Source: an uncultured Gammaproteobacteria bacterium (lineage in GTDB: Bacteria > Patescibacteriota > Microgenomatia > Levybacterales > UBA12049). From it: a DNA stretch of 64,000 nucleotides. The stretch spans positions 86,706 to 150,705 of the forward strand of contig CAZAZU010000001.1 in assembly GCA_964490105.1 (NCBI GenBank), read 5' to 3'. The notes beneath the pieces were generated by a model that did no database searches, was not told where the DNA came from, and worked only from the letters and a program-made list of their open reading frames with translations. The translations under genes were made by a program, and so were the position numbers. Shown piece by piece: positions 1 through 64,000 of the stretch. Position 1 is the first letter of the stretch. The number at the start of each line of letters is the position of its first letter.

Positions 1-7
1 ATCGATA

Positions 8-1177
8 TCAAACACCAGATAGTAAATCTTGGGCTTCCTTAAGATTAGAGTTATACATAACCGCTTTTTGAAATTCCTGACGAGCCAATTCTTTATTTCC
101 CTGTCTTTGATATATTTTTCCGCGCAGAATATATAGTTCTGAAAAAGCCCGGTTTTGATTATTTAAAATTCTTTCAGTTATCTGTAATACTTTTTCATCA
201 TTTCCTAATTCATAATATGAAAGTATCGGGTCAATTTGGTACCAGAGAGTTCTAAAAGAAAGCCGACTTTCTATTTTTTCAAACTCTTCTACAGATTTTT
301 CATATTCTCTAAGTTTGTAATATGCAACTGATAAATTAAAACCAGCATCAACATCATTAGGGTTTGATTCTAAGTCTTTAAGAGAATTGTCTTTAGCTTT
401 TTCCCAAGCAACTTTTTCATTTATATCTTCTCCGATAATTCTTTTTGCAATTTCCTTTTTATCTTTTGGAATTAAAACTAAATATTCATAATTAAACTTT
501 TTCCAAATGTCATCATAATCGGCATATGTATATTCCAAGTCCTTTCCCTGAAGTGAATCATCCTGAATAAAAATTCCTCGAGTATCGTCATAGCCTTTTA
601 TAATTCTATAGTGACCTATATCGTCATCTTTTTTAAGCCAAGTGCGGGTTATTACAGGAATATCTTGAGCTATGAATTGTTTTATAATTTCATCATTTCC
701 CATGGGTCTTAGGTAGGGAGTGAAGCCATACTCTTTTGATTTTTCTGCAACTTCCTCAAGTGTTACAGATTTATCATCGTTATCTCCAAAAGGTACTTGA
801 TAGGGGCGTAAAGCTTGACCCAATTCGGATTGGCTAACATTTATTCCATAAAATCTTAAAGCCATCGAAAGAGCTGCTGGACCGCAGTTATTAAAACTTT
901 GGAAGACATGATATCCGCCATTTGAAAGAGTTTTACTTGATGGAATAGGTGTTAGAGTGGGAGAGGGAGATGGCAAAACCCGATTTATGATTGACGATTT
1001 AGGATTTACGATTTGTTTAGTTTGTCTGTTTAAATAATAGAAGCCTGATATTCCTGCAATTAACATTAATATGATTATTACAGCTAAATATTTCCTGTAT
1101 GATACGGGCTGATTAATTTCTGTTTCTGAAATATTTTTGCTTGCCCTGAGATCGTTGAATGGGTTAAAATCGTCCAT
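8..1177 (-). CDS. Membrane-anchored C39-like cysteine peptidase domain protein with C-terminal TPR repeats
   Basis: 389-aa ORF. N-terminal TM helix (LAVIIILMLIAGISGFYY). C39/BtrH-like core with Cys (NNCGPAALSMAL) and downstream His (GHYRII). The C-terminal third shows TPR-like periodicity (AWEKA, YYKLREYEKS, LRGKIYQRQGNKELARQEF). Family assignment is from motifs only. Confidence 0.45.
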   Translation of the reverse strand: MDDFNPFNDLRASKNISETEINQPVSYRKYLAVIIILMLIAGISGFYYLNRQTKQIVNPKSSIINRVLPSPSPTLTPIPSSKTLSNGGYHVFQSFNNCGPAALSMALRFYGINVSQSELGQALRPYQVPFGDNDDKSVTLEEVAEKSKEYGFTPYLRPMGNDEIIKQFIAQDIPVITRTWLKKDDDIGHYRIIKGYDDTRGIFIQDDSLQGKDLEYTYADYDDIWKKFNYEYLVLIPKDKKEIAKRIIGEDINEKVAWEKAKDNSLKDLESNPNDVDAGFNLSVAYYKLREYEKSVEEFEKIESRLSFRTLWYQIDPILSYYELGNDEKVLQITERILNNQNRAFSELYILRGKIYQRQGNKELARQEFQKAVMYNSNLKEAQDLLSGV

Positions 1178-1786
1178 ATGAAAAAGAAAATATTAATTCT
1201 AGCTATTCTTATTATATCTTTAATTACTGTATTGAGTTTATTAATTTTTCCCAATAAGGAAGTTAAAGGTGAGCTTGCTAAAGCTCCTGAAACATCTCAC
1301 TGGTTTATGCTTCACAGAAAATCGAGCGTGGAAATTTTATATGAGGGAATTCCAGGAGACACAAATAATAGCAAAATTGTGCGTCGTTTTCAAGTAAAAA
1401 CCGGTGCATCCTGGAGCCCGACACCTCTTCCAAGGCTTGCAGGCCGGGATTATTGGAAAATAATTAAAAAAGAATCATCTGCTGATAATCCTGAGACATC
1501 TCCTTACTTTTTACAGCTTGATGTTCCTACAACTGAGGAGTGGCCGTATGGCCCCACACCTTATACAGAATGCGTTGATGCTTACTCGGGTAAAAATATT
1601 CAGTGTGATTGGATATTGCCTGGATATTTTGGGCTTCATGGAATAGGCGGTAATCCTTCAAAATTGTCAGCGGATGATTATGGAAGCTCAGGGTGCATAA
1701 GGCATAGAGATGAAGACATTACTTTTTTGTTTAATCTTTTAGATCCCCAAAAAGAAGAGATCAGATATTACGTTTCCGACATTTAG
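1178..1786 (+). CDS. L,D-transpeptidase (YkuD-domain) protein, secreted
   Basis: 202 aa. N-terminal signal/TM segment. YkuD catalytic signature HGIGGNP...SSGCIRHRDEDI (His...Ser-x-Gly-Cys-Ile-Arg). Confidence 0.6.
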   Translation: MKKKILILAILIISLITVLSLLIFPNKEVKGELAKAPETSHWFMLHRKSSVEILYEGIPGDTNNSKIVRRFQVKTGASWSPTPLPRLAGRDYWKIIKKESSADNPETSPYFLQLDVPTTEEWPYGPTPYTECVDAYSGKNIQCDWILPGYFGLHGIGGNPSKLSADDYGSSGCIRHRDEDITFLFNLLDPQKEEIRYYVSDI

Positions 1787-1810
1787 AAAACTTTGGTATA
1801 ATTTTATTTC

Positions 1811-2920
1811 ATGGAAGAAAAAGTACCGCCTCAAGCTTCAGAAATTCCAACTTTAACTCCGGCTCAAAAAAGAAAGAAAATAATTTTATTGCTCGCTGCT
1901 TTAATTGGAATTAATGTTTTAGTTTTTGGGGGACTTTATTCAGTCCTATCAAGTAATAAAACTGTTGGTGAAGTCACAAATCAAAAAATATCTACCGTAA
2001 ATCCATCTCCAACACCATTTCCCTTTGAGGAACTTACTATTCCATACTTGAGAAACAGAGAATATAAAAGCAATATACCAGTGATTGAGGAAAACTCAAG
2101 AAACGAAGACTATATCTCAAGCCTAGCTAGTTATGAGTCCGACGGAAATACTATTTTTGCCCAGTTAACAAATCCAACGGGTATGCCTCCTGAGGGTGGT
2201 TGGCCAGCAATTATTTTTGTGCATGGATATATTCCGCCAGCAAATTATCAGACTTTTAGCAATTATTCATCATATGTTGATTATTTAGCCCGAAAAGGAT
2301 TTGTAGTTTTTAAAATTGATTTAAGAGGACATGGACAGAGTGAAGGGGAAGCTGGGGGAGCATATTATTCATCTGATTATGTTATCGACGTGCTAAATGC
2401 ATATGCGGCACTTGAAAAATATGAGTTTGTGAATCCTAGGAAAATCGGACTTTGGGGACATTCAATGGCAGGAAATGTAATTTCCCGCGCCCTAGGGGCA
2501 AAGCCTGATATACCCGCAATCGCGATTTGGGGTGGAGCGGTCTATACATATGCTGATTTCACCGAATTTAGCATAGAGGACAATAGTTATCAGCCTCCAA
2601 GTGATGATTCTCCTAGTCGAAAAAAACGAAATGAAATGTTTGAAAAATATGGAGCATTTAATGAAAAATCAGAATTCTGGAAGAAGGTACCTGTTACAAA
2701 CTATTTAGACGAAATAACTGGCGCTATATCTCTAAATCATGCAGTTGACGACTCAGTTGTAGATATTGGTTATAGTAGGAACTTCAACGAAATTCTAGAT
2801 AGGACAGAAATTCCGCATGAGCTTAATGAATATCCGAGTGGTGGGCATAATTTTACTGGGAGTGCTTTTACAGAAGCGATGAATAAGACAATTGAATTCT
2901 ATAATAAATATCTAAATTAG
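1811..2920 (+). CDS. alpha/beta-hydrolase fold peptidase/esterase (S9/dienelactone-hydrolase-like), membrane-anchored
   Basis: 369 aa. N-terminal TM segment. Nucleophile elbow GLWGHSMAG (GxSxG). Conserved GGHNF near the C-terminus. Typical alpha/beta hydrolase layout. Confidence 0.5.
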   Translation: MEEKVPPQASEIPTLTPAQKRKKIILLLAALIGINVLVFGGLYSVLSSNKTVGEVTNQKISTVNPSPTPFPFEELTIPYLRNREYKSNIPVIEENSRNEDYISSLASYESDGNTIFAQLTNPTGMPPEGGWPAIIFVHGYIPPANYQTFSNYSSYVDYLARKGFVVFKIDLRGHGQSEGEAGGAYYSSDYVIDVLNAYAALEKYEFVNPRKIGLWGHSMAGNVISRALGAKPDIPAIAIWGGAVYTYADFTEFSIEDNSYQPPSDDSPSRKKRNEMFEKYGAFNEKSEFWKKVPVTNYLDEITGAISLNHAVDDSVVDIGYSRNFNEILDRTEIPHELNEYPSGGHNFTGSAFTEAMNKTIEFYNKYLN

Positions 2921-2982
2921 AATTTGTTATAATTCAACTTACTTTAAGGTTTAACCCACTCTAATTTAAAGATCGGAGGTGA

Positions 2983-3483
2983 ATGATGGAAGAAGAAGCT
3001 AAAAAAACAGGTATTAGCAAAACCATGATTATGGTAGGAATAGCGGTAGTTATCATTATCGCAGCAGTTGCAATCGGAGGTTTTGTTTTAACCAAAAATA
3101 AAGAGCAGGCTGTAGTAGAAGCTCCGCAAGAAAGCGTAACTGGAGCAATGAGTGAGACCAGGGAAGCGGGAACTAAAGCTACATACAAAGACGGTACGTA
3201 TGAAGCAAAGGGTGAATATTCCTATCACTCAGGTACAGAATCAATTGACGTTACAGTAACGCTTGCAAATGGAGTAATTGAGGATGTTGAGGTTGTGGCG
3301 CAAGCAAAAGCACCAACTTCAAAGAAAATTCAGGCAGATTTCATCGCCAACTATAAAGAACAGGTTGTTGGAAAAAATATTGATGAGGTTAATCTTGGAA
3401 AAATTTCTGGATCAAGTTTGACTCCAGTCGGATTTAACGCGGCACTTGAAGATATTAAGGCACAAGCGCAAGCTAGTTCTTAA
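2983..3483 (+). CDS. FMN-binding domain protein (probable ApbE flavinylation substrate), membrane-anchored
   Basis: 166 aa. SD GGAGGTG 6 nt upstream. N-terminal TM helix. FMN_bind-like core (TYKDGTYEAKGEYSYHSGTESIDVTVTLANGVIEDVEVV). Candidate flavinylation motif ISGSSLT, which resembles the canonical SGAT[LI][ST] motif. Sits immediately upstream of apbE. Confidence 0.55.
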   Translation: MMEEEAKKTGISKTMIMVGIAVVIIIAAVAIGGFVLTKNKEQAVVEAPQESVTGAMSETREAGTKATYKDGTYEAKGEYSYHSGTESIDVTVTLANGVIEDVEVVAQAKAPTSKKIQADFIANYKEQVVGKNIDEVNLGKISGSSLTPVGFNAALEDIKAQAQASS

Positions 3484-3485
3484 GT

Positions 3486-4373
3486 ATGAATTCGTTCCAG
3501 CTGGCTTTTGAAGCAATCGGTACTCAATGGGTAATCGATTGTTTTGATGTACCAATTTCCAAAGAAGAAACCTTGTCCATTATAACCACAAGGATTGAAG
3601 AATTTGATAAGACTTATTCCCGTTTTCGAAAAGATTCAATTGTATGGAAAATATCTGAAAAAACAGGTGAATATGAATTTCCACCTGACGCAAAAGAGTT
3701 ATTTTCTCTTTACGAAAAACTCGAACTTATAACAAATAGCGCCTTCACACTTCTTATCGGAAACACTTTAGTAGAAGCTGGTTATGACTCTGATTATAAA
3801 TTAAAACCAGGAAGAATAAATAAACTACCAAAATCATCAGAAGTTTATTCATATAAGTATCCGTTGTTAACTGTAAAAAAACCATTTATTCTAGATTTTG
3901 GCGGACTTGGAAAAGGTTATTTGATTGATATCATTGCGAATCTTCTTTTAGAAAATAATATTAACACTTTTACGATCGATGGTGGGGGAGACATCTATTA
4001 TAAAAACGATGAAAAAGTTTTAAGTGTAGGACTTGAGCATCCGGGAAATTATAAACAAGTAATTGGGATCGCAAAGATAAAAAATCAAAGTATTGCAGCT
4101 TCTTCTGGAAATAGAAGGGCGTGGGATAGGTTTCACCACATAATAGATGCAAATTCTTTAAAGTCTCCGGATAAAATTCTTGCTACGTGGGTGGTTGCAA
4201 ATGACGCAGTTACTGCAGACGGATTAGCAACATGTTTATTTTTTGTTTCAGAGGAAAAACTATTAAAATATTTTGAATTTGAATACTTAATTCTATATCC
4301 GGATTACTCTTTTAAAAAGTCTAATGGATTTCCTGCTGAGCTATTTATTCAAAAAGAAAATTTAGTACAATGA
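3486..4373 (+). CDS. apbE: FAD:protein FMN transferase (ApbE family)
   Basis: 295 aa. ApbE-like motifs LDFGGLGKGYLID and DGGGD. Stop is TGA. Confidence 0.7.
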   Translation: MNSFQLAFEAIGTQWVIDCFDVPISKEETLSIITTRIEEFDKTYSRFRKDSIVWKISEKTGEYEFPPDAKELFSLYEKLELITNSAFTLLIGNTLVEAGYDSDYKLKPGRINKLPKSSEVYSYKYPLLTVKKPFILDFGGLGKGYLIDIIANLLLENNINTFTIDGGGDIYYKNDEKVLSVGLEHPGNYKQVIGIAKIKNQSIAASSGNRRAWDRFHHIIDANSLKSPDKILATWVVANDAVTADGLATCLFFVSEEKLLKYFEFEYLILYPDYSFKKSNGFPAELFIQKENLVQ

Positions 4374-4377
4374 TATC

Positions 4378-5886
4378 GTGAGGGGAATAGATAATTTACT
4401 TAACAGTTTTACAACTTATAGAGTAGTTCTCTGCGGACTGATTTTTCTCGCATGTATATCCATATTTTTTTCAGGCATAGGAATTGTTCCATTTTCAACA
4501 ATTAACTTGGTTGTTAGTTTGCTTCTTATTCTTGCTTCCTGTTTTATATCAAATTTTATATATGCGAAAATTTTTAAAGTTCAGGTAAATATTGAGTCGT
4601 TCGCAATTACTGGGTTAATTCTATTCTTAATCCTCACTCCATATGAACTGGGAAATTCTCCATTAAATTACATTTTGTTTTCTACAATTGCGATGGGTTC
4701 AAAATATGTTTTGGCAATTCATAAAAAGCATATTTTTAATCCTGCAGCATTTTCCCTTGTAGTAATGGGTTTGTTTGGTGCATATGAGGGTGAATGGTGG
4801 ATTGGAAATACATTCCTATTCCCATTTGTTTTATTGGTAGGACTTTTAATTGTTAGAAAAGTTAGAAAGTTTAGTCTTTTCATTTCTTATTTTATCTTTG
4901 CGGTTATTTCAATTTCTATTTTTGCTTATTTGAATGGATCAGATGTATTAAAAATATTAAGTCAGGCAATTCCATCATGGCCTCTTCTTTTTTTGGGAAC
5001 CATTATGCTGACAGAACCTTTAACTATGCCGCCGAAAAGACGTCTTCAAGTATTTTATGGCGCTTTGGTGGGTTTTCTAACGGGTGTGCAGTTTAATATC
5101 GGCCCTTTCTTTATGACATCTGAGACTGCACTTATTCTAGGAAATATTTTTTCCTATTTTGTAAGTTTTAGAAAAAGATTAATTTTAGAATTTAAAGAAA
5201 AAATTGAATTGTCTCCAAATATCTACGAATTTATTTTTAAAAAACCTTCATCGCTTTCATTTCTGCCAGGACAATATTTTGAATGGACACTTGGTAACAG
5301 AAGACCAGATTCTAGAGGAGTAAGGAGATATTTTACTATTTCATCAAGTCCTACTGAAAATGACATAAGGCTTGGTGTAAGACTTGAAAAAGACAAAGGA
5401 AGTAGTTTTAAAAAATCACTTTTAAATTTAGCTCCAGGACAAAAAATTTATGCAGGAAATTTATCAGGGGATTTTACGCTTCCAAAAAATAAAAATGAAA
5501 AAATAGTTTTCATAGCGGGCGGAATTGGTATAACACCTTTTAGAAGCATGATTAGTTTTATGTTGGATAAAAATGAAAACAGAGACATAGTTTTATTTTA
5601 TTCAAATGCAAAACCCGAGGATTTTGTTTATAGAGATATATTTTACTCTGCAAGGCAGAATGGTTTAAAAACTGTTTATATTTTAACTAAAGAAACGACA
5701 GAAAATTGGAATGGATATACAGGTAGATTAACAGCTGAAATTATTAAAAAAGAAGTTTCTGATTTTACCAATAGAACATATTATCTTTCTGGGCCCATTG
5801 CAATGGTGGACAATTATAAAAAACTCTTAAGAAGGTTGGGTATAAAACAAAATAAAATAATTACAGATTATTTCCCCGGATTCTAA
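4378..5886 (+). CDS. Polytopic membrane protein fused to FNR-like oxidoreductase (FAD_binding_6 + NAD_binding_1)
   Basis: 502 aa, GTG start. About 6 predicted TM helices in the first 260 aa. Then a ferredoxin-NADP reductase-type module: RRYFTISSSP (RxY[ST] FAD motif) and IAGGIGITPFRSM (NAD(P)-binding GGxGxxP). Confidence 0.6.
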   Translation: MRGIDNLLNSFTTYRVVLCGLIFLACISIFFSGIGIVPFSTINLVVSLLLILASCFISNFIYAKIFKVQVNIESFAITGLILFLILTPYELGNSPLNYILFSTIAMGSKYVLAIHKKHIFNPAAFSLVVMGLFGAYEGEWWIGNTFLFPFVLLVGLLIVRKVRKFSLFISYFIFAVISISIFAYLNGSDVLKILSQAIPSWPLLFLGTIMLTEPLTMPPKRRLQVFYGALVGFLTGVQFNIGPFFMTSETALILGNIFSYFVSFRKRLILEFKEKIELSPNIYEFIFKKPSSLSFLPGQYFEWTLGNRRPDSRGVRRYFTISSSPTENDIRLGVRLEKDKGSSFKKSLLNLAPGQKIYAGNLSGDFTLPKNKNEKIVFIAGGIGITPFRSMISFMLDKNENRDIVLFYSNAKPEDFVYRDIFYSARQNGLKTVYILTKETTENWNGYTGRLTAEIIKKEVSDFTNRTYYLSGPIAMVDNYKKLLRRLGIKQNKIITDYFPGF

Positions 5887-5993
5887 TAGAAAAAAATAAT
5901 CGATTTTTATCGTACGATTAGTAAATGCTGCAATTTAAATATTGACAGAAATATATAATTGTTCATTTGACTTGGAAATAATTAAAGAGTATT

Positions 5994-6494
5994 TTGAGAT
6001 TAATGGCTCTAATTGAAGCCTACGCTGGGTTTTTAGCAAAACAAGCTGAATTGGCTAAATATCAGAAAATGGCAAGAATTCTTACTCTTTCTCAGAGAGA
6101 GGCTGTTATCTCTCTTCTTCCAGTAATTCCAGAAATAAATGATAAGACCAGAGTGATTTTTAATGGTGCACAGATAGCTTTAATTGGTCAGGTTGTAGAT
6201 AGATTTGTAAATGGACAAGCAGAAGGACAGGGGGTTGATCTTATAGTTGCAAACAATTCTGTACCAGGCCCGCATCTAGATGGTTTATCCGAATTTGTTG
6301 CTGGAGAATTTTTTTTAATGAGTAGTGGAGGGATTAGAACAGTTCACGAGACGCCAATTTATAGGATTCTTTCAAGCGGTGGAGATAATTCTACTAGGAT
6401 AATCTTAAACACAGAAAGAGTAGACGATAGGCGAAGAATAAAAGCATCTAGAGATCCGGGAAATATGACATTTGTTAATCTAAGTTTAGGATAG
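5994..6494 (+). CDS. hypothetical protein (island A)
   Basis: 166-aa ORF with TTG start and a possible ATG at 6003. Elevated GC relative to flanks. No recognisable motif. Confidence 0.3.
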   Translation: MRLMALIEAYAGFLAKQAELAKYQKMARILTLSQREAVISLLPVIPEINDKTRVIFNGAQIALIGQVVDRFVNGQAEGQGVDLIVANNSVPGPHLDGLSEFVAGEFFLMSSGGIRTVHETPIYRILSSGGDNSTRIILNTERVDDRRRIKASRDPGNMTFVNLSLG

Positions 6495-6517
6495 TAAAAA
6501 TTAAAGGAGGTGAAAAT

Positions 6518-6688
6518 ATGAAAGATAATGCTGGGCTTTCAGCCATTTATTGCACAGGAATAATAGGAGCCGCGATTTATTATATTCAGGTAACTTCTGG
6601 ATTTCAGGAGACAATCTGGGGTCTAATAAAAGCCCTATTCTGGCCAGGAGTTTTCGTTTACGAAGTAATGAAAATGCTTAGCCTTTAA
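6518..6688 (+). CDS. small membrane protein (56 aa), not in supplied ORF track
   Basis: ATG at 6518 preceded by the strong SD AAAGGAGGTGAAAAT. Translation MKDNAGLSAIYCTGIIGAAIYYIQVTSGFQETIWGLIKALFWPGVFVYEVMKMLSL shows two hydrophobic segments. TAA stop at 6686-6688. Confidence 0.4.
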   Translation: MKDNAGLSAIYCTGIIGAAIYYIQVTSGFQETIWGLIKALFWPGVFVYEVMKMLSL

Positions 6689-6741
6689 CTCCTAGGATTA
6701 CCCAAATTAGCAGGTATCTCTTGTGGGCCTCTAGTCAATCA

Positions 6742-6770
6742 TTGACCGAGTCTTATAGTAATTGTATAAT
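6742..6770 (+). promoter_or_regulatory. sigma70-type consensus promoter TTGACC-N17-TATAAT directly upstream of the 6779 gene (leader <=2 nt)
   Basis: -35 at 6742-6747, -10 at 6765-6770, ATG at 6779. Confidence 0.55.
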
Positions 6771-6778
6771 CTACGCTT

Positions 6779-7594
6779 ATGGTTTCAGAAGTATTTGATG
6801 GTCGCGGTCAAGATGGTGGGAGTCCAGCGCCACGCATTTTATTTCCTTTAGCTCAAGTAGAAGAAGGATCAAGTATGGTTGTGGCAAGAAGCGTAGGCGA
6901 ATATGCTCCTAATCCAGATGTGCCCCAAGGATTTAGCCTGCATCCTGATTTCTCTCACCTAAAAGTATTATTAAATGAAGATGGAAATCCGCATGTGCTT
7001 GTGCAGCCAGACGGTGAAATGATTCATTTAGCAAATAGAGATTATGATGATACAGATCTTTCCTTAAATAAATTTCTCTCAGGTAGCTTAACTGCTAAGC
7101 TAAATTCAGGAACGGATCCAATTTCAGTTCTTGATGTTGGGGGAGGCTATAAATCGTCTACAGCAATTGAAATAGGAGCAAGTAACGAGAGATTCAGAGT
7201 TACAAATGTGGACATTTTATTAAAAAATGCAACTCCAGTTTCAGGAAAAGCTCCTCGAAATGTGACACCTGTTTTAGGAGATGCCAGGAATTTACACGTC
7301 CCTGATAATTCCCAGGATGTTGTTTTTTCATCGAGACTTTTAATTTATATGAATGAGGAAGATTTTATTGCAGCATTTAAAGAAATCGTAAGAGTTTTGA
7401 AACCGGGCGGAGAAGCGATTTTGTTTGATTTGCCCATGGAAGCAGGGCGAAGTACACGCTTGACGCAAAGACTATCACGGGAATTAAATGTCGATGTGCC
7501 TGATTGGGAAATTGAAAGTTTTATAGGGATTGGATATGTAGTTTTAGTTTCAAAGCCGGAAAAGTTGGAAAAATCGGTTGCCGCAGAAGTTTAA
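6779..7594 (+). CDS. class I SAM-dependent methyltransferase
   Basis: 271 aa. Motif I VLDVGGGY. Motif II-like VVFSSRLLIYM. Motif III LKPGGEAILFD. Confidence 0.5.
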   Translation: MVSEVFDGRGQDGGSPAPRILFPLAQVEEGSSMVVARSVGEYAPNPDVPQGFSLHPDFSHLKVLLNEDGNPHVLVQPDGEMIHLANRDYDDTDLSLNKFLSGSLTAKLNSGTDPISVLDVGGGYKSSTAIEIGASNERFRVTNVDILLKNATPVSGKAPRNVTPVLGDARNLHVPDNSQDVVFSSRLLIYMNEEDFIAAFKEIVRVLKPGGEAILFDLPMEAGRSTRLTQRLSRELNVDVPDWEIESFIGIGYVVLVSKPEKLEKSVAAEV

Positions 7595-7595
7595 T

Positions 7596-8219
7596 CTAGC
7601 CTCTATAGCCTCTTCTTTGACCAAATACATCATTACTTGCGATAGGCGCAGAAAAATCCTTAATCCGTAGAGTTCTTGTGACGCTGCCAAATCTTGGTTG
7701 AACTGGACCAGTAACATGATCTAAAAAATTCCCAGGAGTAATAGGTCTGTTAGGATCAAAAGGAGGAGGAGAAGTAGGATCTTGATAAGTTTGGGTAACT
7801 GGTTCTGGTTCAGGACGAGCTAACTGCTGTGTAAATAATGAAGCATAGTCGCTAAGGGATCTAAAAGCCATGGTAGGATTTAATCCGCGAAGAGTCGCGA
7901 GGAATTCGTCCATCCTACTTCGCTCAACTGGCGATAGAAATGGATAGTTATCAATTCTTGCGAGCGTAACTAATTTTACGTCGAGAATTCTTTTAGTCAT
8001 TTGATCCTGCATATGAGCTATTTGTTTTTCTGAAAGCCCAGTTAAGTCAATTCCACTGATTACCGCTTCTGCCATGGATGCATCAATAGTACCGTGTCTT
8101 CTTCGTGTAGGATCCTCAGGATCTGGCTCTGCGAGTTTTAATGCTATAACATCTTCTACAGCCTTCCAATCAATAGGATCTTTATCTTTTTTCCCTCTTC
8201 TAGGTTCCTGATCTACCAT
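7596..8219 (-). CDS. hypothetical protein (island A), Pro-rich C-terminus
   Basis: 207-aa ORF. Its own TTGACA-N17-TATAAA promoter sits at 8228-8256 on the minus strand, with an 8-nt leader. Confidence 0.35.
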   Translation of the reverse strand: MVDQEPRRGKKDKDPIDWKAVEDVIALKLAEPDPEDPTRRRHGTIDASMAEAVISGIDLTGLSEKQIAHMQDQMTKRILDVKLVTLARIDNYPFLSPVERSRMDEFLATLRGLNPTMAFRSLSDYASLFTQQLARPEPEPVTQTYQDPTSPPPFDPNRPITPGNFLDHVTGPVQPRFGSVTRTLRIKDFSAPIASNDVFGQRRGYRG

Positions 8220-8227
8220 AAGGGATG

Positions 8228-8256
8228 TTTATACTACTAAATATTTGTTCTGTCAA
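8228..8256 (-). promoter_or_regulatory. sigma70-type promoter TTGACA-N17-TATAAA for the 7596-8219 gene
   Basis: On the minus strand: ttgaca gaacaaatatttagtag tataaa catccctt ATG. Confidence 0.5.
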
Positions 8257-8268
8257 CTAAATTTAGCC

Positions 8269-8297
8269 TTGACATAATCTTATAGTATTTATATAAT
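8269..8297 (+). promoter_or_regulatory. sigma70 consensus promoter TTGACA-N17-TATAAT, 6 nt upstream of the ATG at 8304
   Basis: -35 at 8269-8274, -10 at 8292-8297. Preceded by TTTAGCC at 8262-8268. Confidence 0.55.
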
Positions 8298-8303
8298 CCG
8301 CGC

Positions 8304-8687
8304 ATGGAAAAAAGCGATAGAAAAACACCGCCAGAAGAATTAAGAAGACAGGCTTCAATTAGACTTGCGCAGGTGAAAGCAGCAGGATTAGATGGTCAGG
8401 TAGGAGAAGTCGCGCGTTTTATGGCTTACGCTGCAGGATTTGAGATGGAAGCATTCGCCACTTATCCAAGACAGGATTTTAAAAATAGAAGAAAAAGCGG
8501 GATGGCTGCATTTAGACTTTTCTCAGAAATTTCCGACCATCAGCATGTGGTGACTTTTGGAACATTAATGCTTGAAATTCTTGATGGAAATTTATCCCGT
8601 GATGCTAAAAGAGAGATTAAAACAGGCATTAAGAAATCTAGAGCTCAGCTTCCTCAAAGCCCGATACCTCCAGTACAGAATATTTAA
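8304..8687 (+). CDS. hypothetical protein (island A)
   Basis: 127-aa ORF, leaderless-type promoter, no clear motif. Confidence 0.35.
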   Translation: MEKSDRKTPPEELRRQASIRLAQVKAAGLDGQVGEVARFMAYAAGFEMEAFATYPRQDFKNRRKSGMAAFRLFSEISDHQHVVTFGTLMLEILDGNLSRDAKREIKTGIKKSRAQLPQSPIPPVQNI

Positions 8688-8715
8688 GTTTTAGCCTTGA
8701 TTCTGAAGAAAGAAT

Positions 8716-9312
8716 CTATTTTGGTAGAAACACATATCCGTTTTGGATTCCCTGTGGGCTTTTTATAGCGATTCCTTCAGTGACTAAACTATCCCAAATT
8801 CTCGTTGCAGGAGCAGAAGGAGATAAGCCGGAATGAAGTGGAAGGCGATATGACATTTGAGAAAGAGCATTCATCACAAAAAGTCTTCTTCTCCCAAGGC
8901 CTTGTTTTTCAAAACCACTTTTAGTGTCCGTATATCCTACGAAAGGCTTACCTTTATAAAGTGGATGATTATTCGAAGCCACGTATCCACTCCCAACAGT
9001 TTCTCCATTTTTATCAATATCTACTAGAAATATGTTTTGTGGATTTAAAGGTGCGCCGTCTAACATTTGATCTATGGCGTATCTAGCGACAAAAGTAGTG
9101 CTCCCATCATCGTGAGAAATCCTGCTTACTTCCTGAAATTTTTTATAATCAAACACGCTTTGATCATCATATTCTGCATAAGGTTTTACCTCAGCAATAA
9201 AAGCTTCAGGGAGTTCGGTTATAGGTTCAATTCTTCCAGCAGGGAAATATCTATGGAATACTTCTGCATCTGATTCTTGTGGCGCGTCTCCTGAAATAGG
9301 TACATCACTCAT
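8716..9312 (-). CDS. hypothetical protein, possible GNAT-like acetyltransferase fold
   Basis: 198 aa. FEKQGLGRRRLFVMNAL resembles the GNAT motif A (Q/R-x-x-G-x-G/A). Weak evidence. Confidence 0.3.
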   Translation of the reverse strand: MSDVPISGDAPQESDAEVFHRYFPAGRIEPITELPEAFIAEVKPYAEYDDQSVFDYKKFQEVSRISHDDGSTTFVARYAIDQMLDGAPLNPQNIFLVDIDKNGETVGSGYVASNNHPLYKGKPFVGYTDTKSGFEKQGLGRRRLFVMNALSQMSYRLPLHSGLSPSAPATRIWDSLVTEGIAIKSPQGIQNGYVFLPK

Positions 9313-9339
9313 AAAATCATTTTACCATTCTTTAAATTC

Positions 9340-9367
9340 TTGACACCGAAGCAAAAGAAAGTATAAT
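9340..9367 (+). promoter_or_regulatory. sigma70 consensus promoter TTGACA-N16-TATAAT, 8 nt upstream of the ATG at 9376
   Basis: -35 at 9340-9345, -10 at 9362-9367. Confidence 0.55.
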
Positions 9368-9375
9368 CACTCCTT

Positions 9376-9771
9376 ATGGCAAATGAGAGAGATCCATTGT
9401 CAGGATCAGATTTTGAAATTGCAGATTATCATGCTAGAGCTATGGAATACGCAGATAAAGCAGACGGTAGATTACCTCTTGAGCCTGGAGATTCTATAGA
9501 TGCACGCAAATTAATGAATGCGGCGTTTTGTTTTGAGCAGGCAGTATTTTGGCTTATTCCTGACTTAAGAACAATTCCGAGAAGTCAGGCAGCAGTAAAT
9601 GCAGTGAGTCTGGCATTTAGAGGCAGAGATTATGTAGGAGCGATAAGTTTTGGACAAGAGGCCATGGATGACATGGGAATACACATGTCTGAGGTTTCAA
9701 GAACTAGAATTGAACGAATGATTGAAGAATCAATTGATAAAATTATTGCGCCTTCTATCCGCAAGCCATAA
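9376..9771 (+). CDS. hypothetical protein (island A)
   Basis: 131-aa ORF, no motif recognised. Confidence 0.35.
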   Translation: MANERDPLSGSDFEIADYHARAMEYADKADGRLPLEPGDSIDARKLMNAAFCFEQAVFWLIPDLRTIPRSQAAVNAVSLAFRGRDYVGAISFGQEAMDDMGIHMSEVSRTRIERMIEESIDKIIAPSIRKP

Positions 9772-9789
9772 CACAAAAATAAGGGAGCT

Positions 9790-10182
9790 TTAGCTAGAGC
9801 TTTGATCGGGGTTTTTAGAAAGTATTTCTCTTATTTTCTCAATTAATAACTCAGGTTCTGTAGCCTGTTTTAAAAGAAAGAAAGAAGCGCTATTCTTATA
9901 CACCATATCAGTTAATTCATTTGTAGGATCAAGATTTGTTAGTATTATAACCGGCACATTTGCACCCCATTGGTCTTTGCGAAGAGCTTCAAGTACGTTA
10001 ACTCCATTCATCTTTGGCATTCTAACGTCCAGAATTATGACAGATGGATGATTTTCCAAAGCCATTCTTAGTCCCAATTCTCCATCCTTAGCCCAAGCAG
10101 CACCATATCCCTCCGCAAGAATTCTAGTTAAATAAATATCCGCTTGAACTTTATCATCTTCAATTAATAATATTTTAGCCAT
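9790..10182 (-). CDS. stand-alone response-regulator receiver (CheY-like) domain protein
   Basis: REC hallmarks KILLIEDD, ILDVRMPKMNG, ILTN and a conserved Lys region. I place the start at the internal ATG (MAKILLIEDD, 10182). The ORF-track TTG at 10218 is actually the -35 TTGACA of the promoter TTGACA-N17-TATATT (10190-10218, minus), which leaves a 7-nt leader. Confidence 0.6.
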   Translation of the reverse strand: MAKILLIEDDKVQADIYLTRILAEGYGAAWAKDGELGLRMALENHPSVIILDVRMPKMNGVNVLEALRKDQWGANVPVIILTNLDPTNELTDMVYKNSASFFLLKQATEPELLIEKIREILSKNPDQSSS

Positions 10183-10284
10183 TACAGCAAATATATGCTT
10201 AGCGTTGGCATTTGTCAATCAGGGGAGATATACATAAGCAAGGGATTCATGCTATGCTGAATGTAGAGGAGGTAAATAATAAAA

Positions 10285-10491
10285 ATGGCAAATAAAAAGA
10301 AAAACGGCGTAAATCCATTATTAGCAGCAGTGACTGGAATAGTAGTGGGAGCAAGTGCAGCAGTTGTCGGAGTTGTAACTCTTAAAGATAATAAAAATCT
10401 TAAAAATGTGACTGGTGTTGTGAATAATTTAGTAAGTAAAAGCGGAGAACTTACTGGCCTTATCAAAAAAGACGTTAAAAAGAAAAAATAA
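10285..10491 (+). CDS. small Lys-rich membrane protein
   Basis: 68 aa. SD AGGAGG upstream. Hydrophobic core LLAAVTGIVVGASAAVVGVV. Followed by a terminator. Confidence 0.45.
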   Translation: MANKKKNGVNPLLAAVTGIVVGASAAVVGVVTLKDNKNLKNVTGVVNNLVSKSGELTGLIKKDVKKKK

Positions 10492-10511
10492 CTGAGATAA
10501 AAAGTATTTTT

Positions 10512-10539
10512 AAGAACCGCTTAATAGCGGTTCTTTTTT
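10512..10539. terminator. rho-independent terminator hairpin (AAGAACCGC-TTAATA-GCGGTTCTT) plus T-tract
   Basis: Perfect 9-bp stem, 6-nt loop, then TTTTTT. Lies between the convergent genes 10285-10491 and 10538-12208. Confidence 0.65.
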
Positions 10540-12208
10540 ATATATTGGGGTCTTCGGAGAATTCATCTAGAATTACTTCGTGCTGTTCATGATTCACATC
10601 TCGTCTTAAAGCATCACCTGCAGGTGTCTGAGGAATAGGAGTTAGTGTTGGTAGCGGAGGAGGAAGTGTTTGATTTATATCTCCAACTTTTATAATTTTT
10701 GCTACTGAAGGGACGTCATTATTATTAAGAATAAAAAGCATGTAGTGTCCTGGAGGTGTAGCTCCAGCATTATTCGTAGCTGTTACTTCAATTTCTCCTG
10801 ATCTTTTAACAAAACTTAGGGCATTAATTCGTTGAGACTGATTAAATGAGTGGGTTACAGATCCTAATCTGATCCATCTTACTGTTTTTATGTCAGAAGC
10901 GTCCGGTGTTACAACCTTAAATTTTTGGCCATAATTGACCTGGTTAGGAGCAGAAGCGATAGTAGGGCGAGGTCCTTTAAATAAATATGCCGGAGAATAG
11001 ATCTCCATGCTTGTTCCGCCAACTCTTTCTCCTCCTCCTGAGAAAACTCTCCCGTCAGGAAGAAGAAGAGCTGTTGAATGATAACCTCTATAGACTGTTT
11101 GGGGGGCTACTTTTCTCCAGTTTCCCGTGGTGGAGTTCCAGATCTCAGGAGTTAATACAGCATTCTCGGGTTCATCTTTTACGCCTGAGGTTCCTCCCGT
11201 TACGAGAACTTCGCCTGTCGGGAGAAGAGTTGTATTAGCATGTCTTCTTTTTATAGACATAGAGCCTGTATACATCCATTTTGGTGTCGTAGCTCCTAAG
11301 CTAATTATTTCTGCTGAATTAGTTCCTCCGCCTACTATTAGAATTTTATTATTTGCAAACATTACCGAACTTCCTGCACCCCTTGATACACCATGCCGAG
11401 TTTTAATAATAGGTCCCCATTTACCTGTACCATTTGTATCTAGGATTCTGGTATTTGCTGTATTTCCTGCCATAAATACTTTTCCGCTAGATAATTGATA
11501 CATAAATGGATAAAGTGGCTGTAGTAATTTCGCAGTGCTCAAGGTTCGCCATTTGTTTGTTCTAATATTGTAAACTTGAGGAATTCGGTTATAAACATCT
11601 TTCTCAATTGTTCCTGATGTGGTTAGTAAATCTCCGTTAGTTAAGGTAGTAACAGTTGGATACCACCTTTTGTCGTTCATATTTGCGACTCTTGTCCAGG
11701 AATTAGTAGCAGGATCATAAAAAGAGGCATGCTGAAGCCCAATAGGAGTAACTACATGACCGCCCGGGACAAATAATTTTCCATCTGCAGTTAGAGAATG
11801 ACCTGCACAGAAAATATTATATCCGGCTTTTGGCGCAGCTTCTGTAGCGCCAGTTTCGGGATCCCAAAAATATGCATTATCACCCTCACTTGAAGGCCAA
11901 GTCATTACTTTTCCATTTGGAAGTAGAGAGGTGTGGGTAGCTTTTACTGGAAGCTCTGTTACCTCTGACCACTGACCTACAATAGCAGGGTCTCCTGATT
12001 GAGCAAAAGTATTAGTATTTGTTCCTTTAGTCGTATCTATAATTTTTGGACCCAAGACAGCAGCTATTACTAGAGCAGGTAGTAGTAATATAAATGTACC
12101 CCCAGCTAGTGTCTTTAATTTATGTTGGGACAATTTTTTTAAGAGGTTTGATTTATTAGTTTTTGGAATAATAGAATTAGACTGCGGATTATCTAGAGAA
12201 TCGCTCAT
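10538..12208 (-). CDS. secreted Kelch-repeat beta-propeller protein, galactose-oxidase/glyoxal-oxidase-like with C-terminal E-set (DUF1929-like) domain
   Basis: 556 aa. N-terminal TM/signal. Repeated Kelch-like blades (GG..., W..V..M). C-terminal Ig-like beta domain. Family inferred from repeat architecture. Confidence 0.5.
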   Translation of the reverse strand: MSDSLDNPQSNSIIPKTNKSNLLKKLSQHKLKTLAGGTFILLLPALVIAAVLGPKIIDTTKGTNTNTFAQSGDPAIVGQWSEVTELPVKATHTSLLPNGKVMTWPSSEGDNAYFWDPETGATEAAPKAGYNIFCAGHSLTADGKLFVPGGHVVTPIGLQHASFYDPATNSWTRVANMNDKRWYPTVTTLTNGDLLTTSGTIEKDVYNRIPQVYNIRTNKWRTLSTAKLLQPLYPFMYQLSSGKVFMAGNTANTRILDTNGTGKWGPIIKTRHGVSRGAGSSVMFANNKILIVGGGTNSAEIISLGATTPKWMYTGSMSIKRRHANTTLLPTGEVLVTGGTSGVKDEPENAVLTPEIWNSTTGNWRKVAPQTVYRGYHSTALLLPDGRVFSGGGERVGGTSMEIYSPAYLFKGPRPTIASAPNQVNYGQKFKVVTPDASDIKTVRWIRLGSVTHSFNQSQRINALSFVKRSGEIEVTATNNAGATPPGHYMLFILNNNDVPSVAKIIKVGDINQTLPPPLPTLTPIPQTPAGDALRRDVNHEQHEVILDEFSEDPNI

Positions 12209-12277
12209 TAGATATATTTTAAGATTGATTTAAGCAATGTGTCAATAAGAAGTCTACTTCTGTTATAATTAGCCTCA

Positions 12278-13375
12278 ATGAATTTATCTATTGGAATTGT
12301 GGGCTTTCCAAATGTAGGGAAATCCACGCTTTTTAATGCTTTACTAAAACGCCAACAGGCGCTTGTTGCTAATTATCCGTTTGCGACAATTGAACCAAAT
12401 GTCGGAGTTGTTCCAGTTCCTGATTCCCGTTTGGAAAAAATTGCCGAGATAACTCGCGATGAGGAAAAAATGGGGAGTTTGCCTCCGATTAAGCCTGCAA
12501 CTGTTAATTTCGTTGACATCGCGGGCTTAGTGAAAGGAGCTTCGGAGGGAGCAGGTTTGGGCAATAAGTTTCTTTCTCATATTCGTGAAGTCTCTGTTAT
12601 CGCTCATGTAGTCAGAGCTTTTGAAGACTCGGATATTGTAAGAGAAGGTTCGGTGGGAGTTAAAGAAGATTACGAGACAATTAATACAGAGCTTATGCTT
12701 GCAGATATGCAATCAGCTGCGAATCAGGACGGGAGACTTAAAAGTAATGATCCGAAGAAAAACTTATTTGCAAAAATAATTGCAGGCTTGGACAGGGGAA
12801 CACCGGTTAGGGATATTGATTTTACAAAAGAAGAACAAGAAGAGGTAAATAACATGTCATTTCTAACTAATAAACCTGAAATAGTGGTTTTAAATGTTTC
12901 AGAAGCTGATTACGCTTCGGAAAAAATTGACGGAATCTCTAAGGATTATTCAGAAAAATTAAATATAGGAATTGAAAAAGTAGTAGTAATTTCTGCAAAA
13001 ATCGAAGCAGAACTTGCAAGTTTATCTAACGAAGAGCAAGTAGAATATTTAAAAGATTTAGGGCTTGAATTTTCAGGACTTCAAAGATTGATTCAAAAAG
13101 CTTATCAAGAACTTGGTTTAATTTCATTCTTAACAGCAGGGGAGAAAGAGGTAAGAGCCTGGACAATCCGCAAAGGGTTGAATGCTCAGTTAGCGGCAGG
13201 AGAAATTCACACAGACTTTATAAAAAGATTTATAAAAGCAGAAGTCGTAGGGTTTGACGCGTTTGTCGAGTTCTCAGGATGGAAGGGAGCACGCGAAAAT
13301 GGAAAAGCGCAATTAGAAGGACGGGATTACATAATGCGTGACGGTGACGTAGTTGAATTTAAAATCGGAACCTAG
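12278..13375 (+). CDS. ychF: ribosome-binding ATPase YchF (Obg-like GTPase family) with C-terminal TGS domain
   Basis: 365 aa. P-loop [17 protein letters not shown]. Motif [11 protein letters not shown]-terminal TGS ([10 protein letters not shown]). Confidence 0.85.
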
Positions 13376-13962
13376 CTTTTTGATCTCATTTTTCTAATAA
13401 TGTGATGCGCTAGATTATTAACCAGGGGAGTAAGTATTACTAAATAAGCCCATTTTTCCCAAAGAATTTCTAAAGGGTTTGTCTTGTATTTAAATTTTTG
13501 ATAAGTTTGGGGACTTAGTTTTTTCAATTCGTCGTTAACTTTAAAAAAGTCTAAATTTAGCCCTTCTTTTTTAAAAACCATTTTTGCGCGACCGGCAAAT
13601 TCATTAGTGGTCAAACCTATTAATTGATTGAGTCCTAAATTTTTAATTATTTTTTTTACTTCTATTGCATTTTCTATGGTGTCAAATGAATTTTCTTCCA
13701 GGATAATTTTATTTTCAGGAATTTCCGGAAACTTTTTTAATATAAATTCTTTCATAGCCGCCGCTTCGGAAGGAAATTCAACACCTGCAGTTTTGCCGCC
13801 AGAAAAAATAATTTTATTAAAATTACCAGTTTTAAATAAAAAACCTGCTGCAAAAACGCTTAACTCAGACCTGTCAGAAAGAAAGTGGGGAGTTTTTCTT
13901 ATTTTTTCTCTAGTCCAGCCGACTCCGATGTTTTTCCCTAAGACTATTAATGCATCAAACAT
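13372..13962 (-). CDS. DUF218/YdcF(SanA/ElyC)-like protein
   Basis: 196 aa. Pattern LIVLGKNIG...IIFSGGKTAG is typical of the DUF218 fold. Overlaps the ychF stop by 4 nt. Confidence 0.4.
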   Translation of the reverse strand: MFDALIVLGKNIGVGWTREKIRKTPHFLSDRSELSVFAAGFLFKTGNFNKIIFSGGKTAGVEFPSEAAAMKEFILKKFPEIPENKIILEENSFDTIENAIEVKKIIKNLGLNQLIGLTTNEFAGRAKMVFKKEGLNLDFFKVNDELKKLSPQTYQKFKYKTNPLEILWEKWAYLVILTPLVNNLAHHIIRKMRSKS

Positions 13963-14029
13963 AAAAATATCTTAGCACAATATCTCATTGTTTTTAGCCT
14001 TAATTTATGTTAATATTAACTCTACGAAA

Positions 14030-14302
14030 ATGATTTACCAATTAACTTTAGTCATTAAAACAACTCTAAAAGATGCGGATCAGAAAAAACTACTGGAAAG
14101 CATTAAGTCTGGGTTTGGAAAAGCAAAAATAGAAGAAAAGTCATGGGGCCAAAAAGCTCTTTCATATCCTATTAAAAAAGAAGTATCAGGAGCATTTTTC
14201 AATTGGAATATTGATACCGATGAGGTAATCGAAAAAGACTTTGAAACAAAACTTATAAATAACGATAAGGTTTTAAGACATCTTTTACTTAGGCTTAAAT
14301 AA
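14030..14302 (+). CDS. rpsF: 30S ribosomal protein S6
   Basis: Start moved to the internal ATG (MIYQLTLVIKTT...). The WGQKALSYPIKK motif fits S6. Classic rpsF-ssb-rpsR order. Confidence 0.7.
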   Translation: MIYQLTLVIKTTLKDADQKKLLESIKSGFGKAKIEEKSWGQKALSYPIKKEVSGAFFNWNIDTDEVIEKDFETKLINNDKVLRHLLLRLK

Positions 14303-14303
14303 T

Positions 14304-14816
14304 ATGGCACGATCACTTAATAGAGTTCAGCTTATCGGAAATCTTACCCGCGATCCAGAACTTAGGTACACTCCACAGGGAACAGCAGTTTGTTCATTTG
14401 GACTGGCAACTAACAGAAGCTGGACAACAGATACGGGAGAGAAAAAAGACGAAGCAGAATTTCATAGAATTGTTGCTTGGAATAAATTAGCAGAACTTTG
14501 CAGTCAGTTTTTAACAAAAGGGAAGAAAGTTTTCGTAGAGGGAAGACTTTCTACACGAACTTGGAGCGCTCAGGATGGTACTCAGAAGTCTACAACTGAA
14601 ATAATTATTTCTGACATGATACTTCTTGATTCAATGGGCACAAAACCAGCTGCAGTAGCTGATAAAGAAGAGGCGGAAGTAGAAGAGGCACCAAAAGAAG
14701 TTAAGAAAAAAGCTAAAAAAGAAGATAAAGAAGAAAAGGAGGAAACGGAGGAAACTCCATCTGAACCAGCTAGTTCAACTAGTGAAGAGGTTGCCCCAGA
14801 TGATATACCTTTTTAA
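14304..14816 (+). CDS. ssb: single-stranded DNA-binding protein
   Basis: 170 aa. OB-fold N-terminus (VQLIGNLTRDPELRYTPQG...RIVAWNKLAE). Acidic tail ending DDIPF. Confidence 0.85.
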   Translation: MARSLNRVQLIGNLTRDPELRYTPQGTAVCSFGLATNRSWTTDTGEKKDEAEFHRIVAWNKLAELCSQFLTKGKKVFVEGRLSTRTWSAQDGTQKSTTEIIISDMILLDSMGTKPAAVADKEEAEVEEAPKEVKKKAKKEDKEEKEETEETPSEPASSTSEEVAPDDIPF

Positions 14817-14823
14817 TTAATAT

Positions 14824-15069
14824 ATGGGAAAAGACAGAAGACCAAGAAAAAGAATATTAAAAGGAGTGCCAAAGAAATGTTTTTTCTGTGAGGAAAGAAA
14901 AACACCTTCTTTTGAAGATGTTTCGACGCTTCAGAGATTTTTGACAGAGAGAGGAAAAATAATTCCTAGAAGTAGAAACGGACTCTGTGCAAAACATCAA
15001 AAAGAGATGACGAAAAACATTAAGTACGCACGACACCTAGCCCTAGTGCCATTTGTTGCAAGAGGATAG
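14824..15069 (+). CDS. rpsR: 30S ribosomal protein S18
   Basis: 81 aa. CFFCEE...LQRFLTERGKIIPRSRNGLCAKHQ...LALVPF is a textbook bS18 sequence. Confidence 0.85.
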   Translation: MGKDRRPRKRILKGVPKKCFFCEERKTPSFEDVSTLQRFLTERGKIIPRSRNGLCAKHQKEMTKNIKYARHLALVPFVARG

Positions 15070-15090
15070 GTTTTAAGCTATTCTATCTAG

Positions 15091-16347
15091 ATGCATAAGA
15101 CCCCAAGAATCCAATTAGTTCTTGTGATTTTAATCTCACTCTTAGTGGGCTATTACTTTGGGGTAAATAAGATTAACTTTGACTGGAAAGGATTTAAGCC
15201 TCAAATAAGTGTTGCAAGCAAAGAGCCTCCACCCCAGGTAACTAATGTAGATTTCGAGCAATTTTGGACAGTTTGGCAAAAGCTTGAAAAAGATTACTAC
15301 GATAAAACAAAATTAGATCCTCAAAAAATGCTGAACGGAGCTATTTCCGGGATGGTTCAGTCGCTTGATGATCCTTTCACTGTTTATCTTCCACCAGTTC
15401 AAAACGATAACTTTAAGCAGGGGATGGCTGGTCAATTCCAGGGAATTGGAGCAGAGTTAGGAATGAAAGACCAAAAAATAATTGTAATATCTCCTCTTAA
15501 TGGCAGTCCTGCGCAAAAGGCTGGAGTTAGAGCAGGGGATTTTATAGTCGCAGTTAATAAGCAGTCCACAGCTGCTATGACACTTTCTCAGGCTGTTGAA
15601 AAGATAAGAGGAGAAAAGGGAACTACAGTTGAGTTAACTCTTCTGCATAAAGATGAAGAAAAGACGCGAGACGTAAAAATAATTAGAGACGTTATTACGG
15701 TAAAAAGTGTTCAGACCTGGATTAAGAAAGGAAAAGATATTGACTCAATTGAGCTAGATAAGAAATATGACGACTTAAACATAGCATACGTTAGCCTTTC
15801 GCAATTTGGCGATAACACTAATTCAGAGTGGCTGGCCGCAATTAACGACATGAATCTTAAGCTTGGTAAAACTAAGGTAGAAGGTATAATTTTAGATCTT
15901 AGAAATAATCCCGGAGGATATTTAACTGATGCAGTATTTATCTCCTCAGAGTTTGTAGAAGAGGGATCGGATGTAGTGAGTGAAGAAGACGCATCTGGAA
16001 AGTCAACTCTTAAGGCTAACAGAAGAGGATTCTTAACAGAAATACCCGTAGTTGTTCTTATTAATAAAGGATCTGCTTCAGCATCTGAGATAGTTGCTGG
16101 TGCACTTAGAGATAACCAAAGAGCAAAATTAGTTGGAGAGACATCATTTGGAAAAGGAACGATTCAACAAGCAGAGGACTTGGGTGGGGGCGCAGGAATT
16201 CATGTAACGATAGCAAAATGGCTAACTCCAAATGGAACATGGGTAAATGGAGAGGGATTAAAGCCTGACATAGAAGTTAAGCTTGATCCAAAGAGTCCCG
16301 AAAGAGACACCCAGCTTGAAAAAGCAGTACTTGAATTGTTAAAATAA
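15091..16347 (+). CDS. C-terminal processing (tail-specific) peptidase, S41 family, with PDZ domain
   Basis: 418 aa. N-terminal TM. PDZ segment (GDFIVAVNKQST). S41 motifs (VVLINKGSASASEIVAGAL...GKGT). Confidence 0.75.
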   Translation: MHKTPRIQLVLVILISLLVGYYFGVNKINFDWKGFKPQISVASKEPPPQVTNVDFEQFWTVWQKLEKDYYDKTKLDPQKMLNGAISGMVQSLDDPFTVYLPPVQNDNFKQGMAGQFQGIGAELGMKDQKIIVISPLNGSPAQKAGVRAGDFIVAVNKQSTAAMTLSQAVEKIRGEKGTTVELTLLHKDEEKTRDVKIIRDVITVKSVQTWIKKGKDIDSIELDKKYDDLNIAYVSLSQFGDNTNSEWLAAINDMNLKLGKTKVEGIILDLRNNPGGYLTDAVFISSEFVEEGSDVVSEEDASGKSTLKANRRGFLTEIPVVVLINKGSASASEIVAGALRDNQRAKLVGETSFGKGTIQQAEDLGGGAGIHVTIAKWLTPNGTWVNGEGLKPDIEVKLDPKSPERDTQLEKAVLELLK

Positions 16348-16354
16348 TCTTCCT

Positions 16355-17494
16355 ATGAGAAGACTCATGCTCCTATTTGTAGTTCTAGCTATTCTTATTC
16401 TAAGCTTTTCGGATCTCGGTGATAAGCTGACATCAAATTTAAATCCCAAGATTGAAGAGAAAAAAGTAGAAAACAGCAGACTAAGAATCCAAAGCGAAGA
16501 ATCGGTAGTTATTGATACAGTTAATAAGGTAGGGCCTTCTGTTGTAACAATTTCCCGCGATCTTCCTCCGCAAGCAAATGCTTATGATCTAGCACCATTT
16601 TCGGTGTTTGGTTTTGATATTCCGGAGGAAACAACAGACCCTCAGCCCCAAAGTATAGGGTCAGGATTTATAGTAAGCGCAGATGGTTTAATTGTTACCA
16701 ATAAACACGTTGTGAGTGATTTAACGGCTAAGTATGAAGTCGTAACAAATAATAACAAGAGATATGAAGTTACCCAAATCTATAGAGACCCTATTAATGA
16801 TATATCAATTTTAAAAATAGATCCTAAGAAAAATCCTGGGCAGGAATTAAAACCTGTTGTTTTAGGAAGTTCTTCAAATCTTCAAGTTGGACAGTTTGTA
16901 ATTGCAATTGGGACCGCGCTAGGTGAATTTCCGAATACTGTTACAACGGGTGTGATTTCCGGATTAGGGCGCGGGATTACGGCGGGTGATTATTTCGATG
17001 CAGAAGAATTAGATAATGTAATCCAAACAGACGCCGCGATTAATCCAGGGAATTCTGGAGGTCCGCTTCTTAATTCATCCTCCGAAGTCATCGGAGTTAA
17101 TACTGCGGTTGCAGCAGGTGGACAGAATATAGGATTTGCATTACCAATAGATACTATTAAAGCCTCAATTGAGAATTTTAATAAAACAGGACAGTTTAAT
17201 AGAGCCTTTTTAGGAGTTTCGTATAGAGTTATCGATGAAGATATAGCAAAGGAAAATGAAATTGTAGAGGGCGCATATATTCAAAGCGTCATATCCGGCT
17301 CACCGGCAGAAAAAGCAGGCCTTACTAGAGGAGACATCGTCACGAAAGTTGATGGCAAAGCTTTATCAGAGAAATTCCAAATCTCAAATGCAGTATCAGG
17401 GAAAAAGGTGGGGGATACAATAGTTCTTGAAGTTTGGAAAGATGGACAAACTAGATCTGTTAGCGCTAAACTGGAATTAGCTCCTTCCCAATAA
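16355..17494 (+). CDS. HtrA/DegP-family trypsin-like serine protease with PDZ domain
   Basis: 379 aa. Catalytic His (VTNKHVV), Asp (DISILKI) and Ser (TDAAINPGNSGGPLLN). C-terminal PDZ. Confidence 0.75.
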   Translation: MRRLMLLFVVLAILILSFSDLGDKLTSNLNPKIEEKKVENSRLRIQSEESVVIDTVNKVGPSVVTISRDLPPQANAYDLAPFSVFGFDIPEETTDPQPQSIGSGFIVSADGLIVTNKHVVSDLTAKYEVVTNNNKRYEVTQIYRDPINDISILKIDPKKNPGQELKPVVLGSSSNLQVGQFVIAIGTALGEFPNTVTTGVISGLGRGITAGDYFDAEELDNVIQTDAAINPGNSGGPLLNSSSEVIGVNTAVAAGGQNIGFALPIDTIKASIENFNKTGQFNRAFLGVSYRVIDEDIAKENEIVEGAYIQSVISGSPAEKAGLTRGDIVTKVDGKALSEKFQISNAVSGKKVGDTIVLEVWKDGQTRSVSAKLELAPSQ

Positions 17495-18426
17495 TGATTC
17501 AAACAAATGTTCTTCTAAAAAAACACAGCAATTTTAAAATTGGCGGACCAGCCTCTTTTTTTTATGAATTTAAATCTGAAGAAAGTCTAAAAGAAGCTCT
17601 AACTGAATGGCAGAATTTAAAAAAAGATTTACCAATTTTTATTTTAGGAAAAGGCACTAACATTTTATTTAATGATGATGGATATGATGGGTTAGTTCTT
17701 AAAGATTCAATCAATTTCATAAAAAGAGAAGGAAATATTCTTGAAGTGGGATCAGGAACTTTAGTATCCGAGCTTGTAGGATATTGCTTGCAAAATTCTC
17801 TTTCTGGATTTGAATGGGCAGGAGGACTTCCCGGGACTGTAGGAGGCGGAGTGAGAGGAAATGCCGGTGCTTTCTTAGGAGAAATGAAAGACAGTTTAGT
17901 TGAGGTAACTAGTATAGACGTCAAAACATTGAAGATAAAAATTAGAAATAATACGGATTGTAAATTTAGCTATAGACAAAGTGTTTTTAAAAAAGGGAAT
18001 GGAGAAAACGAAATAATCCTATCAGTAAAGTTTAAGCTTGAAAAAGGAAATAGGGAAGAGATTAAGAAAAAAACTCAGGAAAAAATCGACTATAGAATTG
18101 ACAGGCATCCGCTAGACCTGCCAAACATCGGAAGTACTTTTAAGAATGTTGATGTAAAATCTATTTCAAGAAAAGTTCTAAAGGAATTTGAGGCAAGTAT
18201 AAAACCAGATCCGTTTCCTGTTCTTCCTGTCGCAAAGTTATTAGTGGGCGCGGATTTTAAGGGTAGGGAAATAGGAGGCGCCAAATTTTCAGAAAGACAC
18301 CCGAATTTTATAGTTAATTTTAATAACGCAAAAGCGCGTGATGTCAGGGCGTTAATTGATTTAGCAAAAAAAGAGATTAAAGAAAAATATGACATTTCGC
18401 TTGAAGAAGAAATAATGATCGTATAG
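17494..18426 (+). CDS. murB: UDP-N-acetylenolpyruvoylglucosamine reductase
   Basis: 310 aa. FAD-binding N-terminal domain (KIGGPASFF...ILGKGTNILF). MurB C-terminal domain. TAATG overlap with the preceding gene. Confidence 0.65.
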   Translation: MIQTNVLLKKHSNFKIGGPASFFYEFKSEESLKEALTEWQNLKKDLPIFILGKGTNILFNDDGYDGLVLKDSINFIKREGNILEVGSGTLVSELVGYCLQNSLSGFEWAGGLPGTVGGGVRGNAGAFLGEMKDSLVEVTSIDVKTLKIKIRNNTDCKFSYRQSVFKKGNGENEIILSVKFKLEKGNREEIKKKTQEKIDYRIDRHPLDLPNIGSTFKNVDVKSISRKVLKEFEASIKPDPFPVLPVAKLLVGADFKGREIGGAKFSERHPNFIVNFNNAKARDVRALIDLAKKEIKEKYDISLEEEIMIV

Positions 18427-18435
18427 ACTAGATGT

Positions 18436-20109
18436 GTGGAGAGTATTTTTCTTGAACTTACAGTTGTAATTTTTTTAGCTGCAGTCTTGTCTATAATTTT
18501 TCGCTTCTTAAAACAGCCTTCGATTCTCGCATTCATTGTAACAGGAGTGATTGTGGGTCCAGTTGGTTTATTTAATTTTCATAGTCACGAGTTAATGCAG
18601 TCTCTTGCTTCAATTGGAATAACGCTTCTTTTATTTATGATCGGTCTCGAGCTGAATATAAAAGAGCTGAAATCAGTAGGGAAAGTCGCCTTACTAGCAG
18701 GGGTGGGGCAGATGTTTTTTACATCCGTTGCAGGGTTTGGAATTAGTATGCTTCTGGGATTCTCTGCTTTAACATCCATTTATATAGGAATTGCCCTAGC
18801 TTTTTCTTCGACTATTTTAATTATAAAGCTTCTATCTGATAAGAGAGACATTAAAAGTCTTTATGGAAAAATAACCATAGGTATTTTGCTGGTGCAGGAT
18901 TTAATTGCAATTCTTATTTTAATCTTGCTTTCAACCTTTAGCGGTGTTGCGGGTACATCAATTAATTTTTTTGAAATAATCATTGCTCTTTTAAAGGTAA
19001 TAGTTTTATTTGGTTGGGTTATATTTTTGAGTAAAAATATTTTACCAAGAATACTTAACGTGATCGCTCGCTCATCTGAATCTCTTTTCCTGTTTAGTCT
19101 TGCTTGGGTTTTTGGGATTGCAGCATTAGTTAGTTCTCCTATAATCGGTTTTTCAATTGAAATTGGGGGTCTTTTGGCGGGAATTGCATTGGCATCCTCA
19201 ATTGAAAGTTTTCAAATTATCACAAAAATAAAACCTCTTAGGGATTTTTTCATAACTATTTTCTTCGTGACGCTTGGGATGGATTTAGCATTTAATAACA
19301 TTTCTCAAATTCTCGTGTCTGTATCTGTATTCTCTATTTTCGTTTTACTTATTAGCCCAATTATTATAATGATAATTTTAGGATTACTTAAATATAAAAA
19401 AAGAACTTCATTCATGGCGGGAGTTACGCTTGCTCAAATTTCTGAATTTTCTCTCATCATGCTTTATTTAGGAAATAAAATAGGTCATATTTCTGAGGAA
19501 GTTCTCTCCATAATAACTTTTGTGGGAGTTGTGACTTTTGTAATTTCAACTTACTTCATTACCAACAGTAATTATATTTATAAATTTCTATTACCAATTT
19601 TGGGAATTTTTGAAAGAAAAAATATTAATGATCAAAAAGAGCCTGAGGAATTAAAAAATCACACTATTTTAATAGGAGCGAATAGAATGGGGGAGGGAAT
19701 TCTCAATGCGCTTATAAAAAAGAATGCAAAATTTGTAGTTGTAGATTTTGATCCGGATATTATCGAAAAGTTAAATAAAAAAAAGATAAAAACATTCTTC
19801 GGAGATATTTCCGATCCTGAAATTGCACAGGCAGTTAATGTTGAAAAGGCAGATTTAATTATATCTACGGCCTCAGATCCAGAGGACAATCTCCTCCTCC
19901 TAAAAAGTATAAAGAAATTTAAAGATGTTAAGGTGATCGTTGCAGCATTTGATAAGAGGGACGCGAGGGATTTTTATAAAGCAGGAGCTGATTATGTAAT
20001 AATGCCTCATATAGCAGGAGGTAATCATCTAGCAAATATTTTAGTTGCTGATGATCATTTGAAGTTAATTGAGGAGCATAAAGAAAAAGAAAAAGTTTAT
20101 ATTTCGTAA
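18436..20109 (+). CDS. monovalent cation:proton antiporter (CPA2/Kef-type) with C-terminal RCK/TrkA-N domain
   Basis: 557 aa, GTG start. 10-12 TM helices. C-terminal Rossmann-like RCK ([13 protein letters not shown]). Confidence 0.7.
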
Positions 20110-20984
20110 TCTGCATTTACAATATCTTCAATTTCTCCATCCATAATTTTTGGTAAATTGTGCCAGGATTTATTTATTCTGTGATCCGTTAGGCGATCTT
20201 GCGGAAAGTTAAATGTTCTTATTTTTTCACTTCTCATTCCTCGTCCCACCTGAGTAGATTTAAGTGAGCTAATTTCTGAATGTTGTTTTTCAACTTCAAT
20301 CTCCCAAAGCTTACTGCGTAGCAAATTCATAGCAATTTCTCTATTTTGTCCTTGAAATCTTTCTGTTGAAGCGGTTACCACAATTCCAGTCGGAATATGT
20401 TTGATGCGAACAGCAGTGGATACTTTATTTACATTCTGACCGCCGTGTCCGCCTGATCTATAAGCCTCAAAGCTTATATCTGCTGGATTAATGTGGAGAT
20501 CAATGTCTTCAAGTTCGGGAAGAACAGATACTGTTGCTGTTGATGTGTGAACTCTGCCTCTTTTTTCAGTGGCAGGAATGCGTTGAACTCTGTGAACTCC
20601 TGCTTCATACTTAAAAATATTAAAGGGACCTTTTCCATTATATTTTCCGCTAACTCTCAAAACACCCTCATCTATTTGTTCGAATTTAAGTCCGACTCTT
20701 TCACCAAACCTGGTGTACATTCGAAGTAGTTCATCACCCCACAGCTTAGCTTCTTCTCCTCCTGCAGCACCGCTTGTTTGGAGAATTGCATTTCGGTCAT
20801 CCAGCGAATCTTCTTCATCGTCTTCTGATTGACTATAATTTCCCATGATTTGATCTTTTTGTTTGTTAAGTTCTAGGAGTTCCAGTTCAGCCATTTCTTT
20901 AAAATCAGGATCTGACAAGAGTTGCGAAGTTTCCGCAATTTTTGCGTCAATAGACTCAATTAGGGCTTTTCTGTAATCGTCCAT
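20097..20984 (-). CDS. prfA: peptide chain release factor, RF1-like (PxT=PAT, GGQ) with shortened N-terminal domain
   Basis: 295 aa. RIPATE tripeptide-anticodon motif and [11 protein letters not shown]. An in-frame TAG 9 nt upstream of the ATG confirms the short N-terminus. Confidence 0.7.
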
Positions 20985-20990
20985 GTGGAG

Positions 20991-21290
20991 CTAACTTATT
21001 TGCGAAAGCATTTCGCGAAGAGTTTTAGGGGCTTCTGCCTGTTTTCTTTGAGCTTCTTTCTTTTCTTTATTTACAATTTGATATTTCTTAGCATTTTCAG
21101 ATCTTGTTTGGAATTTTTGAATTCTAGAAGCTGTATCTACAAATCTTTGTTCACCGGTATAGAATGGGTGACAGTTAGAGCAAAGTTCCACGTGAATTAC
21201 TTCCTGAGTAGAACCAGTTGTCCATTTGTGTCCGCAAACACAAATTACTTGTGCTTCGTTAAAATACTGTGGGTGAATCGCTTGTTTCAT
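20991..21290 (-). CDS. rpmE: 50S ribosomal protein L31
   Basis: Internal start MKQAIHPQY...CVCGHKW...[16 protein letters not shown] has the typical bL31 Cys4 ribbon. The 205-aa track ORF is an upstream artefact extension. Confidence 0.8.
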
Positions 21291-21347
21291 TCCATTTATT
21301 ATATCGTAAAACGAGCCTAAAAACAATACTCGTGGTATAATTTTGAA

Positions 21348-21806
21348 ATGAAAAAGAGCAAACAAATTGATGGAGTAGGGGTGGGAGCTGTAATTTTTGA
21401 TGAAAATAATCGGCTTTTTCTTGCAAAAAGAGGAGAAAAAGCCAGAAGTGAACGCGGAAAATGGGAATGTCCAGGTGGGGGGCATGAGCGTTTTGAGACA
21501 TTTAAAGAAACAATAGAAAGAGAATTTAAAGAAGAATTTGGTGCGGAAGTAGAATTTATCAAAACTTTGGGAGTATTGAATCATGTAATTCCTGAGGAAA
21601 ATAAACACTGGGTAGCGATTCCCGCACTTTGTAAATTAAAGAATGGAAATCCAAAAATTCTGGAGCCTGAGAAGTGTGCAGAAATCGGTTGGTTCAGTTT
21701 TTCAGAGATGGAAAAAATGCCACTTTCAGTTTTATTTAAAGATGGCTTGATGAGATTATTAGAAGATTATTTAAATGAAAAAACTGACCGAAAAAGGAAT
21801 AATTAA
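21348..21806 (+). CDS. Nudix hydrolase
   Basis: 152 aa. Nudix box [23 protein letters not shown] (Gx5Ex7REUxEExGU). Confidence 0.7.
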
Positions 21807-22356
21807 TTTAATTGAAAACGATCCATGGATGATGGATGTTCTTAGAGCAGCTGAGAGTTTAAAGCTTCCCGATTGCTGGGTTGGGGGAGGCTTTATAAGA
21901 AGTAAGGTTTGGGACTATCTACATAATTACACTGAGAGAACTCCACTTCCTGATATTGACGTTGTTTACCTCGATTCAAAAGACTTTATAAAAGATGAAG
22001 CGCAGCATCACTCAACAAAAAAGGAAAAAGAATATGAATCAAAACTTAACGAATTAATGCCGGGTAATATTTGGTCTGTAACAAATCAAGCAAGGATGCA
22101 TCTTTATCACAATAAGTCTCCATATAAAACTTCAAAAGACGCCATGAGAGACTGGGTAGAGACTGCAACTGGAATAGGCGCAAGGATTAATAAAAAAAAT
22201 GAAGTTGAATTAATTGCGGCGTGGGGAATTGATGACCTTGTCAATTTAATCTTAAGGCCTTCTGAAACAAAAACTGACAGATTAAGAGAATTTAATAGAC
22301 GAATAAAAACAAAAAAGTGGTTGGAAAAATGGCCGAAGTTAAGAGTGGTTTCTTAA
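21775..22356 (+). CDS. nucleotidyltransferase-family protein (DUF925/NTP_transf_6-like)
   Basis: 193 aa. LPDCWVGGGFIRSKVWDY...PDIDVVYLD resembles minimal nucleotidyltransferases. Confidence 0.4.
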   Translation: MKKLTEKGIINLIENDPWMMDVLRAAESLKLPDCWVGGGFIRSKVWDYLHNYTERTPLPDIDVVYLDSKDFIKDEAQHHSTKKEKEYESKLNELMPGNIWSVTNQARMHLYHNKSPYKTSKDAMRDWVETATGIGARINKKNEVELIAAWGIDDLVNLILRPSETKTDRLREFNRRIKTKKWLEKWPKLRVVS

Positions 22357-23253
22357 TTTGTGAAATGGATGATAATGAAGACGTCCCTCTGAGATAAAAA
22401 TTCCCAGGAATACAAATACAGCGCCAGCTAAATATAATGGTGTGATTTCTTCATGAAGAAGCGGAACTGCGACGACGATTGTTGCGACCGGGTCTACATA
22501 GGTGAAAACTCCCACCTCAGAAGCTTTTATAAATTTAATTCCATATGCATAAATTGAATGTGCAATAGCTGTCGCAAGTACAGCTCCAAAAAATATTCCA
22601 ATAATTATTTTCATGTTAATGTCTGATGTCCAATGCGTTTGGTTAAGTTCTATAAAGAAAAATGGAAGAAGGGGGAGGGAACCGATTAAAAATTGCCAAA
22701 ATGCGATAGGAAGTGGTTTGTATTTCGGCATAATCTTTTTTAGTAAAAGCGCGTGAATAACTGAAGTGATCGCAGCTCCGACTAAAAACAAATTTCCCAA
22801 AACACTTCCGTCCAGGCCTTCTTTAAAAACAGGAAGTATTACGATTAAAAGAACACCGATCAAGCTGACAAGTGTTCCAAGTACCACTTTTCTTTTAAGT
22901 TTTTCTTTTAAATAAAGGAAGGATCCGATAATTAAAACGACAGGTCCAGCAGACATTATGATTGGGGCATTGATACTTGATGATAATTTGAGTCCTAAGA
23001 TTAAAAGCGAAATTGAAATTGTAATTCCGACGAAAGACATTAGGAATAAATCCCACCAATCTTCTCGTTCAACTTTTAAATCTTTATATACGAAGGGAAG
23101 TAAAATTAATGCGCCTATATAAAAACGTAAAAAAACAAACGTAAGAGAGGGGATATCATCAAGTGCCCATTTATAAATAGGGAATGAAGCTCCCCAAATA
23201 ACATTGGCAATAATTAACGCTAAAATGGATAATTGGATTTTACCTAATTGCAT
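22339..23253 (-). CDS. EamA/DMT-superfamily transporter
   Basis: 304 aa, 10 TM helices, duplicated EamA-like halves. Confidence 0.6.
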   Translation of the reverse strand: MQLGKIQLSILALIIANVIWGASFPIYKWALDDIPSLTFVFLRFYIGALILLPFVYKDLKVEREDWWDLFLMSFVGITISISLLILGLKLSSSINAPIIMSAGPVVLIIGSFLYLKEKLKRKVVLGTLVSLIGVLLIVILPVFKEGLDGSVLGNLFLVGAAITSVIHALLLKKIMPKYKPLPIAFWQFLIGSLPLLPFFFIELNQTHWTSDINMKIIIGIFFGAVLATAIAHSIYAYGIKFIKASEVGVFTYVDPVATIVVAVPLLHEEITPLYLAGAVFVFLGIFISEGRLHYHPFHKLRNHS

Positions 23254-24448
23254 CGGACAGTTGATCTAGGGTAATTTCTTTTTTCTCTCCAGTTATCATG
23301 TTTTTTAGAGTGAGGGATTCTTCTACGATTAAAACATATGGGATACTTTTTTTGTCAGCGTATTTAAGTTGTTTGTCTAAATCTTTTTCATCAATGTATA
23401 ATTCTGTTTTAATTCCTTTTTCTCGAAGTGTATTTGCAATTTTTGGAGAGTTTGGATTTGTGTTCGTAACTAAAATTTTAGCCTCTTCTAAATCAGGAGG
23501 GAAGATGCCTAGCTCTGTCATTGCTTCCATGACTCTATCAAAACCAAAAGCAAATCCTACAGCGGGAATTTGAGAATCACTAAACATTCCAATTAAATTA
23601 TCATATCTTCCGCCGCCGCCTACAGATCCTACCCCGTATCCATCTACCTCAACTTCAATTATTATCCCGGTGTAGTAATCTAGACCTCTTGCTAGAGTTG
23701 GAACAAATTCCATTCTTTCTCTATCAACTCCCATTTTTTCTGCCTGGTTAATTATCTCTAAAATATTATTTGTAGGATTCATGCTCTCAAATTTTTGTAA
23801 AATATAATTTGAGTAATCAGATTCAAAACCACTGCTGATTAATTCATCAAGAACTCCTTCTTTTCCAATTTTTTTAATTTTATCAATCGCCCTAATCATT
23901 TTTGGAAGATTTTCGTCAGTAACAATTCCATCTTTTTTTAATTCTGAAAAAGTTTGTCTGTCATTAAGAAGTATCTTGAAATTTTTAAAACCTAATCTTT
24001 TATATCCTTCTGCGATTAACGCGATTATTTCTGAATCTGCTAAGAGGGAAGTGGAGCCGACAGTGTCGATATCTACTTGAAGAAATTCCCTGAAGCGTCC
24101 TTTTTGCGTGTTTTCTGCGCGATAAACATTTTGGATTTGATACCTTTTAAATGGAAGAGGGAGGTCATTTTGGTATTGAGCTACAACTCTAGCAAGTGGC
24201 ACTGTTTGGTCATATCGCATCGCAACACGTCTCTTTCCATTATCTACGAATTTGTACATTAATTTATCTCCTTCGTCTCCATATTTTCCTGATAAAATTT
24301 CTTCGTATTCTAATGCTGGAGTTTCAAGCGGTTCAAAACCATAAGACTCAAACACCTCCTTTAAGATGTTTAAAACGTAGGCCCTTTTTCTTGCGTCATT
24401 TGGCAAGAAATCTCGGAAGCCTTTTAATGTTCTAGGTTCAACTTTCAT
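23240..24448 (-). CDS. hisS: histidine--tRNA ligase
   Basis: 402 aa. Class II motifs; the N-terminus MKVEPRTLKGFRDFLP is diagnostic of HisRS. Also GGGGRYD. Confidence 0.85.
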   Translation of the reverse strand: MKVEPRTLKGFRDFLPNDARKRAYVLNILKEVFESYGFEPLETPALEYEEILSGKYGDEGDKLMYKFVDNGKRRVAMRYDQTVPLARVVAQYQNDLPLPFKRYQIQNVYRAENTQKGRFREFLQVDIDTVGSTSLLADSEIIALIAEGYKRLGFKNFKILLNDRQTFSELKKDGIVTDENLPKMIRAIDKIKKIGKEGVLDELISSGFESDYSNYILQKFESMNPTNNILEIINQAEKMGVDRERMEFVPTLARGLDYYTGIIIEVEVDGYGVGSVGGGGRYDNLIGMFSDSQIPAVGFAFGFDRVMEAMTELGIFPPDLEEAKILVTNTNPNSPKIANTLREKGIKTELYIDEKDLDKQLKYADKKSIPYVLIVEESLTLKNMITGEKKEITLDQLSDAIR

Positions 24449-24495
24449 AGAAGTATTGTACCATGAAGAAATTTGGTTCGAAAGATGTGGGCAAT

Positions 24496-25500
24496 TTAAT
24501 CTTCTCTTTCTTTAAAGTAAAAATTGTAGTATTCGCGGCCAACTATGAGAATTATACTGGCAACAGGAATTGCGAAAACTGCGCCGGTCGCACCAGCTAC
24601 TTTTAGTCCAATTAGAAGAGAAAGGATTACTATTACAGGATTTATATTAAATGCACTTCCGATAATTTTTGGTCCTAAGGCATTAAAGATAAATTGCTGA
24701 ATCGCGAAAATAATCAAAAATATAATTAAGGCTTGATCGGGACTATCAATTAACGCAACTAGCAGGGGAGGGATAACTCCTATTATAGGGCCAATTACTG
24801 GAACAGCTGTTAGGATGCCTGCTATTAAAGATGTGGATCCTGCGAAATTTATTCCAAATAGAGTTAATACTATCCAAGTGATTACTCCTCCTATTACACC
24901 CCAGAGGATTTGAATTCTAACAAATGATGCAAATGACTGATTGATAACTTTTTGTACAAATCTAATTTCTCCGTGATATTTTCTGGGTGTTAGGGCAAAC
25001 AATCTTTTATTTAGATTATCTTTATCTATAACTAGATAGAAAGAAAGAATTAAGATCGTTACTAAATTTACCAGGAATTGAGTAACTGAAGGAATAACAT
25101 TTGTATAATTTCCAAGAGATTTTGTAAAATTATCTATTCCGTCAGCCACAACCGGGGGCGCATTTTGTTTAAATGTTGGAAGTAACTGCTCAAGAGTTTT
25201 AAGTTGGATAGCTAAATCAGGAATAAAAGCTATAAAAGCGAGTCCAATTAGTATCGCAGCTAATACAAAGACTATAACAGTTGAAATTATTCTTGGAACT
25301 TTTAAATAATTTGTAAAGATATCAACAAAAGGTTCCAGAATAAAGCTAACCAGCCAGCCGAAGAAAATAATTATTATTATGTCTGAAAAATCCCTGAGAA
25401 ATTTGACTACATATTCAAAAAGATAAAGTCCAACTGCTATGGTTCCAAGTGAAATTAGAAGTTTTAAAGATGAGAGATCTTTTTTTAGTTCGTCGAGCAT
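24496..25500 (-). CDS. AI-2E family (PerM/UPF0118) transporter
   Basis: 334 aa, 7-8 TM helices, conserved C-terminal AI-2E-like region. Confidence 0.55.
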   Translation of the reverse strand: MLDELKKDLSSLKLLISLGTIAVGLYLFEYVVKFLRDFSDIIIIIFFGWLVSFILEPFVDIFTNYLKVPRIISTVIVFVLAAILIGLAFIAFIPDLAIQLKTLEQLLPTFKQNAPPVVADGIDNFTKSLGNYTNVIPSVTQFLVNLVTILILSFYLVIDKDNLNKRLFALTPRKYHGEIRFVQKVINQSFASFVRIQILWGVIGGVITWIVLTLFGINFAGSTSLIAGILTAVPVIGPIIGVIPPLLVALIDSPDQALIIFLIIFAIQQFIFNALGPKIIGSAFNINPVIVILSLLIGLKVAGATGAVFAIPVASIILIVGREYYNFYFKERED

Positions 25501-25504
25501 ATAG

Positions 25505-26557
25505 TTATAGCTCTATTATTTCTCTATTTGAATGAGAAATCAACTCTGCCTTTCCGTTCCTAACTAGTACTAAATCCTCGATTCTGACTCCGCCAAAATC
25601 AGGAAAATAAATTCCGGGCTCTACAGAGAAAATCATATTATTTTTGATTATGTCCTTGGAGTTAGGAGAAATATAAGGTGTTTCATGCACCTCAACTCCT
25701 ATACCATGTCCAACGGAATGGGGAATACTTGGGAATTTGTGTTTGATAATATATTCACGCGCTGTTTTATCAATTGTAGATGCATTAGTATTTAATTTTA
25801 TTCTTTTAATAGCTTCAGTCTGTGCATTAAAAACCGCTTTATGCATTTTTTTGAATTTTTCCGGAGCTTTGCCAAAATAAATGGTGCGGGACATATCGGA
25901 ACAATAATTATTTATTTTTACGCCAAAATCTATGAGAATTATTTGATTCTTCTTAAGCTTGCCGTCACTTGTCTGGTGATGGGGAACTGCGGAACTTTTT
26001 CCAAATGCGATAATTGACCTAAATGAAGTTTCTGCGTTTTTTTCTTTTATAAAATTTTCAATTAGATTGGCAATTTCTTTTTCACTTGCTCCAAGTTTTA
26101 TATTTTTTAGTATATAACTAAATGTTTGATCCGCGATTTTGCAAGCGAGTTTTATGTTTTCAATCTCTTCACTAGTTTTAATTATTCTAAGTTTTCTTAG
26201 ATCAACAGGTTTAAGATTAACTACTTTTTTAAATGCATTAAATTCTGTGACAGTTAGATTATTTTCCTCAAATCCAACTGTTTTTATTTTTAGTTTTTTA
26301 AATAATTCTTCTGATTTATTTTCTAAGAAATTGTGAAGGCCGCTATCAATTACATTGAAAGACTTAACCTGTTTTTTAACTGCCTCAGAATATCTTTTAT
26401 CTGTAATTAAAAAATTAGATTTTTTAGTAATTAGGAGGATGCACTCTCTTTCTGTTTCAGAAAAACCCGAGTAATTTGTTAAGTAAACTATGTTTGCTTG
26501 TGAGGAAATTAAGATAGCGTCGATTGTTTCTAAAATCTTTTTAAACTTTTGGTTCAT
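25505..26557 (-). CDS. M24-family Xaa-Pro aminopeptidase
   Basis: 350 aa. Pita-bread fold metal ligands: HSVGHGIGVEVHE and a C-terminal E...E pattern. Confidence 0.7.
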   Translation of the reverse strand: MNQKFKKILETIDAILISSQANIVYLTNYSGFSETERECILLITKKSNFLITDKRYSEAVKKQVKSFNVIDSGLHNFLENKSEELFKKLKIKTVGFEENNLTVTEFNAFKKVVNLKPVDLRKLRIIKTSEEIENIKLACKIADQTFSYILKNIKLGASEKEIANLIENFIKEKNAETSFRSIIAFGKSSAVPHHQTSDGKLKKNQIILIDFGVKINNYCSDMSRTIYFGKAPEKFKKMHKAVFNAQTEAIKRIKLNTNASTIDKTAREYIIKHKFPSIPHSVGHGIGVEVHETPYISPNSKDIIKNNMIFSVEPGIYFPDFGGVRIEDLVLVRNGKAELISHSNREIIEL

Positions 26558-27309
26558 TCTTCCTCTTCTTCTGGGGTAGGGGTGGGAGTGGATTTAGTTT
26601 CATTATCAACTACCTGAATCTTAGGATTTTTTGGGAGGTCGGGGAAAGTAATAATTCTAGAGGCAGTGAGCCTATTATTTTCTTTAGGATCTAGAAATCC
26701 AATTACTATGCTATTTTGCATTTTTTCGATTTTAGAAAATCCTGACGTTTCTAACTCGCCGTCATTATACGAGAAGGATTTTGTAATTTTTTCTATATCA
26801 ACTACATATTCTTTTCCATCTTCTGTCAGAAGTGTTACTGTGAATTTATCTTCGTCTGTTTCTGAAATTACTCCATGAAGAAATAATGGAATATTTTTTT
26901 CATTTACAAAACGGGCGAGAAGTCTATGAGACTCTTTGTTATAAAGTCCTAGTGCAGCAATTCGGGAACCCCTTTTTATATCAGATATTCCAAATGAATT
27001 ATCATCCTCTGAAGAAAATTTAGTTAGTTCATCTACATCAATAATTCTTGTTTTATTATTCAAATCATTTACAGTAATTTGCGTATCGGAAACATCTTCT
27101 ACTACTCCTATGATTCCTCTTCTTTCAATAAGATTAAGTTCTGCTACACGAGAGGCCACTTTATCTTTTAATGCGTCTACTTTGTCAGAAATTTTTTCAA
27201 TTTCATCACTCGTAGGAATTACATTTTTAGTTGGAGCCTTTGTTTGTCCGTATGCATGAGGAATAGATACAGCAAATAATATTAATGTAATTATTAAAAT
27301 TCTAATCAT
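26554..27309 (-). CDS. secreted hypothetical protein
   Basis: 251 aa. N-terminal signal peptide (IPHAYG-Q). TPTPTPEEEEE tail. Confidence 0.35.
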   Translation of the reverse strand: MIRILIITLILFAVSIPHAYGQTKAPTKNVIPTSDEIEKISDKVDALKDKVASRVAELNLIERRGIIGVVEDVSDTQITVNDLNNKTRIIDVDELTKFSSEDDNSFGISDIKRGSRIAALGLYNKESHRLLARFVNEKNIPLFLHGVISETDEDKFTVTLLTEDGKEYVVDIEKITKSFSYNDGELETSGFSKIEKMQNSIVIGFLDPKENNRLTASRIITFPDLPKNPKIQVVDNETKSTPTPTPEEEEE

Positions 27310-27311
27310 AT

Positions 27312-27737
27312 TTAAAAAGTTTCTGTTGAATAAGTCACCGTAAGCTTTGTTTTAGCTATTTCACCATTTTCTGCTATCGCACTGATTTCAATAATATTTT
27401 CTCCATCATCTAGTGAAATTTCTGTTGAGAAATTCCCATTACTTGCAGCAACTGCTGCTTCTTCGTTAGTTTCCGTAAGTACTACTATTTTAGCATTGGG
27501 GACCGTTTTTCCGGAAATAGTAATTATTCGTTCGTCCGTTACTTCCTCATCTCTTGGCCGTTCTACGGTGACAAAAACAGAAGAGCTGGGTGAAGGTGTA
27601 GGATTTTCTATGGTGATTTTCTTAATATCAGATGGGTCTACTTTTTTCGTTGATTGGTAGATGAAAAAAGCGCCAATAGCCACAGCAATTCCAATTAAGG
27701 CAGCGATAAAAGAAAGAATAATTTTTTCTTTTTTCAT
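27312..27737 (-). CDS. membrane-anchored hypothetical protein
   Basis: 141 aa. Single N-terminal TM, beta-rich remainder. Confidence 0.35.
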   Translation of the reverse strand: MKKEKIILSFIAALIGIAVAIGAFFIYQSTKKVDPSDIKKITIENPTPSPSSSVFVTVERPRDEEVTDERIITISGKTVPNAKIVVLTETNEEAAVAASNGNFSTEISLDDGENIIEISAIAENGEIAKTKLTVTYSTETF

Positions 27738-27851
27738 AAGACCGAGGATTTATCCTGCCATGCTTAAAGAAAAGCAAAAGACACTCTAAAGTAAGGCTCA
27801 TGATACTACTTAAATAATTATCTTGTCAAGAAAACTTACACATGGTAGGAT

Positions 27852-28382
27852 ATGCAAATGGATGTAATCTTGCTTAATGAAAATACATTAAAAATTAAGG
27901 GCAAAAACGCCTCAATTATCATAAATCCCTCAACTTCTACCTCAAAAACAGAAGCAGATGCGATAATTCTACTTAAAAGTGATTTGAGTTTTAATCCAGA
28001 TAAGATTGAAGGAAGCAGAATTACCATAAAAGGTCCTGGGGAATATGAAATAAGCGGTGTAAAAATATCTACTACTAGAGTTGAAGAGGATCAGGTAGCA
28101 AGAGTTGATGTAGACAACGTTAAAGTACTAGTAGGAAATGGATCAGCGATAGAAAAAATCCACGATAAGATCGAAGAGGCACAAGTTGTTGTAATTAACT
28201 CAGATGAAGAATTTAACCACTCTATTCTTACATCGCTTGAGCCGAATGTTTTATTAGTTTACGGAGCAAAAAGGACAGAAGTTGCAAAATCGCTTGGAAA
28301 AGACGAAGCAGCTAGTGCCAGTAAATATTCAACATCTTCAGACAAACTCCCTGCGGAAATGGAAGTAATATTATTAGGCTAA
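27852..28382 (+). CDS. hypothetical protein
   Basis: 176-aa ORF with intact start and stop. No motif recognised. Confidence 0.35.
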   Translation: MQMDVILLNENTLKIKGKNASIIINPSTSTSKTEADAIILLKSDLSFNPDKIEGSRITIKGPGEYEISGVKISTTRVEEDQVARVDVDNVKVLVGNGSAIEKIHDKIEEAQVVVINSDEEFNHSILTSLEPNVLLVYGAKRTEVAKSLGKDEAASASKYSTSSDKLPAEMEVILLG

Positions 28383-28456
28383 ATTCAAAGATTTTTAGTT
28401 TGCTACTGTTTGAGTCATTGTTTTTTCAAGAGTGTTGATTTATCATTTTAAAACTT

Positions 28457-29809
28457 ATGGCTACATCAAAAGTTCCACCTCATAGTGAAGAAGCAGAGCA
28501 AAGCGTATTAGGAGCAATTCTCATGAGTAAGGATTCAATTGGGCTTATTTCCGAAAAATTAAAACCCAAAGATTTTTATGATGATAATAATGGGAAAATT
28601 TTTGAAGCCATGCTATCTCTTCATGATCGAGCAAAACCGATTGATTTATTAACGCTAACCAAGGAGTTAAAAAGCCTTAAAGCAAAAGTAGATGCATCTT
28701 ATTTAACAGATCTTTTAAATGCAGTCCCAACAGCTGCAAACATTGAACACTATGCGCAAATTATTCAGGAGGATTCAATGAAAAGATCTCTTATAAGCTT
28801 GGGTTCAAATATAGCTGAAATGGGTTTTATGGAGGATAAAGAAGCTGAGGATTTATTGGATAAAGCAGAGGCTTCAGTTTTTGCAATTACTCAGGGACAT
28901 ACGATAAAAGGTTTCGTTCCAATTAAAGCTGGATTAGCTGAAAGTTTTGACAGAATCGATGAATTACATAAATCAGGAGCAGGGTTAAGGGGTGTAAAAA
29001 CTGGTTTTACAGATTTAGATAATCTTCTTTCTGGAATGCAGGCTTCAAATTTATTAATTCTGGCTGCGCGTCCGGGACAGGGAAAAACTGCTTTTGTTGT
29101 TAATATGTCGCAGCATATAGCGGTTAATGAAAAAAAATCTGTGGGTATTTTTTCCCTAGAAATGAGCCAAGAGGAATTAGTGGATCGTCTTTTGGTGGGC
29201 CAGGCTGATGTGGATGCCTGGAGACTTAAAACGGGACGCCTTACTGAGTCTGACTTTACAAAACTTTCTGAAGCAATGGGTGTATTAGCTGATGCGCCTA
29301 TTTATATAGATGACACTCCCGGAATTTCTGTTTCACAAATTAGAACTAAAGCAAGAAGGCTTCAGCTGGAGCATAATGTATCAATTATAATTGTTGATTA
29401 CCTTCAGTTAGTAGATCCAGGAAAGCATTATGATAACAGGGTTCAGGAAGTTTCAATTGTTTCTCAGGCTCTGAAAAATCTAGCTCGTGAATTAAAAATT
29501 CCAGTTTTAGCACTATCTCAGCTTTCCCGTGCAGTAGAGCATAGAGGAGAGAAAAAACCGCAGCTCGCTGATCTTAGAGAGTCGGGAGCTATCGAGCAGG
29601 ATGCTGACGTAGTTATGTTTTTATATAGACCTGATGCTGAAATAGCGGATGTAATGCAGACTAAGTTGTCTGTAGCTAAGCACAGAAATGGACCTCAGGG
29701 AGAGGTGGACCTTCTATTTAGAGGGGACAGAATTAGATTTTATAATATGGATAGAAAGAGAGAGGAAATACCGGTTCCCCAAGCTCCAACGCAATCAACA
29801 GTTATTTAA
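28457..29809 (+). CDS. dnaB: replicative DNA helicase
   Basis: 450 aa. DnaB N-terminal domain. Walker A ARPGQGKTAF. RecA-like motifs. Confidence 0.9.
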   Translation: MATSKVPPHSEEAEQSVLGAILMSKDSIGLISEKLKPKDFYDDNNGKIFEAMLSLHDRAKPIDLLTLTKELKSLKAKVDASYLTDLLNAVPTAANIEHYAQIIQEDSMKRSLISLGSNIAEMGFMEDKEAEDLLDKAEASVFAITQGHTIKGFVPIKAGLAESFDRIDELHKSGAGLRGVKTGFTDLDNLLSGMQASNLLILAARPGQGKTAFVVNMSQHIAVNEKKSVGIFSLEMSQEELVDRLLVGQADVDAWRLKTGRLTESDFTKLSEAMGVLADAPIYIDDTPGISVSQIRTKARRLQLEHNVSIIIVDYLQLVDPGKHYDNRVQEVSIVSQALKNLARELKIPVLALSQLSRAVEHRGEKKPQLADLRESGAIEQDADVVMFLYRPDAEIADVMQTKLSVAKHRNGPQGEVDLLFRGDRIRFYNMDRKREEIPVPQAPTQSTVI

Positions 29810-29920
29810 ATATTTTTTAACATCACAAAATCCACAGATGCGATTGATATATTTACATTTTTTATTAAGATCGATATGATAGGGAAATCAAGCCCTTGAA
29901 GTAATTCAAGGCGGAAGGGG

Positions 29921-30232
29921 GTGAATGTTATGGACGATCAAAATAATCCAACGGTTGGAACTCCAGACCCAAATGCAGGTGGAATGCCACCTCAAGATCC
30001 AGGAGTAGGAGGGGGAATGCCAGCACAGGATCCTAATGCAGGGGGAGGAGTAACTCCACCACCAGCAGAAAATCCAGGAGCAGGAGAAGCACCGGCAGTT
30101 GACCCAAATCAGGGGTGGACACCGCCACCTGCACCCTCAACGCCACCAGCAGCTGACCCAAGCGCAGGAGTACCTGCCGGAGAACCAGCTCAGGGTGGAG
30201 GAGACCAGGGAACAGGACAAGGAGTAGTTTAA
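29921..30232 (+). CDS. Gly/Pro-rich low-complexity repeat protein
   Basis: 103 aa. SD AAGGGGGTGA. Repeating D-P-N-A-G-G-G-(M/V)-P units. The nucleotide sequence shows approximately 30-bp degenerate tandem repeats. Confidence 0.4.
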   Translation: MNVMDDQNNPTVGTPDPNAGGMPPQDPGVGGGMPAQDPNAGGGVTPPPAENPGAGEAPAVDPNQGWTPPPAPSTPPAADPSAGVPAGEPAQGGGDQGTGQGVV

Positions 30233-30264
30233 ATTTCTCTTTGAATTTTTGTTTCGAAACAAAA

Positions 30265-30303
30265 ATAGACTAGCAAAATTTGGAAGCTAGTCTATTTTTT
30301 TGT
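30265..30303. terminator. bidirectional rho-independent terminator (10-bp stem ATAGACTAGC/GCTAGTCTAT) with T-tracts on both sides
   Basis: Hairpin 30265-30295 plus TTTTTTT. The reverse complement is followed by TTTTGTTT. Lies between convergent 29921-30232(+) and tRNA(-). The palindrome TTGTTTCGAAACAA lies just upstream. Confidence 0.65.
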
Positions 30304-30313
30304 TTAATGCTAG

Positions 30314-30397
30314 TACCGGGGGAGGGATTCGAACCCTCAAGAGTTTTAAGCCCACGGGTTTTTGAGACCCGCGTGTATACCGTTCCACCACCCCGGC
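30314..30397 (-). tRNA. tRNA (type II, long variable arm), anticodon CAA -> Leu
   Basis: Reverse complement GCCGGGGTGGTGGAACGGTATACACGCGGGTCTCAAAAACCCG...GAGGGTTCGAATCCCTCCCCCGGTA. Acceptor stem 7 bp. T-loop TTCGAAT. Anticodon loop CTCAAAA. CCA not encoded. Confidence 0.65.
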
Positions 30398-30442
30398 GAT
30401 TAAATATGGATTTTTAGCCTTGTTTATTATATACTTTCAACT

Positions 30443-31399
30443 ATGACACTTCAACAAATTTACGATTTGGCGATCCAGATGGGAATGGACGCTGATCCAA
30501 GGGGAAGAAAAAGAGTAGAAGAACTTCTTAAAAGAAGAAAAAAAGAGTTAGATGAAATCTCTCCTAAAAAGAAACAATACTTTGATAATGAAACCACTAC
30601 AAATCCTTATTCGGATACAAGGATTTTATATGGAGATCCTAAAAAAGAAATAAAGAAGATTTTAGTTGGAATTGATCCTGATGCCACAGAATTATTGCTT
30701 GCAGATCGCCTAAATCAAAAAGGAGAAAAAATCGATGCTCTTATCGGTCATCATCCAGTGGGAGTTTCGCTAGCTGCGCTTCATGATGTGATGGATATTC
30801 AGATTGATAGTTATGCGAAAGCAGGAGTCCCAGTTAATATCATGGATGCTCTCATGCGCGAGCGAATGGATGATGTAAAAAGGAAGATTCATCCAAGTAA
30901 CCATAACCAGATTACAGACGTAGCCAGGCTTTTAGATATGCCGCTTGTCAGTCTTCATACAGTTTGGGATAACATAGGAGACAAATTTATGGAAAATTAT
31001 TTATCGAAAAGAGATTTCGAAACAGTAGATGAGATAGTTGATTATTTAATGGAGCTCCCTGAATATCAGGAGGCAACAAGGGGCAAAAATGCACCTGAAA
31101 TAGTTTCAGGAGGTCCAAAGAGCAGGGTAGGAAAAATTGCAATATTTTTCACAGGAGGAACTAATCCATCTAAAGAAGCATATGCAGAACTCGCGCGTGC
31201 CGGTGTGGGGACAATAGTTGATATGCACATTCCAGAAGACGGTCTTAAGGAAGCTAAAAAAATGCATATGAATGTAATTAATGCAGGTCACATGGCATCG
31301 GACTCAATTGGCGCAAATATATTTTTAGACGAAATTGAAAAGAGGGGAGTAGAGGTTATAGCCGTTTCAGGTTTAATCCGCGTAAAGAAAAAGAAATGA
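30443..31399 (+). CDS. Nif3-family dinuclear-metal-centre protein
   Basis: 318 aa. HHP motif (IGHHPVGVS) and overall Nif3/YqfO-like length. Moderate. Confidence 0.45.
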   Translation: MTLQQIYDLAIQMGMDADPRGRKRVEELLKRRKKELDEISPKKKQYFDNETTTNPYSDTRILYGDPKKEIKKILVGIDPDATELLLADRLNQKGEKIDALIGHHPVGVSLAALHDVMDIQIDSYAKAGVPVNIMDALMRERMDDVKRKIHPSNHNQITDVARLLDMPLVSLHTVWDNIGDKFMENYLSKRDFETVDEIVDYLMELPEYQEATRGKNAPEIVSGGPKSRVGKIAIFFTGGTNPSKEAYAELARAGVGTIVDMHIPEDGLKEAKKMHMNVINAGHMASDSIGANIFLDEIEKRGVEVIAVSGLIRVKKKK

Positions 31400-31956
31400 T
31401 TGGCGTACAAGAGCTTCGAGCAGGCACAGTTTTTGAAGAGGACGGAAATTTATATGTAGTGATCTCCTACGAACATATTAAGATGGGGAGAGGATCTGCA
31501 AATATAAAAGTTAAAGTTAGAAATATAAGACAAGGATCTACTACTGAAAAAGGATTTACCAATAACGCAAAAGTTAAAAACGTGCAGGTTTTTAAAAGGG
31601 ATGTCCAGTATTTATATAAAGACGGAGACAATGCATATTTTATGGATCCATCATCTTTCGAGCAAATTTCTGTTCCGCTGGCTCTCATCGGAACAGATGC
31701 TGCTTATTTAAAAGAAGGAGAGAGCTTTAATGTTTCATTCTTGGGTAGTGAGGCATTAGCTTTAAATCTCCCACCTAAAATGGATTTTGTAATTACAGAT
31801 GCAGACCCTGGTGTAAAGGGAAATTCTGCTTCAAATATTTATAAAGATGCCACATTAGATAATGGATTGAAAACTCGCGTTCCTCTTTTTATAAAAATAG
31901 GGGATAAAGTAAGAATCGACACAAGAACCGGAGAATACAGTCAAAAAGTCAATTAA
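31396..31956 (+). CDS. efp: elongation factor P
   Basis: 186 aa. N-terminal KOW-like domain (ELRAGTVFEEDGNLYVV...GRGSA). Three-domain EF-P length. Confidence 0.85.
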   Translation: MIGVQELRAGTVFEEDGNLYVVISYEHIKMGRGSANIKVKVRNIRQGSTTEKGFTNNAKVKNVQVFKRDVQYLYKDGDNAYFMDPSSFEQISVPLALIGTDAAYLKEGESFNVSFLGSEALALNLPPKMDFVITDADPGVKGNSASNIYKDATLDNGLKTRVPLFIKIGDKVRIDTRTGEYSQKVN

Positions 31957-31958
31957 TT

Positions 31959-33212
31959 ATGCGAAGCCCCTTTTTAAAGGTTCTTTCTATTTCTTCTTTT
32001 TCGTATCTTCTAATCTCTGAATTTTTCTCGCAATTTGCGATGAATCTTCTTAACTTTACGCTTCTAATTGTAGTGTTTCAGTTGTCAGCTTCTAATACTG
32101 CCGTAGCAGGAGTTGTTCTATCTTTTACGCTCCCGTCAATTTTATTTGGAATAATTGCAGGAGTTTATGTAGATAAATGGAACAAGAAGCATGTCTTGGT
32201 TTACACAAATGTCTTAAGAGCTTTGGCAGCATTTCCTCTAATTTTTATTTCCCATGAATTATTTTTTGTATATGTTTTAAGTTTTCTAATTTCTCTTATA
32301 ACGCAATTTTTTATCCCTGCTGAAACTCCTATCATTCCTCTTCTGGTTCCCAAGAAATATTTAATTACTGCAAACGCCCTTTTTAGTATGGGGATTTTTG
32401 GATCTATCATTGTAGCTTATGCTTTGTCGGGACCGCTTTTACTTATATTTGGGAAAACAAATGTATTTATCTTTATCACATTTCTATTTGCAGTATCCGC
32501 TATCTTTGCGTACTTAATAAGATTTAAATATGACAAGCCTAAAGAAAAGATAAAGATAAATTTTTTTGAAGAAGTGAGGGATGCTTTTTCTTTTATGGCA
32601 AAGAAAGATAAAGTATATCACTCTCTATTCCTTTTAACTCTTCTTCAGACGCTAATTTTAGTAATTGCAGTAATTGGTCCTGGTTATGCTGAGAATATTC
32701 TTCATATCGATGTAGAGAAATTCCCGGCGCTTTTCGTGACACCAGCAGTAGTTGGAATGAGCATAGGTGCAGTTTTGATTGGTAATTATTGGCACAACAA
32801 GCCAAAGCAAGTACTAGCTAAAATAGGACTTTTAATAATTGGAATTGTAATACTTCTTTTTCCATACGGATATTTAATAACTTCTCAGGAAACAGTAAGA
32901 AATGTTAATAGTTATATGCCTACTCTCTTGAGTATAAATGATGTTCATATAATGATATTTTTGGCCGTTATAGTAGGATTTGCATTCTCGCTGGTTTTTG
33001 TTCCATCTAACACTTTAATTCAGGAGGAGACTACAGATAGACAACGTGGTAAAATCTATGGATCGTTAAATACTTTAGTCGGAATTGTCTCAATTGTTCC
33101 TATTTTGGGAGTAGGGGCATTAGCAGATTTAATAGGAGTTTCTAAAGTTATTACGTTAATTGGAGTTTCAGTAATTGGAATAGCGCTTTTAAGAATATTT
33201 AAATTTAAATAA
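31959..33212 (+). CDS. MFS transporter
   Basis: 417 aa, 12 TM helices. GxxxDKxxxK-like motif (VYVDKWNKKHV) in loop 2-3. Confidence 0.6.
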   Translation: MRSPFLKVLSISSFSYLLISEFFSQFAMNLLNFTLLIVVFQLSASNTAVAGVVLSFTLPSILFGIIAGVYVDKWNKKHVLVYTNVLRALAAFPLIFISHELFFVYVLSFLISLITQFFIPAETPIIPLLVPKKYLITANALFSMGIFGSIIVAYALSGPLLLIFGKTNVFIFITFLFAVSAIFAYLIRFKYDKPKEKIKINFFEEVRDAFSFMAKKDKVYHSLFLLTLLQTLILVIAVIGPGYAENILHIDVEKFPALFVTPAVVGMSIGAVLIGNYWHNKPKQVLAKIGLLIIGIVILLFPYGYLITSQETVRNVNSYMPTLLSINDVHIMIFLAVIVGFAFSLVFVPSNTLIQEETTDRQRGKIYGSLNTLVGIVSIVPILGVGALADLIGVSKVITLIGVSVIGIALLRIFKFK

Positions 33213-33213
33213 T

Positions 33214-33912
33214 ATGCAGTTCTTTATTTTTGTTTTAGTAATTTGTTTAGTTTTATTTCTTTATAGAATTTATCATTTAGCAAATGATGATTATGTCTTA
33301 ATTAAAAAAAACATAACACTTGAAGACATTTTTAATGCTGTATTTGTTTGTTCATTAGTGTCTCTTTTATTTTCGCGCCTTTTTTATGTATTAATGAATC
33401 CGGACCCAGTATTTATTAATCCACTTGGTTTTTTACTTTTTCCATATTTTCCAGGTCTCTCAATAACAGGTGCAATCCTTGGGGGAGCATTAGCGTTATT
33501 CTTTTTTTGCAGAAAGAAAAAAATTCCAAGAGCTAGAGTTTTTGATTTCTTCTCGATGGCATTTATTTTTGTTTTACCTTTTGGATTTCTTGGATACTTT
33601 CTTTTGTCCCAGGATTTTACAACAGGCACTATTGTTAAATTTGCTTTATATACGGTAATTCTAATTGCTTCAAATATTTATCTATACCCAAAAGCAAGCT
33701 CACTTGAAATAAAAGACGGGACAATTAGCGCATTATTTTTGGTATTTTTCTCTTTAATTTCTCTTTTATCTAGCGCAATCGATAATCCTGGAACAAATTA
33801 TTTCATAACTCACAAGGAAAATTTTATTTTACTTTCGATTCTTTTTGTGTCTATAGGAATTATTATTAAACAAGAATTGACAGGTAGAATATCACTTAAG
33901 AATGGAAAATAA
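33214..33912 (+). CDS. hypothetical polytopic membrane protein
   Basis: 232 aa, about 6 TM helices. I considered Lgt but the GRIGNF signature is missing. Confidence 0.35.
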   Translation: MQFFIFVLVICLVLFLYRIYHLANDDYVLIKKNITLEDIFNAVFVCSLVSLLFSRLFYVLMNPDPVFINPLGFLLFPYFPGLSITGAILGGALALFFFCRKKKIPRARVFDFFSMAFIFVLPFGFLGYFLLSQDFTTGTIVKFALYTVILIASNIYLYPKASSLEIKDGTISALFLVFFSLISLLSSAIDNPGTNYFITHKENFILLSILFVSIGIIIKQELTGRISLKNGK

Positions 33913-34630
33913 TTTAAAAATTTTATTTGAAAATGTAGATTATTTAGTAATTGAAAAACCTGCGGGAATTACAGTAAACAGATCAGATACGACTTCAAAA
34001 GAAATAACCCTTCAGGATTTAATCGAAAAAGAAAACAAGATTAACCCATCTGACCCTGACCAGGAATTTTTAGAAAGGTCGGGAATAGTTCATAGACTTG
34101 ATAAGGAGACTTCAGGAGCCATAATAATTGCAAAAAATTCTAAAGCCTTTAGAGAACTTCAGAGACAATTTAAAGAGAGAATTGTTGAGAAAAGTTACAT
34201 TGCTCTAGCTCACGGGGAAATTAAGCCTGAAAAAGGAGAGATAAACGTGCCAGTCGGCAGACTTCCTTGGAATAGAAAAAGATTTGGAGTAATTGCTGGG
34301 GGAAGGGAAGCATTAACTTACTATGAAGTAGAGAAGTATTATCAGTTTGAACGGGAAACATTAACTTTGGTCAGATTATTTCCCAAAACCGGAAGAACAC
34401 ACCAGATTAGGGTGCATTTAAAGCATATTAATCACCCGATATTTTCTGATCCTTTGTATGGAGGAAGAAAAGTTTCAATATCAGACAGAAAAATTTTACA
34501 CCGGGTATTCCTTCATGCAGAGCAGATTTCTTTTTTAGATCCAAGAACGGGGGATAAAGTTAGTTATAAAAGTGAGTTATCGGATGATTTAGTTAGATTT
34601 TTGAAGTTGATTTCGAGTTCAAGAAATTGA
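33902..34630 (+). CDS. RluA-family pseudouridine synthase
   Basis: 242 aa. Catalytic HRLDKETSGAIIIAKN motif. Confidence 0.75.
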   Translation: MENNLKILFENVDYLVIEKPAGITVNRSDTTSKEITLQDLIEKENKINPSDPDQEFLERSGIVHRLDKETSGAIIIAKNSKAFRELQRQFKERIVEKSYIALAHGEIKPEKGEINVPVGRLPWNRKRFGVIAGGREALTYYEVEKYYQFERETLTLVRLFPKTGRTHQIRVHLKHINHPIFSDPLYGGRKVSISDRKILHRVFLHAEQISFLDPRTGDKVSYKSELSDDLVRFLKLISSSRN

Positions 34631-34655
34631 TAGACTTTAATTAGGAGGTGAGTTT

Positions 34656-34790
34656 ATGCCAGGATTTGGTGGATTTTACAAAGGAGAAAAGAAAAAGGCA
34701 AAAAAAGGTAAGGACGGGAAGGTGATTTCTTCAAACGCTCCTACTTATGTTATGCCTGAGCTGATCTCCAAAAAGAAAAAAGATTGGTAA
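34656..34790 (+). CDS. small basic protein (44 aa), not in ORF track
   Basis: ATG 34656 with SD AGGAGGTGA 7 nt upstream. MPGFGGFYKGEKKKAKKGKDGKVISSNAPTYVMPELISKKKKDW. Its TAA overlaps the next ATG (TAATG). Confidence 0.35.
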   Translation: MPGFGGFYKGEKKKAKKGKDGKVISSNAPTYVMPELISKKKKDW

Positions 34791-35569
34791 TGAAAAAAGC
34801 TAAGAAGGAGAACATCAAGAGTATTAATCTTGCTCTTTATTTTGGTCTTTTAGTTCTTCTAATAATCATAATTTCAGTCTCATTTAAAACAATCGACATA
34901 GTAAGAAAAAGTGAATTTGATAGCAAGAATCGATTTACAGTCGCTGTTTTGAATGATAAAAACGTGGATTTAATTTCTGTAAATCCAACTAGCGGAGAGC
35001 AAATTGGAATTAGAGTAGAAAATGCAGGAAGCTTAGAAGCAGTGGAGAATTTTTCTATTCCAATTGATGTTCATGTTGAGACAAATTCAAGTTTTTCATC
35101 TGAATCAAAAAGTGTTTTTTTGAAAATGCTCCTTAATAAAAGAGGGCTTGAATCGACTCTAAATGTTTTGGATCTTTTGAAATTAAGTATCTATTCATTT
35201 GGTGTTGATGGTGAGAATTTTTCATATCAAAATATTGAATCTGACAGCATAAATGAACTTAATAGTCTTTCATCGAGTGAATTTATAGATGAAGCCATGT
35301 CTCAAGATAAGGTGAGTATTCAAGTAACAAACTCAACTGAAATAGGAGGTCTCGGAAATAAAATCGCAAAAACAATTACAAATCTTGGGGGAAATGTAGT
35401 TCTGGTTAATTCTTCTAAAGAAGAAATAGAGGAGTCAGTAATCTACTATAAAGAAAATTCTTATACTGTTGAAAAACTATCAAAAGTTTTGGATATTAAA
35501 ACTGAAAAAAATGAAACAAATTCAATTGCAGATATAATTATTGTTTTAGGGAAGGATCAAGAAGAATGA
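34790..35569 (+). CDS. membrane-anchored LytR_C (LCP C-terminal)-domain protein
   Basis: ATG at 34790; the track start at 34784 is a TTG. N-terminal TM. C-terminal segment KVSIQVTNSTEIGGLGNKIAKTITNLGGNVV is typical of LytR_C. Confidence 0.45.
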   Translation: MKKAKKENIKSINLALYFGLLVLLIIIISVSFKTIDIVRKSEFDSKNRFTVAVLNDKNVDLISVNPTSGEQIGIRVENAGSLEAVENFSIPIDVHVETNSSFSSESKSVFLKMLLNKRGLESTLNVLDLLKLSIYSFGVDGENFSYQNIESDSINELNSLSSSEFIDEAMSQDKVSIQVTNSTEIGGLGNKIAKTITNLGGNVVLVNSSKEEIEESVIYYKENSYTVEKLSKVLDIKTEKNETNSIADIIIVLGKDQEE

Positions 35570-35699
35570 ATATTTTAATTTGGATTGTAATTATCGCATT
35601 GGTGTCATTTTTCTGGGCATTTCTGGCTCTTAAAAAAGAGAAAAATAAAAAAGAATTAAGTGAAGCACAAAAAGATATATCGAAGGGGAGAGTTATATA

Positions 35700-36401
35700 T
35701 CACTCTTCTGATGATTCGTCAGTTTCTTCTTCGTCATAATCTGCATTTTTCTTAGCTTTTCCTTTGTTTGCCTTTTTAAGACTTAATTTCTTTTCTATTA
35801 CATGCAAGAATGAGGGCTGATCCTTAAACTTAGCGGCTCTTTTCAGTTCTCTAATAAAAATAGTTACATTTTGATGATTTGATGATTTAACAAAAGCTTC
35901 ATATTTATTCCCGCCATTAATAAACTTAATTAGCCTTTTTCCGATATCATCAGGCAAAACTCCTATATACTTTTTGCCCTGAGAAATAAATATCTTTAAT
36001 CTCTTCGCTGATAGATCTAGAGCTTGACCAGTTCTTAAGGTATTTAGTACTTCAGCCTGAGCTAGGTTTATTAGGTCGACAACTTTTGTTTTACCAGTTT
36101 CCTCGATAAAAATATTGTTCATGTTAATTACGATTGTGGCTCCATTTTCATCATTTGAGTCAGCGGTAATTTTACTTAAGTTTTTCAGCGCAATTGAATT
36201 TAACGGATCAATTTCCAGCACTTTTTGATAAGTAGTTTTTGCAGATTTACTTTTGCCAAGAATTGTATAGGCGAGTCCCATTCTATTCAGGGCTTCAACG
36301 TCTCTTGGGTTATCATCAAGGAGAGTTTTGTTAAGTTTAATAGCTTCATCCCAGTTGCCTTTTAGTGTTGCTTGTATGGCGTGATTTGAAGTTATTTTCA
36401 T
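35700..36401 (-). CDS. TPR-repeat protein with acidic C-terminal tail
   Basis: 233 aa. N-terminal TPRs (AIQATLKGNWDEAIKLNKTLL...ALNRMGLAYTILGKSKSAKTTYQKVLEIDP). Confidence 0.45.
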   Translation of the reverse strand: MKITSNHAIQATLKGNWDEAIKLNKTLLDDNPRDVEALNRMGLAYTILGKSKSAKTTYQKVLEIDPLNSIALKNLSKITADSNDENGATIVINMNNIFIEETGKTKVVDLINLAQAEVLNTLRTGQALDLSAKRLKIFISQGKKYIGVLPDDIGKRLIKFINGGNKYEAFVKSSNHQNVTIFIRELKRAAKFKDQPSFLHVIEKKLSLKKANKGKAKKNADYDEEETDESSEE

Positions 36402-36479
36402 TGGGGATTTAATTGAAAAATTTTACTATTACAAATTGCAAAAGTCAATAATCAAATGGTAAAATGGAGAGATTAAATT

Positions 36480-37202
36480 ATGAGCGGACATTCTAAATGG
36501 TCAACAATTAAAAGACAAAAAGGCGCAGCTGATGTAAAGCGCGGTGCAACTTTCACGAAAATTTCTAATGCTATTACAATTGCGGTGAAACAGGGTGGGG
36601 GAATAGGAGACCCGGATCAGAACCCCAGGCTTCGTTTGGCGATAGAATTAGCAAGAAGCGCTAATATGCCAAAAGACAATATTGAACGCGCCATTACGAG
36701 AGCTACGAGCAAGGAGGCGGGAGATTTAACAGAGCTTACCTATGAAGGGTTTGCACCCGGTGGGGTAGCAGTATTAGTTGAAGCGGTTACGGACAATGCA
36801 AATAGAACAACTAGTGAGGTAAAAAGTCTTTTTAATAAATCAGGGGCAAGTTTTGCTGGTCCTGGAGCTGTTGCATATCAATTTGATCAAACAGGGGAGA
36901 TATCAGTTTTAAAGAATGGAAAGTCAATTGATGATATTTTTCTTCAAGCAGCAGAATTAGGAGCTACGGACGTTGAAGATAGGGGAGAAGAGGTAGCTGT
37001 TTACACTCAAGTTGTAGATTTATCTAAAATTAAAGAGGGACTTATTGCGTCGGGAATTGAAGTAACAGGAGCTGAAATTTCAAGAAAACCTAAGAACGCT
37101 ATGTCTGTCGGGGAAGAACAGAAGGAAAAAATAGTTAATTTCCTGTCAGCGCTTGAGGACATGGATGATATACAAAAAGTTTATTCCAATGTCAGTCTTT
37201 AA
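36480..37202 (+). CDS. yebC: YebC/PmpR-family DNA-binding transcriptional regulator
   Basis: 240 aa. MSGHSKWSTIKRQKGAADVKRG is the diagnostic N-terminus. Confidence 0.85.
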   Translation: MSGHSKWSTIKRQKGAADVKRGATFTKISNAITIAVKQGGGIGDPDQNPRLRLAIELARSANMPKDNIERAITRATSKEAGDLTELTYEGFAPGGVAVLVEAVTDNANRTTSEVKSLFNKSGASFAGPGAVAYQFDQTGEISVLKNGKSIDDIFLQAAELGATDVEDRGEEVAVYTQVVDLSKIKEGLIASGIEVTGAEISRKPKNAMSVGEEQKEKIVNFLSALEDMDDIQKVYSNVSL

Positions 37203-38006
37203 ATGAAGTTTAAATCTTCTGCTTTTTTAAAAAAGAATATTTTCACAAAAAGACAACGCTTCGGTGTTGGTGTACTTATCCTCTCTATCTGTTTGTTTCT
37301 GGTTGAGCATTTCCTAACTAGATCCGGAATATATTTAGTTATTCTACTTTCTTTCTTGACCAATGGATTTCTATATTGGGCGCTTCACAAAGATCTTAAG
37401 GGTAATTTCACGCCACAGGTTTTTATCTTGCCTTTCCTTTATACACTTGCATTTGGTTTGTTCTATTTCTCACTTCCACCGCGTTTACTTGTGCAAACAT
37501 TTTTAACAGTTCTTTATGCAATAGGACTTTACTCTGCATTTCTGAGTCAAAACATTTTCACAATTTCAACCGTTAGAACTATAGCTTTATTATCAAGTGC
37601 TCGAACAGTTTCTTATGTTTTATCAATTTTCGTATACGCTTTTTTCACAAACACAGTATTTAGTTCTCAGTTAAGTTTTTTCATAATACTTCCTTTGATA
37701 TTTATCTATTCATTCCTTCTTATAGTTCATTCGTTGTGGACTTATACGCTGGAAAGGAAAGTAAAAACTGAAATTATTTGGGGAACATTCTTAAGTATCG
37801 CGTTAACTCAAATGTCATTCTTGTTATGGTTCTGGCCAAGTAAGCCACTGGTAATATCACTTTTCCTGACAGGTTTTTACTACATCATAGTAGGACTTGC
37901 TCACTTATGGTTTGAGAAAAGATTATTTAAATCAGTTCTATGGGAATATGTCTGGGTAGCTGTTTTCGTCTTTATAGTATTAGTAGTGTTTACTTCCTGG
38001 ACATAA
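37203..38006 (+). CDS. hypothetical polytopic membrane protein
   Basis: 267 aa, 7-8 TM helices. Confidence 0.4.
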   Translation: MKFKSSAFLKKNIFTKRQRFGVGVLILSICLFLVEHFLTRSGIYLVILLSFLTNGFLYWALHKDLKGNFTPQVFILPFLYTLAFGLFYFSLPPRLLVQTFLTVLYAIGLYSAFLSQNIFTISTVRTIALLSSARTVSYVLSIFVYAFFTNTVFSSQLSFFIILPLIFIYSFLLIVHSLWTYTLERKVKTEIIWGTFLSIALTQMSFLLWFWPSKPLVISLFLTGFYYIIVGLAHLWFEKRLFKSVLWEYVWVAVFVFIVLVVFTSWT

Positions 38007-38037
38007 AAAGGGAAGTGGAGGCTACTAATAGACCAAA

Positions 38038-38906
38038 ATTAAACTCCTATTCTATTATCAGGCACCAAATCGAAAAACATTTTAGGCACAAATTGAGGCT
38101 AAGCATTCTAAAAAATGTCATTAAATAAGACAGGGAAGAGGAGAGTGCTATGTGAGGCTAGTGATATAGTTTGATATGGGTAAGGGTGATATAGTGTGAT
38201 ATAGTTATTCAGCAAATTATTATAGGACTTAAATGGACAAATTTTAGCCTCATGCATGTAATTTCACGGGTTTTTACAACAATTTTCACAACCTCGCAGG
38301 TCCATACTCACGCCTACAGAGTACCGTAGATAGTTATGTTCTCAGATCGGGAAATGCGACGTGCGTTCATTATACGAAGATTATACTTTCTCTCCTTGCT
38401 CGCTATATTGGTCCTACACAAATCGAAAAAAATACGAACGCTGAGTTAATAACATTTTGAGGCTAAAAAATGTAGTTTAGCTTGATAGATCAATCTAAAT
38501 GTGATCTATGTGGATAACTCTACTTGTAGGGTACTAAGTGGTTTAGGATATTAAGCAAATTACTAACCATTTACACGTCCTAGGGAGTGATCCGTCCTTA
38601 AAACTAAACGTAGTGACTTATATCATTCTCTCTATAAGGATATAACTTTAAAAAAAAGACATATTAGGCGCTAGGAAGTAGAAACTGATAACGTCGTAGA
38701 ATAATACTTTTACGACGTCACGGAGGCTAGTATACCCGGAGAAGACCCTTTTTTCTTTCCAATTTTTCTCCTATATTTATTGAAATTTTATAATTCGTTT
38801 TACTTTCCGCTGTCAGATCTCTCTATTTATTTGAATTGCTTAAAATTATTCCGCTCCCCTGCTATAGGATACTATTTTATTTATAATTTGAGGCTAAATG
38901 AGGCTA
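38038..38906. repeat. ORF-free region with 8 dispersed copies of GAGGCTA(A) in both orientations, 3 tandem GTGATATAG, an inverted repeat and a DnaA-box-like TGTGGATAA
   Basis: GAGGCTA at 38038, 38115, 38174, 38265(rc), 38459, 38723, 38890 and 38900. GTGATATAG at 38181, 38206 and 38216. IR GATAGATCA-N9-TGATCTATG at 38484-38510. TGTGGATAA at 38509-38517. AT-rich block 38749-38815. Confidence 0.6.
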
Positions 38907-38984
38907 ATTTTCAATTACTATCACACTCATCCAGCCATAGAGTAGTGGTTATTCACGGACTTTTAAAGTAGAAAGGTTTATTGG

Positions 38985-39443
38985 CTATTTCTTTTTCGGT
39001 TCTGGAGCTCGTACAACTAAGGAGCGATTTATGTATACATCTGTGGGGATTTGCGGTTGACCGTTTTTATCAAGTCGTACCATTCCATCATTAATGCGAA
39101 TGTCAGGATCATCAGCGTTTAATTTAACTCGCACCCATGAGCCATTTTCAGCATAACCTGATACTTCAAATCTTTCTCCAATAGGAGCTTTTCCAATAGG
39201 AGCAGAAACAGTAGATGGACCGCCGCGAAGAGTTGCTCCTTCATTTTCTACTAGTTGATCCATGATTGCACTATTATAACTTCCAACCTTGACATGGGTT
39301 AAGGGTTTCGGTGCTTCTGGTAAAGGCGCTGCAAAGGAAAGGGTTGTGGAGAGCGCAACAGCTCCGACAGCTCGTCTGTGTCTAAAAGTGAACCTGGCAG
39401 CTTCAGCTATAGATTTTGGTATTGATCTTAATCTGTCTGACAT
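38985..39443 (-). CDS. secreted SH3b-domain protein (island B)
   Basis: 152 aa. Signal peptide with RR (RFTFRHRRAVGAVALSTTLSFAAP). SH3_3-like core ATLRGGPSTVSAPIGKAPIGERFEVSGYAENGSWVRV. Higher GC than flanks. Confidence 0.45.
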   Translation of the reverse strand: MSDRLRSIPKSIAEAARFTFRHRRAVGAVALSTTLSFAAPLPEAPKPLTHVKVGSYNSAIMDQLVENEGATLRGGPSTVSAPIGKAPIGERFEVSGYAENGSWVRVKLNADDPDIRINDGMVRLDKNGQPQIPTDVYINRSLVVRAPEPKKK

Positions 39444-39486
39444 AGGTGTATATTATAACTATAGGCTCTGGGTATGTCAAGTTAAA

Positions 39487-40260
39487 TTATGACTGTGGAT
39501 TTCCAACCTGGGTGGTTACAGAGTGTCCTGCGATTGATGCTATGCCAACTTGATCAGCAGGAACGACTGTTTCTCCAAGTTCATTTTTACCAGTTAGCTG
39601 ACCATTTTCGAATCGAGCACTTATTATACCGCCGCTTGAGTCAATGGGAGTGATATGAGAGTCTGTAGAACTACTGTGACTTATAAAGCCAACTGTCTTA
39701 GTGATGTCTCCTAAGGGGCTTTTGTGTTCAAGTTCTACTGCAAGCCAAGGAGCTTCTAGAATTCCAGACGAAGGATCGGTGGCCATGGCAATCGGTGTAT
39801 TCTCGATAATAAATGGGGTTTTTCCATCCCACGCAGTCCCATTAATTGATATTATATCGTTCATTTCGATATAATTGTCTCTTCCTTCTTGTCTATCATC
39901 AAAATCAGGCATATAAGGATCATGCCGGATTACTAAATCTTTTTCACCCTCTTTATGAATCTCAACAAGATACTTATTCGTATCAATTTGTTTAAGCATA
40001 CTATGATAGCTCTGAAAGGATTCTGCGGGAGGTTTACTAACCTCGTCAACTATATGTGCGACACCTGCTCCTCCGCCTGCAATTATTCCTAATGCCAGGG
40101 CTATGTTTCTAATTCTGTGACGCACGCTTGGGCCGTGGTCTTTAGATGATGTTATTCTTCTTGCCTGCTGAATCCTGGGATTGTTAGAGCTTACTTGATC
40201 GATTGATCTAAAAGCTCCTTGTGATGGTCTAATGTCTCGCCCATGTGATCCTTCTGGCAT
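39487..40260 (-). CDS. hypothetical membrane-anchored protein (island B)
   Basis: 257 aa. One TM (IALALGIIAGGGAGVAHIV) after a basic N-terminus. Confidence 0.35.
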   Translation of the reverse strand: MPEGSHGRDIRPSQGAFRSIDQVSSNNPRIQQARRITSSKDHGPSVRHRIRNIALALGIIAGGGAGVAHIVDEVSKPPAESFQSYHSMLKQIDTNKYLVEIHKEGEKDLVIRHDPYMPDFDDRQEGRDNYIEMNDIISINGTAWDGKTPFIIENTPIAMATDPSSGILEAPWLAVELEHKSPLGDITKTVGFISHSSSTDSHITPIDSSGGIISARFENGQLTGKNELGETVVPADQVGIASIAGHSVTTQVGNPQS

Positions 40261-40291
40261 GATTAATTTATATCATCCTTAGGATCTTATT

Positions 40292-40699
40292 TCAAACTTT
40301 TGGAAATTGAACCGGAACCTTTCTATCAACTTGAGTAAATAATTCCCACGCTTTGGCAAGTGAGGCTGGCCTTAAAACTCGAGAGTCTGGTTGACCTTGT
40401 CGATATTCGTACTCTGTTACATCTCTGCCATCTATGGCAATTCCTTTCATTTGCATGGGATTTTCAGTATCTGGGGTTTCAAAGAAATATACATATCTCG
40501 TCACATGCGGATGGTGCGTTAATCTTCCCTCAGTTATAACAGGTATGCTGCCAAGTCTTGTGCCAAGTACATTTACCGATCTTCCTCTTACGTCTTCATG
40601 ATCGTTCGTCATAGTAGAAGTAACTTTCTCAAGGATCCTATCGGTTAAAATTTTTGGATTACCTCTTTCGTGAATTGATATCGCTAACTCAGTAAACAT
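40292..40699 (-). CDS. hypothetical protein (island B)
   Basis: 135 aa. Own promoter TTGAAT-N17-TATAAT on the minus strand at 40708-40736, with an 8-nt leader. Confidence 0.35.
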   Translation of the reverse strand: MFTELAISIHERGNPKILTDRILEKVTSTMTNDHEDVRGRSVNVLGTRLGSIPVITEGRLTHHPHVTRYVYFFETPDTENPMQMKGIAIDGRDVTEYEYRQGQPDSRVLRPASLAKAWELFTQVDRKVPVQFPKV

Positions 40700-40707
40700 A
40701 AGTTGCC

Positions 40708-40736
40708 ATTATAAAGGATTAAGGTTGACTATTCAA
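40708..40736 (-). promoter_or_regulatory. sigma70-type promoter TTGAAT-N17-TATAAT for the 40292-40699 gene
   Basis: Overlaps a plus-strand TTGACT-N18-TATAAT (40725-40754) that points toward xer. Confidence 0.45.
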
Positions 40737-40989
40737 TTCCACGCGTCGTATAATTAATCAGCTGCGGTGATCATGATTGCTCCTTTTTACAACGCAAGCG
40801 TCGCAAAAAGGATCTGGCATAGCTAAATATAATAATTTATGAATTATAGCCTGCCCATAACTAGTAATAATCCTCGATATAGTCTGATCTACTTCGATAT
40901 AGAAATATTTCAAACGTGGCGCTCCTCCCCTATCTCTGCTAATCGACGTTTTTCTGGGAATTTAGCCTTGAATTTTATCTTATAGTATT

Positions 40990-41925
40990 ATGGAAGAAAA
41001 GCTTTTAAAGTACACTGAAGATTTTTTAGAGTATCTGGAGATCGAGAAAAACTGCAGTAAGCTCACGATCCGAGATTACAGGCATTATCTGGAGGTGTTT
41101 AGGATCTGGCATAAAGAGACAATTCCCACTAAAGAACTCGATAAATTGGACTTATCAGATATAAGAAAATACAGGGTTTATTTATCTAACAAGGTCGACG
41201 TTAAAGGTGCGGGGTTAAAGCGAGTTACTCAAAATTACTATATTATCGCCTTTCGCTCTTTCCTTAGATTCTTGATAAAAAATGACATCAAGACTCTTGA
41301 GCCATCAAAAATAGATCTCCCTAAGACGGAAAGCAGATCTTTGAAATTCCTGGAAAGAGAGCAAGTGGATAGGCTGGTAACCAGTCCTGATACTTCTAAA
41401 GAAGAAGGTGTTAGGGATAGAGCAATTATGGAACTTTTGTTCTCGACTGGCCTTCGTGTATCTGAACTTGTGAGTCTTAACCGCGATCAGATCAACTTAG
41501 AGCGAAAAGAGTTCGGAATAATAGGAAAAGGCAGGCGTTCAAGAATTGTGTTCGTTTCTGATAGAGCTGCGGAGTGGATACAAAAATACCTCAATCACAG
41601 GAAAGACGATTTTAAGCCTATGTTCATCCGGTATTCAGGGGCAGTAATTGAGGAGAATAATGGCGAGAGAATGAGGCTTACGGCTAGAAGCGTTGAGAGG
41701 ATTGTTAAGAAATATGTGAGGCAGGCCAGAATTCCTGTGGATGCTACGGTTCACACTTTGCGCCATAGTTTTGCGACAGACTTATTAACTAACGGCGCGG
41801 ATCTAAGATCGGTTCAGGAGATGCTGGGGCATAAGAATATAGCTACTACTCAGATTTATACTCACATAACAAATAAACAATTAAGAGAGGTTCATAAATC
41901 TTTCCATAGTGGAAATGATAAGTGA
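40990..41925 (+). CDS. XerC/XerD-family tyrosine site-specific recombinase
   Basis: 311 aa. N-terminal SAM-like core-binding domain (FLEYLEIEKNCSKLTIRDY). Catalytic motifs R...HxxR...Y (LRHSFATDLL...LGHKNIATTQIYTH). Confidence 0.8.
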   Translation: MEEKLLKYTEDFLEYLEIEKNCSKLTIRDYRHYLEVFRIWHKETIPTKELDKLDLSDIRKYRVYLSNKVDVKGAGLKRVTQNYYIIAFRSFLRFLIKNDIKTLEPSKIDLPKTESRSLKFLEREQVDRLVTSPDTSKEEGVRDRAIMELLFSTGLRVSELVSLNRDQINLERKEFGIIGKGRRSRIVFVSDRAAEWIQKYLNHRKDDFKPMFIRYSGAVIEENNGERMRLTARSVERIVKKYVRQARIPVDATVHTLRHSFATDLLTNGADLRSVQEMLGHKNIATTQIYTHITNKQLREVHKSFHSGNDK

Positions 41926-42067
41926 GGATTAATTTCTGCCGTCCATCTTTTTTCTATAGAAATTTACTTTACTTCTAGCACGAGAGGCAAGTTCGTAATC
42001 CCCTTTTAGGGTAGCTCTTACTTGAAGTAAAAATGCCCTTTGAAACTTCTGTTCGTCCTTAGACATA

Positions 42068-42844
42068 TTAATTTGTTTGATAAGTTAAAATTACAGTTAC
42101 CTCTACGTTACTTTCTCCGGGTGTAATGCTGCTTACTTCCCTTTCAGGATTCTGGATCAAAACATCCCCTCCTTGGGCAGTGTCCATTGCTTTAGTTGCC
42201 ATTGTGAATGGCATCGGGTATCCAGTTCCTGTTGATTCAGTGACGTTAATTATTTTTCCCAGTTTTATTCCAGATGCTTTTGCAAGTCCTTGAGCCGAAG
42301 CTTTAGCATTTTCGACAGCTTCTTTTCTAGCGGTATTCTTAAGCTCTAATTGCTTTTTGTCGTTAAGTTTAAATGAAATGTTTCCTACCATATTTGCGCC
42401 TGCCTCAGTTCCAGCATCGACTACTTGATTTGTCTTTCCGATTGGCACTTCTACTTCAAAATTTTGTGATACAGTGTAGCCGGTTATTCTCTGGTTATCT
42501 CCTGTGAAGCTGTAGTTTGGGTTTATTGAGTAATTTGTAGTTTTAATTTTTTCTTCTTCAACCCCTTGTGCCTTTAGGGCATTTATTATTTTAGTTGAGG
42601 CAGCATTTGCGCTATTTTGGGCCTGTTCTACATTAGTACCCTGAGTAGTGACGCCAAGGCTGATTAAAGCCTCGTCTGGGGCCGCTGAAGCCTTTCCTGT
42701 GCCGGTTGACTGGAATACGTCAGTTGTAGTTGTATTAATATTATTAACCGTGAATGGGATAGGGCCTAAAAATTTTGTATATACGAAAAGAAGAACGAAG
42801 AAAACTACAATTGCACCAATTAAATCAAAGCCCTTTTTTTCCAT
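42068..42844 (-). CDS. SIMPL-domain (DUF541) protein, membrane-anchored
   Basis: 258 aa. N-terminal TM, then a SIMPL-like secreted domain. Confidence 0.55.
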   Translation of the reverse strand: MEKKGFDLIGAIVVFFVLLFVYTKFLGPIPFTVNNINTTTTDVFQSTGTGKASAAPDEALISLGVTTQGTNVEQAQNSANAASTKIINALKAQGVEEEKIKTTNYSINPNYSFTGDNQRITGYTVSQNFEVEVPIGKTNQVVDAGTEAGANMVGNISFKLNDKKQLELKNTARKEAVENAKASAQGLAKASGIKLGKIINVTESTGTGYPMPFTMATKAMDTAQGGDVLIQNPEREVSSITPGESNVEVTVILTYQTN

Positions 42845-42900
42845 GGATATATATATCTAAGTACATATGTCAGGGCTTTGTCAAGTGGGGACAATCTAAT

Positions 42901-43335
42901 TTAAAGACTGCAGTCTACAGTAACGAAGTCATCTTTATATAATGCTTTTCCTTCGTTTTGTTCTTTCACAGATAAATAATATTTTCCTGTTCCGCATGTT
43001 CTTTTAGTTATTTTCCAATAACTGTCGTTATTCAAAACTTTAACTCTATTGGATTCAATTCCCATAACTACCACATCTTTTGCTTTAGGAATAGGTGCTT
43101 GGGTTGGTTTTTTCGTCGGTTCTGTTATTGCCGCTGAGGTAATTTTATTGGATTGATTTGAGCTTAGATTTGAAATTGCAAAAATCGAAACAGGTAGTAT
43201 GGCGAGAATTGCGACGAAAGAAATAGTAATTGCTAGCTTTCGCTTTTTAGTTCGTCCGGGTTTTTTTGGGTCTAAATAAATACTTTTATAATCTTCTCCC
43301 CAGTAGTTTATTTGAAAATCTTCATTTGCGCTCAT
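42901..43335 (-). CDS. hypothetical membrane-anchored protein
   Basis: 144 aa, single TM, C-terminal Cys pair. Confidence 0.35.
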   Translation of the reverse strand: MSANEDFQINYWGEDYKSIYLDPKKPGRTKKRKLAITISFVAILAILPVSIFAISNLSSNQSNKITSAAITEPTKKPTQAPIPKAKDVVVMGIESNRVKVLNNDSYWKITKRTCGTGKYYLSVKEQNEGKALYKDDFVTVDCSL

Positions 43336-43430
43336 TGTGCTCGAAATTCTAGCACACTATAAGTTGGGAAGTCAATATATTTTAGCTTGCTGTGTCAGTC
43401 TATATTTGCTTAATGCAATAACTACAAGAC

Positions 43431-44273
43431 TTATTTGATGGAATTTTCTGCGGCTTTAACTAAATTCTCCATGAGGCATGCCACATTTACCGGTCCTACT
43501 CCGCCGGGAGTTGGTGAATAAAAGCTTGCTACATTTTCTACATCTGAGCTATTATAATCCCCTCTTAATTTGCCGGTATCGTCCGTGTAAATACCCACAC
43601 CAATAAGAATCGCGCCTTTTTTAAATTGCTTTGTGGATAGAATTGTTTTTCCGACTGCTGTAATGATAATATCTGCTTCTTTTAACAGCTTTTCTTTGTT
43701 TTCTGTCTTTGAATCAATTACCTGAGGTTTTAATTTATGTTTTTTAAGTAAATCTATAATAGGTCTTCCTGCTGTCTCCCCTTTTCCGATAACTGCTATT
43801 TTTTTAGTTTTTAGCCATGTGGAAAATGCTCCTTTTGTATTTGTTTGCTCAAAGGCGTTTTTAATAAGAAGAAATGAAGCCTCGGCGACGGGAACTGGAT
43901 ATTTAGTATGTTTTCCAAACCCGTCAATTTCTTTTACTCCTGAAATAAGCTCAGTAAGTGCATCTGCATTAATGCCAGGAGCTGCAGGTCGCTGGATAAT
44001 TACGCCATGAATTTTAGGATTTTTATCTAATTTTTTAACAAGTTTTTCTAAATCTTTAATCGTGGTTTCATTTGTAACAGGAAAGACTTTTACTTTTGCT
44101 CCGATTTCTTCGGCTTTTACTCCTTTTTGGCGCACATAAATTTTAGAGGCTTCATTGTCGCCCATCAAAATTATGGCCATGGTTGGGGTAATTTTTTTCT
44201 TTTTGAGTTCTTCCACGCGTTGCTTGAGTTTTTCTAAGATTTCAGAGGAAATGGCTTTGCCGTCTAGTTTCAT
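43431..44273 (-). CDS. folD: bifunctional methylenetetrahydrofolate dehydrogenase/methenyl-THF cyclohydrolase
   Basis: 280 aa. Motifs YVRQK..., GKTAGRPI and PTPGGVGPV. Confidence 0.8.
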   Translation of the reverse strand: MKLDGKAISSEILEKLKQRVEELKKKKITPTMAIILMGDNEASKIYVRQKGVKAEEIGAKVKVFPVTNETTIKDLEKLVKKLDKNPKIHGVIIQRPAAPGINADALTELISGVKEIDGFGKHTKYPVPVAEASFLLIKNAFEQTNTKGAFSTWLKTKKIAVIGKGETAGRPIIDLLKKHKLKPQVIDSKTENKEKLLKEADIIITAVGKTILSTKQFKKGAILIGVGIYTDDTGKLRGDYNSSDVENVASFYSPTPGGVGPVNVACLMENLVKAAENSIK

Positions 44274-46735
44274 TATTCAACACAGGTGATAGCTGCGATT
44301 CTGTCTTCATTCTTTGAGAATCTCATTAAAATTACTCCTTGAGTTGCGCGGGATAGCTTTGGAATCGAATCTATTTCAAGTCTAACGACCTGGCCTTTAA
44401 TTGAAGTTATGATTACTTCTTTAGCATTTGGCGGAATAACTTGGCTTGACGCAACTTTTCCAGTCTTAGCAGTTACTTCAGCAATTTTAACTCCCATCCC
44501 TCCCCTACTCTGCGCGTTAAATTCCTTAACAAGAGTTTTCTTTCCGTATCCATTTTCCATGATTGTTAGAAGTTCAGGATTGTCTGCCTTTTTAACTACG
44601 TCCATACCGACTACTAAGTCATCTCCTGAGAGCTTGATTCCCCTTACTCCTCTTGTTGCTCTTCCAAGCGGACGAATAGATTTCTCATCAAATCTAATAC
44701 ATTTTCCATTTCGTGTATATACTAAAATGTCGTCAGCTCCAGTTGTTGGATTGCTCCATGCTAGCTCGTCACCTTTATCTAGTTTTATAGCCACAATTCC
44801 AGACTTTCTTATATTTTCGAATTCAGATTTAGCTGTTTTTTTAACAGTCCCATTCCTTGTTGCTAAGAACACATATTTGAATTCATCTCCCTTGTTATAT
44901 GTAATAAATGATTCAACTTTCTCTCCTGCTTCGATATTGATGAGATTTACAACTGCTGTACCCTTGCTGGTTCTTGAAGATTCATCTATTTCATAAGCTT
45001 TTGTTTGGTAAACCTTTCCTTTATTTGTAAAGAAAAGAATATTATCGTGAGTCATGGTGGAGCGGATGTTCATTATTCCGTCTTCATCTTTTGTAGTCAT
45101 TCCCTTTACTCCTTTTCCTCCTCTTTGTTGGGTTCTGAAACTAGTTAAGCTTTGTCTTTTAATGTAACCGGTCGTCGTAAGAGTTATAACAGTTGGTTCA
45201 TTTGGAATAAGATCTTCCTCTGAGAATTCGCCGACTTTTCCTTTGTAGACTTTAGTTCTTCTATCATCTGCGTATTTTTCTTTTAGATAATCTGATTCGT
45301 CTTTTACAATTTTAAGGATTTTTTCAGGATGAGCTAATAAATCCTCAAGATACGCGATAGTTTCTTTAACCATCTGATATTCGTCCTCGATTTTTTGCCT
45401 TTCAAGAGCCGCTAAGCGTCTAAGCTGAAGGTCAAGAATTGCAACGGATTGAAGCTCTGATAGCTTAAATTTCTTCATCAGGTTTTCCTTAGCGTCATCC
45501 TGTGTTTTTGATTCTCTAATTGTTTTAATTACAGCATCTAAATTATCTACTGCGATCTTAAGTCCTTCTAAGATGTGAAGTCTTGCCTTAGCTTGTTTTA
45601 ATTCAAACTCAGATCTTTTTCTGATAATTAAGTATCTATGCTTAATGTATTCCTCAAGAATTGTTTTAAGATTAAGGGTCTGAGGCGTGTTGTCGACAAG
45701 TGCGACTACATTTGCTGAGAAAGTAGTCTGAAGACTTGTGTATTTGAATAGATTGTTGAGGACCCTTTTTGGAGAAGAATCCCTTTTAAGTTCTACGACT
45801 ACTCGAATTCCGTGTCTGTCTGACTCGTCTCTAAGATCAGAGATTCCTTCAATTTTCTTTTCTTTAACGAGTTCAGCAATGCGCGCTACGAGAAGCGCTT
45901 TATTAACTTGATACGGAAGTTCCGTAATAATAACTGCAGATTTTCCCTGTCCGATTTCTTCTATTTCAGCTTTTCCGCGGATTAAAATTCTTCCGCGCCC
46001 TGTTGTGTAAACGTTTTTAATTTCCGCAATGTCATAGATACTACCTGCGGTTGGAAAATCCGGGCCTTTTATAAATTCTAAAAGTTCATCAACTGTCACG
46101 TCACTAGTTACTGTAAATGGATCAAGTGTAATTTTTGTTTTACCTATCATGTGATTAACTGCATCAATTACCTCGCCTAAATTATGCGGGGGAATTTTAG
46201 TAGCCATTCCGACAGCAATTCCTTCTGAGCCCATAAGTAAAAGATTTGGAAGCTTTGCAGGTAGGTAGGTTGGCTCCTGTATAGTGTCATCGAAATTTCC
46301 TGTAAAGGTTACTGTTTCCTTATCAATATCGGTAAGCATTTCTGTAGTAATTGCAGCCATTCTAGCTTCCGTATAACGCATAGCAGCTGGCGGGTCTCCA
46401 TCCATGGATCCAAAGTTTCCCTGGCCGTCAATTAGCGGGTATCTCATTGAGAAGTCTTGTGCGAGTCTCACAAGCGCATCATAAATAGCTGTGTCTCCAT
46501 GCGGATGGAATTTTCCCATTACTTCTCCGACAATCTTTGCGCTCTTTGAATATTTTGCACTGTGTCCTAAATTAAGTTCGTCCATCGCGAAAAGAATTCT
46601 ACGATGCACTGGTTTTAATCCGTCTCTAACATCTGGGAGTGCGCGGGAGACTATAACTGACATTGCGTAATCCAAATACGCACGTTTCATTTCTTCTGAT
46701 ATTCCGGTCTGGTGAAGTTTTCCTATGTCGGCCAT
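44273..46735 (-). CDS. gyrA: DNA gyrase subunit A
   Basis: 820 aa. AAMRYTE active-site Tyr region. C-terminal beta-pinwheel repeats. Confidence 0.9.
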
Positions 46736-46790
46736 TCGTTATAGTTTAGTTAAATTTTTTGGACAGTTCATATTGAAACTTTTCTAGGTT

Positions 46791-48830
46791 TTATACTAGA
46801 AATGAGGCAATTAATAATGCAACAATGTTCAATACTTTGATCATTGGGTTAATTGCCGGGCCTGCTGTGTCTTTATAAGGATCTCCAACTGTATCTCCTG
46901 TTACCGCTGCAGCGTGCGCAAAGCTACCCTTTCCTCCGAATTTACCTTCTTCAATATATTTCTTAGTGTTATCCCAGGCAGCTCCACCTGTGGTCATTGA
47001 AATTCCTACGAATAGTCCTGTTACGATTGAACCGATTAGTAGTCCTCCAAGTGCTTTTGGACCTAGTAAAAATCCTACTAAAATAGGTGCTACAACTGGA
47101 ATTAATGCTGGAACAATCATCTGTTTTATGGCTGCAGTTGTAACGATGTCTACTGCTTTTGCATACTCTGGTTTTGCTTTTCCGGTCATAATGCCTTTAA
47201 TTTCTTTAAACTGGCGTCTAACTTCATCAACTACTGCAACTGATGCTTTTCCAACTGCTTCCATGGCTAGAGCTCCGAAGAAATATGGAAGTGCTCCTCC
47301 GATGAAAAGTCCGATGATAACTCTTGGATCAGATAGCGTAAATGAAGCAGCGGTGATGCTGCCGCCAAGATGAACTAATTCTTCTGTGTAGCTTGCAAAT
47401 AATACTAAAGCTGCAAGTCCCGCTGAGCCAATAGCATAAGCTTTAGTCACAGCTTTGGTGGTATTTCCTACGGCATCAAGCGGATCCGTAACGTTTCTTA
47501 CTTTTTCTGGAAGTCCTGACATCTCAACAATTCCGCCGGCATTATCAGTGATTGGTCCGAAAGCGTCAATCGCAACAACTATTCCAGTAAGTGAAAGCAT
47601 CGACATAGCTGCAATTGCGATTCCATATAATCCTGCTAATTCATATGCGACTAATGTTCCTGCTGAGATAAGTAAGATTGGAAGTAATGTGGATTTCATA
47701 GAGATCGCGAGTCCAGCAATAACATTTGTTCCTGATCCTGTATTTGATGCCTCAGCAATCGTTCTAACTGGAGAGAATTTTTTGGATGTATAGAATTCTG
47801 TAATGGCAACGAGTCCAATTGTAATTACGAGTCCTACAATTGAGGAGATAAATAATGACATGCTTGAAACATCTCCTAGTCCATTTGGGAAAAGAAGATT
47901 TGTTAAGAAATAAAATCCTGCTAATGCTAAAAGAGCTGAAACGATAAGTCCTTGATAGAGAGCTGCCATGATAGCTTTTCCTCTAACTCTTACAAACCAG
48001 GTTCCTATAATACTTGTTACGATTGATATGGCTCCGATTAATAGCGGATAAAGAAGTACTGTTTGATTTCCTCTGAATGCTAGATCTCCAAGAATCATTG
48101 CGGCAACAGCTGTAATTACATATGTTTCAAAAAGATCCGCTGCCATTCCCGCGTCATCTCCGACGTTATCCCCTACCAAATCAGCGATAACTCCTGGATT
48201 TCTAGGATCGTCTTCTGGAATTCCTTTTTCAATTTTTCCTACCATGTCAGTTCCAACGTCAGCAGATTTTGTAAAAATTCCTCCGCCTAGTCTAGCGAAC
48301 ACTGAAATAAGAGAGCCTCCGAATCCTAGCGCGATTAATGGCTGGAGATTTGGTGTTGAATCCTGAGAGCTAAGGAATAGATAAAAGCCTGTAACAGAGA
48401 CCAAAGCAAGCCCGCAAACCATAAGTCCCGTTACCGCTCCGCCTTTAAACGCCATTCCAAACGCTTCTTTTAATCCTTTTTTTGCAGCCTCAGCAGTGCG
48501 AATATTACTTCTCACGGCTATTCCCATTCCAAAAATTCCAGCTACTGAGGAAAGGATAGCGCCGATTGCAAAACCAATTGCGGTATATGAACCAAATACG
48601 AAGTAAAGGCCTGCAAGCATGACGATTCCAATTCCTGCAATTACTAAATATTGTTTTTTCATGTAGGCATTTGCGCCTTCAGAAATTGCGTCAGCGATTG
48701 CATTCATTTTTTCGTCACCGCGGGGATTTCTAAGAATTACTAAGCTTAAATATGCTCCGTAAATTATAGAAAGAAGACCTGCCCCCAAGCAGATCATTAA
48801 TGCATTATTAAGAATAAATGATAAGTCCAT
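46791..48830 (-). CDS. hppA: membrane-bound H+/Na+-translocating pyrophosphatase
   Basis: 679 aa, about 16 TM helices. GDNVGD and [18 protein letters not shown] signatures. Confidence 0.9.
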
Positions 48831-48989
48831 CCCGTTTAGAAGTAGATCGCTATCTACTTAAAATTTCCCTTCTTTATTTTTTATTATTTTCATAAAATAC
48901 TTTGTCCAGATTAGAAATCAGATGCGATCGCGACTTCTAACGGGATCCATAAAAAAGTATTATAGCAATATTAGCCTGAATCCTCAATA

Positions 48990-50993
<2,004 letters not shown>

Positions 50994-51036
50994 TTATAGA
51001 CTATATTAGCAAAAAAAACGACTACTTTCCAGATCT

Positions 51037-51279
51037 TTAACTATGATCAGGTAAACCCTCTTGAGCTTTAATTTCTCGAATAAATCCAGTTAATGTTTGT
51101 CTGTCGCCGCGCGTAGCCCATAATTCATTTACGATTTCTTTTCTTAATCTAGCTGGTGCTTGATCACCTACTATACTCGTTAAGCTTTCAAGGCGTTTTG
51201 GTGCCCAAGTCGCAACAGGCGTTCTAACCACAGTTGATTTGTCGGGAGTTTTTCTCGTAGCCCAATTCATTCTTTCCAT
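51037..51279 (-). CDS. small hypothetical protein immediately upstream of gyrB
   Basis: 80 aa. A TATAAT lies 7 nt upstream of the ATG. TAGCCTCAA (rc of TTGAGGCTA) sits where the -35 would be. Confidence 0.3.
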   Translation of the reverse strand: MERMNWATRKTPDKSTVVRTPVATWAPKRLESLTSIVGDQAPARLRKEIVNELWATRGDRQTLTGFIREIKAQEGLPDHS

Positions 51280-51303
51280 CGGGGTATTATATCAAACTTG
51301 AGG

Positions 51304-51690
51304 CTATTGAAGTTCTTGGATTTGATTTAGTAGTTCTGTTTGATTCCCAGCTGGAACTGCATTCATAGAGCTTTGGATTTGCATGACTTGGTTATATGCA
51401 TCTTTATAATAGTTAAGAACTCTAGAGGTTATTATAAGCATTAGTCCCGTCGCGATAATTGTAACTGCTATGGTAATCAGTCCCACAAACTGTGCTCTCC
51501 TATCATCTTTAAGAAAATATTTAACGCCGGGAATAATTCCGAAAGGAGGTATGAGAATTGCAACTACTATAATAGTAATAGACTTCCCTAGCGAAAATTT
51601 AAAAGGCGGCTCTTTTATTTTTTTCCCACAGTTAGGACAAAAATAAAAATTTTCCTGTACCGGACTTTTACAAAACTTACAATTCCCCAT
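51304..51690 (-). CDS. zinc-ribbon (CxxC...CxxC) membrane protein
   Basis: 128 aa. CKFCKSP...CPNCGKK followed by 2 TM helices. Confidence 0.4.
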   Translation of the reverse strand: MGNCKFCKSPVQENFYFCPNCGKKIKEPPFKFSLGKSITIIVVAILIPPFGIIPGVKYFLKDDRRAQFVGLITIAVTIIATGLMLIITSRVLNYYKDAYNQVMQIQSSMNAVPAGNQTELLNQIQELQ

Positions 51691-51790
51691 CTAACCTAGC
51701 ATACTACTTTTATTGATTTAAACAAATTTTTAATGGTAATGCGGGGGGATGGCGCGGATTGAGTTTAGTCAGATGATAAGCTTGCGATGT

Positions 51791-52879
51791 TTATGGTGAA
51801 ATAAAATCTACTATGGAGGTAAGCACGGAGCGTTCTTGAGCAACAACATTTCCGCTATTTGCTGACACAAACGCTGTGGTTGGAGAATTAACCGGAATAA
51901 ATCCTAATATCTTATGTTCTTTCTTTCCTTTTATTCTATAGACAATATCTTTATTTTTTAATTCAAGCTTTACAACTTCATTGCCTGACCCTAGTTGATC
52001 TAAAATCTGAGTGTCCGCTGAAGCATCAATAGTATTAACTATCCCTGTTCTTAAAAGATTTTGAATCGCCTGATCCGGGAGAACGGTTACAATTCGCTGG
52101 CCTTCGGGCGTTGAAAGAATTAGTAAATTTGTACCTATATCAACTGAAAGAGGAAAATTTGTTATCGCGCTAGTATTATTTTTAGTGAAAGCTACTGTGT
52201 CATCGTCTAATGCCTCAACCTCTAAGCCCTCGTCCTCTAATTCAGTCTCTGTTTCATCTTCAAGTTCACTTAGCTCATCTTCATCCAGCTTAACTTCTTC
52301 CCCGTCTTCATTTTCGACTTTTAATTCAAGCTGTCCGTTTTTATATTCATATTTTAATTTTAGTTCACCGCGCTCTATTTCAATTTTTGTGGTGATTCCG
52401 TTTTTGATTTTTGTTTTTATTTTTTGACCATCTGCTGTTTCAATTTCAGTCTCCTGTTCACTGTCCTCAGATTCATCATCCTCAAGATCCTCCTCTTCTA
52501 TAGGGCTGATGGCAGATTTTGATGGTTTTGGCGAAAGATATTTAGATTTAGATGACAGAGATTCTTGTTTTTTCTGTTCCTGTTCTTTATACTTTTCTTC
52601 TTCTTTCTTTATCTCTTCATTTCTTTTTTCCTCTTCTTTGTTTTCATCTTCGTCCTCATCTGATTTGTCTTCTTCCTGGTCTTCACCGCTATCTTCATCT
52701 TCTCCTAGAACGCTCTGTTCATTATTAGCAGTTAGTACTTGAGTTGTTTGAACATTCGCTGAGATAACCAATAGCAATACGGAAACAATAGAGATAATTA
52801 CAAGCGGATGCAGTGAAGTAAACTTGCTCACTGTAGATGAAGAATTTCGTTTTTTATTTCTAGCTTTAGATTTTGGCAT
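51791..52879 (-). CDS. membrane-anchored highly acidic (E/D/K-rich) protein
   Basis: 362 aa. Basic N-terminus plus TM, then a long low-complexity acidic stretch and a C-terminal globular domain. Confidence 0.4.
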   Translation of the reverse strand: MPKSKARNKKRNSSSTVSKFTSLHPLVIISIVSVLLLVISANVQTTQVLTANNEQSVLGEDEDSGEDQEEDKSDEDEDENKEEEKRNEEIKKEEEKYKEQEQKKQESLSSKSKYLSPKPSKSAISPIEEEDLEDDESEDSEQETEIETADGQKIKTKIKNGITTKIEIERGELKLKYEYKNGQLELKVENEDGEEVKLDEDELSELEDETETELEDEGLEVEALDDDTVAFTKNNTSAITNFPLSVDIGTNLLILSTPEGQRIVTVLPDQAIQNLLRTGIVNTIDASADTQILDQLGSGNEVVKLELKNKDIVYRIKGKKEHKILGFIPVNSPTTAFVSANSGNVVAQERSVLTSIVDFISP

Positions 52880-52944
52880 CTACTTTATTTATATACTTCA
52901 TGTTGAAAATGTCAAGTTTGTTAACTCGCCTTAGATTTAAAACC

Positions 52945-53592
52945 TTAAATATTCAGGAAAAGATTTTCGAGGGCGAGGCGGGGGTTGGCGTTGGTGGTTT
53001 TTAAATCGTAGTGAGTGAGTTCGAGTTTGTGGATTAGCTTGCGAAGTTTCAATGCCTCCTGTTTATCTTCTACTTTTTCTAACATTCTTTCCCGGGCTGC
53101 TAAGATGGCTTTTTCGAGCCATGATATCGCTTCTGTTTTTTCTTTACTTACCACTTGTGCTAAATATAATCTCTCCCCTGCGCTATCAAATGCCAGAATT
53201 TTTTCTAACCCCTCCCCTTCTATTTTTATCTCTTCTTTCTCCGGTTCTATGAGTTTTGCTCGCGAAAGAACTGTCGGGATAAATGAAAAATGACTGGTGG
53301 TAATTAAATAAATAAGTGTATTTGCGGGAGGCTCTTCTAAAAGTTTTAGCATGGCGTTTTGGGCGTCAGGAGTGGCTGATTGTTGCATTACTACAAATAA
53401 AGCTTTTTTATCTCCCTTAAATGGCTTTAAAAATATTTTTTCCTGAATTTTCCTAACGTCTTCAATTCCAAGCGCTTTTTCAAACTCTAAGATTTGTCTA
53501 TCAAACGGATCGATTTTAAGTTTGTCTGACTCAGATATTGCGTGCTCCTGCGCTTTTTTTAAATCTTTGGAGCTTACTATAAAAGTATTCAT
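52945..53592 (-). CDS. holB: DNA polymerase III clamp-loader delta-prime-like subunit
   Basis: 215 aa. NAMLKLLEEPP and SRAKLIEPE (SRC-like) motifs. Confidence 0.55.
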   Translation of the reverse strand: MNTFIVSSKDLKKAQEHAISESDKLKIDPFDRQILEFEKALGIEDVRKIQEKIFLKPFKGDKKALFVVMQQSATPDAQNAMLKLLEEPPANTLIYLITTSHFSFIPTVLSRAKLIEPEKEEIKIEGEGLEKILAFDSAGERLYLAQVVSKEKTEAISWLEKAILAARERMLEKVEDKQEALKLRKLIHKLELTHYDLKTTNANPRLALENLFLNI

Positions 53593-53643
53593 ACAGCTTT
53601 GATTCCCTTGATTTATATCACACTTTTAAATACTATTATAGTA

Positions 53644-55356
53644 ATGCCCGCGATATCTACTTCACAGACCGCGTTATCTGACGCGCTTTATCAACAGCGC
53701 TTGCTTAGTCCTGCGCAGTATAACGACATAAAATTAAAAGTCGTAACACAGGGGCTTTCCGAAGAAGACGTTTTAAATGCTCTAAATGTAGTTAGTGAAG
53801 ACAAAATGTCTGAAACTAAAGCTAAGATTTTAGGAGTTCCGTATATATCCCTTGAGTCCACTTCATTTTCTCCTCAAGCCTTAGGTTTAGTTCCTGAAGC
53901 TGTTGTTCAGAGATTTAACTTAATCCCCTTTTCTTATGACGAGAGAAGCAGAACTCTATCAATCGCGATGGGAAATCCTGTAGATCTGGATGCTCTTTCT
54001 TTTGTTAGGCAAAAAACCGGACTAAATATTAAAGCATTTGCGGCTTCACCATCCGGCGTTAAGCAAGCCATAGACATGCAGTATAAGCAGCAGCTTGTAG
54101 GTCAAGTTGGAGAAGCTTTAAAGGAAACAGAGGATACAAATAAAACAAAGACTGTAGATGCAACTCAAATCGCGCAGATAATTAAAGAGGCTCCAATCGC
54201 TAAGATCGTTTCCACCATTTTAGAATATGCTGTAAAAAGCAGAGCGTCAGATGTGCACATAGAACCTCAGGAAGAAAGAGTCCGCGTCCGCTATAGAATT
54301 GACGGAATTTTATATGATCGCTTGAGTCTTCCAAAATCTGTTCAGGAGGCTGTAATTTCCCGCATAAAAATTCTGTCTGAAATGAAAATTGACGAGCATC
54401 GTGCGCCTCAAGACGGAAGATTTAATTTTAAGATTGAAGATAAGGAAGTCGATCTTCGTATATCAGTGCTTCCTGCAGCGCACGGTGAAAAAATCGTAAT
54501 GAGACTACTCCGAAAGAGCGGAGGAATTCCAACGCTTGAGGAGCTTGGTCTTATGGGAACAGCTTTAAGAAATCTTGAAACAAATATGCTTAGACCGCAC
54601 GGAATTATTATCGTCTGCGGACCCACTGGGTCTGGAAAAACTACAACACTTTATTCCGTCTTAAACAAGCTTAATAGTCCAAAGGTAAATATTATGACTC
54701 TTGAGGATCCGGTCGAGTATGAAATGCCTGGCATAAATCAGGTGCAGGTTAATTCATCCGTAGGACTTACTTTTGCAACAGGACTTCGTGCTTTTCTTAG
54801 ACAGGATCCAAACGTAATTCTCGTAGGAGAAATTAGAGATAAAGAAACTACAGACCTCGCTATACAGGCAGCTTTAACAGGACATTTGGTTTTTTCAACA
54901 CTTCACACTTCAAATGCATCGGGAGCACTTCCTAGGCTGATTGATTTAGGAGCTGAAACCTTTCTCTTGTCTTCAAGTATAAATGCTATAGTCGGGCAAA
55001 GAATCGTTAGGCGACTTTGCCAAACTTGCAAATCTGCATATCCTCCCCCTCCCCAGCTCTTAGATATGATGAAAAGAGAACTAGGTGCACTTTTCCCACA
55101 AGGAGAAGCTAAATTTTATAAACCAGTTGGCTGCGCAGAATGTGACAATTCTGGATATCTGGGAAGAGTTGGAGTTTTTGAGGTTCTGCCTGTTTCTCCA
55201 AAGATAGCAGAAATGATATTAAAAAGAACTGATAGCCCAACAATTGAGAAAGAAGCAATTTCTGAGGGAATGATCACCATGAAACAGGATGGATATATAA
55301 AAGTGTTAAGAGGAGTGACTACTGTCGAAGAGGTTTTGCGTGTTGCACAGGAATAG
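53644..55356 (+). CDS. pilB: type IV pilus assembly ATPase PilB (GspE family)
   Basis: Walker A GPTGSGKTTT. Asp box, His box. Tetracysteine CQTC...CAEC. Start placed at ATG 53644, behind the promoter TTGATT-N17-TACTAT (53608-53636); the track ORF starts at 53599. Confidence 0.75.
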   Translation: MPAISTSQTALSDALYQQRLLSPAQYNDIKLKVVTQGLSEEDVLNALNVVSEDKMSETKAKILGVPYISLESTSFSPQALGLVPEAVVQRFNLIPFSYDERSRTLSIAMGNPVDLDALSFVRQKTGLNIKAFAASPSGVKQAIDMQYKQQLVGQVGEALKETEDTNKTKTVDATQIAQIIKEAPIAKIVSTILEYAVKSRASDVHIEPQEERVRVRYRIDGILYDRLSLPKSVQEAVISRIKILSEMKIDEHRAPQDGRFNFKIEDKEVDLRISVLPAAHGEKIVMRLLRKSGGIPTLEELGLMGTALRNLETNMLRPHGIIIVCGPTGSGKTTTLYSVLNKLNSPKVNIMTLEDPVEYEMPGINQVQVNSSVGLTFATGLRAFLRQDPNVILVGEIRDKETTDLAIQAALTGHLVFSTLHTSNASGALPRLIDLGAETFLLSSSINAIVGQRIVRRLCQTCKSAYPPPPQLLDMMKRELGALFPQGEAKFYKPVGCAECDNSGYLGRVGVFEVLPVSPKIAEMILKRTDSPTIEKEAISEGMITMKQDGYIKVLRGVTTVEEVLRVAQE

Positions 55357-55376
55357 TATTAATTCATAATAGATTT

Positions 55377-56444
55377 ATGGACATTAGAGAACTATTAAAT
55401 ATTACAGTTAAGAATAAGGCTTCGGACTTACATCTTCTGGTGGGAATCGCGCCCACAATTAGACTTGACGGAGTTTTAAACCCTTTAACCAATTATCCCC
55501 CTCTGACCAGCGAGGTTCTGGAAGCTATGATTTTTTCTGTAATTAGCCCCCATCAGAAAGAATTACTTTTGGCAAATAAAGAACTCGATTTTTCTTTTGG
55601 ATTTTCTAAAGATGCAAACGGAAGCGAGGGAAGATTTAGGGTAAATATTTACTATCAGAGAGGTTACATTTCAGGAGCCTTTAGATATTTAGAGCCAACT
55701 ATAAGAACCATAGAAGAGCTTAAGCTGCCTAAAATTTGTAATGAATTTGCAAAATTAAAACAAGGATTTGTGTTGGTAACAGGGCCTACCGGACACGGAA
55801 AGTCAACCACACTGGCGGCGATGATAAATGAGGTAAATATAAACAGACCGCTTCACATTTTAACTATCGAGGATCCAATAGAATACGTTTATCCGGTTGG
55901 AAAAAGTATAGTTAGTCAGCGTGAAATGGGTCAAGATTCTCACTCATGGAATTATGCGCTTAGATCCGCACTTCGTGAGGATCCAGACGTAGTATTAGTC
56001 GGAGAAATGAGAGATCCAGAGACTATTGCAGCAGCCATAACCATTGCTGAAACAGGGCATTTAGTTTTCTCGACACTTCATACAAATTCAGCATCCCAGA
56101 CAATTGACAGAATGATCGATTCTTTTCCTCCAAGCCAGCAGCCGCAGGTTAGAATTCAGCTAGCCTCAACCCTTAAGGGAATTATTTCCCAAAGACTTCT
56201 TCCTCAGATTAACGGTGGAAGAGTTCCAGCCGCAGAAGTTCTAATCGGAAATAATGCTGTAGCGACAAATATCAGAGACGGAAAAACTCATCTTATTGAT
56301 TCTATAATTGAAACTTCACAGGATGTCGGAATGATAAGTCTTGAGTCTTCTCTTTCATCTCTAGTTATGACTGGAGCAATTAGTCTTGAAACCGCGAAGA
56401 GTTATGCTACCCGCCCCGACGATTTACTTAGGATGGTTGTTTAA
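55377..56444 (+). CDS. pilT: twitching-motility retraction ATPase PilT
   Basis: 355 aa. Walker A GPTGHGKSTT. PilT-type C-terminus. Confidence 0.8.
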   Translation: MDIRELLNITVKNKASDLHLLVGIAPTIRLDGVLNPLTNYPPLTSEVLEAMIFSVISPHQKELLLANKELDFSFGFSKDANGSEGRFRVNIYYQRGYISGAFRYLEPTIRTIEELKLPKICNEFAKLKQGFVLVTGPTGHGKSTTLAAMINEVNINRPLHILTIEDPIEYVYPVGKSIVSQREMGQDSHSWNYALRSALREDPDVVLVGEMRDPETIAAAITIAETGHLVFSTLHTNSASQTIDRMIDSFPPSQQPQVRIQLASTLKGIISQRLLPQINGGRVPAAEVLIGNNAVATNIRDGKTHLIDSIIETSQDVGMISLESSLSSLVMTGAISLETAKSYATRPDDLLRMVV

Positions 56445-56446
56445 AT

Positions 56447-57652
56447 ATGAGACTAAGGTATAAAGCAGTTTCTCAGGATGGAAAGAAAGTTAGAGGATTT
56501 GTAGAAGCAAAGGAAATAAAGGATGCTGCGTATTATCTTCGTCAGAGAAATCTTATCCCCATCCAGATCAGTAAAGAGGCAGAATATGAATTTATAAAAA
56601 AATTACCTTTTGTAAGTAAGACAAAATCAAAAGATCTTATTCTTTTTACCCGTCAGCTCTCATCTATGCTCGCTTCAGGACTTACTCTAATTAAATCTTT
56701 AGAAATACTAAAAGAACAGACAACGAATAAATATCTCCAGGAAACAATCGGGGGAATTTTACTAGACTTGGAAGAGGGAAAATCTTTCTCAGACTCAATT
56801 GCGAAGTATCCCGATGTTTTCCCGTCTATTTATGTGTCTTTAGTTAGAGCTGGTGAATCATCAGGACTACTGGATAAGATTTTTTTAAGACTTGCTACTA
56901 ATTTAGAAAAACAGCATAAATTAAGAAATACTGTCAGGGGCGCCCTTATGTATCCGATAATTGTTATAACGCTTATGGTGATCGTTATGCTTATCTTGAT
57001 GGTTTTTGTTATTCCTGAACTTAGTAAACTTTATGATAGTTTAGGTGTGACTCTTCCTTTTGTGACAAGAGTAGTCGTGGGAATTTCAAGTGGGGTGGGT
57101 AAAATCTGGTTTCTTTTAGTTGGCCTGACAGTTGTATTTGTTTATGCTTTTTTGAGATGGAAAAAAACTCCAACGGGTAAGGAAATGTACGATCGAAATA
57201 TTCTAAGATTTCCGCTTTTTGGAAAAATCATAAGACAAACGATTCTTACTGAATTTTCAAGAACCTTTGGGCTATTGGTCGGAACGGGAACTCTAATCGT
57301 GGACGCTCTTAATCAGAGCGCAGCGGTGACAGGAAATTTTGTTTATGATAAGTCAATTAGGGAAATTGCCAAAAGAGTCGAGAAAGGAGTTCCTGTGGGA
57401 GAGGCAATGGCTACTTATTCATATTTCCCTCCCCTTTTAATCCAGCTAGTAAAAGTAGGAGAAGAAACCGGAAAAATGGATGAAAATTTATTAAAAGCTT
57501 CGGAATATTTTGAAGAAGAAGTTAGCCAGGCGGTAAAAACCTTAACAACAGCTATGGAGCCATTTATTATGATAGTTCTAGGAATAGGTGTAGGTTTTCT
57601 CGTTTTTTCAGTAATTACACCAATCTACAGTATTCTTAATGCGGTTCAATAA
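56447..57652 (+). CDS. pilC: type IV pilus platform protein PilC (GspF family)
   Basis: 401 aa. Duplicated GspF domains, 3 TM helices. Confidence 0.8.
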   Translation: MRLRYKAVSQDGKKVRGFVEAKEIKDAAYYLRQRNLIPIQISKEAEYEFIKKLPFVSKTKSKDLILFTRQLSSMLASGLTLIKSLEILKEQTTNKYLQETIGGILLDLEEGKSFSDSIAKYPDVFPSIYVSLVRAGESSGLLDKIFLRLATNLEKQHKLRNTVRGALMYPIIVITLMVIVMLILMVFVIPELSKLYDSLGVTLPFVTRVVVGISSGVGKIWFLLVGLTVVFVYAFLRWKKTPTGKEMYDRNILRFPLFGKIIRQTILTEFSRTFGLLVGTGTLIVDALNQSAAVTGNFVYDKSIREIAKRVEKGVPVGEAMATYSYFPPLLIQLVKVGEETGKMDENLLKASEYFEEEVSQAVKTLTTAMEPFIMIVLGIGVGFLVFSVITPIYSILNAVQ

Positions 57653-57673
57653 AATCAGGCACAGAATGACTAC

Positions 57674-57703
57674 TTGACAAGGGAAAAAATATCTGGCAAT
57701 AAT
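57674..57703 (+). promoter_or_regulatory. sigma70-type promoter TTGACA-N18-AATAAT for the pilin gene
   Basis: The track ORF start (TTG 57674) is the -35 hexamer itself. The ATG at 57713 follows the -10 by 9 nt. Confidence 0.5.
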
Positions 57704-57712
57704 GACTTATAC

Positions 57713-58204
57713 ATGAAAAAACTGCTCGAACTTCTTAAGAAGCTTTTAGGTAATAAATCTTCAAATGATACATCTTCTGGTTTTACTCTCATTGAGCTTT
57801 TAATTGTTATCGCAATTCTAGGTATTTTAGCAGGAGGACTTTTGCTGGCAATTGATCCAGCAGAAAAGTTAAGACAGGGAAATGATACAAGAGCTATTAA
57901 TGATGTAGCTCAGACTGCTTCGAAGATTGAGCAATATGCAATTTCGACTAATGCAGGAGTTTATCCTGCTGCTGCTGCTGGAAACGAAATTCCTGCTGCT
58001 ATCGGAGCTCCTACTCCTCCAAATGCTAGCTATGATTATGAGTATTTTTATAATGGGGCCGCAACGAATACGTTCGTAATTAGTGTTGCAAGTCTTCAAT
58101 CAAAAAAATATACAACAACTCCAGTATTCGTATATGTTTCGTCTCAAGGGAAAAGCTGCTTCCTAGCTGCAGGAACACCTTCTGGAGCTAGTACCTGTCC
58201 ATAA
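57713..58204 (+). CDS. major type IV pilin (class III signal peptide)
   Basis: MKKLLELLKKLLGNKSSNDTSSG|FTLIELLIVIAILGILAGG shows the prepilin cleavage motif with Glu+5. Unusually long, basic 23-aa leader. C-terminal Cys pair (disulfide-bonded loop). Confidence 0.7.
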   Translation: MKKLLELLKKLLGNKSSNDTSSGFTLIELLIVIAILGILAGGLLLAIDPAEKLRQGNDTRAINDVAQTASKIEQYAISTNAGVYPAAAAGNEIPAAIGAPTPPNASYDYEYFYNGAATNTFVISVASLQSKKYTTTPVFVYVSSQGKSCFLAAGTPSGASTCP

Positions 58205-58231
58205 CTTGACGAACTGATAGGAATTAATTAT

Positions 58232-58257
58232 GCTCACTTAGGTGAGCATTTTTTTTG
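58232..58257 (+). terminator. rho-independent terminator/attenuator after the pilin gene (GCTCAC-TTAG-GTGAGC plus T8)
   Basis: The hairpin stem contains the GTG start codon (58242) of pilD. Confidence 0.55.
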
Positions 58258-59075
58258 TATTTATAGTTGGATTATTCATCGGGTCATTTCTTGATGTTCT
58301 TATTGACCGCCTTCCCAGAAATGAAAAAATCACCGGAAGAAGTTATTGTGAATCCTGTAAGAGAGAGCTTAAATGGATGGATCTCATTCCCCTTCTCTCC
58401 TATATTTATTTGCGAGGAAAATGCAGATACTGCAAGGCTCCTTTTTCCATGCAATACCCGTTACTGGAGCTAATTACAGGTTTAATGTTTGTATTCACAT
58501 TTAATTTTTCTTTAAACGGGTCTGTGTTTAATTTTAGTCAAGAATATTTAGGAAGCATGATGTTTCCCTTTTTCATAATTAGCGTGTTATATCACTTATT
58601 TATTATCTCCTCATTTATTGTTATCTTTTTTGCAGACCTAAAACATGGAATAATCCCAGACAAAGTGCTTGCCCCAGGAGTTATTGTTTCAATAGTTTAC
58701 TTATTTGTAGCGCCTGGTTTAAGCCAGACTCTCTACCCCGCTTTTATGCATCCAATTATTAATAATCTTCTTTCTGGAATCGGAGCATTCTTATTTTTCC
58801 TGGGAATATTTTTACTTACTAAAGGACGTGGAATGGGATTTGGAGATGTTAAATTATCATTTTTACTGGGTCTAATTCTGGGGTTTCCGGGTATTCTTTT
58901 AGCTTTATACATAGCATTCTTGACAGGTGGAGCGTTAGGGATCATACTTATTTTATGGAAGAAAAAGTCTTTAAAACTTGCGGTTCCGTTCGGTCCCTTT
59001 TTGATAACTGGCGCAATGATATCTTTTTATTTTTCGCAAAATATAATTCCAAAAATACTTCCTTTCTTCCGCTAA
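58242..59075 (+). CDS. pilD: prepilin peptidase (A24 family) PilD
   Basis: 277 aa. GSFLDVLIDRLP motif. Zn-binding CxxC...CxxC (CESCKREL...CRYCKAP). Catalytic GFGDVK. Confidence 0.75.
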   Translation: MSIFFVFIVGLFIGSFLDVLIDRLPRNEKITGRSYCESCKRELKWMDLIPLLSYIYLRGKCRYCKAPFSMQYPLLELITGLMFVFTFNFSLNGSVFNFSQEYLGSMMFPFFIISVLYHLFIISSFIVIFFADLKHGIIPDKVLAPGVIVSIVYLFVAPGLSQTLYPAFMHPIINNLLSGIGAFLFFLGIFLLTKGRGMGFGDVKLSFLLGLILGFPGILLALYIAFLTGGALGIILILWKKKSLKLAVPFGPFLITGAMISFYFSQNIIPKILPFFR

Positions 59076-59551
59076 AATCTAAAGGTTTTACTTTAGTTGA
59101 AATTATAATAGTTGTTGCGCTCATAGGTGTTCTTGCAGGAGGATTGATTACTATTATTGATCCTGCAGGCCAGCTTAAGAGCTCCAGGGATTCTAAGAGA
59201 AAAGCTGATTTAAAACAAATTCAGGCAGCTTTAGAGCTTTACAGGGCGGATCAAGGTACTTATCCCGACAATTCTGACATTGGATATGATGCGGCAAATT
59301 ATAATACAAATACCTCCTTGGTAGATGATCCAACCGATGTGCAAGCAACATACCTTCAAACTGTTCCTAAGGACCCCAAATCAAGCGCTCACTATTACTA
59401 CTGTACTTCAAGTGCTTGCGGTGTTTCGAGTGGATATCGTATATATGCTTGCTTAGAGAAAAGCAATGATCCAGATAGATCCACATCCAGCACTTTCCCC
59501 TCTGGTTATTGCGCAGCAGGCTCGTCTTTTATATTTGTCACAAACCCATGA
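58955..59551 (+). CDS. pseudopilin / minor pilin (start uncertain)
   Basis: Prepilin motif KSKG|FTLVEIIIVVALIGVLAGG. The only in-frame ATG lies 120 nt inside pilD, and no canonical start sits near the cleavage site. C-terminal Cys residues. Confidence 0.5.
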   Translation: MEEKVFKTCGSVRSLFDNWRNDIFLFFAKYNSKNTSFLPLKSKGFTLVEIIIVVALIGVLAGGLITIIDPAGQLKSSRDSKRKADLKQIQAALELYRADQGTYPDNSDIGYDAANYNTNTSLVDDPTDVQATYLQTVPKDPKSSAHYYYCTSSACGVSSGYRIYACLEKSNDPDRSTSSTFPSGYCAAGSSFIFVTNP

Positions 59552-60039
59552 GATCACTTAAAGGCTTTACTTTAATCGAAATTCTAATTTCTATGGCAGT
59601 AATTTTACTTCTTTCAGTGGGTTCTCTAGTGGGTTTTAATCAGTTTAGTAAAAGACAAAGCTTAAATATTTCAAGCGATGCGCTGCGTAATAGCTTAAAT
59701 GAAGCAAAAGCTAAATCACAAGCACAGGTTATTGTAACTTCAGATTGCAGACGAAGCGGGAGAGTTTTAGTGGGTTATCAAATTAGATTTAATACAAGTA
59801 CTGATCCCGATTCCTATACATTGGAGGAGGTTTGTACGAGCGGAGCTGCCGAGCTTTTTGCAGTTGTTAAGACTGTATCCCTCTCAAAAGATGTTAATTT
59901 TAGCTCTCCGCCTGCGACTCCAATAAGGTTTTTGCTCCATCCGGGGACTATTAATTCAGCTTCTACTGTAAATATAAATCTAAGGAGTGGATCAAGAACA
60001 CATATAATTCAGGTGGATACAGCGGGAATAGTAAGATGA
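59548..60039 (+). CDS. pseudopilin / minor pilin
   Basis: MRSLKG|FTLIEILISMAVILL. ATGA overlap with the upstream gene. Confidence 0.6.
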   Translation: MRSLKGFTLIEILISMAVILLLSVGSLVGFNQFSKRQSLNISSDALRNSLNEAKAKSQAQVIVTSDCRRSGRVLVGYQIRFNTSTDPDSYTLEEVCTSGAAELFAVVKTVSLSKDVNFSSPPATPIRFLLHPGTINSASTVNINLRSGSRTHIIQVDTAGIVR

Positions 60040-60536
60040 GAAAAAATATTTTTTTAACACAAAATGGGAGCACGCTTGTTGAGTCTATTCTTGCCCTTAC
60101 ATTCGCAGTAGTGATAATTACTGCGGTTGTGATCGCAGTGACAACTGCATTGAGTAACTCTACTTTTACAAAGAATCAAAATCAGGCAACCCAGCTTGCT
60201 CAGGAGGGACTTGATATCGCCAGATACATGAAGACCTCTGACTATACAAGATTTAGAGCACTAAATGATGACGTAAATTATTGCCCCAATGATGAGGGAG
60301 AATTGGCGCCTTTAGACGAGTTACCTTGTGATGATGGTATTTTTATTTCTTCAATAGATATAGACCATGCTGGAGGAAATAATCCAAGCGGCGGAAGAGC
60401 ATGTGAGGTTCTTAACTCGACATTTGTAACATCAGAAGTGAGCTGGACGGACGCAAAGTGTACGGATGGAGAATATTGCCATAAAGTAGCGCTTAGTACA
60501 TGCCTGAGTGATTTAGAGCAACTGGATAACCCATGA
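60036..60536 (+). CDS. pseudopilin-like protein
   Basis: LTQNG|STLVESILALTFAVV (Glu+5, hydrophobic helix). Several Cys. ATGA overlaps at both ends. Confidence 0.5.
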   Translation: MRKNIFLTQNGSTLVESILALTFAVVIITAVVIAVTTALSNSTFTKNQNQATQLAQEGLDIARYMKTSDYTRFRALNDDVNYCPNDEGELAPLDELPCDDGIFISSIDIDHAGGNNPSGGRACEVLNSTFVTSEVSWTDAKCTDGEYCHKVALSTCLSDLEQLDNP

Positions 60537-61069
60537 TAAAAAAAATAAATTCCGCAGGCTTTACACTTATTGAGATGCTTGTCTCAATTGCCATAATAAT
60601 TACCACAACTACAGTCGTCGTTGGAATTCTGGCCTCATCTTTCACGGGAATTACCAAGAGTACTATTTCAGAAGATGTGAGACAGAATGGTAATAGTGCA
60701 CTTAGTCGTATGACGCGTACAATTCAATTCGCTGAGTCATTTCAGGGAGTAAGTCAGAATGGCGTAGATTATATAAATAATTGCACTCTTTCAGGAGGTG
60801 AGAAGTATAATTACGTTAGGGTTAAAACAAATACCCAAATAGTTACACTTTCTTGCACAGACGCAGACATAATGAACGGTGCGTCTTCTCTTATCGATAA
60901 AAATAAAGTTGGAATTCGTGATGGGTCATGTGCTATCACCTGCTTGCAAGAGAGTGAAATTGTGCCTCCTGTTTTGGGAATTAGCTTTGCGCTCTTTAAC
61001 GCGGGAGTAACTAATCAGAAAAAAACTGAAATATATTTCTCAACTAGTGTAAAAATGAGAAACCTCTGA
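60533..61069 (+). CDS. pseudopilin / minor pilin
   Basis: MIKKINSAG|FTLIEMLVSIAIIITT. Cys pairs in the C-terminal domain. Confidence 0.6.
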   Translation: MIKKINSAGFTLIEMLVSIAIIITTTTVVVGILASSFTGITKSTISEDVRQNGNSALSRMTRTIQFAESFQGVSQNGVDYINNCTLSGGEKYNYVRVKTNTQIVTLSCTDADIMNGASSLIDKNKVGIRDGSCAITCLQESEIVPPVLGISFALFNAGVTNQKKTEIYFSTSVKMRNL

Positions 61070-61105
61070 GTTGACATCATTAACTATCATTGTTAGTCTT
61101 AAAGT

Positions 61106-62014
61106 ATGGGCCTTTTTAATTCAAAACAAAGCCAAACCCTGCATAATTTCCCCCCACTAAATACTGGAAATATCAAGAAAGAATTTGCGGGTTTAATCCT
61201 GAAGGGGCAGCCTAAAGGGCAATCGGGTCAGATTTTACTTATTGTTGTGCTTGCTGCTGTTGTTTCATTAACCGTAGGTTTATCCGCTGTTTCTAGAAGT
61301 ATTACAAATACAAATGTTACTACGGAAGAAGCAAATTCGCAAAAAGCTCTTTCAGCAGCTGAAGCAGGAGTCGAGCAGCTCATTAAGCAAAGAAATCCTG
61401 CAACTCTTGCAAACGAGCTTTCGGACGATTCAGGGTTTAGTGCGGAAGCTACTCCTATTCAAGGATATCAATTTAAATTAAACGGAGGTAATCAAGTTTT
61501 AAAGGATGATGGAGCGGATATCTGGCTAACGACATATCCTAATTTCGGAGGGACTCCATGGACAGGAACGCTTAGAATTTTTTGGGACAATAACGGGGGC
61601 GGATGCGGAACGACTGGTACAAACATCAACCCCGCTATAGAAGTAGTCTACATTAGCGGAAATAGAAATACGCCAGATATGACAAGAACTGTATTTGATG
61701 CATGTCCAAGCCGCGGAAATGGATTCATAAATCCTCCAAACCTAAGTGCGGCAGAGCGAACAGCGGATGGAAAAGTATATAGTCAGGCATTTGATTTAAA
61801 TGTAGCTCAGGGCTATATCATAAGAGTAATTCCTCTGTATGCAAATGCAGTAATGGGTGCGAGAGTTTTAGCTGGTCCTGGATTTCCGTCTCAAGGACAT
61901 ATTATTGATTCTGTGGGAACGAGCGGAAATACTAAAAGATCAGTAAGAGTATTTAAAGGATATCCAAAAATCCCTATCGAGTATTTTCCTTACAACCTTT
62001 TTCAAACTCAGTAA
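61106..62014 (+). CDS. PilX N-terminal-domain-like pilus assembly protein
   Basis: 302 aa. GQSGQILLIVVLAAVVSLTVGLSAVS...ALSAAEAGVEQL matches the PilX_N pattern (hydrophobic helix plus AAEAG). Confidence 0.45.
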   Translation: MGLFNSKQSQTLHNFPPLNTGNIKKEFAGLILKGQPKGQSGQILLIVVLAAVVSLTVGLSAVSRSITNTNVTTEEANSQKALSAAEAGVEQLIKQRNPATLANELSDDSGFSAEATPIQGYQFKLNGGNQVLKDDGADIWLTTYPNFGGTPWTGTLRIFWDNNGGGCGTTGTNINPAIEVVYISGNRNTPDMTRTVFDACPSRGNGFINPPNLSAAERTADGKVYSQAFDLNVAQGYIIRVIPLYANAVMGARVLAGPGFPSQGHIIDSVGTSGNTKRSVRVFKGYPKIPIEYFPYNLFQTQ

Positions 62015-62017
62015 TCT

Positions 62018-63061
62018 ATGAATAAAAAATCCTTCGGTTTAGATATCGGAATATCTACAATTAAAGCTGTAGAGCTAGGAGCAGATAAAAATGCTTTTAG
62101 GCTCAATGCGTGTATAGTTGTGCCAACTCCTGCCAAGGGAATGTTATCTGAATCTCCAGTTGACGAGGAGGAAATGGCTCAGGCAATTCATAGGGCTGTA
62201 AGTGATGCAGGGATTTCAACGAAAAATGTAAACGTAGCACTTCCTGAAAATCAAGTTTACACAAAAGTTGTAGAAATGCCATATTTGTCGGACAGGGAGC
62301 TGGCATCAGCAATTTATTGGGAAGCAGAGCAGTATATTCCTATTCCCCTAGCAAATGTTTCATTATCTTGGAATGTTATTAGAAGATCTGCAAAGCCTCA
62401 GCCAAATGAAAAAATGGAAGTTTTAATGGTGGGTGCTCCAAGTTTAATTGTAAAAAAATATCAAAAGATTATGTCCATGGCTGGTCTTTCTATAAGCACA
62501 ATGGAAACCGAAATAATTTCCTGTGTCAGAGCGCTAACTGCATTTATACCTCCAACTGCGGTTACACCGTCCATAATAGTAAACATAGGTGCAATTAGCA
62601 CATCTCTGGCAATTGTTATTGGTCATGATCTGGTATTTACCTACTCCCTGCCGATTGGAGGGTCAGCAATTAATAGAGCAATTTCTGCCGATTTTGGACT
62701 CTCAAGTGTCCAGGCGGAAGAATATAAGACAACTTATGGAATCGCAAAGGGGCCGTTAGGGCAGCGAATAGGTGCTGCCACAGAACCAATTATGTCATCA
62801 ATTCTTTCTGAGGTTAAAAAAGCCATAATTTATTACTCACAAAAATATAAGGATTCAAGAATAGAACAAATCATTCTTTCTGGAGAAAGTGCAAAACTTC
62901 CGGGAATCGACGCTTATTTTGCGAACAGCTCGGGAATTGAAGCGGTTGTCGCAAATCCGTGGAGATTTTTAGACCCTAATGCAGTTCCGAAAGAAATTCT
63001 GGATAAAGCCCCTGACTATTCAATTGCGGTAGGGCTCAGCTTGCGAGACTATGAGCATTGA
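62018..63061 (+). CDS. pilM: type IV pilus assembly protein PilM (actin-like ATPase fold)
   Basis: 347 aa. FGLDIGISTIKAVEL N-terminus. Ends in an SD-less overlap with the next gene. Confidence 0.75.
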   Translation: MNKKSFGLDIGISTIKAVELGADKNAFRLNACIVVPTPAKGMLSESPVDEEEMAQAIHRAVSDAGISTKNVNVALPENQVYTKVVEMPYLSDRELASAIYWEAEQYIPIPLANVSLSWNVIRRSAKPQPNEKMEVLMVGAPSLIVKKYQKIMSMAGLSISTMETEIISCVRALTAFIPPTAVTPSIIVNIGAISTSLAIVIGHDLVFTYSLPIGGSAINRAISADFGLSSVQAEEYKTTYGIAKGPLGQRIGAATEPIMSSILSEVKKAIIYYSQKYKDSRIEQIILSGESAKLPGIDAYFANSSGIEAVVANPWRFLDPNAVPKEILDKAPDYSIAVGLSLRDYEH

Positions 63062-63569
63062 TATAAATCTAGTAAATAAGAAAACCTCGGAAAGCGTAAA
63101 AGATTTAAGGCTTAAGAAGGTAAAAACTATCTCATTTGCCGTATTAATTGCTGTGGCGGTATCTTCTGTCTTGCTGTTTTTAATAAATTTAAGATTTTCT
63201 GTGAACTATGTTAAGGGTCAGCAAAATAAAATTATCGAGGCATTGTCAGCATATGATGAAACTACGTCAAAGATATTTATACTTCATCAAAGAGTTGAGG
63301 ATTTGTCCACGATAATTTCAGAAAGAAAGAAATATCATGATAAAACTGAGCTCATATTTAAGAATTTTCCAACGGGAATTAGCATAGAAGAATATGAAAT
63401 TGATGAAAGCGGAGTCATCTTGGGTGTAAGTTCAAATTCCCTTCTAGAGCTAGATACATTTTTAAATTATTTACTCGATTTAACAAAAACTAAAAAAATA
63501 ACATCTATCAGGATGACGGAGCTTGCTTCATCTGACGATGGATATTCGATGAAACTAGTTTTAAATTAA
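63051..63569 (+). CDS. pilN: PilN-like pilus assembly protein
   Basis: 172 aa. Single TM after a basic N-terminus, coiled periplasmic domain, position after pilM. Confidence 0.55.
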   Translation: MSIDINLVNKKTSESVKDLRLKKVKTISFAVLIAVAVSSVLLFLINLRFSVNYVKGQQNKIIEALSAYDETTSKIFILHQRVEDLSTIISERKKYHDKTELIFKNFPTGISIEEYEIDESGVILGVSSNSLLELDTFLNYLLDLTKTKKITSIRMTELASSDDGYSMKLVLN

Positions 63570-63570
63570 T

Positions 63571-64000
63571 ATGAATAAAAAATTTAGTCAAGAAAGGTTA
63601 ATGCTTTATTATTACGAAAATAAAGAATATTTAGTCCCTGTTTTAGCAATTTCTGTTTCTCTTTTATTATTTTTTGTATTCTTACTTCCTCAGATTCTAA
63701 CATTTCCTTCAAGAAAGCAGGCTATTGACTCGGAGAACGAGGTATTAAAAAAAATTCAAGAAACAGAGAGAATAGTTCTCTCAGAAGATTCAGAAGAGCT
63801 AGATTCCAAAATAAAAATAGCATCAAATGCGCTCCCCCCAGGTAAAAATTTCGAACAAATTTTAAATGGAATTTCTACAGCAGCTGCACTATCTGGAACA
63901 CAAATAGAGAACTATCAATTTCAAAATGTTGAACTCATGGATGATGTTGAGTCTAAGTATCCTAAGTTGGAATTTAAAGTTTCAATTATAGGAGATGCAC
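63571..64000 (+). CDS. PilO-like protein (3' partial, runs off window)
   Basis: ATG at 63571. TM (VPVLAISVSLLLFFVFLL) then a coiled region. Position after pilN. Confidence 0.4.
   Translation, partial: MNKKFSQERLMLYYYENKEYLVPVLAISVSLLLFFVFLLPQILTFPSRKQAIDSENEVLKKIQETERIVLSEDSEELDSKIKIASNALPPGKNFEQILNGISTAAALSGTQIENYQFQNVELMDDVESKYPKLEFKVSIIGDA

Follow-up and report, generated by a model that had tools for sequence, protein, structure and literature searches.

Xer systems with a single tyrosine recombinase of the XerC/D family have been described as XerS/difSL in streptococci and lactococci, XerH/difH in Helicobacter and Campylobacter, and XerA/dif in archaea. The plasmid resolution sites cer and psi consist of a XerCD core plus about 160 to 200 bp of accessory sequences. 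The XerS and XerH single-recombinase systems are characterized by a site that is genetically linked to the gene (PMC5357621). Known dif sites are found close to the point at which the skew shifts, and the pseudo-dif sites of IMEX typically combine one degenerate arm with a variable central region (PMC3025954). On balance, the locus described here, part of a 64-kb stretch of DNA (the window), is probably not an integrated island but a conserved Xer module of a small-genome CPR/Patescibacteria-like lineage, with one recombinase, a dif-like site, and a slot in which fast-evolving orphan genes for secreted or membrane proteins are lodged. The fixed parts of the module would be YebC, DUF5656, a motif array of about 1 kb, the 28-bp core site at 38691-38718, and a strongly constrained xer. 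The features are as follows.

38007-38984: conserved non-coding region of about 980 nt, an array of conserved DNA motifs around a 28-bp palindrome
38161-38207, plus strand: left GATATAG cluster, GTGATATAGTTTGATATGG...GTGATATAGTGTGATATAG, four 10-bp-phased direct repeats
38509-38517, minus strand: TTATCCACA, the window's single perfect DnaA box
38691-38718: site A, ACGTCGTAGAA-TAATAC-TTTTACGACGT, 28-bp 11-6-11 near-palindrome, candidate dif-like Xer core
38860-38906, plus strand: motifs right of site A, CCCCTGCTATAGG and tandem TGAGGCTAAATGAGGCTAA, conserved and at fixed spacing
38985-39443, minus strand: 152-aa gene (open reading frame)
39480 to 39452, minus strand: the 152-aa gene's own perfect promoter, from the sequence
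39487-40260, minus strand: 257-aa gene (open reading frame)
40295 to 40267, minus strand: 257-aa gene promoter TTGAAA-17-TATAAA, read from the sequence
40292-40699, minus strand: 135-aa gene (open reading frame)
40736 to 40708, minus strand: 135-aa gene promoter, from the sequence, back-to-back with the xer promoter
40725-40754, plus strand: xer promoter TTGACT-18-TATAAT, with its -10 inside the arm copy GCGTCGTATAA (40743-40753)
40781-40812: inverted arm pair TTTTACAACG-caag-CGTCGCAAAA in the xer 5' region, with the GC-rich ends turned toward one another
40874-40906, plus strand: TCGATATAGTCTGATCTACTTCGATATAGAAAT, the right GATATAG cluster, with three repeats phased at 10 bp that precede the xer ATG by 85-115 nt
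40990-41925, plus strand: xer, tyrosine recombinase gene (Pfam)

The three minus-strand open reading frames and the adjoining recombinase gene were found where the initial annotation had placed them, and the XerC/XerD hallmarks that it reported for the recombinase were borne out. Xer carries the Pfam domains Phage_int_SAM_1 and Phage_integrase and scores equally against the NCBIfam models for XerD and XerC (259.5 and 259.1 bits), with 215.6 bits for XerA, all below the respective cut-offs. Its best solved relative is E. coli XerD (1a0p), to which the catalytic R, K, HxxR, H, and Y all align, the matching segments being GLRVSE, GKG, HTLRH, and LGH...IYTH. Judged by its sequence, Xer is a member of the XerC/D family that is not assignable to C or D. 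It recalls archaeal XerA in that the score for that model falls near the cut-off (220). Like the described single-recombinase systems, the locus has one XerC/D-family tyrosine recombinase, with no second one in the 64-kb window, a nearly symmetrical site with similar arms and A/T-rich inner ends, and a site and gene linked as a module (PMC5357621). In contrast to XerS and XerH, Xer has the 311 aa typical of classical XerC/D proteins and its best scores are those for XerD and XerC, against 141.6 bits for XerS and an E-value of 2e-11 for the XerH PDB entry. Likewise, the spacer is 6 bp and not 11 bp as in difSL, the site is separated from xer by 0.8 to 3.7 kb with genes between instead of being immediately adjacent, there is no nearby skew switch, arm copies occur in the xer promoter, and a conserved motif array of about 1 kb surrounds the site. 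The xer gene has the lowest dN/dS of nine genes (0.024), is the GC3 outlier of the window (41.7%), and encodes a protein that is 72 to 79% identical in lineages whose YebC is 55% identical.

The near-palindrome at 38691-38718 had been overlooked in the initial annotation. Its arms are complementary at 10 of 11 positions around the 6-bp spacer, and the left arm agrees with the left arm of B. subtilis dif, ACTTCCTAGAA, at 9 of 11 (PMC3025954). No other non-coding element of the locus is as conserved as site A, which is identical in congeners and matches at 26 of 28 positions in the related locus L014, itself retrieved independently of the site A query. Exact matches were found in 13 metagenome loci, although these were retrieved with site A as the query, so that their perfect conservation is partly by construction; L047 and L069, retrieved independently of the site, carry diverged versions that are still palindromic. 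In L014, L047, and L069 alike, the conservation of the site goes far past that of its flanks. Palindrome-preserving changes of this kind would fit a DNA or an RNA hairpin as well. In the metagenome loci that reach far enough, site A follows DUF5656 in nine of nine and YebC as well in eight of nine. Out to Paceibacterota, it recurs after YebC-DUF5656 and 0.8 to 3.7 kb from xer (2.27 kb upstream in the window, about 0.8 kb in L047, about 1.0 kb in L069), on the same side of xer wherever a lineage shows both, and the lineages in which the two co-occur span Xer identities of 56 to 99%. One complete site A and one xer are present within the 64-kb window, the genome being at least 785 kb long. The earlier remark that single-recombinase systems keep dif beside xer applies insofar as an 11-6-11 site lies upstream of the gene, but that site is different from the GATATAG words to which it had been attached. 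Speaking against a classical dif, no strand-composition switch occurs near site A, the third-codon G and T excess staying on the plus strand all the way from the start of the window to about 72 kb (-38/+33 kb), a span beyond which a shift point could still be within 5% of the genome; in L014 there is likewise no skew switch at the site. We consider the 28-base palindrome to be probably the target site of the neighboring recombinase.

Copies of the arm are concentrated at xer. Near-exact arm 10-mers number 8 in 64 kb against 3.75 expected, and five of the eight are the two in site A and three within 65 nt of each other upstream of xer. The xer promoter with its arm copy is invariant in congeners, and the same layout of promoter plus arm is found in L014 (TTGACA-17-CAGAAT, arm at 13843-13853) and L069. 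Every lineage checked has an arm copy in the same orientation upstream of xer; it overlaps the -10 in three lineages and is located upstream of the gene in three more. A copy of CGTCGCAAAA precedes xer in L005, L008, L014, L100, and L093, and arm copies are still present upstream of xer in L047, where the slot is nearly empty. The inverted arm pair at 40781-40812, which shows a compensatory change in L008, was considered as a core site and rejected for its wrong geometry. We propose that Xer, as a homodimer, would bind both core-site arms and recombine there, most likely for chromosome-dimer resolution. In addition, the position of the arm copies suggests that Xer may bind single arms at its own promoter -10 and 5' region and thereby regulate its own expression.

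The non-coding region lies between the convergent DUF5656 (plus strand) and 152-aa (minus strand) genes, with gyrA and gyrB nearby. In congeners, it is 978 to 988 nt long and 73 to 81% identical, though synonymous sites are saturated (dS 0.9 to 2.3), and its motif blocks are shared with family-level loci. Because it has no match in Rfam and no covariation (neither consensus RNA structure nor compensatory pairs were found, with a consensus folding energy of -5.3 kcal/mol over 313 columns), we take this platform to work as DNA, not RNA. The distance from DUF5656 to the site ranges from 440 to 1150 nt between lineages. On the other side of site A, the motif CCCCTGCTATAGG recurs as YTAYAGG in every lineage, at +167 to +175, and near +200 there is a GAGGCTA pair. 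Congeners keep the DnaA box as ATGTGGATAACTC, as do several family-level loci, where its position varies, and near-matches to it number 9, fewer than the 17 expected.

The GATATAG words had been read as dif-like half-sites flanking an island. As repeats they are real, conserved, and clustered: the window has 14 copies of the word where 8.7 are expected, and 5 of the 14, all on the plus strand, fall into two tight clusters (38163/38188/38198 and 40876/40896). The left cluster is invariant in congeners, same-strand GATATAG lies 415 to 770 nt left of the palindrome in 14 of 14 related loci, and L005 and L014 have a pair right of site A with the same 20-nt spacing as the right cluster. As half-sites, however, they fail, being tandem direct repeats phased at 10 bp, and we rejected them both as Xer core sites and as element junctions; they are presumably bound by some protein. 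The left cluster can be assigned to the non-coding platform in every lineage examined. Its first word, given earlier as 38181-38199, is actually GTGATATAGTTTGATATGG at 38161-38179 and does not mark an island boundary, since the nearest of the three genes is about 800 nt away, across the conserved non-coding region.

The three genes that fill the interval between site A and xer, the site being 267 nt beyond the last of them, are lineage-specific orphans and not paralogues of one another: one product is cytoplasmic, one is a single-pass membrane protein, and one combines a signal or anchor with a weak match to SH3b. Their homologues are limited to about 10 clusters. The 152-aa protein has an RR-containing hydrophobic signal or anchor at its N terminus and a weak match to Pfam SH3_3 (25.2 bits against a cut-off of 27, E = 1.9e-5, residues 69-108 only), which is faint in precomputed hits and absent in the L007 and L008 counterparts. 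Its gene is the fastest evolving of the locus (dN/dS 0.17 to 0.30), with 38 to 57% protein identity among congeners while the flanking proteins are 90 to 98% identical. The 257-aa protein (dN/dS 0.11 to 0.13) reads as a basic disordered N terminus, one transmembrane helix at about residues 50-72, and a beta-rich C-terminal domain; it has no match in Pfam, NCBIfam, or PHROGs and only 10 homologues, at 63% identity or more, among 5.8 billion clusters. The 135-aa protein lacks a transmembrane segment and has only 12 homologues, all at least 62% identical, with 4 clusters found in a profile search of 1.84 billion representatives. Structure-based annotation of the latter two, as the initial annotation had recommended, gave AF2 models, albeit poor ones (pLDDT 47 and 53), and no domain matches. 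The dN/dS of the three genes is below 1 (0.11 to 0.30), against 0.02 to 0.08 for the flanks.

In composition, these genes do not stand out. GC over 38985-40699 is 41.3% (40.0 to 43.1% gene by gene) and not the approximately 45% claimed for an island, several housekeeping genes in the window have an overall GC as high, and GC3 (25.5 to 29.5%) equals that of neighboring genes. Each gene has its own predicted host-type leaderless promoter. The style in question, TATAAT 6 to 9 nt before the ATG without a Shine-Dalgarno sequence, had been taken as a mark of the island but is no such marker because it is present at many genes across the window. A phage origin of the cargo, also suggested earlier, found no support: a PHROGs search of the three proteins gave no matches, and the viral contigs searched held neither homologues of the cargo nor a full copy of site A.

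In all four congeneric genomes the same three genes are found at the same place, with identical synteny in L005, L007, and L008, and no congener has an empty site, which is how the comparison of alleles proposed in the initial annotation turned out. A fifth genome, L095, has near-identical flanks (Xer 98.6%, DUF5656 98.3% identical), extra genes, and cargo that is either very divergent (27 to 30% identity overall, 28 to 30% for the 152-aa and 27 to 29% for the 135-aa protein) or unrecognizable. The counterpart of the 257-aa gene there encodes a 198-aa protein without significant similarity (22% in a forced alignment) that keeps the conserved promoter and MPE start. DNA homology between the window and L095 stops at 38950 and resumes at 40865, with promoters retained; these breakpoints are coding-sequence ends and not a recombination site, neither site A nor 40743-40770. 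The same pattern of coding-sequence replacement is seen in a second genus (L092 versus L101). Allele replacement in the interval is confined to coding sequences, and the three genes are native, inherited vertically within the genus and not recently inserted. More distant lineages have other genes in the interval, or nearly none in the very distant L047, and the interval evolves 2 to 6 times faster than its flanks. Since the GATATAG words do not have Xer geometry, no empty-site alleles exist in congeners, and the cargo is not phage-like, the proposed recent integration of an Xer-dependent element (IMEX) is essentially refuted, consistent with the identical congener gene order, the host-like GC3 and promoters, and the position of the breakpoints.

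An older integration would be a different matter, in that the interval could be a site for Xer-dependent cassettes, comparable to those of IMEX, pdif modules, or integrons. Recombination between site A and the degenerate arm sites beside xer would serve to capture or exchange genes, and the three genes would form an old integrated element. The cargo does lie exactly between a full 11-6-11 site and direct-orientation arm copies, much as IMEX at dif (CTX-phi, TLC-phi, the gonococcal genetic island) place recombinase-less genes beside a dif-like site with a degenerate dif-like sequence opposite. Its content varies by lineage down to the nearly empty L047, coding sequences are replaced between conserved flanks within two genera, and the phylogeny is mosaic, with L005 nearest for the 257-aa and 152-aa genes and L008 nearest for the 135-aa gene and the flanks. 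Acinetobacter pdif modules are also gene modules at Xer sites that differ in content between relatives. Nevertheless, we regard a cassette site as unlikely. The pdif modules are enclosed by a pair of complete, oppositely oriented sites and travel from plasmid to plasmid, whereas this locus has one complete site and breakpoints at coding-sequence ends. IMEX are bounded on two sides by dif or dif-like core sites, whereas the xer side here has only single or back-to-back arm copies, with a differing central region (TAATAC versus TTAATC), and these copies persist even in L047. Furthermore, mobile-element genes and congener empty-site alleles are lacking, site and cargo are absent from viral contigs, and each gene has a host-type promoter and host-like GC3. 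Somewhat less improbable, but still doubtful, is that the palindrome and arm copies are operators of another DNA-binding protein or a hairpin element, the recombinase acting at an unseen dif elsewhere and the locus being merely conserved synteny with a fast-evolving cluster. This would suit the missing skew switch, and symmetric arm changes would suit any homodimeric binder or hairpin. Moreover, the site is tied to YebC-DUF5656 in every locus reaching that far while xer is absent from the approximately 2-kb right flank in L094 and L102, and the inner arm end TAnAAT resembles a -10 hexamer, a viral-contig promoter having ACGTCGTATAAT by chance. Against it stand the 11-6-11 layout, in which the arms are A/T-rich at their inner ends, a 9/11 match to a known XerC-side arm, the co-occurrence of site and xer over the whole range of Xer identities, the placement of arm copies specifically at the xer promoter, and the lack of both intrinsic-terminator features and RNA covariation.

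Two further explanations appear much less probable. Such a long, strongly conserved non-coding stretch in a compact genome, with a perfect DnaA box, iteron-like 10-bp repeats, and gyrA and gyrB nearby, might suggest an origin of replication, or else the gene for a large non-coding RNA, with the palindrome as a part of it. We hold this to be very unlikely, given that the DnaA box is single and its near-matches are fewer than expected, the skew does not switch, the flanking genes converge on the region, the distance between DUF5656 and the site varies, and neither Rfam nor the folding analysis points to an RNA. Least of all do we expect recombinase-driven phase or antigenic variation of the Mycoplasma Xer1/vpma or Ureaplasma mba type, in which Xer would invert or shuffle DNA to switch surface-protein genes. 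A Xer-like recombinase does adjoin fast-evolving putative surface-protein genes, arm copies do occur in promoter regions, and site-specific inversion by Xer-family recombinases has reportedly been tested at phase-variable Ureaplasma loci (PMC3599477). However, unlike at vpma loci, there is no paralogous surface-gene family with a site before each member and no inverted orientation: the three genes each have their own promoter, no arm-like site at up to one mismatch precedes the 257-aa or the 152-aa gene, the full site and the promoter arm are direct, and all seven assembled versions of the locus have one orientation.

Returning to the conserved Xer module, a site that works elsewhere than at the terminus would have to do so independently of FtsK, by a mechanism of the cer/psi sort. 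The locus may resemble cer and psi in having a Xer-type core flanked by motifs at fixed distance, the YTAYAGG and GAGGCTA elements described above, although the site here is chromosomal and the motifs are unrelated to ArgR, PepA, or ArcA sites. Conceivably, then, though we think this quite unlikely and a shade more so than a cassette site, the module is a terminus-independent chromosomal Xer system of CPR bacteria with two roles, serving dimer resolution via accessory sequences, as at cer and psi, and acting as a point of capture or exchange for surface-protein gene cassettes. If true, this two-role reading would account for the different hypervariable orphan genes that are found between the site and xer in each lineage.

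The three minus-strand ORFs and the recombinase gene lie where the initial annotation had placed them, in a locus that reads from left to right as follows (window coordinates):

left of YebC: LytR_C, then TPR
36480-37202, plus strand: YebC
37203-38006, plus strand: DUF5656
38007-38984: ORF-free stretch (978 nt) that separates DUF5656 from the 152-aa gene
38691-38718: site A, a 28-bp near-palindrome and candidate Xer core site
38985-39443, minus strand: 152-aa ORF
39487-40260, minus strand: 257-aa ORF
40292-40699, minus strand: 135-aa ORF
between the 135-aa gene and the recombinase gene: divergent intergenic region of 290 nt
40990-41925, plus strand: tyrosine recombinase gene (xer)
beyond xer, all minus strand: SIMPL, 144-aa orphan, FolD, GyrA, H+-PPase, GyrB

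The longest contig carrying the three proteins measures 784,859 nt (ENA copy, 464,708 nt) and comes from a small-genome MAG. The only tyrosine recombinase gene in the 64-kb window is xer. Its product has the XerC/XerD hallmarks ascribed to it, with SAM-like core-binding and catalytic domains detected by domain search, and it aligns over its full length with E. coli XerD, all catalytic residues being in place. NCBIfam scores for XerD, XerC, and XerA (259.5, 259.1, and 215.6 bits) were each under the curated cut-off. The dN/dS of Xer (0.024) was the lowest measured, and 72-79% identity is kept where YebC is at 55%. The GC3 of xer is 41.7%, versus ~25% for nearly all other window genes, and in the more distant locus L014 the excess for xer is of the same kind, though less marked (35% versus about 27-28%). 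Yet xer is vertically inherited and has the lowest dN/dS. Selection on nucleotide content or codon choice may account for the excess.

When non-coding stretches were scanned for 11-N-11 inverted repeats, the one outstanding candidate was site A, ACGTCGTAGAA-TAATAC-TTTTACGACGT, with arms complementary at 10 of 11 positions and a 6-bp spacer. It falls within the best-conserved block of the non-coding DNA and does not vary among the congeners. In L014, where YebC is only 55% identical and the surroundings are otherwise unalignable, 26 of its 28 positions are identical. A degenerate site A pattern retrieved 13 metagenome loci, a set biased by construction since the site itself was the query; in all nine loci that reach far enough the site follows DUF5656, with YebC also present in eight. 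Free of this bias are L047, from a Paceibacterota MAG, and L069, both retrieved earlier via YebC alone. They carry ATGTCGCACAA-TGATAC-TTTTGCGACAA and AGGTCGCACAT-TAATAC-TTTTGCGACGT, respectively, at the same place after DUF5656, and xer begins ~0.8 kb (L047) and ~1.0 kb (L069) past the site, encoding proteins 56% and 61% identical to Xer. The arm changes in these two loci are symmetric (C>T at position 2 with G>A opposite; T>C at position 7 with A>G), as they should be if both arms are read by one protein. Nine of 11 positions in the left arm of site A agree with the left arm of B. subtilis dif, ACTTCCTAGAA (PMC3025954). In the single-recombinase systems XerS/difSL and XerH/difH, a site linked to its recombinase gene is described as a hallmark (PMC5357621), and the candidate site described here is likewise linked to xer. 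The earlier suggestion that a dif lies beside a single xer gains support, though from site A, a far better site than the GATATAG words first put forward. The canonical dif, CATAATRTAYATTATGTNAA, found no match at up to three mismatches, and site A was rejected as an intrinsic terminator, a T-run being absent on both strands.

Copies of the site A arm recur at the xer promoter. Arm 10-mers with at most one mismatch occur 8 times in the window versus 3.75 expected; two of these constitute site A itself, and three copies lie within 65 nt 5' of xer (40744, 40785, and 40799). One, GCGTCGTATAA, contains the -10 element of a near-consensus promoter, TTGACT-18-TATAAT (40725-40754), which reads toward xer, back-to-back with that of the 135-aa gene. 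The remaining copies make up a back-to-back pair in the xer 5' region, an arrangement that does not suit strand exchange. In L014, the arm ACGTCGCAGAA covers the -10 element of TTGACA-17-CAGAAT, and two more copies follow; L069 has a TTGACA-17 promoter with the arm ACGTCGCACAT; and L047, L100, and L093 each have one copy 5' of xer in the same orientation. Since the copies are kept in L047 despite a nearly empty interval between site and xer, we read them as putative operators for Xer autoregulation rather than as integration scars. A half-site inside the xer promoter suggests simple autoregulation.

The 978-nt region that holds site A has kept its length and 73-81% identity among congeners despite saturated synonymous sites (dS, 0.9 to 2.3). 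A conserved non-coding region of ~1 kb was also observed at the same position in L005, L007, L008, L014, and L092-L103. Its motifs recur in the same order in family-level loci, while the distance from DUF5656 to the site ranges from 440 to 1150 nt across lineages.

Ordered motifs of the non-coding region
1: purine-rich GGGAAGAGGAG box
2: GAGGCTA (six of the nine window copies of TGAGGCTA fall in this region)
3: left GATATAG cluster, 415-770 nt left of site A in 14 of 14 loci
4: TATAGG
5: one DnaA-box sequence
6: paired TTCACGG, then site A
right of site A: YTAYAGG, at +167 to +175 wherever sequence extends that far
right of site A: GAGGCTA pair, near +200

Rfam searches of 37900-41100 at gathering and permissive thresholds returned nothing, and RNAalifold on 10 sequences around the palindrome gave -5.3 kcal/mol with no compensatory pairs or covariation. 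With ordered motifs and neither an Rfam match nor covariation, the region looks like a platform of putative protein-binding DNA sites. Plasmid Xer sites carry accessory sequences, which the fixed-distance motifs right of site A may recall. An oriC was considered and rejected (a single perfect DnaA box, fewer near-matches than expected, no skew switch), as was a conserved 15-codon micro-ORF at 38898, the conservation being at the nucleotide level with no synonymous-site pattern. Window-wide, TGAGGCTA was observed 9 times versus 2.2 expected. The motif GAGGCTAA/TTAGCCTC (or AAGGCTAA) is also found beside promoters elsewhere (8220-8303, 12270-12277, 30415-30424, and 40960-40977), including a palindrome, AAGGCTAAATTTAGCCTT, that separates the divergently oriented promoters of 7596-8219 and 8304-8687, and a copy immediately preceding the start codon at 12278; a global regulator may bind this motif.

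The content of the interval between site A and xer differs across lineages, and we thus regard this interval as a long-standing variable slot.

Gene content between site A and xer
Window genus: three orphans
L095 (congener): four or five orphans
L014: one unrelated 285-aa gene
L100: 256-aa Tat-signal protein and transaldolase
L093: transaldolase, glycosyl hydrolase-like protein, and DUF4230
L092 and L101: ~250-aa membrane protein and DUF4230
L069: one 263-aa gene
L047: small ORFs only

The gene next to the site often encodes a protein of ~250 aa with an RR-containing anchor, with no detectable homology between lineages; domain searches of the slot proteins of other lineages found nothing but DUF4230 in a flanking gene.

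The initial annotation had proposed that the three genes might be an integrated Xer-dependent element of the IMEX kind, or a remnant beside the chromosomal dif; the comparison gave the IMEX reading no support. Exact-protein look-ups and homologue searches identified four congeneric genomes (L005/L006, L007, L008/L009, and L095) with flanking genes at 79-87% DNA identity to the window. No empty-site allele was found among these four, and three share the order xer, 135, 257, 152, ~980 nt non-coding, DUF5656. Homologues of the 257-aa and 135-aa proteins were confined to ~10 clusters each, all of at least 62% identity, among 5.8 billion clusters searched, and a profile of the 135-aa family found 4 clusters among 1.84 billion representatives. 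This synteny and the genus-limited homologues argue that the three genes belong to the genus and are vertically inherited. Nor is composition more than a weak argument for an island: the three genes have 41.3% GC, not the ~45% first given, versus a window mean of 36.7%. The excess sits in codon positions 1 and 2, GC3 is 25.5-29.5% as in the neighbours, and many housekeeping genes have 40-41% GC overall. The promoter style regarded as an island marker, with the -10 hexamer 6-9 nt before the ATG and no Shine-Dalgarno sequence, is indeed shared by the three genes, but it is seen at many genes window-wide and is therefore a trait of the organism. TATAAT-like hexamers 6-9 nt 5' of the start occur, e.g., at 1811, 6779, 7596, 8304, 9376, 12278, 21348, 23240, and 48990, and GGAGG-type ribosome-binding sites at only a few window genes (e.g., 2983 and 29930); the organism seems to use leaderless mRNAs widely.

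The GATATAG words thought to flank the island are real (14 in the window versus 8.7 expected, with five same-strand copies in two clusters), but their geometry is not that of a Xer core site, and a role as dif-like half-sites finds no support. Each cluster is a tandem array of 10-bp period (10-15-10 and 10-10 spacings). The left cluster lies at 38161-38207, 20 nt from where it had been placed, and it is no island boundary, the nearest island gene being ~800 nt away. Right of site A, the window, L005, and L014 each carry two GATATAG copies, again 20 nt apart, and the direct repeat is evidently a conserved feature. In other words, GC content and short direct repeats hinted at an island for which comparative data gave no support, a lesson for such scans.

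What the comparison does reveal is rapid divergence of the three genes between well-conserved flanks.

Amino-acid identity to congeners and dN/dS
152-aa gene: identity 38-57%; dN/dS 0.17-0.30
135-aa gene: identity 57-76%; dN/dS 0.12-0.17
257-aa gene: identity 66-81%; dN/dS 0.11-0.13
Flanks YebC, DUF5656, Xer, and TPR: identity 90-98%
Flanks YebC, Xer, TPR, SIMPL, and FolD: dN/dS 0.02-0.08

The 144-aa orphan just past SIMPL (42901-43335; no Pfam or NCBIfam match) evolves as fast (60-63% identity; dN/dS, 0.16 to 0.19), so the rate is typical of orphans of this genome rather than specific to the slot. In L095, Xer and DUF5656 are 98.6% and 98.3% identical to those of the window, and the homologues of the 135-aa and 152-aa proteins have only 27-30% identity. 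A 198-aa protein with the conserved promoter and MPE start takes the place of the 257-aa protein (22% in a forced, non-significant alignment), and there are two additional ORFs. Window and L095 DNA cease to be homologous at 38950, just beyond the last stop codon, and homology resumes at 40865, the intervening promoter segments being kept. Likewise, in a second genus, the alignment of L092 with L101 runs at 78-84% to either side of the ~250-aa coding sequence beside the palindrome and does not extend across it. Allele replacement limited to coding sequences is thus seen in two genera. The interval is also mosaic, with the 257-aa and 152-aa genes nearest L005, and the flanks and the 135-aa gene nearest L008. 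Judged from these alignments, the pattern is the signature of diversifying evolution and allelic exchange via conserved flanks, not of site-specific insertion.

At its N-terminus the 152-aa protein carries a signal or anchor, and its match to SH3_3 falls below threshold; the 257-aa protein is read as crossing the membrane once, with an outer domain rich in beta structure; and the 135-aa protein lacks a membrane segment. Structure-based annotation with AlphaFold gave pLDDT values of 47 (257 aa) and 53 (135 aa), which are too low for a useful fold search. The architecture and rate of evolution of the three proteins lead us to infer that they are envelope-associated and under diversifying pressure, and that the 135-aa protein may be a cytoplasmic partner. 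The suggested phage origin of this cargo was not borne out: none of the three proteins matched PHROGs, the 257-aa and 135-aa families have no relatives on viral contigs, and IMG/VR held no tblastn-confirmed relatives. Viral-contig 18-mer matches to site A were rejected as sites, lying inside phage coding sequence with the left arm missing, as was a single viral left-arm match, an ordinary promoter.

Two other loci in the window deserve mention. The ORF at 29921-30232 stands out at 55.8% GC (GC1, 81%) against 37% for the genome; its product is a low-complexity protein rich in Pro, Gly, and Ala, it has a rare GGAAGGGGG ribosome-binding site, and it adjoins tRNA-Leu(CAA) at 30313-30397; no RNA-family matches were found around it, and it may be what was initially called island A. 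A complete type IV pilus/type II secretion-like cluster (53599-64284 and L116; plus strand), with two ATPases, a platform protein, several N-methyl pilins, and PilM, runs opposite to the minus-strand gene blocks on either side.

The geometry and conservation of site A, its linkage to xer, and the very strong constraint on Xer all speak for a chromosomal dif. We believe that site A is probably a target of Xer; that it serves as the dimer-resolution site is a tentative reading to which we give somewhat less than an even chance. Strand composition speaks against it, since known dif sites are found near the skew shift point (PMC3025954). With genes split by strand, plus-strand GC3 skew is +0.19 and +0.15 to the left of the site and +0.13 and +0.15 to the right. 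No skew switch was seen near it, third-codon G and T being in excess on the plus strand on both sides, nor further right to ~72 kb (the sequence having been extended 8 kb past the window), and L014 shows the same pattern. The raw cumulative-skew peak near 42 kb is due to a 12-kb minus-strand gene block. Any shift point must therefore be no nearer to site A than 33-38 kb, a distance that equals 4-5% of a 785-kb genome and borders on the 5% criterion of the literature.

The gene content, with DUF5656 synteny common to the Paceibacterota MAG, points to a member of the CPR/Patescibacteria, as do the small genome and a groundwater source whose name refers to a 0.1-um filter; for this group we found no description of a Xer/dif system in the literature searched; the locus is a candidate for a system of this type. 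The hypervariable orphans, with envelope or secreted proteins as their likely products, are candidate host- or phage-interaction determinants in this episymbiotic lineage. The genomes of CPR/Patescibacteria are very small and little is understood of their cell cycle, and a single, highly constrained Xer with a linked palindromic site provides a concrete candidate for chromosome-dimer resolution in these bacteria.
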